From Eledone cirrhosa (lineage: Eukaryota), in assembly GCA_964016885.1 (NCBI GenBank), contig OZ024754.1:22382001-22446000 (forward strand): a DNA stretch of 64,000 nt. Reading direction: 5' to 3'. The translations under genes and the position numbers were made by a program. This document shows, piece by piece, positions 1-64,000 of this stretch. Position 1 is the first letter of the stretch, and each line of letters opens with the position of its first letter. Under the pieces are notes generated by a model, which was not told the origin of the DNA, did not search any database, and saw only the letters and a program-made list of their open reading frames with translations.

Positions 1-220
1 TTCAACGATTATTGTTGAATTAAGCTCCAGATTTTTACTGATAAAAAAACAAGTTGTTCTTTTCTTTATCAGATCTGTCTTTTAAATTCAACTAAATATT
101 TTAATTTTTGGAGTTGTAACTTGTTTGGCAAATCATTTGAGACCATGTGCAATTATATCGTAAAAGAGTAATTTTAGTCATTAATAAAGCAACAAAAACA
201 TAAAAATAGACCATTAAATT

Positions 221-400
221 TTGGCAGTATCAGTAGAGGTTCGGACGCCATGCTTTCTAGCATAGAGTTACGTCCCTTTACGGACTGGGTTCAAATCCCT
301 CCAAGGTTAACTTTGCCTTTCATCCTTACGGGGTCGATAAAATAAAGTACCAGTAATGTACTGGGTAATTGCTGGCCTTGTGTCAAAAGTAGAAACAATT
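221..400 (+). mobile_element. tRNA-derived SINE, family A (Nin/Deu-domain-like core)
   Basis: A-box-like TGGCAGTATCAGTAG, B-box GGTTCAAATCC, core GCCTTTCATCCTTACGGGGTCGATAAAATAAAGTACCAG, tail GGCCTTGTGTCAAAAGTAGAAACAATT; about 9 copies in the window. Confidence 0.85.
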
Positions 401-991
401 AAATTTATCATTTATTTTGTGTTATCGAAACGTTCGTTGCTGTAACAATTCCAATTTATATATATCAATATATTTAGAAGATCCTGCGCCCACAGTAAGT
501 TTCCTAACAACGAACAGCAAACTTATTTATTTGATAGAGAATATGCTGCTTTTTAAAAAAAATACTCTGTCTATTCTTTTTTTTTCAAGGCAGTAAGGGT
601 GTGATTTGAAGACGATTTTGCTGTTATTTCTAGTAGGTCGAGTAACCACATAAACTTACGCTGGCTCCTAATCGCACCCTCCTCTTTTTTCTCGTTCACT
701 GGTGAAACCTCATAACAATAATGGTTTCTTATATAGGTACAAGTTCATTGTTTCATTAACATTCCAATCCTATTGACAACAATAATACCAGCAATATATT
801 GCGGTTGTTCTCGGTACTTCCGTTGGAGAAGACACCGTTTTATTGGACTCAACAGTTATGGCAGAATAAAACTTATACTTTATATTTTGAATATTATGTA
901 TATATCAAAGGTATATATTGAGTTAGAAACTCAAAATAGTCTCTTACAATTAAATAGCTCAAAGAAAGAGGTTTTTCTGAGTCGTGTAATA

Positions 992-1365
992 TAATTGAAT
1001 ATAAAAGAGAGATAAACACAGATATAAACATATATGTGTTCAAATCGTAAGGGACGAGACTCGCTAGGGTGAAAAAAATACGAACTATGAACAATAGGGT
1101 TTGCCAGACTCGATTTAAAATAATAAATCAAGAAAAGAAATACAACCCTATAGTGGGCAACTGCCAGACAGCTTATGGTAGTCTGTTGCGCAATTTTAGC
1201 GAAGGGAATTACCAATTCTTTGCTCATCAGTGCGTGTAAAATTAGCAAACCCTTCACTTCTAAGTATCTCAGAAGACTGAATAGTGTGCGTATATAAAAT
1301 AGTCCCTTACGATTTGAACACATATATGTTTATATCTGTGTTTATCTCTCTTTTATATTCAATTA
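992..1365. repeat. Element bounded by perfect 64-bp inverted repeats, with an internal degenerate hammerhead-like motif
   Basis: 992-1055 is the reverse complement of 1302-1365; the minus strand at 1189-1234 reads CGCA-CTGATGA-stem-TAAA-AT-TGCG; abuts (TA)n. Confidence 0.75.
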
Positions 1366-1399
1366 CATATATATATGTAAATATATATATATATAGAGA

Positions 1400-1935
1400 G
1401 ATTGGGAGTTACCAGTGTAGACTAGTATGATCATGTTCAGCTAAGTATTCGATACTTGGCAATGTGGAATGTATGTATAGACTTGCTAATGTCCCAGATA
1501 CCATTATCAGAGCCATAGAGAACGTATCTTCTCCCAGGGTCACTATCCTGAATTTAAATACAGAGCAAGAGGACTATTTATGCCGTCAGTAAACGCCTTG
1601 TCCTTTATGCTGAAGAAATATGAAGGATATGTAATTAGTTCATAAGAGACCAGAAACACTAAATTAACACAGCTTCTTTGTGGATGACCTGAAACTTTAT
1701 TCCAAGAATATAAATGGTATGAAGAAAAACCATGACCTGTTTATGGTGTTCTTGAAAAATATAGGAATGGAGTTTGGCTAACATAAATGTTCCTATATGA
1801 TTGTAAAACGAGCAAAAACTTGAAGCCAATCTAACAACATCTCTATCAATGGCCTTGCTGTTTCACCTATATCTGATGAGCACTGTTACAGATAATTAGG
1901 GATAGATGAAAATATATCCTATGATGATATTTGTA
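1400..1935 (+). pseudogene. R4/Dong-like non-LTR retrotransposon RT fragment
   Basis: Translates with stops and frameshifts to ...LLFVDDLKLYSKN...IGMEFG*HKC...YR*LGIDEN, typical of R4-clade RT. Confidence 0.65.
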
Positions 1936-1939
1936 ACAA

Positions 1940-2485
1940 GAACTGAGAGTAAACTTAGCCAAAACTAAAATGCTAGTAAGTAGGAAAGAAGATAGAACCC
2001 AGATTCCTTCAGGGAAGTGGCCCTGCTCAATATGTAGAAAAGGAGTAGGCATAAACTCTATATGATGTACACAATATAAATCTTGGGTACACCAGAAATG
2101 TCGTGGGATAACAGGAAGAGAAGACTTAGCATGTAGATGGTGCTCAGGGGTTATCAATGGGAAGAGCATCAATCACATTAAGGATCCATAAAACTGATTA
2201 ATAGCTTCTGCTATTTAGGTGTCTTAATTAGCAGTGGAGGAGGGTGCTCTGAGAGTATGATAGCTAGAAGAAGGATAGAATGGAAAACGTTTAGAGAGCT
2301 ACTCCCATTGTTGGCAACAAAAGGGTGACTGTATGATGTCTGTGTGCAAAGTGTGATGCTGCACGGGAGTGAAACATGGGAAGAGGACATGCGTAGACTG
2401 GAGAGAAATGAAGCAGCCATGCTTCATTGTATGTGCAATGTAAATGTGAGAGAAAGGCAGAGCTTGGTTGAATCAAGGGAGAAAC
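1940..2485 (+). pseudogene. Degraded RTE LINE fragment
   Basis: GKWPCSICRKG and MLHGSETW...RLERNEAAML motifs shared with the other RTE copies. Confidence 0.8.
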
Positions 2486-3001
2486 AACAGATGCAGCTGT
2501 CCAAAGATGTCATGATACTATCTACTTATGAGACATGATGTAGTAGCCAAAATACTATACAATGTAATCTATAGAAAGGATAGCTTATGCAGGTTTAGCT
2601 GTCCTCCTACATAGGCATCTCATAGAGGGTTCCTTGAATGCTTTAATGATAAGAGCCTCATATGGTCTTGAATCCAGCACCCTGACCACTAGACCATGCA
2701 TCTTCACCAGATTCTTTACCAACTCAAGAGTGTCTTAGTAGAAAAGTGTCTGTTGAAACATTTCAAGATGGTAAGGTTTTTTCAGTTTTGTTACATGACA
2801 TTTACTCTTGTAAACTTGCATGGTTTTTGCCATGTGGGAGGAGTGGCAAATTGCTACATGTCTATTCCTTCAGCCGTGCAATAGACATAACAACCCCCTA
2901 GTGTTGGTAATCTATATGGTAAACACATCCAGTACACTCTGTAAAGTGCTTTAGGACATCAAGCCATAGAAAATTTGTCAAGTCTCTGACTAGTTGAGCA
3001 C

Positions 3002-6000
3002 TTGACATTTCATTTGACCCGAAATGATGCTGGTGTACTTAGTGTCACCAATGCTCAGAATAAAGAGGCCTGGAAATGTCATTATGAGAGACTGATGAAT
3101 GTTGAGAACGAATGGGAGAGAGAGAAATTACCCCCAGTAGACCTAACAGAGCGACTAGCCATTGAGATTGATGACTATAGGGTCCAACAGGCAATTAAGG
3201 AAATGAAAAGTGGTAAGGCTGCTGGACCGTCGGGGATAGTTGCTGAGACGCTGAAGGCATCAGGAGAGGTAGGAACTAAACTGGTTGTGCGCATCATCAA
3301 TCAGGCTATATATGGTGGTGTCATACCCAACAAGTGGTGCAACAGTATCATTATAAATTGCTACAAAGGTAAAGGGGATGCTCTGGAGAGGAGCAATTAT
3401 AGAGGCATAAAACTGATGGATCAAACTATGAAAGTGGCAGAAAGAATACTAGCACAACTAATTAGAGAAAGGGTCAAATTAGATGAGATGCAGTTTGGTT
3501 TTGTGCCTCAGAAGAGTACAACAGATGCCCTCTTCTTAGTGAGACAACTACAAGAGAGGTTCTTAGAGAAGACTAGGCCACTATACTTAGCTTTTGTTGA
3601 CCTAGAGAAGGCCTTTGATAGAGTACCCCGATCTGTCATCTGGTGGTCCCTAAGGAAACTAGGTGTAGAGGAATGTCTTGTGAGGACAGTGCAAGCTATG
3701 TACAGAGGTGCTGTCAGTAAAATGAGGGTAGGAATGGAGTTTAGTGAGGAATTCCAGATACAAGCAGGAGTACATCAGGGTTCGGTCCTCAGCCCATTTG
3801 TGTTCATTATAGTCCTCCAAGCCATAGCAGAGGAGTTTAAGACTGGCTGTCCATGGGAACTTCTCTATGCTGACGATCTGGTACTTATAGCAGAATCAGT
3901 AGAGGAACTAGAGAATAAATTCTGGCTATCGAAACAGCAGCTGGAATCAAGAGGACTGAGAGTAAACCTAGCTAAGACAAAGGTTGATGAGTAGCAAAGA
4001 GGACAAAACTCTGATTCTATCAGGGAAATGGCCATGTTCGATATGTAAAAAAGGAGTTGGTATAAATTCTATAAAATGTACACAAGAGATGTAGTGGGAT
4101 AGCAGACAAACTAACAGGTAGGGAAAACTACATATGCAGTAGATGTACAGGGAAATTTGATAGTAAAAGTCGCAGTGATAGACACATTTTTCAAATGCCA
4201 GTAGGATCTATATAGGTGGTTGATAGCTTCTGATACCTAGGTGATCAGATTAGTAAGGGAAGAGGGTGATCCGAGGCCATAGTTTCTAGAATAAGGACGG
4301 GTTGGAATAAGTTTAGGGAGCTGCTTCCTTTGTTGACAAAGAATGGTTTCTCTCTACAAACGAAAGGCTGGTTATATGATGCCTGTGTGAGATGCACGAT
4401 GCTCACAACTGTGGAAAATATGTGACGGCTGGAGAGAAATGAAGCAAGCATGCTCTGTTGAATGTGCGTGAAAGACCAAGCATGGATGAGTTGAGAGAGA
4501 AACTATGTATAAGAGGGATAGGCAATAGTGTGTGGGAGAGAAGACTGCATTGGTATGGACATGTGATGCACATGGATGATGACTGCTGGGTGAAGAAGTG
4601 CCAAGAAATCCCAGTAGAAGGAAGACCACGAAAAACATGGCCGGAGGTAGTGAGAGCAGACCTCAGATCGCTGAAGCTCACGGAGGAGATGACAAGGGAC
4701 CATGATGACGGAGAGATGCCATGCTTAACCCTTTAGCAATCAAACCAACAAAAACCGACAAGATTATGTCCCCTTTCATTTATTCAAACCGACAAAAACA
4801 TTTAATACCACATGGAGATCTCCTTCTAAAAATAAACATTGACATCATCGAAATCTCATCAATTCAAGGTTACTGCGAGATAAAGCCTTTACGCGCGAAA
4901 ATTAACTCTTAGTATAGTTAAAGAACTTGCAATAACACGTGTTTTTAATGTTGAAAGTGTAACATGGCTTCCGAAAGTAGCGACAACGAATTTGAAGGTT
5001 TTACATCCGACGACATTCGAGAAACAGAAGATAATATCAGTGATTTATCTTCAAACGAATCAGATATATTTATTTCTGATATATCTGATGATGATGATAG
5101 TTACTTTGAAAGTGAAAGAGAAGATTTGACTGACACCATTGAAAAAACATTAACGTGGTTGAAAGAAACAACACCAATACATGTTTCGGATTTTACTGAA
5201 AATATTGGACCACAACACACATTACCACCCGATGCTAAAGCACTGGATTATTTTTTTTTATTTTTACCACAAACTTTCTTCGAAGTTGTGGCAGAAGAGA
5301 CAAATCGCTATGCACAACAACAAATTTCTAATATCGGAAAATCCGATCTGTTATGGCGTCCGACAGATTCTGCTGAAATGAAAGCGTTTTTTACCATAAA
5401 CATTATGTTTGGTATTAAACAATTTCCAAGACTGGAATTATTGGAGTACTGATATAAGGTTTGCTGATCCTTATATATCTAGTATTATGGCAAAAACGAG
5501 ATTCATCAAATTAAACCAGTATTTGCACCTGGTTGATACTTCAAATGCCCCTGGTAGAAATGAATCAAATTATGACCCACTGTACAAAGTACAACCATTA
5601 ATTGAAATGTTGTCGGAAAAATTTAAAAGTGTGAATATACCTGGAAAAAATCTTAGTGTTGATGAAGCTATGATTGGGTATAAGGGTAGGGTTCATTTCA
5701 GACAGTATATGCCAGCTAAATCCACCAAATGGGGCATCAAAGTGTGGGAACTGTGTGAATCGGACACAGGATACTGTGTAAACTTTGATGTTTACACAGG
5801 AAAAAAACATAACGGAGAGAGAAAACACGGGTTGGGTTACGATGTTGTGTGGTCGCTGATCCAACCCTTCCACTCTCAACATATATATTTTGACCGTTTT
5901 TTTTTCTTCGGTGCTTTTAGCAGAGGATCTTGCCTTGTAAATACATACCCCTGCGGCACAATAATGAGCAATCGGAAAGGGCTACCCCAAGAAATAAAAG

Positions 6001-7213
6001 TTGCGAAACTGAAAAACAGAGGGGACATTCTCCAAATGCAAAAAGGGAACATGTTAGCTACAGTGTTCAAAGACAAATGGCAAATTTTATTCCTGAGTTC
6101 TAACCAATAACCAGGTGTTGGGGCTGAGGGTAAACCTTTAGTTAACCTCTCCTACAATAAATATATGGGTGGGGTTGACAAATCTGACCAGTAATGTGCA
6201 TATTACCCAGTTGGACGCCCTGGAAGAAATGGTGGAGGTACATCTTGTGGTTTTTAGTGAATTTAACCATTGTGAATAATTTTATTGTATTTACTAAAAG
6301 CCACAAGGATCCGCCACCACCAAAGGACGAAAAGGATGAAATTTCACGTGGACATTGCATCCCAGCTACGTGGAGGATATACTTCTCACAAACACAAAGC
6401 TGGGGAAAAATCAAAATTAGCAGTGGTCCACAAAGAAAATATTGATTTTCACAAAGTGGAGAGAATTAATGGTAGGAGGAAGGTTTGCAAAAGAGAAAAA
6501 CTGTTAAAGGTTATGCAATCCAAACCCTATTTATGTGTTCCTTTTGCAAAGTGCCATTATGTAAAGGGTGTTTTGGGCAGTATCACGATAGAAATATTGT
6601 CTGACAATATTGAAAACAATATTTTAAAAATATATTAGAACACATATACCAAAACACCTGCATTCACCTGTGTCACACCTGTTAATGAACTTATATATTG
6701 GGAACATTCTGAAAATATTTGCCTGGAATGTAGAGAAAGACTAAAACCTTGTACTGATTATTCCTGCATTTTTAATTAATTCACCTGTTTGGAAAACTGC
6801 TAGAATTGATGGAAGTCAACATCTAGGTCATTATTGAATTTTTTTGCAACAAATCTAACAGGTAAGGCAGATAAAGTTTAAATTTTTGTCTTTATCCATA
6901 AAGTTATTACTTTTACACCTGTTAATTAATTTCACCTGCCCATAAAAGTCAAATTTAACAAAAAAAATCAGGTAAAAATATATAATTGTAAATTATAGTT
7001 ATTTAAACATCTCTGACAAAATTTCAAGCCTGCACATAGAAAATTAAAGTAATTACAAACAAATAAAATTGATAACCCTCTTGAGTATAATTAAGTGAAA
7101 ATAATGCGAATAGATGAACATGACACATTTGACAATTCAATGTGAATGCTAAAGGGTTAATAACACACGTCCCACCCTTGCAAGCAAGGAAAAGCAGACG
7201 TAAAATGATGATG
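3002..7213 (+). mobile_element. 5'-truncated RTE LINE (family A), split by a piggyBac insertion at 4729-7156
   Basis: RT ORF 3002-3994 (NYRGIKL, QFGF, FVDLEKAFD, QGSVLSP, YADD); the 3' end resumes after 7160 (CGTCCCACCCTTGCAAGC...ACGTAAAATGATGATGA). Confidence 0.9.
4729..7156 (+). mobile_element. piggyBac DNA transposon with frameshifted transposase
   Basis: TTAA TSDs at 4725-4728 and 7157-7160; termini CCCTTTAGCA / TGCTAAAGGG; ORFs 4964-5452 and 5409-6110 with LSVDEAM, QYMPAK, KWGIK, YFDRFF, then YNKYMGGVD. Confidence 0.95.
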
Positions 7214-7999
7214 ATTTCATTTGACATTTCATTTATTTCTTCACTCATGCAATATTAATATCTTAGATTTACTTTGATCTCATCATTAGGACACTAAACG
7301 CTGATAATAATGATGTTAATGTCCACCGCTGTTGAATATCAAATGTTTTGTACTTTTTAACCTTACAACATCTGGTATTAATGATTTACAGCTTATAATG
7401 AAGGTGTCTGTGAAGTAAAAATTGGTTATCACTGTTTCAAATCTTGGGCTTTGTAGGTACAAAATGCAATTCCAAATATTACTTGTACTGACTTATATTT
7501 GTGGCGGCGTTCACCTGGGTGGGTTGAGCCGGCTCCATCGAAGGTATGTAAGTTCATTTCAATGGAGTTTCTTCGGGTGATTGGTTTCACAAGCAGTGCC
7601 CAGCTGCAAGTATATGAACTTTAGGATAGTGCAATCCAAACATTGCATCAGTTATAGCGCTGAACTCTCATTTTCACACCCAACCTAATTTGGTGGAGCT
7701 AGTGCCATGATGGGGATGTATGGGAAGGAGTTTGGCTGGCAGTGGTGATAAACACAACATATTTGAGCCATTTTGTTGGCCAACAGGAGCCCACCCCCAC
7801 TGCTCAGCTAAGGCATACCAACCCTCATACATATGTGTGTGTGTGTGTCTGTTCAGAAACAGCAGGGAAGAAAGATACATTCCTTTTAAAGCTAACTCCT
7901 GTGCACCAATAATCATATTAACCATTGGGTCATTTTTTTTAAAGCATTGTTGTATAATATAGCATGGAAATACTGAGAAAAAAATCATAAGAAGAGTCA

Positions 8000-8225
8000 T
8001 AGGCAGTGTGTAAGACGGTATGGACAAATGATACATATGGATGATGCCAGTGGTAGGAAGTTGCAGAAGAGAAAGAACTGGGTACAGAAGGTGAAGTCTG
8101 ATCTCAGAAGACTGAGCCTCACAGAGGAGATGACAAAAGAATGCAACCAGTGGGAGGAAGTTTTACTGGAGATCTGTCCAACCTATGCAAACATAGAAAG
8201 ACGGACAAGAAATGCTGGACTGAGC
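8000..8225 (+). pseudogene. RTE LINE 3' fragment
   Basis: Diverged match to RTE C-terminal coding sequence and 3' end. Confidence 0.6.
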
Positions 8226-8490
8226 TGACAATGCTGTTGTTATAATGAAAATTAGGAAGAACAAACAACATATGTGACCAACTGGCTACAGAATAATATA
8301 GTCATTTCGATCTTTGATATTATAAACACAAATTTGACACATGAGCAACAAGCCACCGAGTGGACACAAATCACATATATCATTGCAAGCTGTGCTATTG
8401 TCTTACTCATTATAATACAGAGCAACTGCTAATAAAATTACCAGGTGGAGTAGGGAGGTGGAGGGGTTGCTATTTCAATTGTATTATTTT

Positions 8491-8678
8491 AGTGGATTGG
8501 CAGTATCGGTAGAGGGTCGAGCACCATGCTTTGCAGCATAGAGTTACGTCCCTTTACAGTCAGTTCAAATCCTGCCGAGGTTAACTTTGCCTTTCATCCT
8601 TACAGGGTCGATAAAATTAAAGTACCAGTAATACACTGGGATAATTGCTGGCCTTGTGTCAAAAGTAGAAACAATTAT
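8491..8678 (+). mobile_element. SINE family A
   Basis: Full-length match to the family A head, core and tail. Confidence 0.85.
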
Positions 8679-8777
8679 TTTATCTCATCACCATTAACAT
8701 CATGTCCACTTTTTCCATGCTTGCATGTGTTGGGATGGAGCTTTTTCAGGTAGATTTTCTTATCATTGTTATTATTA

Positions 8778-9003
8778 TGGCTTTTGGGAGAATTGTAGGG
8801 GCTTCAGACAAATTATTTTGTGGTGTTTGTTCTGCCTCTTTACTTTCTATGTTCAAATCCCTTCGAGGTCAACTTTATATTTCATCCTACTGAGGTCAAT
8901 AAAATAATCTACCAGTAAAGTATTGGCTTTAATAATCTACCAGTAAAGTATTGACTTTCCCATCCCTACAAATTGATGACCTTGTGCCTAAATTAGAAAT
9001 CAT
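8778..9003 (+). mobile_element. Older, diverged SINE family A relative
   Basis: GTTCAAATCC..GAGGTCAACTTT..TTTCATCC..GAGGTCAATAAAATAA; tail CCTTGTGCCTAAATTAGAAA. Confidence 0.65.
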
Positions 9004-9087
9004 TAAGTCCAACCCTTGTTAGCAGGGAAAGGGGAGGTTAAAACAACAATGATGATGTTTATAGTTTTTTCTGTCTTCTTTTTCTAG

Positions 9088-9267
9088 TGCCCTACTTCAG
9101 AAACCGAAGAGTGAGATGACACCTGAAGAATTAGCTCAGCGTGAACAAGAGGAATTCAATACTGGTCCTCTTTCTGTTCTTACACAATCAGTTAAGAACA
9201 ACACACAAGTCCTGATCAACTGCCGTAACAATAAGAAATTATTGGCTCGTGTCAAAGCATTTGATAG
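9088..9267 (+). CDS. SNRPD2: Small nuclear ribonucleoprotein Sm D2, internal coding exon (phase 2 at both ends)
   Basis: Pyrimidine tract plus TAG acceptor (AG at 9086-9087) and GTAACT donor at 9268; 180-nt exon encodes [59 protein letters not shown](R), nearly identical to the metazoan SmD2 N-terminus; not in the ORF track. Confidence 0.97.
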
Positions 9268-9780
9268 GTAACTGCTGTTTTTTTTCTCTTTTTATGACAT
9301 TTAAATGGACAATTATTATCTCTTGGGTTCAATCCCACTGCATGGTCCCTTGGGGAAGTATCATTTACCATAGCCTTAGAAAGTTGACCCATACTATGTG
9401 AATGGACTTAGGTAGATGGAAACTGTTTGGAAGCCCATTGGATGGGATGTACCTGTAATTCAAAGGTTTGACTTTGTCACACTGTGTCATGCTGGATTTC
9501 CCTGAGAATTACGTTAAGGGTACACGTGTTTGTGGAATGCTCAGGCACTTACACATTAATATCATGAGCAGGTTGTCTCATTGACTAAATAACTGAAATA
9601 CTCATTGTTGAAACCAGTTGAGATCCATTCTACTTCATGACATTTCAGTATCGTTGTTTAATCCAAATCAACCTTGTGAAGGCACATTACCTTGTGGTTA
9701 GGGTGTTGGAGTCACGAACATGAGGTCACTGGTTTGGCTGTACATGTTCTTGAACAAGACACTTCAGTTCAGATTTTCAT

Positions 9781-10047
9781 GATAGGACTGGGGTCTTTAT
9801 AATCAAAACGCCCAAGAAAGCTCCTCTAAGATGCAACTTCATAGGAGGCCAGCCAAACCTGCATAAGTGTGAGCTGTAACAACACTGGAGCTCCTATCAT
9901 TAAAACACCCAAGAAACCTCCTCTAAGATGCAACCTTACAGGAGGCCTGTTAAACCTGCATAGGTGTGAGCTGTAACAACATACATGCATGTGTGTGTGT
10001 GTGATAGGACTGTGACTCCCGTCATTAAACTACCCAAGAAACCTCCT
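9781..10047. repeat. Short tandem array of a ~97-bp unit
   Basis: CCCAAGAAA(C/G)CTCCTCTAAGATGCAAC..AGGAGGCC..AAACCTGCATA.GTGTGAGCTGTAACAAC twice, plus a partial third copy cut by piggyBac; reverse-oriented relative near 2581-2660. Confidence 0.7.
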
Positions 10048-10051
10048 TTAA

Positions 10052-11344
10052 CCCTTTAGCATTCGCATTAATTTTCAAATGTCATGCTTATCTGTTCGCA
10101 TTATTTTGAGTTAATCGATACTGAAATTAGGGCGGTGGATTGGCAGTATCGGTAGAGGGTCAGACACCATGCTTTCCAGCATAGTTACGTCCCTTTACGA
10201 TCTGAGTTCAAATCCCGCCGAGGTTGACTTTGCCTTTCATCCTTACGGGGTCGATAAAATAAAGTACCAGTAATGCACTCGATAATTGATGGCCTTGTGC
10301 CAAAAGTAGAAACAATTATTTTGAGTTAATCATACTCAAGAGGGTTATCAATTTTATTTGTTTGTAATTTTCTTAATTTTCTATGTGCAGACTTGAAATT
10401 TTGTCAGTAGATGTTTAAATATCAATAATTTACAATTATATAATTTTACCTGATTTTTTTGGTCAAATTTGACTTTTATGGGCAGGTGAAATTAATTAAT
10501 AGGGGCATTTGAAGTATCAACCAGGTGCAAATACTGGTTTAATTTTAAATACATTGTTTTCAGCATAATACTTGATATATAAGGATCACTAAACCTTATA
10601 TTAGTGCTCCAGTCTTGGAAATTGTTTTATACCAAACATAATATTTATGGTAAAAAATGCTTGCATTTCCGCAGCATCTGTCGGTCACCAAACAGATCAG
10701 GTTTTCCTCGATTTGAAATCTGTTGTTGGGCATATCAATTAATCTCTTCTGCCACAACTTCGAAGAAAGTTTGTGGTAAAAACAAAAAGAAATAATCCAG
10801 TGCTTTAGCATCGGGAGCTAATGTGTGTTCTGGACCAGTATTTTGAATAAAATCGGGAACATATATTTGTGTGGTATTCTTCAACCATGTTCCTGTAATA
10901 TTTCAATGGCGCCCTGGAGTCTCCTTTGTTTTCACTTTCAAAACAACAATCATTGTCGGACGAAATTTCAGAAATATAAACATCAGATTCGTTTGAAGAT
11001 AAATCACTAATATTATCGTTTGTTTCTTGTTTATTCTGAATGTTGTCGTGTGTAAAAACTTCAAAGTCAGTATCGCTACTTTCATAAGCCATGTTGATAG
11101 AAAAAAAAAAAATTTGTTGCACTTTCAAAGTTAAAAAACACTTGTTGTTTTAAGTTGTTCCACTATATTAAGTGTTAATTTTCGCGGTAAAGGCCTAATC
11201 TCGCAGCAGCGTCGAATTGATGAGATTTTGATGATGGTTTGTTTATTTTTAGAACAATTTTTTAGTGTGGGTGTTTTCAGGCCATTTCGGGCGGTTTGAA
11301 CAAATGAAGAGGAAATAATTTCAGGCGGTTTGAACACTAAAGGG
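10052..11344 (-). mobile_element. Internally deleted piggyBac (same family as 4729-7156)
   Basis: TTAA at 10048-10051 and 11345-11348; CCCTTTAG / CTAAAGGG termini; N-terminal transposase remnant MAYESSDTDFE... Confidence 0.9.
10131..10320 (+). mobile_element. SINE family A inserted in piggyBac
   Basis: Full copy flanked by a duplication ATTATTTTGAGTTAATC (~10100 and ~10316). Confidence 0.85.
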
Positions 11345-11873
11345 TTAAGATACCTCACAGGTATCTTAGAGGCTTTTTCATTAGCTCATATAACTTGTTG
11401 TTTAGCTTCGTTAGCCCTAATTGAGCAGACTTATATCTCCTGACTATATCAGTAAATTGTAATATTCTGACTTTTAAATATTTGTGACCCCATGTTTAAA
11501 ATGTCAGCTTGTTAACTCTTCCATGATCATATTTCGAGTTAAATACACTGATTGTACTTCCTTTCATTTTTAAATCAATTATTTGGAGGGTTTTAGCATA
11601 TCAAATTTTCCTGTATTAACCTGATGTAACATAACCTCTCAAAGATTCTTACATAAAAATATGATGGAAGGTTTAAATTTAAATATAAACACTTTAATTT
11701 AAAGTGCTTATATTTAAAGTTTTAAACAGACGCTTATCCATCATAGAATCAGAGGCAGTTGCAGGTAGTTTGGTATCAATAAGTTTTACTATTTTGATAC
11801 CAAACAAGGCCAAAACTGGCTGCGGTCCTGTGAAACTAAAGCTACCATTTTAAAGGATTCATATTTAAATTAA

Positions 11874-12094
11874 CGCTTTAGCATTTACATTACTCTATAT
11901 ATACTATTATATTTTTGTGTTAAAGGCTTTATCTTACATAATTGTCTCCCATAATATTGAATCTATGAGATTTTGATGTTATTTATTTTGAGAACAATAC
12001 CTTAACAGCAGTATGAGTGGCCAGTTATGGCTGGTTTGAACAGAAAGAGGTAAGAGAATGCTGGCCAGATACGGCCGGTTTAAATGCTAAAGGG
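11874..12094. mobile_element. piggyBac-derived MITE
   Basis: TTAA|CGCTTTAGCATT ... AATGCTAAAGGG|TTAA; homologous to 24953-25149. Confidence 0.85.
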
Positions 12095-12536
12095 TTAAAA
12101 CATCCCAACATAATTTTACATAAGAACAATATGTTAAGTTACTATCTTAGCTCCCAAATAATTGATAATGTTTGTAAATCCTTCCTTAAAATAGATTGTA
12201 TTTCATTAGACATATGATTACAAATGTGTTATTACTTAACAGACAGTTTTTACATAAAAATAAGATGGTAGGTTTTAATTGAAAAATAAACACTTTTTAT
12301 ATCATAGAAAGAGGAACAGTTACAGGTGTTTTGTTCAGGAAAGGATTAAGGATATTTAGAAGTTTCTATGAAAAAGAGTGGTTGATAGCAATAACCAATT
12401 GTTACTGTGTGGAATTGTTGTTTGTGTTGACATTTAATATTCATCAAATTATGCCAGATGCCAATAAACCACCAATCAATATAAATCCTATTTAGTTCAA
12501 AGTTAGAATATAACTGAACAGTTGTCAAATAGCTCA

Positions 12537-13436
12537 TCTATATATATAAAACTGAGGATGTCTGTCTGTGTGTGTGTGTGTGTGTGTGTGTGAGTTTGAA
12601 TCCCTAAAACTCTAGAACCACCCAACCGACTGTTTTCAAACTTTACACATGTAATACTTATGTTTCAGGGAGTGTTCTGAGCCCAAAAAATTTCAAATTT
12701 TCAATGCCCTAGGGACCGCATTAGGCGATTTAGCGATCTCTCTCTATAATTCTTAGCCTTTCTCTTTTTAGATAGATACATATAACGTCGCGCCCTCCTG
12801 TCTGACTGTCTGCATTACATCATTTCCCTGAGGATGTCTGTGTGTGTCTGTGAGTTTGAATCCCTAAAACTCGAGAAGTACCCAACCGACTTTTTTCAAA
12901 CTTTACATGTGTATTACTTATGTTTCAGGGAGTGTTAAGCACATAAAAAATTCAACTTTTTTGATCCCCTAGGTCCCGCATTAGTTAAAAAACTGCGCTT
13001 TTTCAGGTTTGTAGGGGTTTTTGAGTCGTTATGTCAGACTGATTTCCTTTAAATTGTAACTATGTATTAGTCAATCTCTTCTTCATACCGTGAGCAAAGA
13101 AAATCCAACTTTTTTATGGCCTGGCCCGCATTAAGTGAAAAACTTCATTTTTTTCCAGCTTTTTAGGCTTTTATGAGGCCGATTTTCCTGAAATTTTAAG
13201 GCATATTATGCACATAAAAAAAATTCATTTTCTTGGTCCCCTAGGGCTCGCATTAGGTGAAAACCTGCATTTTTCGTGCTTCATCGAGGAAAATCTTAAA
13301 GATTATCCAGCCATTAGAGTATTTGGTTTATTTTCTTTACATATTGTCAACGCATGTAGTTTTTCCACGATTAGGTCTGTTGGCGGCCTGCGTTCCAAAA
13401 TACCTTATCCCGTGCAACACTGGGTACCACTGCTAG
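12537..13436 (+). mobile_element. Non-autonomous Helitron
   Basis: A|TC 5' end, subterminal hairpin CCCGTGCAACACTGGG, CTAG|T 3' end; internal ~275-bp duplication; related fragments at ~31850-32085 (-) and ~54000-54250 (+). Confidence 0.75.
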
Positions 13437-13459
13437 TTATATATATATATGTATATATG

Positions 13460-14023
13460 ATCATCGATTAACGTCTATCTTCCACGTTAGCATGGGTTAG
13501 ACGGGTCCCATTTAGAGGCAAGTTGGGTCGGGTGACCGTGTCTCGCTTATATAGGGGTGTTTCTAGCTGGTTTTCTACGGTTGGATGCCCTTCCTAATGC
13601 CAACTACATTAACAGTGCTGGGTGATTTTTGCCGTGTCTTTTACATGTTTACTTTGCAGTGTGGTCTAGGTACTTTTTGCTATGTCTTTTACACGTCCAC
13701 TTTACAGTGTAGGCTGGGTGCTTTTTGTTGTGTCTTTTACACGTCCAGTGTAGGCTGAGAGTGGGTGGGGTGGTGGCGTGGGGCATACTTTACATATGCT
13801 TCAGCTTGTGCTTGTGGGAAGTTGGGTCTTCTTTATTATTGCATATTGCCAGAGATCCTGGTCATGTGTCATCTCCTTTGAGAGGTGCAATTGAGCAAGA
13901 TTGGCTTTTATCACCTCATCCCAGGTCTTCTTGGGTCTCCCCACTCCAAGGCTTCCAACGACATTGAGCGCTCTGCACTTTTTTATGCAGCTGTCATCCT
14001 TCATAAACAACACCTGTCCATAC
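13460..14023 (-). pseudogene. RTE LINE (family B) 3' end
   Basis: [10 protein letters not shown]...GRPKKTWDEVI plus 3' UTR with GGAAGGGCATCCA and CCCATGCTAACGTGGAAG. Confidence 0.8.
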
Positions 14024-16370
14024 TGTGGTGAGAAAGCTATTCCACTTACCGCGAGTTTGCTGGTTCACTCAAAGCCGTGCATCAATCTTCGTGTTATAAT
14101 CCATTCGCCAAGCTGCAGCTTCATCTGGTACGTCTGTCATTCCCCAAGTCACCGCGAGAGATGCAGCCTACAGACGCCGCCTCGGAAACGCATCTGACGT
14201 CACTCCTCCGCCTCCAGTCAAGCATCCCCAGCTTCCAGTTACCTCCTCCACACAGCCCCCCCCATCTCAAGGATCGATCTCCCCCTCAGACTGCTGCATG
14301 TGATAATCTGCCGGCGATCCCACCGCGATCTCCGTAATGTTGGGGCGGCGCTTTTGATTTCCTCTTCCTCGGAGTCCGTCAACACAACGATTCTATGGAC
14401 ATCCAGGACGTGACGTGGCACTCCGTCCATAGACACGTTATTCTGGGAATTTATGGCCGTTACCGTTCCCTTTGCCCATTGAGATGTGCAGCTTGCGTCT
14501 GGGGCGCTTAACCCAGACTTCCTCGCCCACCTGTACGAATGCGTTCTCTCTCTCTACTGGCCGTTGTGGTACCATGCACGGGTGCCGCCACTCATATTTG
14601 TAAATCGCTCTGTGTAGCACTGATTCCTCAGCCTGTCCCACCCGAGGGGACATATTGTACCAAATAACTGCCTCCATTGGTGTGATGTGCCCCGTTCCGC
14701 CATTGCTTTGATTGTGCGGTGGTATCGCTCCATGATCCCATTTCCGCTCGGCCTGTATGCTGCTCTGAAGAAGCGGTCCACCTTCCACCCATCAAGCATT
14801 TCCCTCAGCGCCTCCGAGCAGAATGCTGCGCCTTATCCATCAGCAGTTCATCCACAGTGCCCCGCTCCAAGAATATCTCTCTCAACGTCCGTGTGATTTC
14901 CTCCGCAGTTCCCATCTTCATTTCCCTCCATATCGCCATCCATCCCAGTCCACAATCAACCATCGAGGGGTATGTTCCCTGTTGGTAGTGTGTCACGTCC
15001 ACCACCAATCGCTTCCAGTCGCAAACCACCGGGAGACTTCCCGACTCGTGCACACCCGGGGCGGGATCAATAGACTGGCATCGGACGCAGCCTCTGACCA
15101 CTCTCTGGACACTGTCTCTGCTAACGTCGGAATCAATTCTTCTGGCTAAGAACAGGGTCCTATCCACTCCCATGTGGTGCATGGTATGCAACCCTTTAAG
15201 GTCTGACTCGCTCAGCCGACACACAGCGGCTATCCCCTCTTCTGCATCCTCTGGCGCTTCCATCCAGGCTTTCTTCACCCTGGTTAAAACGTGTGCTCTA
15301 TTTTTCTCTGAGGGCACGAAGACTACACTCAACCTCAGGTCGAACTCGGTGGTCAGCTCTCCTAGAGTTCCCAGGCGGCGCTTTATCAGCATTTCTCCCG
15401 CCCCTCTCGTTGGCACTCTCTTTTCACTGGTAAGCACTGACCTCACCCATCCGAGTACAGTCGCCGAGTCGGTGCGAATCTCAATGGTGCGCAGTCCCTA
15501 CCTCAAGGCGAGGTTCACCCCTCTCAACACAGCGTCCAGCTCGGCCACATTGTTGTGGTTACAATTCTTCATGAGCCAGGCTGCATCCTCGAGCTCGACA
15601 CCTATCTCCAACGTGACACATAGCGCTATGCTGCTGGCATCACACCATACGGTCCCGCTCTGCGATTCGGGGATTTACCAGTGTCCTAGCACTGAGTCAT
15701 CGGCCTTCACTCTTCCCACGATCTCCTGCATCATGGCCACCGTCCTCTCTCCCACCTTGTCACCCCGTTCGCTCGTCTCTTGACATAGCTGCATGCCGTC
15801 CGGAGCCACCCAGCGAGGGTAGTGACCCACTAATTTTCCACACACCGAGAAGAGTTCCCATTCATATTTGGGCCCAGTTCCGGGACTTCATTTCCCCCGT
15901 CTTGTCTCTTCGCAGCCTAAGTCCTAGTGCGGTTCCTCTCTCCAACGCCTCTGATGGCTTCGCAGTCAATCCGTATCCTCGCAAATGGCTTGTGACCTCT
16001 GCCGCCGACACTATAGTCTCGTCCACTAAGATGTCGTCGATGTAGGAATTGGTGGCCTTTCCCAGAATGGTCTTGAGGACCGCCGCCATGATCTTTGGTG
16101 CAGAGTTCAGCCCGAAACCGAGCCTGGTCAGGCAATATGTGTGGCCTTTATACCTGACAAGCTGATACTGCCACAGCTTCTCCTCCACGTGTAGCTGTAG
16201 ATATGCTGGCTTTAAGTCACCAATCGTAGAAGCCCCCTCCCCCCCATCATACGTCTACTCGCGCAGAGTTTCCCCCCGTGACCTCACCACCCGTGTGACA
16301 TAACACATGCTCGTTCAGCTCCCGAAAATCCAACACTGGTCTCACCTTGTTCTTCGTGGGTTGCACAAAT
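14024..16370 (-). mobile_element. Truncated Ty3/gypsy LTR retrotransposon with 3' LTR
   Basis: RT (LGFGLNSAP, YIDD), RNase H (WCDAS), integrase (H-H-C-C finger, DVTHY, GNGIMERYHRTIK); LTR 14024-14254 with TG...CA ends; polypurine tract GAGATGGGGGGGGC at 14255-14268 on the minus strand. Confidence 0.9.
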
Positions 16371-16371
16371 A

Positions 16372-16570
16372 GGGTTAAACAAATAGGGCAGCGATGGTTG
16401 CCGAACACTGTACTGCTTAATTCGGGCTGTTTGTTTACAAACAAACCAAACATTATAATAAATGTTCGGTAAACCCATACGTACATATATATGTATGTGT
16501 GCATGTATGTATGTATATACATACTACTGTACGTCTGTATACTTATATGTATGTACGTATACATACTTAC
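16372..16570. repeat. Single arm homologous to the 19384-19896 foldback element
   Basis: TGTTTGTTTACAAAC..CATTATAATAAATGTTCGGT..CCATAC shared with ~19690-19896. Confidence 0.8.
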
Positions 16571-17092
16571 ATATAGTATGTCTATATATAAAACTCAATG
16601 AGAATTTAAATTATGTTAGTTTTTATTCTAATCATCCTAAAAGTGTTAAGAATGCAATAGTATACAACAACGAATATCCAGGCTATCTGCTATAGATCCA
16701 TATTTAATAGTAAGGCTGTATACTATAATGAAGCGTTACATAAAGCTGGATATAACAATAATATTGAGTATATAGAAAAAAATAGTTAAAATAATATTAA
16801 TTATAATCACACTAATCATAATAAAAATGAATATAAAAACATCTTGAGGAATAAATTGGGGAAAAAAATAAGAACTAGATCTATAATTTGGTATGCTCCG
16901 CTTGCATCTTTAACTATTAAAACACCGGTAGCACACTTATTTTTTAAAGCTTTGGATAAATACTTCCCTAGGTCACATAAATATTTTCAATAGACACAGT
17001 TTAACTTTCTTATTCAACAACTATGAATATTGCTCAAAATATAGCAAAAATAAACAGTAAAAATCTTAATTTGAACCAACATATAATTAGCA

Positions 17093-17280
17093 ATAATTGT
17101 TTCTACTTTAGGCACAAGGCCAGCAATTATCCAGTGCATTACTGGTACTTTATTTTATCGACCCCGTAAGGATGAAAGGCAAAGTCAACCTCGGCGGGAT
17201 TTGAACTCAGATCGTAAAGGGACGTAACTATGCTGGAAAGCATGGCGTCCGACCCTCTACCGATACTGCCAATCCACCCC
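17093..17280 (-). mobile_element. SINE family A
   Basis: Reverse-complement full copy. Confidence 0.85.
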
Positions 17281-18522
17281 CATATAATTAGCAATAATAA
17301 CAATAATAATAACAAAAAGTTAATGGGAATAACAATAATAGTGTAAATACTAATAATAGTAGAACACCTGTAAATAATAACGTGAATAGTTTAAGGACTG
17401 GAAATAACATTGAGAAGAAATGTAATTGTAGAAAGAAATCCGAATGTCCTTTACAAAATAATTGCCTTGACACGAATATAGTATATAACTGTATCATTAA
17501 GAAAAATAATAATATATATAACTATATTGGTGCCACTTCATCTAAGTTTAAGGAACGTTGGTATAATCATAGACAGTCTTTTGCTAAACCAGATAAGAAA
17601 TTTTCAACTTCACTTTCGCAATTAATATGGTCTTTAAAGGACAATAATATTAAATACTCCATCTCTTGGACCAAGTTAAAGAAAACCAATTCCTATCAGA
17701 ACGCTTCTATTTCTCAAAATTGCAATCTTTGAAATTTCGAGAATCTACAGATAATTACAAATTATGACAATTTAATGAACAAAAAAAAACAATTATTCAG
17801 TAGTTGTCACCATAAAATTGGTAAAACTTTCCAAGCATTGTACAGGTTTCGAAAAAATATTGACGATTAATAATTTAATATGTTTTTGCCTTATTGTGGT
17901 AATAATTTATTGATATTTATATGTATTAGAATTATTTTATTAAGAGTCTCGTTATCCTATGTTTTGATTAGGACAGTTCAATATCTAACTAGACATCTTT
18001 TATGATATTTGCAATAGTTGATTTATGGTTTTCGAAATATCGCAGAATGTGTGAGTAGAGATATGTTATAAATGTTTGTATATGGGGAATGAGTTATCTT
18101 CCTTTTGTTTACATTGTCCGTAAAATTTCCTTCCTTTTGTCTAGCTTGCTGAATTATATTAGTTTTGAAATATGTAGACTAATAATATACAGACTATCAT
18201 TAAAATAAAACTATATAAATAAGTAAATACAGAAGTAAATATAACCTTCATGAAATTAAACTTTTGAGAGTAAATGTAACTGCAGTTAAATCCTAGAAAT
18301 TAAATGAAAATTATAGAATAGTGAAGATTTTATAAAGAGAATATCATAATTAAATAATTTGAGTAATATATGATCTAAATATATTATATGTATTGATGGT
18401 GACTTATGTATGGTATTAGATTTTAATACATATGTAATAATTATTCAAATACGCTTTAATGATTAATTCTTTTAAAGTTGTAACAAAATATTTAGAGAAT
18501 ATCTTACCTTAAAATTAAAAAT

Positions 18523-18628
18523 AATTGTTTCTACTATTGGCACAAGGTCAGCAATTACCCAGTACATTACTGGTACTTTATTTTATCGACCCCGTAAGGA
18601 TGAAAGGCAAAGTTAACCTCGGCGGGTT
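18523..18628 (-). mobile_element. SINE family A, 5'-truncated
   Basis: Core and tail only. Confidence 0.8.
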
Positions 18629-19196
18629 TTAATCTATAATGAGTTAAATTAAATTATATAAATTTTATATAAATTTTTAATTAAACTATATATGTGATTG
18701 CTATAGAAAATATCTATACTGATTAATTTTGATATAATATATAAGTATAATTAGCTAAGGCATAATCAAATACTAAAGATATTCAATTGTTTAGTTGAAT
18801 TGATTGGATGTCCTATTTGATCCAGTATTTGAAAACAACGGTTTTTTCTATATCCCCTTCTATTTTCTTTACCCCCCTCTGTTCACTTTACTTTCCTTAC
18901 ACCTTCCCTCTTTTGTCGTTATTCCTCTTTTCTTTTTTATATATTTCTTTTACGCATTCATCATTGTATTTTTTATTTTTTATTCATTTATTTATTTATG
19001 TATTTATTTTTTTCCTGCCTTTCCTCTTCTTTACACCCTCTCTCATATCTCTAATGTGCTCTACGTCCTTTTCTTCTTTAAGTTTATCATATTATTTGTG
19101 GTATATAAACGTTGAGATTTGATGAAATAAATCACTGCCAATACTGGAATTGTATAATCAAGACCGTAGTGGTATGTCATATATCAAATCATATAT

Positions 19197-19252
19197 TTTA
19201 TCTGATGAAGACGTACTGAAAAAACAACACAGTACCTTTGAAATATAATAAA
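19197..19252 (+). ncRNA. Type I hammerhead ribozyme, PLE-associated, long stem II
   Basis: TTTAT-CTGATGA-agac GTACTG [loop] CAGTAC cttt-GAAA-TATA-ATAAA; stem I TTTAT/ATAAA. Confidence 0.6.
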
Positions 19253-19383
19253 GCATATATTTTGATTATGTCAATATCCTTCATTTGTTAATATTTTGAA
19301 AAATATATATATGTATATGTATATATAAACGGAAAAAATGAAACGAAATTTCATTTCCCACTCTTAAAACGGCTGTTACTTAA

Positions 19384-19896
19384 ATATAAGTATGTACACG
19401 TACATACATATATGTATACAGACGTACAGTAGTATGTATATATATATACATACATGCACACACATATATATATATGTATGTATGGATTCACCGAACATTT
19501 ATTATAATGCTCGGTGTGTTTGTAAACAAACATCCCGTATTAAGCCGTAGTGTCCAGCAACCATCGTTGCTCGTTTGTTCAACACTGACAAAGGAACGCT
19601 GTACTAGTTTCAAGCTTATTAGCTATCGTCAGCAACGTATACCTTCCTGCCAGATTGATAATAAGCTTGAAACTAGTACAGCGGTCCTTTGTCAGTGTTG
19701 AACAAACGAGCAACGAGGGTTGCGGGACACTACGGCTTAATACGGGATGTTTGTTTACAAACACACCGAGCATTATAATAAATGTTCGGTGAATCCATAC
19801 ATACATATATATATATGTGTGTGCATGTATGTATATATATATACATACTACTGTACGTCTGTATACATATATGTATGTACGTGTACATACTTATAT
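19384..19896. repeat. Foldback/palindromic element, ~238-bp arms with a 37-bp spacer
   Basis: 19384-19621 is the near-exact reverse complement of 19659-19896; mirrored ORFs 19474+ and 19579- in the track. Confidence 0.9.
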
Positions 19897-20059
19897 ATAT
19901 ATATATATACATATATATAAATATGGTTTTATAAATATAGTTTCCATTTATTTAATATGATTGAATATTTACTCCAAGAACTTGTTGAGTGCTCTAAATC
20001 AGTTATAAACATTTATATTTATATTTGTCGGATTTCCAACAAATTAAATACCCCTTCCA

Positions 20060-20159
20060 CTTATATATATATGTATGTATATATAAATATATGTATGTAT
20101 ATATCTATATATGTATATATATATATATATATGTATATATATGTATATATATGTATATG

Positions 20160-20190
<31 letters not shown>

Positions 20191-20808
20191 GTATATGTAT
20201 ATATATATATTTTGTTTCTGAATTTGTTTAGCAAGATTGTTTATCTGAAATCGTGTGTTGAAACCGATATTGTTATACTTTGGGAGGGTCATGTTGCCAA
20301 TAAGTATGTTTCTTATTGGCAACATGACCCTCCCAAAGTATAACAATATATATATATATATATGTATATATATGTATATGTATATATATGTATATGTATA
20401 TATATGTATATATATGTATATGTATATATATGTATATATATGTATATGTATATATATATTTGTATATATATATATGTATATATATATGTATGTATATATA
20501 TATGTATGTATATATATATGTATGTGTATATATATGTATATATATATATGTATATATATATATGTATATATATATTTGTATATATATATGTATATATATA
20601 TATATATATGTGTATATATATATATGTGTGTATATATATGTGTGTATATATATGTATATATATATGTGTATATATATGTGTATATATATATGTGTATATA
20701 TATATATATGTATATATATATATGTGTATATATATATATGTATGTATATATAAATATATGTATATATGTATATATATATATATATATGTATGTATATATG
20801 TATGTATG
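20060..20808. repeat. (TA)n/(TATG)n microsatellite with an embedded perfect 38-bp-stem hairpin
   Basis: Arms 20267-20304 and 20312-20349, 7-nt loop. Confidence 0.9.
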
Positions 20809-20811
20809 TTT

Positions 20812-21297
20812 TCTCTTTCTCTTAATTTTGAGTATATTTTTTGACCGGCCACCTTCCTGGTGGCAAGGTTGTAAAAGAAAAGAAATTGTCATCCCTTGAA
20901 TCGCAAGAATGTTTTGCAAATTTTGAAGGTGCCAGCTATCGCAGCCATTTGTAGACTATGAATTAGGGAGCTGCGCTTTTTGTCCGCAAATCCAAGTTCA
21001 GTCATACTTTGGTCCAAGCGGGTTGGTATATAACCCGTAGCACCAATAATGATGGGCATGAAGCTAAAGGTGTATCTTGGATACTGGATTTGTAAACTCC
21101 TCATCAATGGTCCGTAGATGTCCTCCTTCTCCTGTATTTTTCTGACAACGTTTACATCAAGTGGGCAGCTGATCTCCACAACAGAACACGTTTTCAATGT
21201 GTGGTCCCAAACTACAATATCAGGCCGGTTGTGCTTTAATTTGGTGGCAGTTTTTATTTTCAGGTTCCACCAGTATTCCTTAGTGCCATCTGTCTCA
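20812..21297 (-). pseudogene. R4/Dong-like LINE 3' end (restriction-like endonuclease domain)
   Basis: [21 protein letters not shown]...VVEISCP...EKEDIY...PIIIGATG; flanked by microsatellites. Confidence 0.75.
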
Positions 21298-21394
21298 ATG
21301 TATGTATGTATGTATGTATATATATATGTATATATATATGTAAATATATATATATATGTATATATATATGTATATATATATATATATATATATG

Positions 21395-21432
<38 letters not shown>

Positions 21433-21538
21433 AATATATATATATGTATATATGTATGTATGTATGTATATATATAATATATGTGTAAATATATATATAT
21501 ATGTATGTATATATATGTAATTATATATATATATGTAT

Positions 21539-23205
21539 ATCATCATCATCATTTTACGTCCGCTTTTCCCTGCTTGCAAGGGTGGGACGGGTCTTATTCA
21601 GCACAGCATCTCTCCACTTGTCACGGTCCTTCGTCATCTCCACCGTGTGCTTCAGTGATCTGAGGTCTGTTCTCACCACCTCCGCCCATATTTTTCGTGG
21701 TCTACCTCTACCACGTCTTTCTTCAACTGGCATTTCCTGGCACTTCTTCATCCATTGGTCATCCTCCATGCGCATCACATGTCCATACCACCTCAGTCTC
21801 CTCTCTCGCACACTACATTCTATCACTCTCAGACACAGTTTCTCTCTCAATACATTCATGCTGGGTCGTTCATGCACATTGCACATCCAACGGAGCATGC
21901 TTGCCTCATTTCTCTCCAGCCGTCGCATATCCTCTGCAGTTTCTGCCCATATCTCACTACCATGTAGCATCGTGCATCTCACACAGGCATCATATAACCG
22001 GCCTTTTGTACGCAGGGAGAAATCCTTCTTCGTCAGCAGAGGAAGCAGCTTCCTAAACTTTTTCCAACCCATCCTTATTCTAGATACTATAGCCTCGGAA
22101 CACCCCCTGCCATGCTAAGCTGATCTACTAGGTACCGGAAGCTATCCACCACTTCTATAGCACCTGCCTGCATTTGAAAAATGTGTCTATCAATGCGACT
22201 TCTACTGTCTAATTTCCCTGTACATCTACTGCATACGTATTTCTCCCTACCTGTTAGTTTGCCTGCTATCCCACTACATCTCTTGTGTACCCAGGATCTG
22301 CATTGTGTGCATTTTATAGAATTTATGCCAGTTCCTTTTCTTCATATCGAACATGGCTATTTCCCTGACGGAATCAGAGTTTTGCCCTCTTTTCTCCTCA
22401 TCAACACTTTTGTTTTAGCTAGGTTCACTCTCAGTCCTCTTGCTTCCAACTGCTGTTTCCATAGCCATAATTTATTCTCTAGCTCCTCTACTGATTCTGC
22501 TATAAGAACAAGATCGTCAACATAGAGAAGTTCCCATGGACAGCCAGTCTTAAACTTCTCTGTTATGGCTTGGAGGACTATAATGAACAAGAGCGGGCTG
22601 AGGACTGAACCTTGATGTACTCCTACTTATATCTGGAATTCCTCACTAAATTCAATTCCTACCCTGACTTTACTGACAGCACCTCTGTACAAAGTATGTA
22701 CTGTCCTCGCAAGCCATTCTTCAACACCTAGTTTTCTTAGGGACCACCAGATGACAGATCGGGGTACCCTATCAAAAGCCATCTCTAGGTCAACAAAGGC
22801 TAAGTATAGTGGCCTATTCTTCTCTAAGAACCTCTCTTGTAATTGTCTCACCAAACTGCATCTCATCTAGTTTGACCCTTTCTCTAATTAATTGTGCCAA
22901 TATCCTTTCTGCCACTTTCATAACCCGATCCATCAGTTTTATACCCCTATAATTGCTCCTCTCCAGAGCATCCCCTTTACCTTTGTAGCAATTTATGAGA
23001 ATAATGCTGCACCAGTCTTTGGGTATGACACCACCATATATAGCCTGATTGATGATGCGTGCAACCAGTTTAATGCCTACGTCTCCTGATGCCTTCAGCA
23101 TCTCAGCAACTATCCCCGATGGTCCAGCAGCCTTACCATTTTTCATTTCCTTAATCGCCTCTTGGACCCTATATTCGTCAATCTCAATAGCTGGTCCCTC
23201 TGTCA
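21539..23205 (-). mobile_element. RTE LINE family A, 5'-truncated
   Basis: ORFs 22814-23206, 22627-22866, 22357-22590 and 21554-22072; (GAT)n tail. Confidence 0.9.
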
Positions 23206-23786
23206 TACATATGTATGTATGTATGTTCTTCTGGTTTTATAATTTCACAAAGTTTTACCAATAGAGAGAGAGTCGGTTTCTAACATAGATACAAAACTCT
23301 CTCATTGGAATTTACACAACATCAACTAGGTAGATATGTATGCATGTCTACATGCATCATGTGTAGGTGTGGATGTGGATGTTTTGAGTTGTATGTGTTC
23401 ATGTGTATATGCTTTGCATCTGTACATGTGTATATGCAGTTATTAAATGGAATGTTTTACATATTTTTACTGTTACATTAATGGATTGTACTTGAGAGGG
23501 CCCCTGAGTCCAGTAAGACATTCTCTCTAGTGCTGGTGGCACGAATAAAAGCACCCAGTCCATGCTGTAAAGTGGTGCTAGTGTTAGGAAGGGCATCCAA
23601 CCAGTATATATACAACTGCCAGAAACTATGAGCACAACAAATGAGAATTGCATCAACAGCAATAACACTAACCATGTTAGGACTGCGCACGGTAGTGGGG
23701 TGTCTGGTGAGTCCATGTGCGAGAACCCCACCGAGCGTCATCAATCGCACTACAGGAAAAAGAACGAGAATTTGAAGATGTTGCAG

Positions 23787-24083
23787 TATTCTCATAAATT
23801 GCTACAAAGGTAAAGGGGATGCTCTGGAGAGGAGCAATTATAGGGGCATAAAACTGATGGATCAGGTTATGAAAGTGGCAGAAAGGATATTAGCGCAACT
23901 AATTAGAGAAAGGGTCAAACTAGATGAGATGCAGTTTGGTTTTGTGCCTGGGAAAAGTACAACAGATGCCCTAAGTGAGACAACTACAAGAGAGGTTCTT
24001 AGAGAAGAATAAGCCACTATACTTAGCCTTTGTTGACCTAGAGAAGGCCTTTGATAGGGTACCCGGATCTGTCATCTGGTGGT
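23787..24083 (+). pseudogene. RTE RT fragment
   Basis: NCYKGKGDALERSNYRGIKL...FVDLEKAFDRVPGSVIWW. Confidence 0.85.
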
Positions 24084-26326
24084 CCTGGATAGCAAGGTGT
24101 CGGTCTCTCAGATTCCTCGGCAGCTATTTGACGAGTTGAGGGCCCTTGAACCCCAGGCTATTGCAATATCTGCTCCTTATTCTAGATGTGGAAGATGGGA
24201 CCTTTGGCACCATACAGTGATGTCCTGTTCGGGGGTTGGTCGAGCTCCCAATGCCAAAGTTTGGTGCTAGTCCCTCCAGGATTTTCCTTATGTAGATCAC
24301 TGAGTATCTCTCCTGTCTTTGTTCCGAGGAGTAGAAGCTCAGTTCTTTTAGCCTCTCCGAGTAGCTTATCTCATTCATCGTCACAATCCTCTTGGTGTAT
24401 CTTCGCTGGATTGCATCAAGCTCCGTGGTTAGTTTGACACTATGGGGTGACCACAACTGGGAGCAATAGTCTAGGTGGCTTAGGACAAATGTCCTCCATA
24501 GTGTCAACATGGTGTCTCGGTCTCTTGTCCGGAAAGTCCTCAAGATCCAGCCAGCTAGTCATCTGCACATTGTCGCCACTTTCATAATGTGTGAGGAAAA
24601 AGATGCATCATCGCTCATGTCTATACCCAGGTCTCGTATCGATTTTGACACGGGGATATCGGTCCCTCCTGGTCCAGTGTAACTGTGTGGTACTGTATTT
24701 GTGTTTGCAGGTTTGTATTGTAGGGCTTGAAATTTGCCAGCATTAAACTACATGTTGTTGTCTTCCGCCCATTTGTATATGGTATCCAGATCTTGTTGTA
24801 AAAGGGCAGCGTCAGCCGGGTTTTGATTGCCTGTGCTACATTAGTGTCATCAGCATAGTTAGTGAGGGATGTATGTACTACAGAGGGCATGTTATTGATG
24901 TTTGCTTTGAGAGGGTTCCGTTTGCTGCGACTGTCTGGCTTCTGTCCTTTAACCCTTTAGCATTCACATTACTCTATATATACTATTATATTTTCATGGT
25001 AAAGGCTTTACTTCACATAATATCGAATCTATGAGATTTTGAAAGTATTTATTTTGAGAACAATACCTTAACTTCAGTTTGAGTGACCAGTTATAGCCAG
25101 TTTCAACAGAATGAGGTAGAGAATTCTGGCCGGTTTGAACATTAAAGGGTTAAGAAGTCGTGCAGCCACTCACCCACTTTTCCAGTTATGCCAAGTCTGT
25201 GTAGTTTGTGACATATCATTCCGTGGTCGACCTTGTCAAAGGCCTTTGCAAAGTCAAGATAAATCACATCCACATGTGTGCTGTCTAGCAGCTGTGTAAG
25301 GCAGCTTCTTCCTGGGCGAAAGCCATACTGCGTGCTAGTCAGGCGGTCATTTTGCTCGATGAAAGTGATCACTTTCTTTCTGATGATTCGCTCCATAATC
25401 TTACTGATATGTGACGTCAGGGAGACTGGCCTATAGTTTTTGGCCTCCGCTCTGCTACCTCCTTTATGGATAGGGCATATTGTGCCTTTCAGCTCCCTGA
25501 GTAGTCTACTGCTAGCCAAGGAGCTTCTGTAGAGCGTTGTCAGTGGAGTTGCTAAGGCCTGCTTACATGTTTTTAAGAGGACTGCTGGGAATCCATCAGG
25601 TCCAGCAGCTGTGTCTGTTCTAATTCCATCTATGGCGTATACCACATCCTCCTCCGTTATGTCTATGTGGTTGATGGTCCCCATTTCTTCATGGAGTGTT
25701 GTGGCATCAAAGAAATCCTCTGGTTTTGTTATTTGCATGTGCCTCAGTGGACATGTGAACACACTTTTGTACTGTTCATTCAGTATTTCACTTATCTCTT
25801 GGAGATTCTTGGTTAATGAACCGTCTTTATGGAAGAGTGGCCCAATCTTGCAGTGTACCGAGGCAGTTTCTTTTGAAAATTTAAAGAAGGCCTTGGGTTT
25901 GTTTTCATATTTTCTATGGCCCTGATATCTTTCTTTGCCCTCTCATTTTCATGAGTGCAATCTCGATGTCAAGTAGTGCACGTTTCAAATAGGATTCCTT
26001 CTTGTTTTTGTTTTTTTGTTGCCCATTCAACTGGTTTGAGAGCTTGGTTCTTTGTCTCATAAGGATTTTCTTCTCTCTGGGAATAAGATTTTTGTGTCCG
26101 GGACAAACTTTTGGCATATAGTTTGTATCATTGTCATGAAGTGTTGAAAATGTGTGTTGGTGTCTTGTGTGGCGATGTTGTCACTCCATATTTGCTTCTG
26201 GATTTCTCTCTTGATCTTTTTCCAGTTAGCCTTGTAGAAGTTAAGGCTGGATAAGTTCCCGGTGCTCCTTGATGGTTGTGTCTCTGTTGATTCTCTTGGA
26301 CCACATATCATTAGTTCTACTAAGTT
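24081..26326 (-). mobile_element. CR1/L2-group LINE fragment
   Basis: AAGPDG, NYRPVSLTS, QYGFRPGRSC, YLDFAKAFDKVDH, YADD, LDYCSQLWSP. Confidence 0.85.
24953..25149. mobile_element. piggyBac-derived MITE inserted in the CR1-like LINE
   Basis: TTAA at 24949-24952 and 25150-25153; CCCTTTA / TAAAGGG termini; the paralogous LINE at ~52345 has a single TTAA. Confidence 0.92.
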
Positions 26327-28710
26327 ATCCGAGACAGCGAGACAGACGGATGGTGTCAAACACTAAGGCATACCCCGGGGAAGAATGTACCCCACAGGAT
26401 AGGTTAGTCGTTAGTGACATCTCAGTAAGTAAGAGAAAGAATGAGACATACAGGAAGGTGTGGAAAAGAAAGGTCTGGAAGCTAAAAGACCTTTCATTGA
26501 AATATAAATTTAGCAAAGCCCTTCAAGATGTGTATGACGAAAAAGAAGACGATTTAGAGTTGTATGACATAAATGATAACTCGAATTTCTTGCGTGACAA
26601 CTTATTACAGGCTACTGAAGAAACTTATGGTTGGGGCAGAGCTTCAACCAGACAGAGCGTGACCTGCTGGTGTAACAGCACAGTAGATAGGGCCATTAGA
26701 GACAAAAGACTGTCATGGAAAGCTTGGAAAAATGGTGGGAGTAGAGACAGATACACAGCCGCTAAGAGAGAAGCTTGACGTCAGGTGTACTTAGCACGCA
26801 AGGAGGCTGAGAGTAGGAGGTTTGCCAATGTTCTGCGACAGGAAGATCAGAGACATGCGGTGTTCCGCATTGCAAGGCAGTGTGTCAGTGCAAATCAGGA
26901 TGTTGTTGGAGATAAGTGTGTCTGGAATGATGCCGGTGTGCTTAGTGGCATGAATGATCAGTAAAAGGAGGCCTGGAAATGTCATTATGAGAGACTGATA
27001 AATGTAGAGAATGAATGGGACAGAGAGAAATTACCCCAGTAGACCCGACAGAGGGACCAGCTATTGAGATTGATGAATATAGGGTACAAGAGGCAATTAA
27101 GGAAATGAAGAATGGTAAGGCTGCTGGACCATTGGGAATAGTTGCTGAGGTGTTGAAGGCATCAGGGGACGTAGGTACTAAACTGGTTGCACGCATCATT
27201 AATCAAGCTATATATGGTGATGTCATATCCAAAGACTGGTGCAGCTGTATTCTCATAAATTGCTACAAAGGTAAAGGGGATGCTCTGGAGAGGAGCAATT
27301 ATGGGGGTATAAAACTGATGGATCAGGTTATGAGTGGCAGAGAAGATATTAGCGCAACTGATTAGAGAAAGGGTCAAATTAGATGAGATGCAGTTTGGTT
27401 TGGTGCCTCGGAAGAGTACAACAGATGCCCTCTTCTTGGTGAGACAACTACAAGAGAGGTTCTTAGAGAAGAATAAGCCACTATACTTAGCTTTTGTTGA
27501 CCTAGAGAAGGCGTTTGATAGGATACCTCGATCTGTCATCTGGTGGTCCCTAAGGAAACTAGCTGCAGAGGAATGGCTTGTGAGGACAGTGCAAGCTATG
27601 TATAGGGGTACTGTCAGTAAAGTGAGAATAGAAATGGAGTTTAGTGAGGAATTCCAGATTCAAGTAGGTGTAAATCAGGGTTCGCTCCTCAGCCCTCTCT
27701 TGTTCATTATAGTCCTCCAAGCCATAACAAAGGAGTTTCAGACTGGATGCCCATTGGAACTTCTCTATGCTGATGATCTGGTTCTTATAGCAGAATCAGT
27801 AGAAGAGCTAGAGAATAAATTCTGGCTATGGAAACAGCAGTTGGAATCAAGATGACTGAGAGTGAACCTAGCTAAAACAAAAGTGTTGATAAGTAGAAGA
27901 GAGGTCAATACTCTGATTCCATGAGGGAAATGGCCATGTTCGATATGTAGGAAAGGAACTGGCATAAATTCCATAAAATGTACGCAATGCAGATCTTGGG
28001 TACACAAGATATGTAGTGGAATAGCAGGCAAACTAACAGATAGGGAAAACTACGTATGCAGCAGATGTACAGGGAAAGTTGGCAGTAGTAATCACAGCGA
28101 TAGACTCATTTTTCCAATGCAGGTGGGCTCTATAGAAGCGGTTTATAGCTTCCGGTACCTAGGTGATCAGATTAGCATGGGAGGTGGGTGTTCCGAGGCC
28201 ATAGTATCTAGAATAAGGATGCGTTGGACAAAGAAGGGTTTCTCCCTGTGTACAAAAGGACGGTTATATGATGCCTGGGTGAGGTGCGCGATGCTGCATG
28301 GTAATGAGACATGGGCAGCAACTGCAGAAGATATGCGACGGCTGGAGAGAAACGAAGCAAGTATGCTCCGTTGGATGTGCAATGTCAATGTGCGTGAACG
28401 GCCAAGCATAGACGAGTTGAGAAAGAAACTGGGTATAAGAGGGATAAGTTGTGGTGTGCAGGAGAGAAAGCTTAGATGGTATGGACATGTGATGCGCATG
28501 GAGGATGACCACTGGGTAAAGAAGTGCCAAGAAATGCCAGTAGAAGGAAGACGCAGTAGAGGTAGACCACGAAAAACATGGGCGGAGGTCGTGAGAGCAG
28601 ACCTCAGATCGCTGAAACTCACCGAGGAGATGATGAAGGACCATGACAAGTGGAGAGATGTTGTGCTGAATAGGACCAAGCAGGGAAAAGCGGACGTAAA
28701 ATGATGATGA
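26327..28710 (+). mobile_element. RTE LINE family A, 5'-truncated
   Basis: ORFs 26269-26778, 27015-27365, 27334-27855 and 28117-28704; (GAT)n tail. Confidence 0.9.
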
Positions 28711-28720
28711 TATATATATA

Positions 28721-28995
28721 TCATCATCATTTCATTTTACGTCCACTTTTCCCTGCTTGCAAGGGTGGGACGGGAACTGATTCTGGCTTGATTTCTACAG
28801 TTGGATGCCCTTCCTAACACCAACCTCATTTATGGACCCCAGTCCCTATCATCTCATTTCTACAGCTGAGTAAACTGGAGCAATGTGAAATAAAGTGTCT
28901 TGCTCAAGGAAACAACACATCACCCGGTCTGAGAATTGAACTCACAACCTTTCGATTGCAAGGCCAATGCTCTAAACACTAAGCCATGTGCCTCC
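28721..28995 (-). mobile_element. tRNA-derived SINE, family B (RTE-derived tail)
   Basis: Head TGGCTTAGTG.TTAGAGC...GAGTTCAATTC, core CCTTGAGCAAGACACTTT..TTGCTCCAGTTTACTCAGCTGT, tail matching the RTE-A 3' end. Confidence 0.85.
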
Positions 28996-30038
28996 ATATA
29001 TATATATTTTGCTGAACTCCTTATTGTAGATTTTTTTTCAGAATGTTTTTGACTGTTGTTTCATGTAAACAAACATTCATCTCATTCTGACGTCACCGGC
29101 CCTGTTTTTCCACATGTGCGTTTTATTTTCATAATCACGCATGATGTTAAACTAGCCTGCTTTTAAATTCCCTTTTTGGCATATTAATCAGTGAGAATCT
29201 GGCTATCGTGTTGAGCTCTGCTGATTATCGTATTCCAACCGTGACCATCTCCACTGAAAGTTTTCGTGAAATAGTCTTTTTCAAGACTATACAGAGCATT
29301 TGTAGTTGTCCCAAATTGAAGGATGAGTATTTTAAACTTTATTTTATCATGAGATAAGGCTCTATTGATTTTTCCCTGGATTTCACTAAATTCTGTTGGA
29401 TAAATCTATATCCTGTTTCTTTTTGAATTGAGTTTGAATTATTTTTCCCACATCTTACGTTAACTATTTTCCCATTTTGACGCTATAGTCACTTATATAT
29501 TATGGAATACTGTTGGCTTCTTGCTACAATACTTTCTATACCTTTCATTTATATATATATATATATATTTATTAAAATAACAGATCAAAGTTTAAGCAAA
29601 GAATTGCTGCTTTCACCCTTAATGGGATCTTCTGAAACTAACAAAGTCAATCTGTGAACGCAGAAGTGAATATTTCATAAAACGTTGCAACCGGAGGAAG
29701 ACGATACTTTAGTTCGTGGAAAGACGGGGAAAAAACGAATATAATACGTCATTATTTGGAGCGGTGAAAAACAATTACACGCAAAGACAAAACCACGTTT
29801 ATTGTATAAAAGAAGTAGACAAGTATTCTATTAGGTGGTTCATAGAGACGTTCTCAGACAATGAACGGAAAAAACGAAGATAATACGTCATATGTGGAGC
29901 GGGGAGAACAATTGCACGCAAAGACAAAATATTTGCCCTACGGTTCATATATATTTGATATATATTTATCCTTATCAAGCCCTCTTTGGATTTTAGTCTT
30001 CAAATTTATTATTATTACTATATATATATATATATATG

Positions 30039-30076
<38 letters not shown>

Positions 30077-30234
30077 TTGGAATAAATGCTCTGAAATAGC
30101 GATATATATGTGAATATAGACACAGAATATTCGAAAATATTCTGTATGTTTATAATAAACATTTTGAAGACCTAATCGCTATAGAATAGAATACGTCACG
30201 TATTACAATTAGATTCTCGATAAAAGCAAGGGAA

Positions 30235-30278
30235 GTAAGTCTACGCGTTTCATTCTTGTTAGAATTCATCAGGACTAC
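30235..30278 (-). ncRNA. Type I hammerhead ribozyme (copy 1)
   Basis: Reverse complement reads GTAGTC-CTGATGA-ATTCT-AACA-AGAAT-GAAA-CGCG-TA-GACTTAC. Confidence 0.88.
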
Positions 30279-30545
30279 ATATCCAGTGCTTTTATCGAGA
30301 ATGACACAGCTAGAGACTTATAGAATACTTAGCTGTGTACAGGAACTGGTTTGAAAGAGCGGTTGCCGGTCCGGCAGAAATTAGAAATTGGAATAAATGC
30401 TCTGAAATAGCGATATATATGTGAATATAGACACAGAATATTCGAAAATATTCTGTATGTTTATAATAAACATTTTGAAGACCTAATCGCTATAGAATAG
30501 AATACGTCACGTATTACAATTAGATTCTCGATAAAAGCAAGGGAA

Positions 30546-30589
30546 GTAAGTCTACGCGTTTCATTCTTGTTAGAATTCATCAGGACTAC
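30546..30589 (-). ncRNA. Type I hammerhead ribozyme (copy 2)
   Basis: Identical motif 311 bp downstream of copy 1. Confidence 0.88.
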
Positions 30590-31028
30590 ATATCCAGTGC
30601 TTTTATCGAGAATGACACAGCTAGAGACTTATAGAATACTTAGCTGTGTACAGGAACTGGTTTGAAAGAGCGGTTGCCGGTCCGGCAGAAATTAGAAATT
30701 GGAATAAATGCTCTGAAATAGCGATATATATGTGAATATAGACACAGAATATTCGAAAATATTCTGTATGTTTATAATAAACATTTTGAAGACCTAATCG
30801 CTATAGAATAGAATACGTCACGTATTACAATTAGATTCTCGATAAAAGCAAGGGAATATTTTCGAATATTCTGTGTCTATATTCACATATATATCGCTAT
30901 TTCAGAGCATTTATTCCAATTTCTAATTTCTGCCGGACCGGCAACCGCTCTTTCAAACCAGTTCCTGTACACAGCTAAGTATTCTATAAGTCTCTAGCTG
31001 TGTCATTCTCGATAAAAGCACTGGATAT

Positions 31029-31072
31029 GTAGTCCTGATGAATTCTAACAAGAATGAAACGCGTAGACTTAC
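31029..31072 (+). ncRNA. Type I hammerhead ribozyme (copy 3)
   Basis: CTGATGA 31035-31041, stem II ATTCT/AGAAT, GAAA 31056-31059, palindromic ACGCGT, predicted cleavage after GUA (A31065), stem I AGTC/GACT. Confidence 0.9.
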
Positions 31073-31339
31073 TTCCCTTGCTTTTATCGAGAATCTAATT
31101 GTAATACGTGACGTATTCTATTCTATAGCGATTAGGTCTTCAAAATGTTTATTATAAACATACAGAATATTTTCGAATATTCTGTGTCTATATTCACATA
31201 TATATCGCTATTTCAGAGCATTTATTCCAATTTCTAATTTCTGCCGGACCGGCAACCGCTCTTTCAAACCAGTTCCTGTACACAGCTAAGTATTCTATAA
31301 GTCTTTAGCTGTGTCATTCTCGATAAAAGCACTGGATAT

Positions 31340-31383
31340 GTAGTCCTGATGAATTCTAACAAGAATGAAACGCGTAGACTTAC
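31340..31383 (+). ncRNA. Type I hammerhead ribozyme (copy 4)
   Basis: Identical motif 311 bp downstream of copy 3. Confidence 0.9.
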
Positions 31384-31650
31384 TTCCCTTGCTTTTATCG
31401 AGAATCTAATTGTAATACGTGACGTATTCTATTCTATAGCGATTAGGTCTTCAAAATGTTTATTATAAACATACAGAATATTTTCGAATATTCTGTGTCT
31501 ATATTCACATATATATCGCTATTTCAGAGCATTTATTCCAATTTCTAATTTCTGCCGGACCGGCAACCGCTCTTTCAAACCAGTTCCTGTACACAGCTAA
31601 GTATTCTATAAGTCTCTAGCTGTGTCATTCTCGATAAAAGCACTGGATAT

Positions 31651-31694
31651 GTAGTCCTGATGAATTCTAACAAGAATGAAACGCGTAGACTTAC
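31651..31694 (+). ncRNA. Type I hammerhead ribozyme (copy 5)
   Basis: Identical motif 622 bp downstream of copy 3. Confidence 0.9.
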
Positions 31695-31814
31695 TTCCCT
31701 TGCTTTTATCGAGAATCTAATTGTAATACGTGACGTATTCTATTCTATAGCGATTAGGTCTTCAAAATGTTTATTATAAACATACAGAATATTTTCGAAT
31801 ATTCTGTGTCTATA

Positions 31815-31849
<35 letters not shown>

Positions 31850-32303
31850 GCACACTATATAGACACAGTCATAATGTTGTAATGCAGACAACCAGACATA
31901 CAGACAGATATTATACGGGCGCAACGTTTGGCGCCTAATGCGGTCCCTAGGGCATTGAAATATTGAAATATTTTTTGCTCAAAACTCTCACAGGGCCATA
32001 AGTATTACATGTGTAAAGTTGGTTGGGTGGTTCTCGAGTTTTAGGGAGTCAGACAGACAGACATTCTCTGTTTTAGATATATAGATATATATATATATGT
32101 CAATCAATTTCTAGTTGTTATGTATATGCATGTATGTATATATATATATATCTGACTTACCGGTCAGAATCTTCAATTTGCCAAGCTGTCTAAACGTAAT
32201 GTAAAACTCTAAGGTAAAACACTTTATTGAGTGCTTAGCTGCACATTCCAATTGCATTTGCATAGCTGCAGCCAGAGCTTCGATTATGCTGAACTTCCAT
32301 TTG

Positions 32304-32336
<33 letters not shown>

Positions 32337-32349
32337 ATATATATATATA

Positions 32350-35300
32350 ATGGAAAAATTTGAACAGGGACAAAACAGAGAGGCAGTACAACGAATGTTT
32401 ATTAATTTCACGCTCTGGAGAGTGGGGTGTTGGTGGGGGACGACGTTTCGGGCATAAGCCCTTCCTCAGGTGAGAAGTGTGTGGGAACAGAGTTCAAAGG
32501 GTGTGTAGGGGAGTGGTGGAGAGACATATAGCGAAAGGAAACTGTGCGAATGAAAAAATAAAAAATAAAGATAAAAATAAAAATAAAGCATGATCAAAAT
32601 ACAAGGAATGAAATAAATTTAAATATAAAAGCATGATCAAAATAAACTGAAATTAAAAAGGGGGTAAAACAGGTGGTGGAAGGGTGTGGGGTGTGTAGGG
32701 GTGGTGGCGGGTGGAGTGGGGAGAGGGAGACGGGGTGTTCGAGCGGGGAGGGCTGAAGGTGGTGTGCGTGTGTGTGTGTATGTGAAAGTAAAGGTTGGGG
32801 GAAGAACGGGGTTGCATGTTCAGGAAGAGGTTTGTGGGTCGGAGTGTCTGCGTGTGTGGATAGAGGGGTGGAGGGAGAGGAATCAGGAGGCTGAGGGTGT
32901 AAATATGTGGTGGAAAGCACGTGTGTGTGGGGTTTAAGCATGTTGTGGGTGTAGGTGGCGTGTGGAGAAAAAATTTTTTTGGGGGTGTGTGTGTGGGTGA
33001 GTTATATAGGTGATTACGTAAGAGGATGGTTGAAAAGTAGGTAAATTCCAAAGATGTTTAGTGGATTCTGTGTTGGTCAATTTCTGCGTGTGGGTATTCC
33101 ATGAAGCGATGGTCGGAAGAGGAGAGATGTGGGGTGCCCGCGCAACAGGAAGTGGTCAGCAGTGGGAGTGCTGTGGTCTGTTTGTGCTGGGAGGTGGTCA
33201 GAGGGCATAGCAGCAGTCGGTGGAATGGTAAAGGGGCGAGGATGGGTAGGTGTGAAAGTTGGAGTGAGGAGGGCGTGTGTGTGTGTATTAGTAGAGGTGT
33301 TAGTGGGATGAGTGAGTGTGGAGCGAGGGTGTGGGTGGAGCGGGGAGAGAAGGGTGTGTGTGGTTCTATGGAGGGAGTGTGGTACTGGTGTGTGTGTAGT
33401 TTGATGAAGAGGTGTTAGTGGGTGTTAGTATACGGGGGGTGGGGAGGGGTTGAATGCAGGTGTGAGTGGGGGTTAGTGGTGGTAGGGTGTGTAGAGTTGG
33501 TGGTATACGAGGGTGTGTGGGTATGTGTGCGTGGGGTTGGGGGTGTTAGTTGCGTGTGGGGTGGGTGCGTATGTTCGTGTGCTTGGGGTTAGGGGGTGTT
33601 AGTGAGGTTAGTGGTGGGATGGAGGTGTGGGGGTGAGGGTTGGTGGTAGTAGGGTGTGTGTTTAGTGTGAGCGCGTGTATATATGTGCCGGTGGGTGTGT
33701 GCGTGTGATAAGGAGGGGGGAGGAGGAGAAGAAGGGAGAGATGTTAGTTGGGGAAGGGTGGTCAGATGAGGGGTGGAGTGGAGGTGTTAGTATTGTTAGT
33801 TGTGGGCTGGGCGGAGTGTGGGTCTGTAAGATGAAGATAGTTCGTTGTTCGACCGTAAGGCGATTGGCGGGTGTTCCGTGGCACTGGAGTAGACCACAGA
33901 CTGTGAGATGGCGTGCGGAATGTCCAGGGCCACCAAAGTGGCGGGCGATGGGGGAACTACCCCCGAGACGAATATCCCGGAGGTGCTCTGTGAATCGGTC
34001 CGCCAGGCGACGTCCCGTCTGTCCGACATAAGTCGCGCTGCACTCCGTGCAGCAAAGTCCGTAGACTAGGTTGGAGGAGGTGCAGCGGAAGGCATGCCGG
34101 ACAGAGAGAGAGTGGCCGTTGGGACCCTGGAAGGTGGTGGTGTTGGTGATGTGGGGACAGGTGTTGCAGCGGAGCCTAGAACAGGGAAAGGAACCGGGAG
34201 GGGGGGAAACAGAGCGTGGGTTGGGGGGTAGGGAGCTGTGGACGAGGAGAGTGCGGAGATTGCGTGCGCGTTTGAAGGAGGGGAGTGGTGGGGTTGGGAC
34301 GATGTGGGAGGTGGAGGGGTGGTAGTTGACGGGGAAGGGGAGACAGTGGGTGGGTGTGCGGTGGCGTGGGGTGAGGGTGGTGGAGGAGGGAACAGCACGG
34401 GCGCGGGTGAGAGCGGTGTGGACGAGAGAGGGGGGGGGGGGGGGGTAACCTCTGCGGATGAAATGGCTGACTAGGGAAAGGGCCTGGGACTCAAAGTCAG
34501 CATCTCGGCTACAGAGGCGGCGGATCCTGAGAAGTTGGGAGTAGGGAATGGAGAGTTTAGTGTGGGTGGGGTGGGAAGAGGTGAAGTCGAGGTAAGAGTG
34601 GGAGTCGGTGGGTTTGAAGAAGGCGGAGGTGACGAGGGAGTGGTGGGAGGAGTCGAAGGCGACGGAGATGTCTAAGAAGTGGACGTGGGTGGTGGAGATA
34701 GAGGCGGTGAAGTGGAGGGAGGGGTGGAAGGAGCAGAAGAAGGAGAGAAAGGAGTCGAGCTGTTCTCGGGTGAGGGTCGTGGCTCCGATACAGTCGTCAA
34801 TGTAACGACCGTACAGTTCGGGCGTGGGGCCGGTGTACTGGGCAAAGATTTGGGCCTCAACATGGCCAACAAAAAGGTTGGCATAGTTCGGGCCCATTCT
34901 TGTACCCATGGCTACCCCCGTGACCTGTTGGTAAAACTCACCCGAGAAGGAGAAACAATTCAGGGTGAGGACCAGCTCGGCGAGGCGAAGGAGGGTGGGG
35001 GTGGAGGGAATGGGGGAGGGGCGAAGGTCGAGGTAGTGTTTGAGGGCGCGTAGGCCGTTGGCGTGGGGGATGATGGTATAGAGGGACTTGATGTCTAGGG
35101 TGAAGAGGAAGGGCTGTGGGCCGGGTGGGTAGGTGAAGGAGTCGAAAAGGCGCAGGGCGTGGTTGGTGTCGGAGATGTGGGAGGGGAGGGTGGTGACAAG
35201 GGGGGCGAGGAGGGAGTCGAGAAAGGCGGAGATGAGTTCGATGGGGCGGCCGGGGTTGTCGGGTTTGTGGAGTTTGGGGAGGAAGTAGATGGTGGGGGTG

Positions 35301-35594
35301 CGGGGGGTGCGGACGATGAGGTGGAAAGCGGTGGGGGGGAGGATGGAGGAGGCGATAAGGTCTTTGATGGTGGAGGAGACTTGTTGTTGGTAGAGGGGGG
35401 TGGGATCGGAGGGTATAGGGCGGTAAAAGAGGGGGTTACAAAGCTGCCTGAGGGCTTCGGCCGTGTAGAGGTGCGCGCGCCACACCACTACGGCGCCTCC
35501 CTTGTCCGCCGGTTTGATGACGATGTCATCTTGGCTACGGAGGGAGCGGAGAGCGAGGAGTTCGCCCCGTGAGATATTGTACCGTTTGGAACGA
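32350..35594 (-). mobile_element. Penelope-like element, Neptune-type, 5'-truncated (RT plus GIY-YIG)
   Basis: ORF with [35 protein letters not shown], Cys linker CSRLRCNTC...[22 protein letters not shown]; long C-rich 3' region; both ends in (TA)n. Confidence 0.92.
32439..32472 (-). ncRNA. Minimal hammerhead ribozyme in the PLE 3' terminal region
   Basis: Reverse complement CAC-CTGAGGA-A-GGGC-TTAT-GCCC-GAAA-CGTC-GTC; stem I is weak. Confidence 0.7.
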
Positions 35595-35602
35595 TATATA
35601 TG

Positions 35603-35651
<49 letters not shown>

Positions 35652-35662
35652 GTATATATATG

Positions 35663-35706
<44 letters not shown>

Positions 35707-35747
35707 CACATATATATGTAAGTATATGTATGTATGTATATATGTAC

Positions 35748-37070
35748 AATATGGTGGTGAGAGACTCCTGCAATATCTTCACTCTTTGTTTGGCAGGATA
35801 TGGGCTAATGAATCCGTACCTGAGGACTGGAGAGATGGAGTAATGGTGCTCTTGTACAAGGGAAAGTGTAACAGGAATGATTGTGGGAACTACAGAGGTA
35901 TATCATTGCTTTCTGTCATAGGGAAAGTTTTATGTAGGGTGCTTCTGGACCGTCTGCTGACACACATTGCAGATTGTGTTCTTCCTGAAAGTCAATCTGG
36001 TTTTCGTGCACTACTGCTATGATCTCAGCTAGACAGCTCCAGGAGAAGTGCATGGAACAAGGTTTGGATCTGTATAAGGTTTTTGTCGACCTGACAAAAG
36101 CTTTCGATACTGTTAACAGAAATGCATTATGGAAGGTTCTCCAGAAACTTGGTTGCCCTGATAAGTTCCTTGCTTTAGTTAGGTCTTTCCATAACGACAT
36201 GAAGGCTTGGGTTAATGTCGGAGCCTATCAGTAAAAAATGGAGTGAAACAGGGGGGAATTGCAAGCATGGTGTTTACATCCGATATCAAACCTCAGGCAG
36301 CATATTTAACATCAGGTGCTTTGCTGCAAAAACAAAAGTATTTACATCAATTATAAGAGACCTCTTGTATGCAGATGATTGCGATCTTGTAGCGCACACA
36401 GAGAGTGATATGCAACACATTTTGAATGCATTTTCTGATGCTTGCACTGCCCTAGGATTGACTGTCAGTTTCAAGAAAACCGTCGTCATGTACCAACCTG
36501 CCCCTGGTAGGCAGTACAGTGAACCAAATATCTATGTGTATGGTAAACGACTTGGAGTGGTTGATCAGTTTGTCTACCTGGGAAGCACTGTCAATCGATA
36601 CAGCAACCTTGATAATGAAATCCTTCTCAGGATTAGGAAAGCAAGTGATGCTTTCGGAAAGCTAGAAAGGCGACTCTGGGGTCGGCGAGACATATGCAAG
36701 AAAACAAAGGTAAAGGTGTACAAGGCATGTGTGCTCTCTTCTTTATGCCTGCGAGACCTGGGTCACATATCGACACCACCTTAAGCAATTGGAGTGTTTC
36801 CATCAGATGTGTCTCAGACGGATCCATGGCGTTCACTGGAGGGACCACATCAGTGATGTCGAGATTTTGGAAAGCTCTATGTGTGACAGTATAGAAGCTC
36901 TTGTGCTTAAGCAACGATTCGGTTGGAGTGGTCACCTTGCCAGGATGAAGGATTCTAGAAGACCAAAACAACTCTTTTATGGAGAGTTAGTTAAAGGGAA
37001 ACGACCGCCACATAAACCAAAAAAGAGGTATAAGGATTCCTTGAAAGACGCTAACATCTCTGCTGATATA
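35748..37070 (+). pseudogene. RTE-BovB-like LINE RT fragment
   Basis: [52 protein letters not shown]. Confidence 0.85.
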
Positions 37071-37194
37071 TATATATATAGCCAGATCAGTTCCTGTATG
37101 AGCAAGGCATGGTCAGCCGACCAGACACTGCCCACAACAGGACAACCCGTCTAACCCATGCTAGCGTGGAAGAACGGACGTAAAACGGTGATGA

Positions 37195-37230
<36 letters not shown>

Positions 37231-37234
37231 GTGA

Positions 37235-37600
37235 TTAGAGCATTGGCCTTGCAATCAAAAGGTTGTGAGTTCAATCCTCAGACGGGGTGATGTGTTGTGT
37301 CTTTGAGCAAGAAACTTTATTTCACATTGTTCCAGTTTACTCAGCTGTAGAAATGAGATGATAGGACTGAGTTCCGTATCATTCCATTGCAAAGTGGCCA
37401 TGGAGGTGCCACGGCAGAAAAGCACTCAGCCCACACTGTAAAGTGGACGTGTTGGCGCCACGGAAAAAAAAGCACCCAGCACTCACTGTAAATGAGGATG
37501 GTGTTACGAAGGGCATCCAGCTGTAGTATTCAAGCCAGAATCAGTTCCCGTCCCACCCTTGCAAGCAGGGAAAAGCGGATGTAAAATGATGATGATGATG
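37235..37600 (+). mobile_element. SINE family B
   Basis: tRNA-like head, core, RTE-A tail and (GAT)n. Confidence 0.85.
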
Positions 37601-37694
37601 TATGTATGTAAAAGCTAAACAGAAATAGCAACACAATCGGTAGAGTATATGGAAGGGATATAATAGGTTAATGCTTGATATAGCAGGAAGAGGG

Positions 37695-37730
37695 TCTTAA
37701 TGTTTCGGACGCTAGTCCTTCATCAGAAGA
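37695..37730 (-). ncRNA. Minimal hammerhead ribozyme (orphan PLE terminal fragment)
   Basis: Reverse complement TCTT-CTGATGA-A-GGAC-TAGC-GTCC-GAAA-CATT-AAGA; stem I TCTT/AAGA. Confidence 0.7.
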
Positions 37731-37860
37731 AAGAATGAGAAATAAGATAGATTGAGGCGACGGGCGGGATGGAATTGGAAAAAATGTCTTTAGATAAAAT
37801 TAACAGGTCCATTCATATTGACATCTCTTGCAAATACATATATACATATACATATATATA

Positions 37861-38860
37861 TCATCATCATCATCGTTTAACGTCCATCTTCTACGCTAGC
37901 ATGGGTTAGACGGTTTTGTTCCATTTGATGCAGGAATGATCGGGAGATCATGTCTCGCTTGCATGGAAGCGTCGCGGGAAGGTTTTTTACAGCTGGATGC
38001 CCTTCCTAACACCAACCACATTTACAGTGTGAACTAGGAGCCTTTTCACTCTCTCCTATACAGTGTGGACTGACTGTTGTGTCATCAACACAGTGGACGA
38101 AATAGGAGAGGGAGGATTGGGTAGGGTGTGGGGGTGGGGTGTACATTGAGTTAAGATGTGCCTATAGGTTTGTATGCAATGGTAGTCGGGTCTTCTGTAC
38201 AACTGCACAGCACCAAAGGTCTTTTAGAGAGGTGTAGGTGGGCAAAGTCCATTTTTATCACCTCGTCCCAGGTTTTTCTTGGTCCACCCACTTCGCAGCT
38301 TCCATCAATTTTCATTGCCCTGCACTTTTTTATACAGCTGCCATCCTTCATACGCATCACATGTCCATACCAATGCAATCTCCTCTCTAGAACAGATTTG
38401 ATACTTTTTCCATCCCGTTCTAACTCTGGCTACTACACTTTAAGAGTACCCTCCTCCACTGCTGATTTTGTCACCCAGGTAACGGAAGGTGTCCACTATT
38501 TCTATAGAACAATCTGGGCAGTTGAAGGGGATAACATCCAGTGGGTCCTTGCTACTTACTGCACCTGAGCATCGGCCACATATAAAATCTACATTCTTAG
38601 ATAGCTTACCTCTGATCCCACTACACCCATAGTTTGCCTTTGGGACATAGAATGGAGTTTCTGCCTACTCCTTTCATACCCACTGAACATGGCCATTTCC
38701 CAGAGGGTACCTGTGCCCTATTCTACTTTCTGCATACTAGAACCTTACTCTTAGACAAGTTGACTCTAAGGCCTTTTGATTCAAGGCCATGCTTCCATGT
38801 TTGGAAATTCCTCTCTAGTTCAGCTATGAGAGTTAGATCATCTGCATATAGAAAATCCCA
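37861..38860 (-). pseudogene. RTE family B fragment with deletions
   Basis: YADD through [11 protein letters not shown], 3' UTR and (GAT)n tail. Confidence 0.8.
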
Positions 38861-38880
38861 TATATGTATGGCTGTATATG

Positions 38881-38912
<32 letters not shown>

Positions 38913-38989
38913 TGTGTGTGTGTAGATATATATGTATGTGTAGATATATATGTATGTATATATATGTATATATATATATATGTGTGTGT

Positions 38990-39650
38990 ATCATCATCAT
39001 CATCATCATCATCGTTTAACGTCCATCTTCCACGCTTGCATAGGTTTGGACGGGAATTTTCCCACTTGAGGCAAGATTGGTTGTCTTGCTCGTATAGGAC
39101 TGTCTGGCGGGTTTTCTACGGCTGGATGCCCTTCCTAACACCAACCACGTTTACAGTGTGGACTGGGAGGTTTTTACCGTGTTACCTACACGCCCACATT
39201 ACAGCGTGGACTGTGTGTTTTTTTGTCGTGACAGCTACACGACCTCATTTATTTAGGACTGGATATTGTGGTACCAACATAACTTTACATCGAAAGAGGT
39301 GGTGCGGATGGGGTAGGGGTAGTGGGACGGGGGGTGTATTTTTGTTAAGAGGTGCCTACTGTCTAGGTTTCGCTTTGTACTTAGGCAAGGTGGGTCTTCT
39401 GTATTACTGTGGAACGCAAAAGATCTCGGTCCAGTGACATTGTTTTGGAGAGGTGTAAGTGTGTGAGGTCGGAATTTATCAAGTCGTCCCAGGTTTTTCT
39501 GGGTCTGCCTACTCCGTGGCTACCGTCTATTTTTATCGCCCTGCTCTTTTTTATACAGCTGTCGTCTTTCATGCGCATCACGTGACCATACCAACGTAGT
39601 CTTCTCTCGAGTAAACAGCATCTGATCCCTCTTATTCCTAATTTCTCTTA
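38990..39650 (-). mobile_element. RTE family B 3' end
   Basis: Close reverse-complement match to 43800-44435. Confidence 0.85.
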
Positions 39651-39958
39651 TATATATATATATGTATGTGTGTATATATATGCATATATGTGTGTATATA
39701 TATGTGTGTGTATATATATATATGTGTGTGTATATATATGTATGTATATATATATGTGTGTGTATATGTATGTATATATATATATATATGTGTGTGTATA
39801 TGTATGTATATATATATATGTGTGTGTATATGTGTATATATGTATGTATATATATATATATGTATATGTGTATATATGTATATATATGTATGTATATGTA
39901 TATATATATATATGTATGTGTGTGTGTATATATATATATATATATGTATGTGTATATA

Positions 39959-39993
<35 letters not shown>

Positions 39994-39995
<2 letters not shown>

Positions 39996-40335
39996 GTGAA
40001 CGACCCAGCATAAATGTGTTGAGAGAGAAACTGTGTCTGAGAGGGATAGAATGTAGTGTACGGGAGAGGAAACTGAGGTGGTATGGACACGTGATGCGCA
40101 TGGAGGATGACCGATGGGTGAAAAAGTGCCAGGAAATGCCAGTTGAAGGAAGACATGGTAGAGGTAGACCACGAAAAATATGGGCGGAGGTGGTGAGAAC
40201 AGACCTCAGATCGCTGAAGCTCACGGTGGAGATGACGAAGGACCCGTGACAAGTGGAGAGATGCTGTGCTGAATAAGACCCGTCCCACCCTTGCAAACAG
40301 GGAAGAGCGGACGTAAAATGCTGATGATGATGATA
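39994..40335 (+). mobile_element. RTE family A 3' end
   Basis: [13 protein letters not shown]...[11 protein letters not shown] and tail. Confidence 0.85.
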
Positions 40336-40721
40336 TATATATAAAGGATAACAAAATATCGTTAGAGGTTGAGAATACTTCTTATTATGGATAGTTTTAG
40401 CGTACAGCGTTGTCTGCCTCAACAAGAGGTTTACGTAGGTGACGAGTTTATGATTTCACTTGTATTCTTGTGTAAGTTTATCTTGGAGTAATAAAATTGA
40501 AAAAGTGGAAAATAACATGGTCAACAGTACCAAAAAGGGGGTTTATTTGCAGTCTAACAATTGTTTCACTGATAGAGTTGTCTACAAATTGCTGAACACT
40601 AAAAGCAGTGCCACTCAATTTTAAATACGATGTTAGCTCTATCAGATCTTCGGAAAATGTTAAAAATGTATATGTAACCGGCAAATTTACAAATTGAAAT
40701 TACATCATCATTAATAATATT

Positions 40722-40910
40722 AATTGTTTCTACTTTTGGCACAAGGCCATCAATTACCCAGTGTATTACTGGTACTTTATTTTATCGACCCCATAAGGAT
40801 GAAAGGCAAAGTTAACCTCGGCGGGATTTGAACTCAGAATGGCAAGGGCCGTAACTCTGTGCGTCAAAGCATGGCGTCCGACCCTCTACCGATATGCCAA
40901 TCCACCGCCC
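40722..40910 (-). mobile_element. SINE family A
   Basis: Reverse-complement full copy. Confidence 0.85.
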
Positions 40911-41075
40911 TAGAATAATATTAATAATAGAGATATCGAGAGAAAAGGAGGAAGAAAGGGAGATAGATACAGTAAAGAAAGAAAGGAAAGGGAGGAAAAA
41001 GAAGAATAAAGAAAAAGAAAAAGAGAAAGAAGAAAAGGAGAAATTATTATAGATAGAAATATAAAGAGAGCAAGA

Positions 41076-44000
41076 AATATAGAAGATATGCTTGAACTTA
41101 AGGAGGTCGATGTTTGTTGTATTCAAGAGACCAGGTGGAGGGGTGGGTCTGCTAGATTCATCGTGGGTAAAGAACGATGCTATAAGCTTTTCTGGGTGGG
41201 AAATGACAATGGGCTGGGTGGAGTAGGAATCATGGTAGCAGAAAAGTGGGCAGATAAGATAATAGATGTAAATAGAGTGAACGACAGAATACTTAAAATA
41301 AGACTTGTCCTCAATAGAACTACTGTGACAGTAATATCTGCGTACGCACCCCAATCCAGACTGCCCGGCACTATAAAAGACAGATTCTATGAGACACTGA
41401 TGCTCACTACCTCCCAAATAACCGACAGTGACTATATAATTATTGCTGGCGACCTAAATGGTCACGTTGGACAACATTGTGACGGCTATGACGGAATCCA
41501 TGGAGGCTATGGGTTTGGTACTAGAAATGAGGAAGGCTCCAGAATCCTGGAATTCTGTGACGCAAATAACCTAACTATCTGTAATACTAACTTCAAAAAA
41601 CGAGACAATCACTTGACCACCTATAAATCGGGGGAACACACAAGCCAGGTAGATTATATCCTTACCAGGAGACGTGACAGAGTGTCTGTTGTAAACACTA
41701 AATCCCTCCCCCATGAAGAATGCATCTCTCAACAGAGACTCATAATTAGCGACCTCATAGTCAGGACGAGACGTACTCGACAACAGAAGAGGACTATACT
41801 CAGGAGAAAAATATGGAAGTTAAAGGACCCCACAGCCAGTAATAAATTTAAAAGCATATTACTTGATGCTTTTGATAGTAAGGAAGAGCAATTAGAGTCG
41901 TACAATATAGAGGAACAGTGGGAATTCCTGAAAGCTAACCTGCTGAAGGCGACAGATGAAACCTGTGGCTGGAGCAGACCTATAGGCAAGAGGAGAGTAA
42001 CTTGGTGGTGGAACAGTAAGGTGGAGAGGTCAATCAAGGCCAAAAAGCAGGCTTGGAAAGCATGGCGGGATGGGGGAAGTAGAGAAGACTATCAAGTGGC
42101 CAGGAGGGAAGCGAGGAGACAAGTGTACTTCGCATGAAGGGAAGCAGAGGAAAGAAAGTTCAAGCATGTTCTACAACACGAGGACCAAAAATGTGAGGTG
42201 TTCAGGATTGCTAGGCAATGTGTCAAGGAAAACAGTGATATTGTCAGGGAGAAGTGTGTCCTTAATGATGATGGTGTACTTGCCATCACTGACGCTGATA
42301 AGAAGGTAGCTTGGAAGTGTCACTATGAAAGGCTACTAAATGAGGAGAATAATTGGGAGAAAGACAGTCTCCCCCACATCGACCCAATAGAGGGACCAGC
42401 AGTGCAAGTTGAAGGTAGTATAATAAGTAAGGCGATCAAAGACATGAAGACAGGCAAGGCGGCTGAGCCTTCGGAAATAGTTGCCGAAATGCTGAAAGCA
42501 TCTGGAACGGTGGGACACACTATGGTCACCCGGATAGTAAACCAAGTCATACAGAATGGGGTCATTCCGAAGGACTGGCGCAGCAGCATCATCATTAACT
42601 GTTACAAGTGTAAAGGTGATGCCCTAGATAGGGGAAACTATAGAGGCATTAAATTAATTGACCAGGTCATGAAGGTCACGGAAAAAGTAATAGCGCAACT
42701 AATCAGAGAGCGAATTGATGTAGACGAAATGTAGTTCGGGTTTGTGTCAGGTAAAAGTACAACGGACGCTTTTTCATTGTACGACAACTACAGAAGTACC
42801 TAGCTAAAGGTAAACCCCTATACTTAGCTTATGTTGACTTGGAGAAAGCCTTTGACAGAGTACCCCGCTCGATTATCTGGTGGGCCCTTAGAAAACTAGG
42901 TGTTGATGAATGGCTTGTGAGAGCTATACAAGCCATGTATAAAGAAACAGTCAGCAAGATTAGAATTAACAACGAATATAGTGAAGAGTTTAGCGTAAAA
43001 GTTGGTGTTCATCAGGGCTCCGTCCTTAGCCCCCTACTATTTATTATTGCCCTTCAGGCTATAACAGAGGAGTTCAAGACCGGCTGCCCATGGGAACTCC
43101 TATATGCAGATGATCTAACGCTCATAGCTGAATCAATGGCTGAACTAGAGAAGATATTCCAAACATGGAAGCATGGCTTAGAATCAAAAGGCCTTAAAGT
43201 TAACTTGTCTAAGACTAAAGTTCTAGTTTGTAGGAAGGAAAATAGGGCACCGGTCCCATCTGGGAAATGGCCATGCTCAGTGTGTAGGAAAGGAGTAGGT
43301 AGAAACTCCATTTTATGTCCCAAATGCAAAGTATGGGTACATAAAAGATGTAGTGGGATCACAGGTAAGCTAACTAAGAATATAGATTTTATATGTGGCA
43401 GGTGCTCTGGTGCAATAAGTAGCAGCAAGTGCCCACAGAATACTAACTCATTCCATTGCACAGATGGTTCTATAGAAATAGTGGACAGCTTCCGTTACCT
43501 GGGTGATAAAATCAGCAGTGGGGGAGGGTGCTCTGAAAGTACAGTAGCTAGAGTCAGAACGGGATGGAAAAAGTTCAGAGAGCTTATACCACTATTGGCC
43601 GCTAAAGGGTTCTCTCTAAAAATGAAAGGCAGGCTGTATGATGCCTGCATACGAACAGCAATGTTACATGGCAGTGAGACCTGGGCATTGTGTGCAGAGG
43701 ATATACGCAGACTGGAGAGAAACGAATTTTGCATGCTCCGCTGGATGTGTAATAGTAATATACGTGTACGGCAAAGCATAAACGAACTAAGGGAGAAATT
43801 AGAAATAAGAGGGATCAGATGTTGTTTACTCGAGAGAACACTACGTTGGTATGGTCACGTGATGCGCATGAAAGACGACAGCTGTATAAAAAAAGTGCAG
43901 GGCAATAAAAATAGACGGTAGCCACGGAGTAGGCAGACCCAGAAAAACCTGGGACGACTTGATAAATTCCGACCTCACACACACCTCTCCAAGACAATGT

Positions 44001-44435
44001 CACTGGACTGAGATGTCTGGCGCTACACAGTAATAGAGAAGACCCGCCTTACCTAAGTGCAAAGTGAAACTTACTACAGTCAGCAGGCACCTCTAACAAA
44101 ATACACCCCCCGTCCCACTACCCCCACCCCTTTCAATGTAAAGTTATGTTGGTACCACAACATCCAGCCCGAAACTAATGAGGTCGTGTAGGTGTCACGA
44201 CAAAAAAAACACACAGTCCACGCTGTAATGTGGCCGTGTAGGTAACACGGTAAAAACCTCCCAGTTCCATACTGTAAATGTGGTTGGTGTTAGGAAGGGC
44301 ATCCAGCTGTAGAAAACCCGCCAGACAGTCCTATGCGAGCAAGACAACCACTCTTGCCTCAAGTGGGAAAACTCCCGTCCAAACCCATGCGAGCGTGGAA
44401 TATGGACGTTAAACGAAGATGATGATGATGATGAT
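41076..44435 (+). mobile_element. Near-full-length RTE LINE family B (APE endonuclease, RT, PHD-like finger), with stops and frameshifts
   Basis: IQETRW, SAYAPQ, GDLNGHVG, VDYIL (APE); RT motifs in 42198-43921; 3' UTR and (GAT)n tail. Confidence 0.93.
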
Positions 44436-45200
44436 TCCTTTCTTTAGATTCTCTATTTAGGAATATTTCAGGCTCCTTTTTGTGCGAGTTCTATTTTTTG
44501 CATTATATACCCTTAATGATTTTTCCATTTTTCAATGCTATGATATCTTTTATCTATCTACTGTAACATCTTTTTGCTTGGTATCTTTTGCACCTGTATC
44601 TAAACTATAATAAAGTAGGGACTGCGTACAGTTTATTTCTTTTAATCCAGTTAGTAAAATAAGTTGGATTACTTTGAATAAATAATGAATGAATATTACA
44701 TAATTTATGTACTAAATTTCGTAAACAAATAATTTAAAACTGACTTCTTTTCAAAGTTTCATTCACATTTCTACACTTCTGGTATATTGTTGCCATCACC
44801 ACCACTTAAACTAGCATATAAATAGAAAGAGAGAGTGTGTGATGAGAGAGATAGAGAGATTATGATTTTCTACATGCTGACGTGTATGAGTGTGCACATA
44901 CATACATCTATATGTATGAGTATATAACTATAATCGCGCAAACACAAACATATAAAAATACACCCTCACAGACATACATTCACATAAATACACATACATT
45001 CACACAAACATACATATATTCACACATGCATTTACATACACACAGTCATGATAGCAGCGTTCGGTGAATTGGAAATGGGAGGGTAAAACAACTATAACGT
45101 TTTATTTATTCATTAACTCTTTATTTATTTATTTATTAACTCCTTTTTTTTAAAAAACTCATTTAATATAATGGTTTCAGAAGGAAAACACTAACAAATA

Positions 45201-45405
45201 TAATTGTTTCTACTTTTGGCACAAGGCCAGCAATTATCCCAGTGTATTACTGGTACTTTATTTTATCGACCCCGTAAGGATGAAAGGCAAAGTTAACCTC
45301 GACGGAATTTGAACTCAGACTGACGGAATTTGAACTCAGACTGTAAAGGGACGTAATTTTGCTGGAAAGCATGGCGTCCAACCCTCTACTGATACTGCCA
45401 ATTCA
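45201..45405 (-). mobile_element. SINE family A with an internal 21-bp duplication
   Basis: GACGGAATTTGAACTCAGACT repeated twice. Confidence 0.85.
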
Positions 45406-45579
45406 ATATAATATATACAAAGGAAAGGGAAAGGAAAAAAAGAAAGAAAAAATACACAAGCAGGTAATACACAGATCTTAGACCACATAGAACAAAATGC
45501 AGGCGAAAGAGTGGAAAAACGAGCTGCTACCAGAGCAAAAGATAGCAATATAGCGAGGAGCACTGGGAAACCTCTCTAA

Positions 45580-46030
45580 TAATTCTTTAGGCAGGCCAGT
45601 ATGCTCGCAGCGTTACCTGAGGTGATGGCGACGCTGAGGTGCTGGAACAATCAAGTGCCCTCATGAGCATCACCAGTTGCCTCTGTTTGGCAAGCCGCCA
45701 GTGAAGATAAGAACCTCGCTGTCAGTCGCCCGACTCTCCCAAACGTTCAAACGTCATAGGCTGGATAATATAGTTAGCTGACAGAACACGGTATTTTAGG
45801 ATTTTGTTCCTTTCAGCTGCAGATGCTGTAGCTCTCGCCGTTACCGCTGCATCCAGAATGTGGGAAGAAGCAAAAGAGTCACTAACTGTGACGCTCCAGG
45901 TAACACACCTGCCTCTTGACCAGGAGCACAGAGTAAGACCGTCAAGTCTTTTCCCATCAATGGTTCCAAAATTGAGGGGATGTTTGCCCGGGCCAAAGCT
46001 CTTAAGTGGTAATAGGACAGACGCGTGAGT
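45580..46030 (-). pseudogene. CRE-like non-LTR retrotransposon, restriction-like endonuclease fragment
   Basis: Minus-strand translation DGKRLDGLTLCSWSRGRCVTW.VTVSDSFASSH...AAERNKILKY...LFQHLSVAITSGNAASIL. Confidence 0.7.
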
Positions 46031-46164
46031 TTGTTGGCGTTCTTAAATTAGAGACACATGTGTCACTGTTTTTAAGTTAGACATATATATGTGTGTATCC
46101 CTTTCCTTCCTTTTACACACACATACACATTGCGTGATGGACGGATGGGCAGAAGTCCCTCAAA

Positions 46165-46782
46165 TTTATATACATGTAAATGGAGTTCTACCGAAGCAGT
46201 TAGAGAAGTTCAAGTATCTCGGGGCTGTGTTCATGAGTGATGGAATACAGGAGGCTGAATTAAGTGCAAGAATTGCAAAATCTGATGCAGTAATGCACCA
46301 GCCTCAGCAATCAGATGAAGGGGGGTAGGTGTAAAAGACAAACTCGCTGTCTTCCTGGTATTCCTGCCAACTCTTACCGAGGATCATGAATCTTGAGTAA
46401 TGACCAAAAGAATATAATTGCAAATAAAAGTTCGAGAAATAGGATTCCTCCGAAGGGTCTTTGGAGTAACGTTACTCGATAAAGTGTATAACTCAGAGAC
46501 TAGAGAGTCACTCCTGGTAGAGCTGCTACTTCTCCAAATTGAGAGATCACAATTCCGATGAGCATGTGGTTAGAATGTCTCAGTAAAGAATTGCTGGACA
46601 CATTTTACAGGCAAAACCAACCGGCAAGAGACCCAGAGGTAGACCATGAGCTTGGCTGGTTACGCTTTGGGATCCAGCTGGATCAGTTAGAGATATTTGC
46701 TACTGACAGACTCGCTGGAAGGAGTGTTTGAGAAGAACTCTGCCGCCCACGATCCTCTCAGAAATAAGTGGTGAAGAAGATA
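46165..46782 (+). pseudogene. Degraded RTE-type LINE 3' fragment (third family)
   Basis: QLEKFKYLGAVF...ELSARIAK...GKRPRGRP. Confidence 0.7.
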
Positions 46783-47008
46783 TTGTCAATTTACTTTTCA
46801 ATTTACATACATCTATATGCATATATATTTGCGTATAATACCAATATGCACACTACATGTGCTAGCAGGAAACTGCCCAAACGGCGGTTTTTCTGCTAGT
46901 TGCCTTGAATATGGTATATGCACCGATGATTCCAGACAGTTGTCCAGAAGAAACAATTGTCAGCAATTAAATGTATTAAACTAAAATTTGATTGTTTTAT
47001 ATTTTGTG

Positions 47009-47048
<40 letters not shown>

Positions 47049-47050
<2 letters not shown>

Positions 47051-47226
47051 CATCATCATTTTATGTCCGCTTTTCACTGCTTGCAAGGGTGGGACAGGAA
47101 CTGATTCTAGCTTGATTTCTACAGCTGGATGCCCTTCCTAGCACCAACCTCATTTACAGTGAGTGGTGGGTGCTTTTTTTCCGTGGCGCCTGCATGACCA
47201 CTTTGCAGTGGAATGATATGGACCCC
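47049..47226 (-). mobile_element. SINE family B, 3' half
   Basis: RTE-A tail and GGAAGGGCATCCAGCTGTAG block. Confidence 0.8.
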
Positions 47227-50200
47227 AAATTCAATCTAAAGGGGGCCCACCAATTCCATACGCTCATTTCCATCGGCTGCAAGGAAATATGCTCATACAC
47301 GCATATAGAATAGATAATAATTTATAATAGAGTAGACAGCATCATAGATTACAAAGTTAGCATGTTCCGTAAAAACTTTATTAACTGTGAAGACAGTGGT
47401 CTATCTTCAGAAAAAAAACAACATCCAATAAAACTAGTTTTGCAATCAATTATTCACCAACAAAAATTCGTATGTACAACAAATCGTCCATCTAAAACTT
47501 TACTTTCACATTGGGGCACATCAATTGTTCTACAGTTTTAATTTGCGATGTTTTACTTTAGAAAATTTTTCAATCACGATGCTGAAGTCAATTTTTTCAG
47601 CCTATTCTCGCTCTATGTACATCAGTGTACATTCAACCACTCTTCACTCATGGTACTACGCAAATAATTCTTTATCAGTTTGAGCCTGCTGAAGGTTCGC
47701 TCAGCCTGCGCCGAGCTAACCGGAATAGTTATGAACATTTTGTATAAGGCAAACACGTTCGGATAGGCTCTATCTAAGTCATTAGAAATCATAAACGGAA
47801 CGATCTCAGAACTCAATATGGATTTATCTAAACACACTTCCTTGTAAAAATCTTTGAATGATAAATACTCGTCGAAGATAGTGTCATTTTCGATGTCACC
47901 CTCGTAGAATTTCACAAGATTATCGATTCTCTCTCTATTGCATGTGTTGTCGTCGCTGTGCGCCGGTATCAAGCACGAAAAATCCTTCACTAGATCGTGC
48001 AAGTCGGCAAAACGTTTGTTAAAGCTACTAATGATTCTATCTAAGATAGTGAAATAAACGTCCCGTTTAAAATGCTGACTCATCGTCTCATGGGGTTCGT
48101 CACTGGCATTTTCTTCATGAAAACGCTTCTTTCTTCTTTTCCGTTTTTCTGTTGTAAACTCTGGTTCAACTTGACATTGCTCGGCGAGATTTTTAGTGTC
48201 TGATAATGTTCGGTCAACATATTCATTTGAGCGGATGTCTTCAATTTCTTTTACTACATTTTTAATCATGACGTCCGCGGAATATAAGTTGATAGCCTCC
48301 TTCTGCAAATATTGTGAAACAGAATGCAGCTTTTTAAGTAAATTCTGAAAAAACTTCAACATGAAAATGAATTCAAACTTGCTCACATTTAGTAGCAAAC
48401 CTCTGGCCTCGGCTAATACTTTCGGAGCAGCGTTGTGAACATCCCCACTTATTATCCTCTCTAGTGCACTTATTACTGCCGGTAAGTTGTTAATGGTAGC
48501 CTCTACAGCCTGAATGTGACTAAACCAGCGCGTATCTGAGAGTCTTTTTAATGTTAATACCGTTGAAGTCAATAGTTTTTCTTGTTCTTCTTCGAGGATT
48601 TTCAGCCTTGGCAAGCTTGATGTTAAGAAAACATACAGGCTCTCCAATATACCCAAAAATGATTTACCATCCACTGACGATTGGCTAGCATCGATTAACA
48701 CCAGGTTCAGGTTATGAGCACAACAATGGACGTAAACAGCTTTTGAAGAGCATCTCTCTTTAACTCTAGCCTGAAGCCCAGAAATATGGCCGGACATATT
48801 CGACGCTCCGTCGTAAGCTTGTCCCCTAATATATTGAGCATCCAAGGATAGATCCTGGAAAAGAACTTTCACAAGCGTATCGTAAAATGATTCAATGGCT
48901 GCTGATTCTAGTTCACAAAACGACAAGAGATGCTCCTGTGCGTGGCCACTTTTCAATACATATCGCAGTGACACAGAGCATTGATCCTGATGCGAAATGT
49001 CTATTGTGGAATCGACGATGACTGAATAGTATTTTGCCGCTTTCACTTCCGTGATTATTTGTTGAGTACATTTGTTTGCCAAGCATTCTATGAATTCGTT
49101 TTGTAATTTTGGTCTTAAGTATATAGGCTGTCTTTTAGTGCGCCCAGGCGAGAATAAATGGCTTTCCAAGATCGTATCGTACTTGGTCATCAATTTCAAC
49201 AATTCAATAAAGTTTCCTTCATTTTCTGATTTGGCGCCAAGTCCAGCATATTCCCTGTGACCGCTGAAGGCCAGGCCTTGTTTTGCGAGAAATAACGTAC
49301 AATCAAGCAATCGCCTCAATATCTGGCGATTTCGTTCAATTCGCTTCTCTTCATGGATGAGGTTATCGATCACTGTTTTATCTGCATCCAAACGATATTT
49401 TGTCATGAAGTATTGCTTTTGTGCATTGATGTGAATGGCACTTTTCTCATGCTTGGCAATTTTTTCGATTCCCTTTTTGAAGTTTGCCATTCCATACTCT
49501 GGATTACCCCAAGTCTTCGAGTAAGATTCGGCATTTTTATCAGCAAACAGCCAACAACAAAAGCAATATAGTCTGTTAGATTCAGGAGTGTATACTAACC
49601 AGTGTCGGTCAACTTTATGGATTCCAGCACACTTTCTCTTGTACCAACTGATGTTGAATTTTCTGTGGTTCGAGTCGAGAGGGAAATCAGCAAAATTATC
49701 TTTCAATCCTGGCTGACAAGGACCAACGGCCATGAGGGCGCGAATTAGAGGTGTCGTCAATGGTCTGTCCTCGAAATGTTTCTGATCGCTTGGATACTTC
49801 TCTTGTAAATTCAACATTCATTCTACTGGCGCATACTCTGGGATTTGTTTTGCCAATGTAGTTTCCTCTGAATCATTTTCATTTTCAGATTCCGATACAG
49901 CCATTTTTCCCTCTATTGAGTTCGGATCCCCAGTTGGAACTACATCTTCAGTGACTACGATGGTTGTTGAGATAGTCGATGGATCTGAGGCATCTTCGAC
50001 GTCAGGTTCTCGCGACTCGCCAGTGCTTTTCTGTTTCTCCAGTTCATCTGACCAGACCGACTCGCCGGAAATTCCGGCAGTTACGTTGCTTTGGGATGCG
50101 TCACTACTTGTTGACGAAGACTGTTGACTTTTCAGAAAACTTGTGATTAGATGACATTTCTTTGCAGATTCTTCCGTGGCAGCTTGTCTAACTTCTAGTT

Positions 50201-51284
50201 TCTCTCCTCTTTGTTGCTCCAGTTTTGTAATTTTTTTTTAGGCAGCATTGTTAATGAGCACTATATTGACACTGTTTTCCAGTGGCTTTGTCTTAAAAAT
50301 AAATTCTTCCTTTTTCCTTTTTCTTTTTTTTATTTTATAAATCTTTAAGTGCCGAAATAGCTTGTGATTAGAAAGCCACTTCACTTACCGCATTTCTCTG
50401 GTCCTGGCAAAGTCGTTGGCTGGTTTTCTTCTCTTCCACATGTGTACGATCCAGCTCGCCGATCGCAGCCTCAAATCGCCCGTCTGTCTCAGTCCGATGA
50501 CCGCCGTAGAAGAGAAAGGGGCCTCTCAAGCTGAGGTCACATCTGCTCGCAAATACCAAATTGTTCTAAAATGTGACTAATGATAAAAAGTAACAACATA
50601 AATAAAAATATTATATATATGTTTTTCTATATATACACACAATATATAGATATATATATTTGTTTGTATATACTCATGCATAATTATACTTTTAATTAAA
50701 TATTAGGTTAAAACCCTGAGTATCGAGAATAACATAAGCATGTATTACAACATTTCAAACAAATAGAATAATATAGAATTTAGATATCAAATCATTTATT
50801 TATATTTACAAATCAAAGAATATAATAATCAGTTTTTAATGAGATCCCTGTGATTGATGCAAGGCTACTAATTTGTCAATGTTTAGTGTGAAAGCCTCTT
50901 CTTTCTATATCAAGGCGATTTTGACTTTTTGAAAGCAGATGCATCACCTGACTGAAACCTGACTCAACTAAATAAGATGTGGGGAAAGCAAGTAAAAAAA
51001 ATTTAACATTTTCATTCGACGGAATATTGTCTACACTTTTTTTTAGATGCAGTTGCCATTTTATCTGAAATATTATATTTTTTAAATAAACAAGAGATTG
51101 GTCTTAACTTCTAGTCTTATTAGAGATTAAGCGTTTTCTTTACGTTGTTGTAGTTAAGGATTCGTAATTACATGTGTAATAAGTTATGTGTTTCGAATTA
51201 TAGCCTAGGGGCCCCACCTAGACCGACAGGAAAGCTAGGGGGCGACCCCCCCCCCCCCCCCCGCCGCCGTTAGTTACGCCACTG
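47227..51284 (-). mobile_element. hAT DNA transposon (ZMYM1-like), one terminus visible
   Basis: Terminus CAGTGGCGTAACTA (reverse complement ending at 51284) with GGGGCCCC-type subterminal motifs near both ends; the matching TIR near 47227 appears lost. Confidence 0.8.
47622..49817 (-). pseudogene. hAT transposase, 731-aa open segment
   Basis: LYCFCC..H...H finger, LAKQGLAFSGH, VDSTIDISH, GQAYDGASNMSG, YVHCCAHNLNL, DTRW, PVSSAQAERTFSRLKLIKNYLRSTM; in-frame TGA just upstream (49818-49820) and an apparently frameshifted C-terminus. Confidence 0.88.
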
Positions 51285-52382
51285 ATCTCCAGCCTGTATT
51301 GGTTGGCCACTGGTATAAGAGGGAGTTTGTTGCTGCTGTCCTTAGGTTTCCCTCGTGCCTTGCTGTGGGCTCATCCGGGATCCTGGATAGCAAGGTGTCG
51401 AGATGTTTCTTGAAGACATCCACCTCCACACCATGGAGATCTCTCAGATCCCTTGGCAGCTTGTTGAAGAGTTGAGGGCCCTTGAATCCCAGGCTATTGC
51501 AATATCTGCTCCTTATTCTAGATGTGGAACACGGGACCTTTTGCACCACACAGTGACATCCTGTTCGACAGTTGGTCCAGCTCCCAATGCCAAAGTTTGG
51601 TGCTAGTCCCTCCAGGATTTTCCACATGTAGATCACTGCGTATCTCTCCCGTCTTTGTTCCAAGGAGTAGAGGTTCAGTTCTTTTAGCCTCTCCCAGTAG
51701 CTTATCTCCTTCATCATGGCAATCCTCTTGGTGTAGCTTCGCTGGATTGTCTCAAGCTCCGTGGTTAGTTTGACACTATGGGGTGACCACAACTGGGAGC
51801 AATAGTCCAGGTGGCTTAGGACAAATGTCCTCCATAGTGTCAACATGGTGTCTCGGTCTCTTGTCCGGAAAGTCTTCAAGATCCAGCCAACGAGTCGTCT
51901 GCTCATTGTCGCCACTTTCATGATGTGTGAGAAAAAAGATGCATCATTGCTCATGTCTATACCCAGGTCCCGTATCGATTTTGACACGGGGATATCGGTC
52001 CCTCCTGGTCCTGCATAACTGTGTTGTGCTGTGTTTGCAGGTTTGTATTGTAGGGCTTGGAATTTGCCAGCATTAAACTGCATGTTGTTTTCTTCCGCCC
52101 ATTTGTATATGGCATCTAGATCGTGTTGTAAAAGAGCAGCGTCAGCCGGGATTTTGATTGCCTGTGCTACCTTAGTGTCATCAGCATAGCTAGTGAGGGA
52201 TGTTGTTGTATGTACTACAGAGGGCATGTCTGAGAGAGGCACCAAAAACAGTAGTGGTCCCAGGACTGTCCCTTGGGGCACCCCACTTGTTATTGCTGTT
52301 TCCTTTGAGAGGGCCTCCTTTGCTGCGACTGTCTGGCTTCTGTCCTTTAAGAAGTCATGCAGCCACTCACCTACTTTTCCAG
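51285..52382 (-). pseudogene. CR1/L2-group LINE RT C-terminal portion
   Basis: VPQGTVLGPLLF, YADD, RDLGI, LDYCSQLWSP; paralogous to 24081-25190. Confidence 0.88.
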
Positions 52383-52400
52383 TATATATATATATATATA

Positions 52401-53691
52401 CAGGGTGCGGACGATATTTGTTCGCAAGATTACTGTCTAGGAAAAAATAACACAGTAGTTTTATATTTTAAGATATATTTATCAAACTTGGGTCAGTTTG
52501 TCTTCATGACTTGTTCTTTCGATCTCACTCGATAAACCCGGCATTGGCTTTGATGACGGCCTCAAGGCGGCCTCGGAATCGGCTACAGGCCTTTGTCACT
52601 GTGCCCCGACTTAGGCCCCTAAAAGCAGTTGTGATCCTGGCCTTCAGATCGTCTTTCGTATTGCAGCTAGATCTGTTGGTGTCTCGTTCCACTGCGCCCC
52701 ACACAAAGAAGTCGAGGGGTTGCAGTCAGGCGAGCTGGGAGGCCAGATGTCGGTGAAGTGTGGTCGACGAAGTTCTCTGACAGCCAGGCTTGGGTCTTTC
52801 AGCTGGTATGGCAGGGCGTTGCCACACGTACGGCCTTCCTGCAGCTACCTGGTCGATCCAGGGCTTTACTACTTTGCTCAGAACGTGGATGTAGCCATCG
52901 GTGTTCAGCTTCAGGCCCTCAGGGAAGAAGTGAGGTGGCATGACGTCACCTTCACTGCTGACGACACCTAAGACCAATGTTGTCGCTGGAAACTTTGCAT
53001 GACGCTGGGCACGTCTTTGGATGAGACAGCGAGCCACCTGTTGTTCTGGGAGTTGATCTTCTGGTCTTGGCAGAAGTTTTTCTCGTCGGAGAAAAATCAC
53101 AGCATGTCTGGCTCCAGTGGGTGTTTCAACTTGTTGATCAGCTTCTTTGCGTGCTTCAGTCGCTTTTCTTGCATTGCCTTTGACAGAAATTGTCCTTTCC
53201 TCATCTTGTATGAAACGTAGCGAATGTCTTCATGTACCACCAGCCTAATGAGCTTTTCATCCACGCCTTTCTCCCTTGCAATGGCACGCATTGACTTGCT
53301 AGGTTCATTGTTGATGATATCCTGAACTTCAGCGACGAACTCGGGCGTTCTGAAGGTGTCAGATCGTCGATCATGTGTTTTCCTCTCTGATGTTACTTCG
53401 TAGTCGAATCCTGAATCTTCCAATTCCTTTCTGACCTTTTCCACCATTCTCTTGCTGACGCTGAGAAAGTCTGAAATTTCCTTATTTGTCCTCCCGGTGC
53501 GGATTCCAAGAAGAACTCCGTGTCTCTTCCACCAATTTGGAGGTTCAAAATTATTCGTAATTAATTATTCTGAAAATATATAATGGAAATATAGTCACTG
53601 TTTTTATGAAGACAAGAGTGACAACGGAAGTAAAAAAAAATTGCATAAAATTAGCAGTTGAAAATTGCGAACAAATATTGTCCACACCCTG
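52401..53691 (-). mobile_element. Tc1/mariner transposon (maT/DD37D-like), frameshifted
   Basis: 27-bp imperfect TIRs CAGGGTGCGGACGATATTTGTTCGCAA / TTGCGAACAAATATTGTCCACACCCTG in TA runs; FSDEK, LGVVSSEG, SPDCNPLDFFVW motifs. Confidence 0.9.
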
Positions 53692-53693
53692 TA

Positions 53694-53747
<54 letters not shown>

Positions 53748-54222
53748 TATATGAACTTTATATATATAAAGGATTGATCGATTTTTGTCAAATCAGACCA
53801 AGAAAACAATGTTTTCATCGGTCTTTCCAGTTGTTAGTAGTATCTATTGGTCGCAACTCCAGGTAGGAGCAACGTGAAATAAAGTGTCTTGCTCAAGGAC
53901 ATAACGCATCGCCTGGTCCAGGAATAGAACTCACAACCTCAAGATTGTGAATCCAATTCTCTAACCATTCAGCCACACGTCTTCATATATATATATAAGT
54001 AAACTTTTCAAACTTTACACATGCAATACTTATGGTCGTGTGAGTGTTTTGAGCAAAAATATTTCAAATTTTGAATGCCCTAGGGACCTCATTAGGCGCC
54101 GGTTAGCGCTCTCTCTATCTTTCTTAGTCTGTCTTTTTAGATTGATACATAGCTATAACGTCGCGCCCTTATAATATGTCTGTATGTCGGGCTGTCTGCA
54201 TTACGACATTATGACACTATTT

Positions 54223-54258
<36 letters not shown>

Positions 54259-55318
54259 CAGGGGTCGGCAGCCTGCGGGCCACATCCGGCCCTCGAGTGA
54301 TTTTTGTCCGGCCCGCCATCTTACACTGGACACTAATTATCTAATTAGTATCGAATACAGATACAGTAGTTCACTTCAAAGTTGTGCCGACCTGATGCCC
54401 ATCACAAATCACTGCTCATACCGTATATATTTACAGATACCTTTGTAACCTTATTATATTTTCCATTTATTATTATTTCCTCTTATCCATCTTTTTCTGG
54501 GCTTTCCGCCAAGCATTATATCACCTGTATTAAGCATTATATCACCTGTATTATCATTTCCTGTGATTTCCTGTATGTGTTTTTGTTCCAGTCAACAAAC
54601 ACAAATGTTCGCAGGAAGTATGCATTTTCGTCAGCGACTGGAATGTATACTACCTTACGGTTCGCATGACTCACTTTTATACCCATATTATCATTCAATA
54701 AAATCACTCGTGAATTATTGTCGTCTTCGCCGGCACAAGGTAAAGCTGTCCTTGGAAAAATTACTTTGTTCCCTCCTCCCCAGAGTATTTTCATTTGAGT
54801 TTGTTGTCTGGTGGCAACCCTGATCTAACAACATCGTTAGAAACCTGGTTTTATATAATTTATTCACAATTATCATATTTTATCGCATTATTTTATCGGT
54901 GGATTGGCAGTATTGGTAGAGGGTCGGACGCCATGCTTTGACGTATAGAGTTACGGCCCTTGCCATTCTGAGTTCAAATCCTGCGAAAGTTAACTTTACC
55001 TTTCATCCTTACGGGGTCGATAAAATAAAGTACCAGTAATGCACTGGGTAATTGCTGGCCTTGTGCCTAACGTAGAAACAATTATTGTATTTGCATTTAC
55101 ATTTGTTTTCATTGTTTCTTATTTCTTCATTCTGATTATTATACTTTTTGTTCTTTTTCCTTTCCATAAATCTTTTTTGTTTGAACAAAAACAAGCCCTT
55201 GGAAGCTAAGAAAAGAAAAGTGGATTTGGAGTGCCGAACTTTTAACGATGGCTGGACACTTAGCTATTTTTTCATTAAGCACTTCGGAAAATGTATTTGC
55301 TTAATTTGTCAAGAAAAT
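54259..55318 (+). mobile_element. hAT-Charlie/SPIN-like transposon 5' fragment
   Basis: Terminus CAGGGGTCGGCAGCCTGCGGGCC; N-terminal KKRKVDLECRTFNDGWT.YFF...CICLICQE. Confidence 0.75.
54898..55087 (+). mobile_element. SINE family A
   Basis: Full copy. Confidence 0.85.
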
Positions 55319-55586
55319 GGAGATGCACGGCTTAGTGGTTAGAGCATTGGCCTTGCAATCGAAAGGTTGTGAGTTCAATTCTCAGACCGGGTGATGTGTT
55401 GTTTCCTTGAGCAAGACACTTTATTTCACATTGCTCCAGTTTACTCAGCTGTAGAAATGAGATGATAGGGACTGGGGTCCATATCATTCCACTGTAAAGT
55501 GGACGTGGAGGAGCCACGGAAAAAAGCAGCCAGCACTCACTGTAAATGAGGTTGGTGTTAGGGAGGGCATCCAGCTGTAGAAATCA
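55319..55586 (+). mobile_element. SINE family B, 3' end replaced or interrupted by the minisatellite
   Basis: Head and core up to CCAGCTGTAGAAATCA, where the array starts. Confidence 0.85.
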
Positions 55587-58500
55587 GTGGTGGTGACAAT
55601 AGTGGTGGTGACAATAGTGGTGTTGATGATAGTGATGCTGATGATAGTGGTGTTGACGATAGTGATGTTGATGATAGTGGTGTTGACAATAGTGGTGGTG
55701 ACAATAGTGGTGGTGACAATAGTGGTGTTGATGATAGTGATGCTGATGATAGTGGTGTTGACGATAGTGATGTTGATGATAGTGGTGTTGACAATAGTGG
55801 TGGTGACAATAGTGGTGTTGATGATAGTGATGCTGATGATAGTGGTGTTGACGATAGTGATGTTGATGATAGTGGTGTTGACAATAGTGGTGGTGACAAT
55901 AGTGGTGGTGACAATAGTGGTGTTGATGATAGTGGTGTTGACGATAGTGATGTTGATGATAGTGGTGTTGACAATAGTGGTGGTGACAATAGTGGTGGTG
56001 ACAATAGTGGTGTTGATGATAGTGATGCTGATGATAGTGGTGTTGACGATAGTGATGTTGATGATAGTGGTGTTGACAATAGTGGTGGTGACAATAGTGG
56101 TGTTGATGATAGTGGTGTTGACGATAGTGATGTTGATGATAGTGGTGTTGACAATAGTGGTGGTGACAATAGTGGTGGTGACAATAGTGGTGTTGACGAT
56201 AGTGGTGTTGACAATAGTGGTGGTGACAATAGTGGTGATGACAATAGTGGTGATGACAATAGTGGTGGTGACAATAGTGGTGTTGATGATAGTGGTGGTG
56301 ACAATGGTGATGTTGACAATAGTGGTGATGACAATAGTGGTGGTGACAATAGTGGTGTTGACGATAGTGATGTTGATGATAGTGGTGGTGACAATAGTGG
56401 TGATGACAATAGTGGTGGTGACAATAGTGGTGGTGACAATAGTGGTGGTGACAATAGTGGTGGTGACAATAGTGGTGGTGACAATAGTGGTGTTGACATT
56501 AGTGATGTTGATGATAGTGGTGGTGACAATAGTGGTGGTGACAATAGTGGTGATGACAATGGTGGTGTTGACAATAGTGGTGGTGACAATAGTGGTGGTG
56601 ACAATAGTGGTGATGACAATGGTGATGTTGACAATAGTGGTGTTGACAATAGTGGTGATGACAATAGTGGTGGTGACGATAGTGGTGTTGATGATAGTGG
56701 TGTTGATGATAGTGGTGGTAACAATGGTGATGTTGACAATAGTGGTGATGACAATAGTGGTGGTGACAATAGTGGTGGTGACAATAGTGGTGGTGACGAT
56801 AGTGCTGGTGACAATAGTGATGGTGACAATGGTGGTGGTGACAATAGTGGTGGTGACAATAGTGGTGGTGACAATAGTGGTGGTGACAATAGTGATGGTG
56901 ACAATAGTGATGTTGACAATAGTGGTGGTGACAATAGTGGTGGTGACAATAGTGGTGGTGACAATAGTGGTGGTGACAATAGTGGTGGTGACAATAGTGG
57001 TGTTGACAATAGTGGTGGTGACAATAGTGGTGATGACAATAGTGGTGATGACAATAGTGGTGGTGACAATAGTGGTGATTACAATAGTGGTGGTGACAAT
57101 AGTGGTGGTGACAATAGTGGTGATGACAATAGTGGTGATGACAATAGTGGTGATTACAATAGTGGTGGTGACAATAGTGGTGATTACAATAGTGGTGGTG
57201 ACAATAGTGGTGTTGACAATAGTGGTGTTGACAATAGTGGTGGTGACAATAGTGGTGATGACAATAGTGGTGGTGACAATAGTGGTGTTGACAATAGTGG
57301 TGATGACAATAGTGATTACAATAGTGGTGGTGACAATAGTGGTGTTGACAATAGTGGTGGTGACAATAGTGGTGATGACAATAGTGGTGTTGACAATAGT
57401 GGTGGTGACAATAGTGGTGATGACAATAGTGGTGATGACAATAGTGGTGATTACAATAGTGGTGGTGACAATAGTGGTGTTGACAATAGTGGTGTTGACA
57501 ATAGTGGTGGTGACAATAGTGATGGTGACAATAGTGATGTTGACAATAGTGGTGGTGACAATAGTGGTGATGACAATAGTGGTGGTGACAATAGTGGTGT
57601 TGACAATAGTGGTGGTGACAATAGTGGTGTTGATGATAGTGGTGGTGACGATAGTGGTGATGACAATAGTGGTGATGACAATAGTGATGATGACAATAGT
57701 GGTGGTGACAATAGTGGTGGTGACAATAGTGGTGGTGACGATAGTGATGTTGATGATAGTGGTGGTGACAATAGTGGTGATGACAATAGTGGTGGTGACA
57801 ATAGTGGTGGTGACAATAGTGGTGGTGACAATAGTGGTGATGACAATAGTGGTGGTGACAATAGTGATGTTGATGATAGTGGTGGTGACAATAGTGATGG
57901 TGACAATAGTGGTGGTGACAATAGTGGTGATGACAATGGTGGTGTTGACAATAGTGGTGATGACAATAGTGGTGGTGACAATAGTGGTGGTGACAATAGT
58001 GGTGATGACAATGGTGATGTTGACAATAGTGGTGTTGACAATAGTGGTGTTGACAATAGTGGTGGTGACGATAGTGGTGTTGATGATAGTGGTGTTGATG
58101 ATAGTGGTGGTAACAATGGTGATGTTGACAATAGTGGTGATGACAATAGTGGTGGTGACAATAGTGGTGGTGACGATAGTGCTGGTGACAATAGTGATGG
58201 TGACAATGATGGTGGTGACAATAGTGGTGGTGACAATAGTGGTGGTGACAATAGTGGTGATGACAATAGTGGTGATGACAATAGTGGTGATTACAATAGT
58301 GGTGGTGACAATAGTGGTGATTACAATAGTGGTGGTGACAATAGTGGTGTTGACAATAGTGGTGGTGACAATAGTGGTGATGACAATAGTGGTGGTGACA
58401 ATAGTGGTGTTGACAATAGTGGTGATGACAATAGTGGTGATGACAATAGTGGTGATTACAATAGTGGTGGTGACAATAGTGGTGGTGACAATAGTGGTGA

Positions 58501-61500
58501 TGACAATAGTGGTGGTGACAATAGTGGTGGTGACGATAGTGCTGGTGACAATAGTGATGGTGACAATGATGGTGGTGACAATAGTGGTGGTGACAATAGT
58601 GGTGGTGACAATAGTGGTGATGACAATAGTGGTGATGACAATAGTGGTGATTACAATAGTGGTGGTGACAATAGTGGTGATTACAATAGTGGTGGTGACA
58701 ATAGTGGTGTTGACAATAGTGGTGTTGACAATAGTGGTGGTGACAATAGTGGTGATGACAATAGTGGTGGTGACAATAGTGGTGTTGACAATAGTGGTGA
58801 TGACAATAGTGGTGATGACAATAGTGGTGATTACAATAGTGGTGGTGACAATAGTGGTGGTGACAATAGTGGTGATGACAATAGTGGTGGTGACAATAGT
58901 GGTGTTGACAATAGTGGTGATGACAATAGTGGTGATGACAATAGTGGTGATGACAATAGTGGTGATTACAATAGTGGTGGTGACAATAGTGGTGTTGACA
59001 ATAGTGGTGGTGACAATAGTGGTGATGACAATAGTGGTGGTGACAATAGTGGTGGTGACAATAGTGGTGGTGACAATAGTGATGGTGACAATAGTGGTGG
59101 TGACAATAGTGGTGATGACAATAGTGGTGGTGACAATAGTGGTGTTGACAATAGTGGTGGTGACAATAGTGGTGTTGACGATAGTGGTGATGACAATAGT
59201 GATGATGACAATAGTGGTGGTGACAATAGTGGTGGTGACAATAGTGGTGTTGACAATAGTGGTGGTGACAATAGTGATGTTGACAATAGTGGTGGTGACA
59301 ATAGTGATGTTGACAATAGTGGTGGTGACAATAGTGGTGGTGACAATAGTGGTGGTGACGATAGTGGTGGTGACAATAGTGGTGATGACAATAGTGGTGG
59401 TGACAATAGTGGTGTTGACAATGGTGGTGGTGACAATAGTGGTGGTGACAATAGTGGTGATGACAATAGTGGTGGTGACAATGGTGGTGGTAACAATAGT
59501 TATGTTGACAATAGTGGTGGTGACAATAGTGGTGGTGACAATAGTGATGTTGACAATAGTGATGTTGACAATAGTGGTGATGACAATGGTGGTGTTGACA
59601 ATAGTGGTGATGACAATAGTGGTGGTGACAATAGTGGTGTTGATGATAGTGGTGGTGACAATAGTGGTGGTGACAATAGTGGTGGTGACAATGGTGGTGG
59701 TGACAATAGTGGTGTTGACAATAGTGGTGGTGACAATAGTGGTGATGACAATAGTGGTGGTGACAATAGTGGTGTTGACAATAGTGGTGATGACAATAGT
59801 GATTACAATAGTGGTGGTGACAATAGTGGTGTTGACAATAGTGGTGGTGACAATAGTGGTGATGACAATAGTGGTGTTGACAATAGTGGTGGTGACAATA
59901 GTGGTGATGACAATAGTGGTGATGACAATAGTGGTGATTACAATAGTGGTGGTGACAATAGTGGTGTTGACAATAGTGGTGTTGACAATAGTGGTGGTGA
60001 CAATAGTGATGGTGACAATAGTGATGTTGACAATAGTGGTGGTGACAATAGTGGTGATGACAATAGTGGTGGTGACAATAGTGGTGTTGACAATAGTGGT
60101 GGTGACAATAGTGGTGTTGATGATAGTGGTGGTGACGATAGTGGTGATGACAATAGTGGTGATGACAATAGTGATGATGACAATAGTGGTGGTGACAATA
60201 GTGGTGGTGACAATAGTGGTGGTGACGATAGTGATGTTGATGATAGTGGTGGTGACAATAGTGGTGATGACAATAGTGGTGGTGACAATAGTGGTGGTGA
60301 CAATAGTGGTGGTGACAATAGTGGTGATGACAATAGTGGTGGTGACAATAGTGATGTTGATGATAGTGGTGGTGACAATAGTGATGGTGACAATAGTGGT
60401 GGTGACAATAGTGGTGATGACAATGGTGGTGTTGACAATAGTGGTGATGACAATAGTGGTGGTGACAATAGTGGTGGTGACAATAGTGGTGATGACAATG
60501 GTGATGTTGACAATAGTGGTGTTGACAATAGTGGTGTTGACAATAGTGGTGGTGACGATAGTGGTGTTGATGATAGTGGTGTTGATGATAGTGGTGGTAA
60601 CAATGGTGATGTTGACAATAGTGGTGATGACAATAGTGGTGGTGACAATAGTGGTGGTGACGATAGTGCTGGTGACAATAGTGATGGTGACAATGATGGT
60701 GGTGACAATAGTGGTGGTGACAATAGTGGTGGTGACAATAGTGGTGATGACAATAGTGGTGATGACAATAGTGGTGATTACAATAGTGGTGGTGACAATA
60801 GTGGTGATTACAATAGTGGTGGTGACAATAGTGGTGTTGACAATAGTGGTGGTGACAATAGTGGTGATGACAATAGTGGTGGTGACAATAGTGGTGTTGA
60901 CAATAGTGGTGATGACAATAGTGGTGATGACAATAGTGGTGATTACAATAGTGGTGGTGACAATAGTGGTGGTGACAATAGTGGTGATGACAATAGTGGT
61001 GGTGACAATAGTGGTGGTGACGATAGTGCTGGTGACAATAGTGATGGTGACAATGATGGTGGTGACAATAGTGGTGGTGACAATAGTGGTGGTGACAATA
61101 GTGGTGATGACAATAGTGGTGATGACAATAGTGGTGATTACAATAGTGGTGGTGACAATAGTGGTGGTGACAATAGTGGTGGTGACAATAGTGGTGTTGA
61201 CAATAGTGGTGGTGACAATAGTGGTGATGACAATAGTGGTGGTGACAATAGTGGTGTTGACAATAGTGGTGATGACAATAGTGGTGATGACAATAGTGGT
61301 GATTACAATAGTGGTGGTGACAATAGTGGTGGTGACAATAGTGGTGATGACAATAGTGGTGGTGACAATAGTGGTGTTGACAATAGTGGTGATGACAATA
61401 GTGGTGATGACAATAGTGGTGATGACAATAGTGGTGATTACAATAGTGGTGGTGACAATAGTGGTGTTGACAATAGTGGTGGTGACAATAGTGGTGATGA

Positions 61501-64000
61501 CAATAGTGGTGGTGACAATAGTGGTGGTGACAATAGTGGTGGTGACAATAGTGATGGTGACAATAGTGGTGGTGACAATAGTGGTGATGACAATAGTGGT
61601 GGTGACAATAGTGGTGTTGACAATAGTGGTGGTGACAATAGTGGTGTTGACGATAGTGGTGATGACAATAGTGATGATGACAATAGTGGTGGTGACAATA
61701 GTGGTGGTGACAATAGTGGTGTTGACAATAGTGGTGGTGACAATAGTGATGTTGACAATAGTGGTGGTGACAATAGTGATGTTGACAATAGTGGTGGTGA
61801 CAATAGTGGTGGTGACAATAGTGGTGGTGACGATAGTGGTGGTGACAATAGTGGTGATGACAATAGTGGTGGTGACAATAGTGGTGTTGACAATGGTGGT
61901 GGTGACAATAGTGGTGGTGACAATAGTGGTGATGACAATAGTGGTGGTGACAATGGTGGTGGTAACAATAGTTATGTTGACAATAGTGGTGGTGACAATA
62001 GTGGTGGTGACAATAGTGATGTTGACAATAGTGATGTTGACAATAGTGGTGATGACAATGGTGGTGTTGACAATAGTGGTGATGACAATAGTGGTGGTGA
62101 CAATAGTGGTGTTGATGATAGTGGTGGTGACAATAGTGGTGGTGACAATAGTGGTGGTGACAATGGTGGTGGTGACAATAGTGGTGATGACAATAGTGGT
62201 GGTGACAATAGTGGTGTTGACAATAGTGGTGGTGACAATAGTGGTGTTGACGATAGTGGTGATGACAATAGTGATGATGACAATAGTGGTGGTGACAATA
62301 GTGGTGGTGACAATAGTGGTGGTGACAATAGTGATGTTGACAATAGTGGTGGTGACAATAGTGATGTTGACAATAGTGGTGGTGACAATAGTGGTGGTGA
62401 CAATAGTGGTGGTGACGATAGTGGTGGTGACAATAGTGGTGATGACAATAGTGGTGGTGACAATAGTGGTGTTGACAATAGTGGTGGTGACAATAGTGGT
62501 GATGACAATAGTGGTGGTGACAATGGTGGTGTTGACAATGGTGGTGGTGACAATAGTGATGTTGACAATAGTGGTGGTGACAATAGTGGTGGTGACAATA
62601 GTGATGTTGACAATAGTGATGTTGACAATAGTGGTGATGACAATGGTGGTGTTGACAATAGTGGTGATGACAATAGTGGTGGTGATGATAGTGGTGGTGA
62701 CAATAGTGGTGGTGACAATGGTGGTGGTGACAATAGTGGTGTTGACAATGGTGGTGTTGACAATGGTGGTGTTGACAATGGTGGTGTTGACAATAGTGAT
62801 GTTGACAATAGTGGTGATGACAATAGTGGTGGTGACAATGGTGGTGTTGACAATAGTGGTGGTGACAATAGTGATGATGACAATAGTGGTGTTGACAATG
62901 GTGGTGTTGACAATAGTGGTGATGACAATAGTGGTGATGACAATAGTGGTGGTGACAATAGTGGTGTTGACAATAGTGGTGGTGACAATAGTGGTGGTGA
63001 CAATAGTGGTGTTGACGATAGTGGTGATGACAATAGTGATGACAATAGTGGTGGTGACAATAGTGGTGGTGACAATAGTGATGTTGACAATAGTGGTGGT
63101 GACAAGAGTGATGTTGACAATAGTGGTGGTGACAATAGTGGTGGTGACGATAGTGGTGGTGACGATAGTGGTGATGACAATAGTGGTGGTGACAATAGTG
63201 GTGTTGACAATGGTGGTGGTGACAATAGTGATGTTGACAATAGTGGTGATGACAATAGTGGTGGTGACAATGGTGGTGTTGACAATAGTGGTGATGACAA
63301 TAGTGGTGGTGACAATAGTGGTGGTGACAATAGTGGTGTTGACAATAGTGATGTTGACAATAGTGGTGATGACAATGGTGGTGTTGACAATAGTGATGAT
63401 GACAATAGTGGTGGTGACAATAGTGGTGGTGACAATAGTGGTGGTGACAATGGTGGTGGTGACAATAGTGGTGGTGACAATAGTGGTGTTGACAATGGTG
63501 GTGGTGACAATAGTGATGTTGACAATAGTGGTGATGACAATAGTGGTGGTGACAATGGTGGTGTTGACAATAGTGGTGATGACAATAGTGGTGGTGACAA
63601 TAGTGATGATGACAATAGTGGTGTTGATGATAGTGGTGGTGACAATAGTGGTGTTGACAATAGTGGTGGTGACAATAGTGGTGGTGACAATAGTGATGTT
63701 GATGATAGTGGTGGTGACAATAGTGATGTTGATGATAGTGGTGATGACAATAGTGGTGTTGACAATAGTGGTGGTGACAATAGTGGTGTTGACAATAGTG
63801 GTTATGACAATAGTGATGGTGACAATAGTGATGTTGATAGTGGTGGTGACAATAGTGGTAGTGACAATGGTGGTGGTGACAATAGTGGTGGTGACAATAG
63901 TGGTGATGACAATAGTGGTGATGACAATAGTGGTGATGACAATAGTGGTGTTGATGATAGTGATGTTGACAATAGTGGTGATGACAATAGTGGTGTTGAT
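55586..64000. repeat. 15-bp minisatellite (GACAATAGTGGTGGT and variants) with higher-order structure
   Basis: Continuous array to the window end; identical translated blocks offset by 2487 and 2472 bp in the ORF track. Confidence 0.97.

What the first reader, a model, noticed from the sequence alone, without database searches (positions are those of the whole stretch)
30076..31820. Retrozyme-like element: 311-bp tandem repeats, each complete unit with an intact hammerhead ribozyme
Seen: a non-coding 311-bp unit, ~2.5 copies in one orientation and ~3.1 in the other. The copies are nearly identical (I noticed one C/T difference near 31305) and are bounded by (TA)n. Five copies carry AGTC-CUGAUGA-AUUCU-AACA-AGAAU-GAAA-CGCG-UA-GACU, a complete type I hammerhead core, with stem I extended by a 16-bp helix (ATTCTCGATAAAAGCA/TGCTTTTATCGAGAAT). 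Known: tandem repeats of a few hundred nt with type I hammerheads (non-LTR retrozymes) yield small circular RNAs in several animals and are thought to be mobilised by Penelope-like elements. Inference: this is a young cephalopod retrozyme family whose multimeric transcripts self-cleave after GUA to 311-nt monomers that may circularise. I do not recognise the family but cannot confirm it is undescribed.
Basis: partly seen in the sequence, partly recalled or inferred. Interest (0 to 1): 0.92.

Follow-up and report, generated by a model that had tools for sequence, protein, structure and literature searches.

The report
Self-cutting RNA repeat, Penelope-type insertions
This is one copy of a young, non-coding 311-base repeat with a predicted self-cutting RNA motif that sits at over a thousand places in this animal genome as back-to-back arrays, and its ends suggest that a Penelope-type jumping-gene enzyme wrote it in from both sides of a DNA break, likely by copying round a small RNA circle.

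Summary
Observation confirmed: 2.5 + 3.1 head-to-head copies of a 311-bp unit, five type I hammerhead cores, (TA)n on both sides. It is a real, young mobile family: 1,313 exact end junctions in the genome. In 87 of 99 fetched insertions one outer end lies at unit position 131-140 and the other at 164-171; none had two ends of one class (5 unresolved, 7 single-orientation). That is the published Penelope 'tail' signature. Arrays are clonal across both arms (648 of 743 units identical to their own array's commonest unit, 33 haplotypes), which favours a monomeric RNA circle as template. Nine mosaic arrays, some sharing minority variants between arms, show that multimeric or swapped templates also occur. 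Helix III is a palindromic minimal stem, so cleavage likely needs dimers. Cleavage, circles and expression are untested, and no partner Penelope family was found. Filed as a metazoan non-LTR retrozyme with an insertion anatomy not described for retrozymes in the papers read. The scan noted this family and this reading before, on other windows of the same genome.

The parts
30019..30075 (.). Left (TA)n target microsatellite
   Evidence: 82 of 82 oriented insertions have (TA)n on both sides
30076..30856 (-). Left arm, 2.51 units, sense on the minus strand; outer end at unit position 166 ('long' end), inner end at position 8. Unit position 1 = first base after the predicted cut.
30076..30110 (-). 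35-nt 'tail' (unit positions 132-166), terminal at this end only; inferred to be the stretch between two reverse-transcription start sites
   Evidence: family-wide pattern; compared with PMC11167929
30235..30278 (-). Type I hammerhead, copy 1; predicted cut after 30242
30546..30589 (-). Type I hammerhead, copy 2; predicted cut after 30553
30854..30856 (.). Inversion junction, 3-nt microhomology joining unit position 8 (left arm) to position 100 (right arm)
30854..31818 (+). Right arm, 3.10 units; outer end at unit position 131 ('short' end; cannot be told from 140 because the unit reads ATATATAT there)
31005..31094 (+). Hammerhead copy 3 (31029-31072) with the 16-bp helix 31005-31020/31079-31094 extending stem I; predicted cut after 31065
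31066..31376 (+). One full cut-to-cut monomer, 311 nt (carries the 31305 variant)
31340..31383 (+). Type I hammerhead, copy 4; predicted cut after 31376
31436..31522 (+). Conserved structured region before the short end (long-range helix enclosing two hairpins), shared with the older family B; candidate binding site for the transposon protein (inferred)
31651..31694 (+). Type I hammerhead, copy 5; predicted cut after 31687
31819..31846 (.). Right (TA)n target microsatellite

Best explanation
This is one insertion of a young non-coding hammerhead repeat (a non-LTR retrozyme) that was likely written into a (TA)n tract by a Penelope-type transposon protein, which would prime reverse transcription from both sides of the cut at two fixed RNA sites about 35 nt apart and probably copy round a small RNA circle. 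Shown from sequence: unit, core letters, copy number, (TA)n target, one short plus one long outer end, scattered inner ends, clonal arrays. Inferred steps: (1) arrays are transcribed as multimers; (2) neighbouring ribozymes pair their palindromic helix III and cut to monomers; (3) a host ligase closes circles; (4) a Penelope RT-endonuclease dimer binds near unit positions 60-170, cuts both strands of (TA)n and extends both 3' ends as antisense cDNA for 0.2 to over 25 rounds; (5) the two cDNAs are joined head-to-head by microhomology or short templated filler. A minority of insertions used multimeric or swapped templates. My odds: retrozyme 0.95, Penelope-type mobilisation 0.9, circle as the usual template 0.65.
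For: Ends: 13 of 16 best-scoring insertions, 38 of 42 and 34 of 41 consecutive long-end insertions on contig C1 have one short and one long end; two more of the last set do on inspection (L157, L158), giving 87 of 99; no complete array had two ends of one class. Published Penelope elements carry a 30-40 bp tail on one end and inverted 5'-truncated copies (passages), and the purified anole protein cuts and extends both strands and starts at two internal RNA sites that define the tail. Penelope-type RT-GIY-YIG families in this genome show the same two-end build at (TA)n; one has at least 111 copies at 97-100% protein identity. Clonality: 648 of 743 full units in 90 arrays equal their own array's commonest unit; 33 haplotypes in 79 arrays; mean differences 0.31 within against 3.58 between arrays (first 54 arrays); 15 of 61 arrays with at least 4 identical units have a haplotype seen once, 13 of them on both arms. 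Only 9 of 176 inner ends lie within 10 nt of the cut site (11.3 expected), so neither cut monomer ends nor one start site limits the arms. RNA-level constraint: against the older family B, 11 of 45 pairs show changes on both sides, 91% of cells pair, slid controls 39-54%. Array-wide variants lean to A>G on the sense strand: 11 sites/18 events against 5/5 for T>C (p 0.051 by site, 0.0013 by event), while single-unit variants do not (8 against 18). Three runs from other labelled organisms each hold one 340-nt contig, the size of a closed 310-nt loop (run type unknown).
Against: No RNA evidence and no cleavage test. Helix III does not form in the predicted monomer, most haplotypes have U.U at the base of stem II (20 of 33), 8 of 9 Xenopus dimers did not cleave in vitro, and the anole protein uses uncut RNA as its main substrate. 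Nine arrays are mosaic. L167 has two units of one haplotype outermost in both arms and another haplotype inside; L123 has a mirror-placed variant; L124 and L103b share a minority variant between arms in offset position; L148, L104 and L100 repeat variants irregularly, as unequal exchange would. A single monomer circle does not explain these. The A>G excess did not replicate by new sites in the second sample (3 A>G against 4 T>C, counted) and can also come from tolerance of G.U pairs rather than editing. No partner: none of 50 Penelope 3' regions from about six families shares sequence with the unit, none of 42 junction loci was shown joined to a Penelope ORF (L097 has an N gap before one), and the youngest family sampled has a tail of about 63 nt, not 35.
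Confidence: 0.62

Rival explanations
1. Same Penelope-type twin priming, but the template is usually a long uncut linear transcript of an existing array; the ribozyme is mostly silent, and arrays are clonal because source arrays are homogenised by unequal exchange.
For: L167, L123, L124 and L103b share minority variants between arms; L148, L104, L100 show irregular repeats of a variant. Weak helix III. Uncut RNA is the main in vitro substrate of the anole element.
Against: Only 2 of 65 arrays with full units in both arms share a non-modal full unit although 72 of their 619 units are non-modal. 25 haplotypes among 61 well-supported arrays would need many separately homogenised masters, yet only 9 mosaics were seen. 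Inner ends do not cluster. The core and helices are kept by compensatory change.
Confidence: 0.27
2. The unit is the pseudo-LTR of an unsampled autonomous Penelope family, or a DNA-level satellite (DNA circle or unequal crossing-over) seeded from one; the arrays are by-products, not a self-propagating RNA.
For: 24 of 57 Xenopus retrozyme families matched Repbase elements, nearly all Penelope-type, at their termini, and that preprint proposes local amplification. Only 150 of 10,597 GIY-YIG candidates were scored here.
Against: No ORF joined at 42 junction loci and no Penelope protein hit in 20 family-B loci. Local amplification does not give two multi-unit arms that each end at a fixed site. 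Strand-biased fixed variants and covariation point to an RNA stage.
Confidence: 0.08
3. Assembly or library artefact (fold-back chimeras, collapsed repeat).
For: Perfect inverted repeats can arise in library preparation (own knowledge); small unplaced contigs carry indel-rich copies (L043).
Against: Asymmetric fixed ends, locus-specific haplotypes, different junctions at each locus and 1,313 junctions; the unit is also in public runs from four studies.
Confidence: 0.01

Closest known systems
Metazoan non-LTR retrozymes (Cervera and de la Pena 2020, PMC7229834, parts 2-4 of 6 read; review PMC7761336, passages; Li, Clavereau and Pollet 2026, 10.64898/2026.07.22.740005, parts 1-3 of 5 read)
   Same: Non-coding tandem unit of 150-450 bp, low GC, one type I hammerhead per unit, structured monomer, many dispersed arrays, co-occurs with Penelope elements. 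Helix III is like axolotl HHR_Amex1 and newt satellite (single pair plus palindromic tetraloop, dimer-dependent).
   Different: In the text read, arrays are described as plain tandems; head-to-head arms, two fixed ends and (TA)n targeting are not described, and the review says the repeats show no motif pointing to the mobilising element. No cephalopod is named in the parts read; supplements were not seen. Circular RNA is shown for those, not for this.
EN+ Penelope-like elements, Neptune and Naiad clades (Craig et al. 2021, 10.1101/2021.04.23.441226, 12 passages read) and anole Poseidon PAc (Frangieh et al. 2024, PMC11167929, parts 1-2 of 4 read)
   Same: Inverted 5'-truncated copy at the 5' end, 30-40 bp tail on one end, microsatellite or AT-rich target, two internal start sites, type I hammerhead near the 3' end.
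   Different: No ORF; unit 311 nt; arms of up to 25 or more complete units rather than partial tandems; canonical CUGAUGA core, whereas two local Penelope families have a U3-A8 minimal core; no sequence match to the local pseudo-LTRs sampled.
L1 twin priming (recalled, no call)
   Same: Both target ends prime cDNA and give a 5' inversion joined by microhomology.
   Different: Here both start sites are fixed and internal, the arms overlap in template sequence many times over, and there is no poly(A).

Membership tests
Metazoan non-LTR retrozyme | Tandem unit of 150-450 bp, GC under 50%, non-coding | tested here: met
   311 bp, 35% GC (base counts), no internal ORF of 40 aa
Metazoan non-LTR retrozyme | Type I hammerhead core in each unit | tested here: met
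   5 of 5 complete sites in the window; 742 of 743 units keep CUGANGA (units were cut at the GAAA-helix III motif, so only the 5' half is a test); chance 0 of 20,000
Metazoan non-LTR retrozyme | Dispersed multi-copy family without LTR build | tested here: met
   primer-binding site and polypurine tract were not searched for
Metazoan non-LTR retrozyme | Self-cleavage of transcripts | not testable with these tools
   helix III unpaired in the monomer model; 6-bp intermolecular pairing -7.5 kcal/mol
Metazoan non-LTR retrozyme | Accumulation of monomeric circular RNA | tested here: inconclusive
   run types unknown; 340-nt loop-sized contigs fit a circle or a uniform array
Metazoan non-LTR retrozyme | Target-site duplication longer than 4 bp where visible | tested here: inconclusive
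   5 of 82 with informative 12-58 nt duplications, control mean 0.9, max 4; most flanks are pure TA
Rfam hammerhead families | Score at or above gathering threshold | tested here: not met
   no hit; HH9 17.8 of 52 bits
Penelope-mobilised element | Tail of 30-40 bp on one end only, with inverted 5'-truncated copy | tested here: met
   87 of 99 insertions
Penelope-mobilised element | Sequence shared with the pseudo-LTR of an autonomous partner | tested here: not met
   0 of 50 3' regions, about six families; sampling far from complete
Autonomous Penelope-like element | RT plus GIY-YIG ORF | tested here: not met
Viroid-like replicon with ribozymes in both strands | Ribozyme on the antisense strand | tested here: not met
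   descriptor finds one hammerhead per unit, one polarity; no other Rfam ribozyme family listed at E up to 10

The most novel reading that the evidence does not exclude
The genome holds over a thousand recent fossils of rolling-circle retrotransposition: a dimeric Penelope protein starts two reverse transcriptases 35 nt apart on one ribozyme-made RNA circle and runs both round it many times, so that single-molecule changes in the circle, including A-to-I edits, become fixed in every unit of a new insertion. This would be direct genomic evidence for the retrozyme life cycle and for how Penelope inverted ends form, with RNA editing feeding heritable DNA change.
Probability: 0.4. Interest if true: 0.8.

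Novelty: new variant of a known kind. Interest (0 to 1): 0.6.

Why it matters
How animal retrozymes get back into DNA, and how Penelope elements make their tandem and inverted ends, are both stated as open in the papers read. A very young family with fixed start sites, a defined target and clonal arrays gives a ready substrate for the existing in vitro Penelope assay, and a natural model of a ribozyme-made circle acting as a transposition template. It does not define a new class of element.

Tried and rejected
Rfam thresholds: no hammerhead hit; the microRNA matches reflect the palindrome and TA runs. Expression: no RNA holder listed; this says nothing for or against. A check on whether those runs also hold a Penelope ORF gave no result, so their nature stays open. 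Partner search: GIY-YIG scan, 40 loci around the hits, 3' regions and 20 family-B loci gave no shared pseudo-LTR; apparent matches in L049, L177 and L187 are separate insertions into TA tracts. A profile search for further intact Penelope families was not available; a single-protein search returned only one family. I first read G278A as a two-sided compensatory change; one search showed it is a one-sided G.U to A-U change and I withdrew it. One search used a mistyped structure and is superseded; the 16-bp helix probabilities used a wrong register and are not used. L043 (indel-rich small contig) was left out of the variant counts; arrays without a full unit drop out of unit counts. Target-site duplications could not be resolved in most flanks. 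Literature searches listed no paper on a cephalopod retrozyme or on inverted retrozyme arrays; the giant squid genome paper notes 235 Hammerhead_1 matches without analysis (passages). The library lacks most subscription papers and Repbase/Dfam; supplements of PMC7229834 and of the 2026 preprint were not seen and may list such a family.

Full report
Observation. The window holds two blocks of a 311-bp unit, 30076-30856 and 30854-31818/31827, in opposite orientation between (TA)n tracts. Numbering the unit from the first base after the predicted cut, the left arm is sense on the minus strand and runs from position 8 out to 166; the right arm runs from 100 out to 131; they share 3 nt at the junction; one unit has C240T at 31305. 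Five hammerhead cores are present and the descriptor is met by 0 of 20,000 shuffled monomers. Rfam does not call them at gathering score; HH9 gives 17.8 of 52 bits. Stems I and II form with probability 0.76-0.99 in a circular monomer model, but helix III (one A-U pair and a palindromic CGCG loop) does not form; two copies can pair it in trans. PMC7229834 describes this type in newt and axolotl as cleaving well only in dimers.

Family. The window lies on a 46-Mb contig of a 3.0-Gb genome. The monomer gave 388 matches from 39 of 138 candidates, the 150 listed at 99-100% identity. An exact pattern for the long end joined to TA occurs 1,313 times, control 0; the window-type 40-nt ribozyme occurs 1,143 times, an undercount because the commonest unit is a 310-nt variant. 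With mean arms of 3.7 and 5.3 units that is roughly 12,000 units (my estimate). An older relative, family B, is 75-82% alike over parts of the unit, gives 2,816 pattern matches and ends at the homologous two sites. Between the window unit and ten B copies, 11 of 45 pairs change on both sides and 91% of cells pair, against 39-54% for slid controls (the structure came from the window unit and the rows are related, so this is support, not a p-value).

End anatomy. I mapped 99 insertions: 16 chosen by best score, then 42 and 41 taken in order along contig C1 from the long-end list. One outer end at 131-140 and the other at 164-171 was found in 13, 38 and 34 of them by script and in two more by eye: 87 of 99. 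Five ran off the fetched stretch or into a gap and seven have one orientation only. No complete array had two ends of the same class. Both outer ends are sense 3' ends. Inner ends are scattered, 9 of 176 near the cut site against 11.3 expected, and are joined with overlaps of up to 16 nt, blunt, or with short fillers. Arm lengths correlate (rho 0.38, p 0.001, 72 arrays). Craig et al. describe for Penelope elements an inverted 5'-truncated copy and a 30-40 bp tail on one end. Frangieh et al. show that a purified Penelope protein, predicted to be a dimer, cuts and extends both strands and starts at two internal RNA sites whose interval is the tail. The Penelope families fetched here (RT plus C-terminal GIY-YIG, most with a CxxxxCxxC linker) also end at two sites beside (TA)n, with tails of about 40-63 nt. 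I infer that a Penelope-type protein inserts the repeat. The partner was not found, and only 150 of 10,597 GIY-YIG candidates were scored.

Template. Of 743 full units in 90 arrays, 648 equal their own array's commonest unit, while 79 arrays carry 33 haplotypes. Fifteen of 61 well-supported arrays have a haplotype seen once, for example L121 in 16 of 16 units across both arms. A new variant must pass through one unit to fill an array; a circle copied round and round does this in one step, and about 13% of units differ from their array's type, enough to seed such circles. Nine of ten such A sites examined are predicted paired. The bias fits A-to-I editing of the template but equally selection that tolerates G.U pairs, and new sites in the second sample showed no excess. 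Either way it points to an RNA stage; editing itself is not shown.

Against a pure circle model. Nine arrays are mosaic. L167 has two units of one known haplotype outermost in both arms and another haplotype inside; L123 has a mirror-placed variant; L124 and L103b share a minority variant in offset position; L114 changes haplotype within one arm; L148, L104 and L100 repeat variants irregularly. These need a multi-unit template, a simultaneous template swap, or later exchange. They are a minority: 2 of 65 arrays with full units in both arms share a non-modal full unit. Cleavage is also not assured: 8 of 9 Xenopus dimers did not cleave, and uncut RNA was the main substrate for the anole protein.

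Other data. Six public runs from four studies hold the unit; their type is not on record. Three hold a single 340-nt contig, which is 310 plus 30 and so fits a closed loop in an assembly graph, from a circle or a uniform array.

Comparison and verdict. It meets every sequence-level feature of metazoan non-LTR retrozymes; cleavage and circular RNA are untested. The life cycle inferred here was proposed in PMC7229834, and Penelope origin was argued by co-occurrence and homology in the 2026 preprint. In six searches and the parts read I found no description of head-to-head retrozyme arrays with a Penelope tail, nor of a cephalopod family; supplements and repeat databases were not seen. The scan's earlier notes report this family and the same reading on other windows; my reading was written before that look-up, and those notes are not independent support. 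Novelty: new variant of a known kind. Interest 0.6.

Noticed in passing
window 19360-19900: A second, unrelated hammerhead element with two inverted arms; one intact core on the minus strand near 19601-19640. Relatives in L094, and a roughly 490-nt tandem family in L078, L092 and L101.
   Followed up: partly
window 19190-19260 and about 19900-20050: A third hammerhead motif (core at +19202) whose element appears interrupted by the one above.
   Followed up: no
window 55586-63999: 15-bp tandem array, at least 562 copies, 90% matches, running to the window end.
   Followed up: no
window 29570-29990: TA-bounded element with an internally duplicated piece at 137-139 nt spacing; its ends recur in L079:6700-6815.
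   Followed up: no
L073, L076, L080 (for example L080:3130-3330): Family C: another hammerhead element, 72% like unit positions 227-306, inserted in TA tracts after Penelope ends.
   Followed up: partly
L068:2280-2460 and L080:2880-3100: Local Penelope families carry minimal hammerheads with a U3-A8 core and a palindromic CCGG loop; one has GCAA in place of GAAA in all copies seen.
   Followed up: partly
L104:1158-1429: A 272-nt foreign piece lies between the two arms, a possible captured template.
   Followed up: no
G000, one search list: Many copies of the youngest Penelope family have an open frame of exactly 775 aa with upstream coding-like sequence in another frame, which may mean an intron or frameshift.
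   Followed up: no
L044, L047, L168: Single-orientation arrays that begin at or just after the unit's own ATATATAT, as if one arm was lost by exchange with the flanking (TA)n.
   Followed up: no
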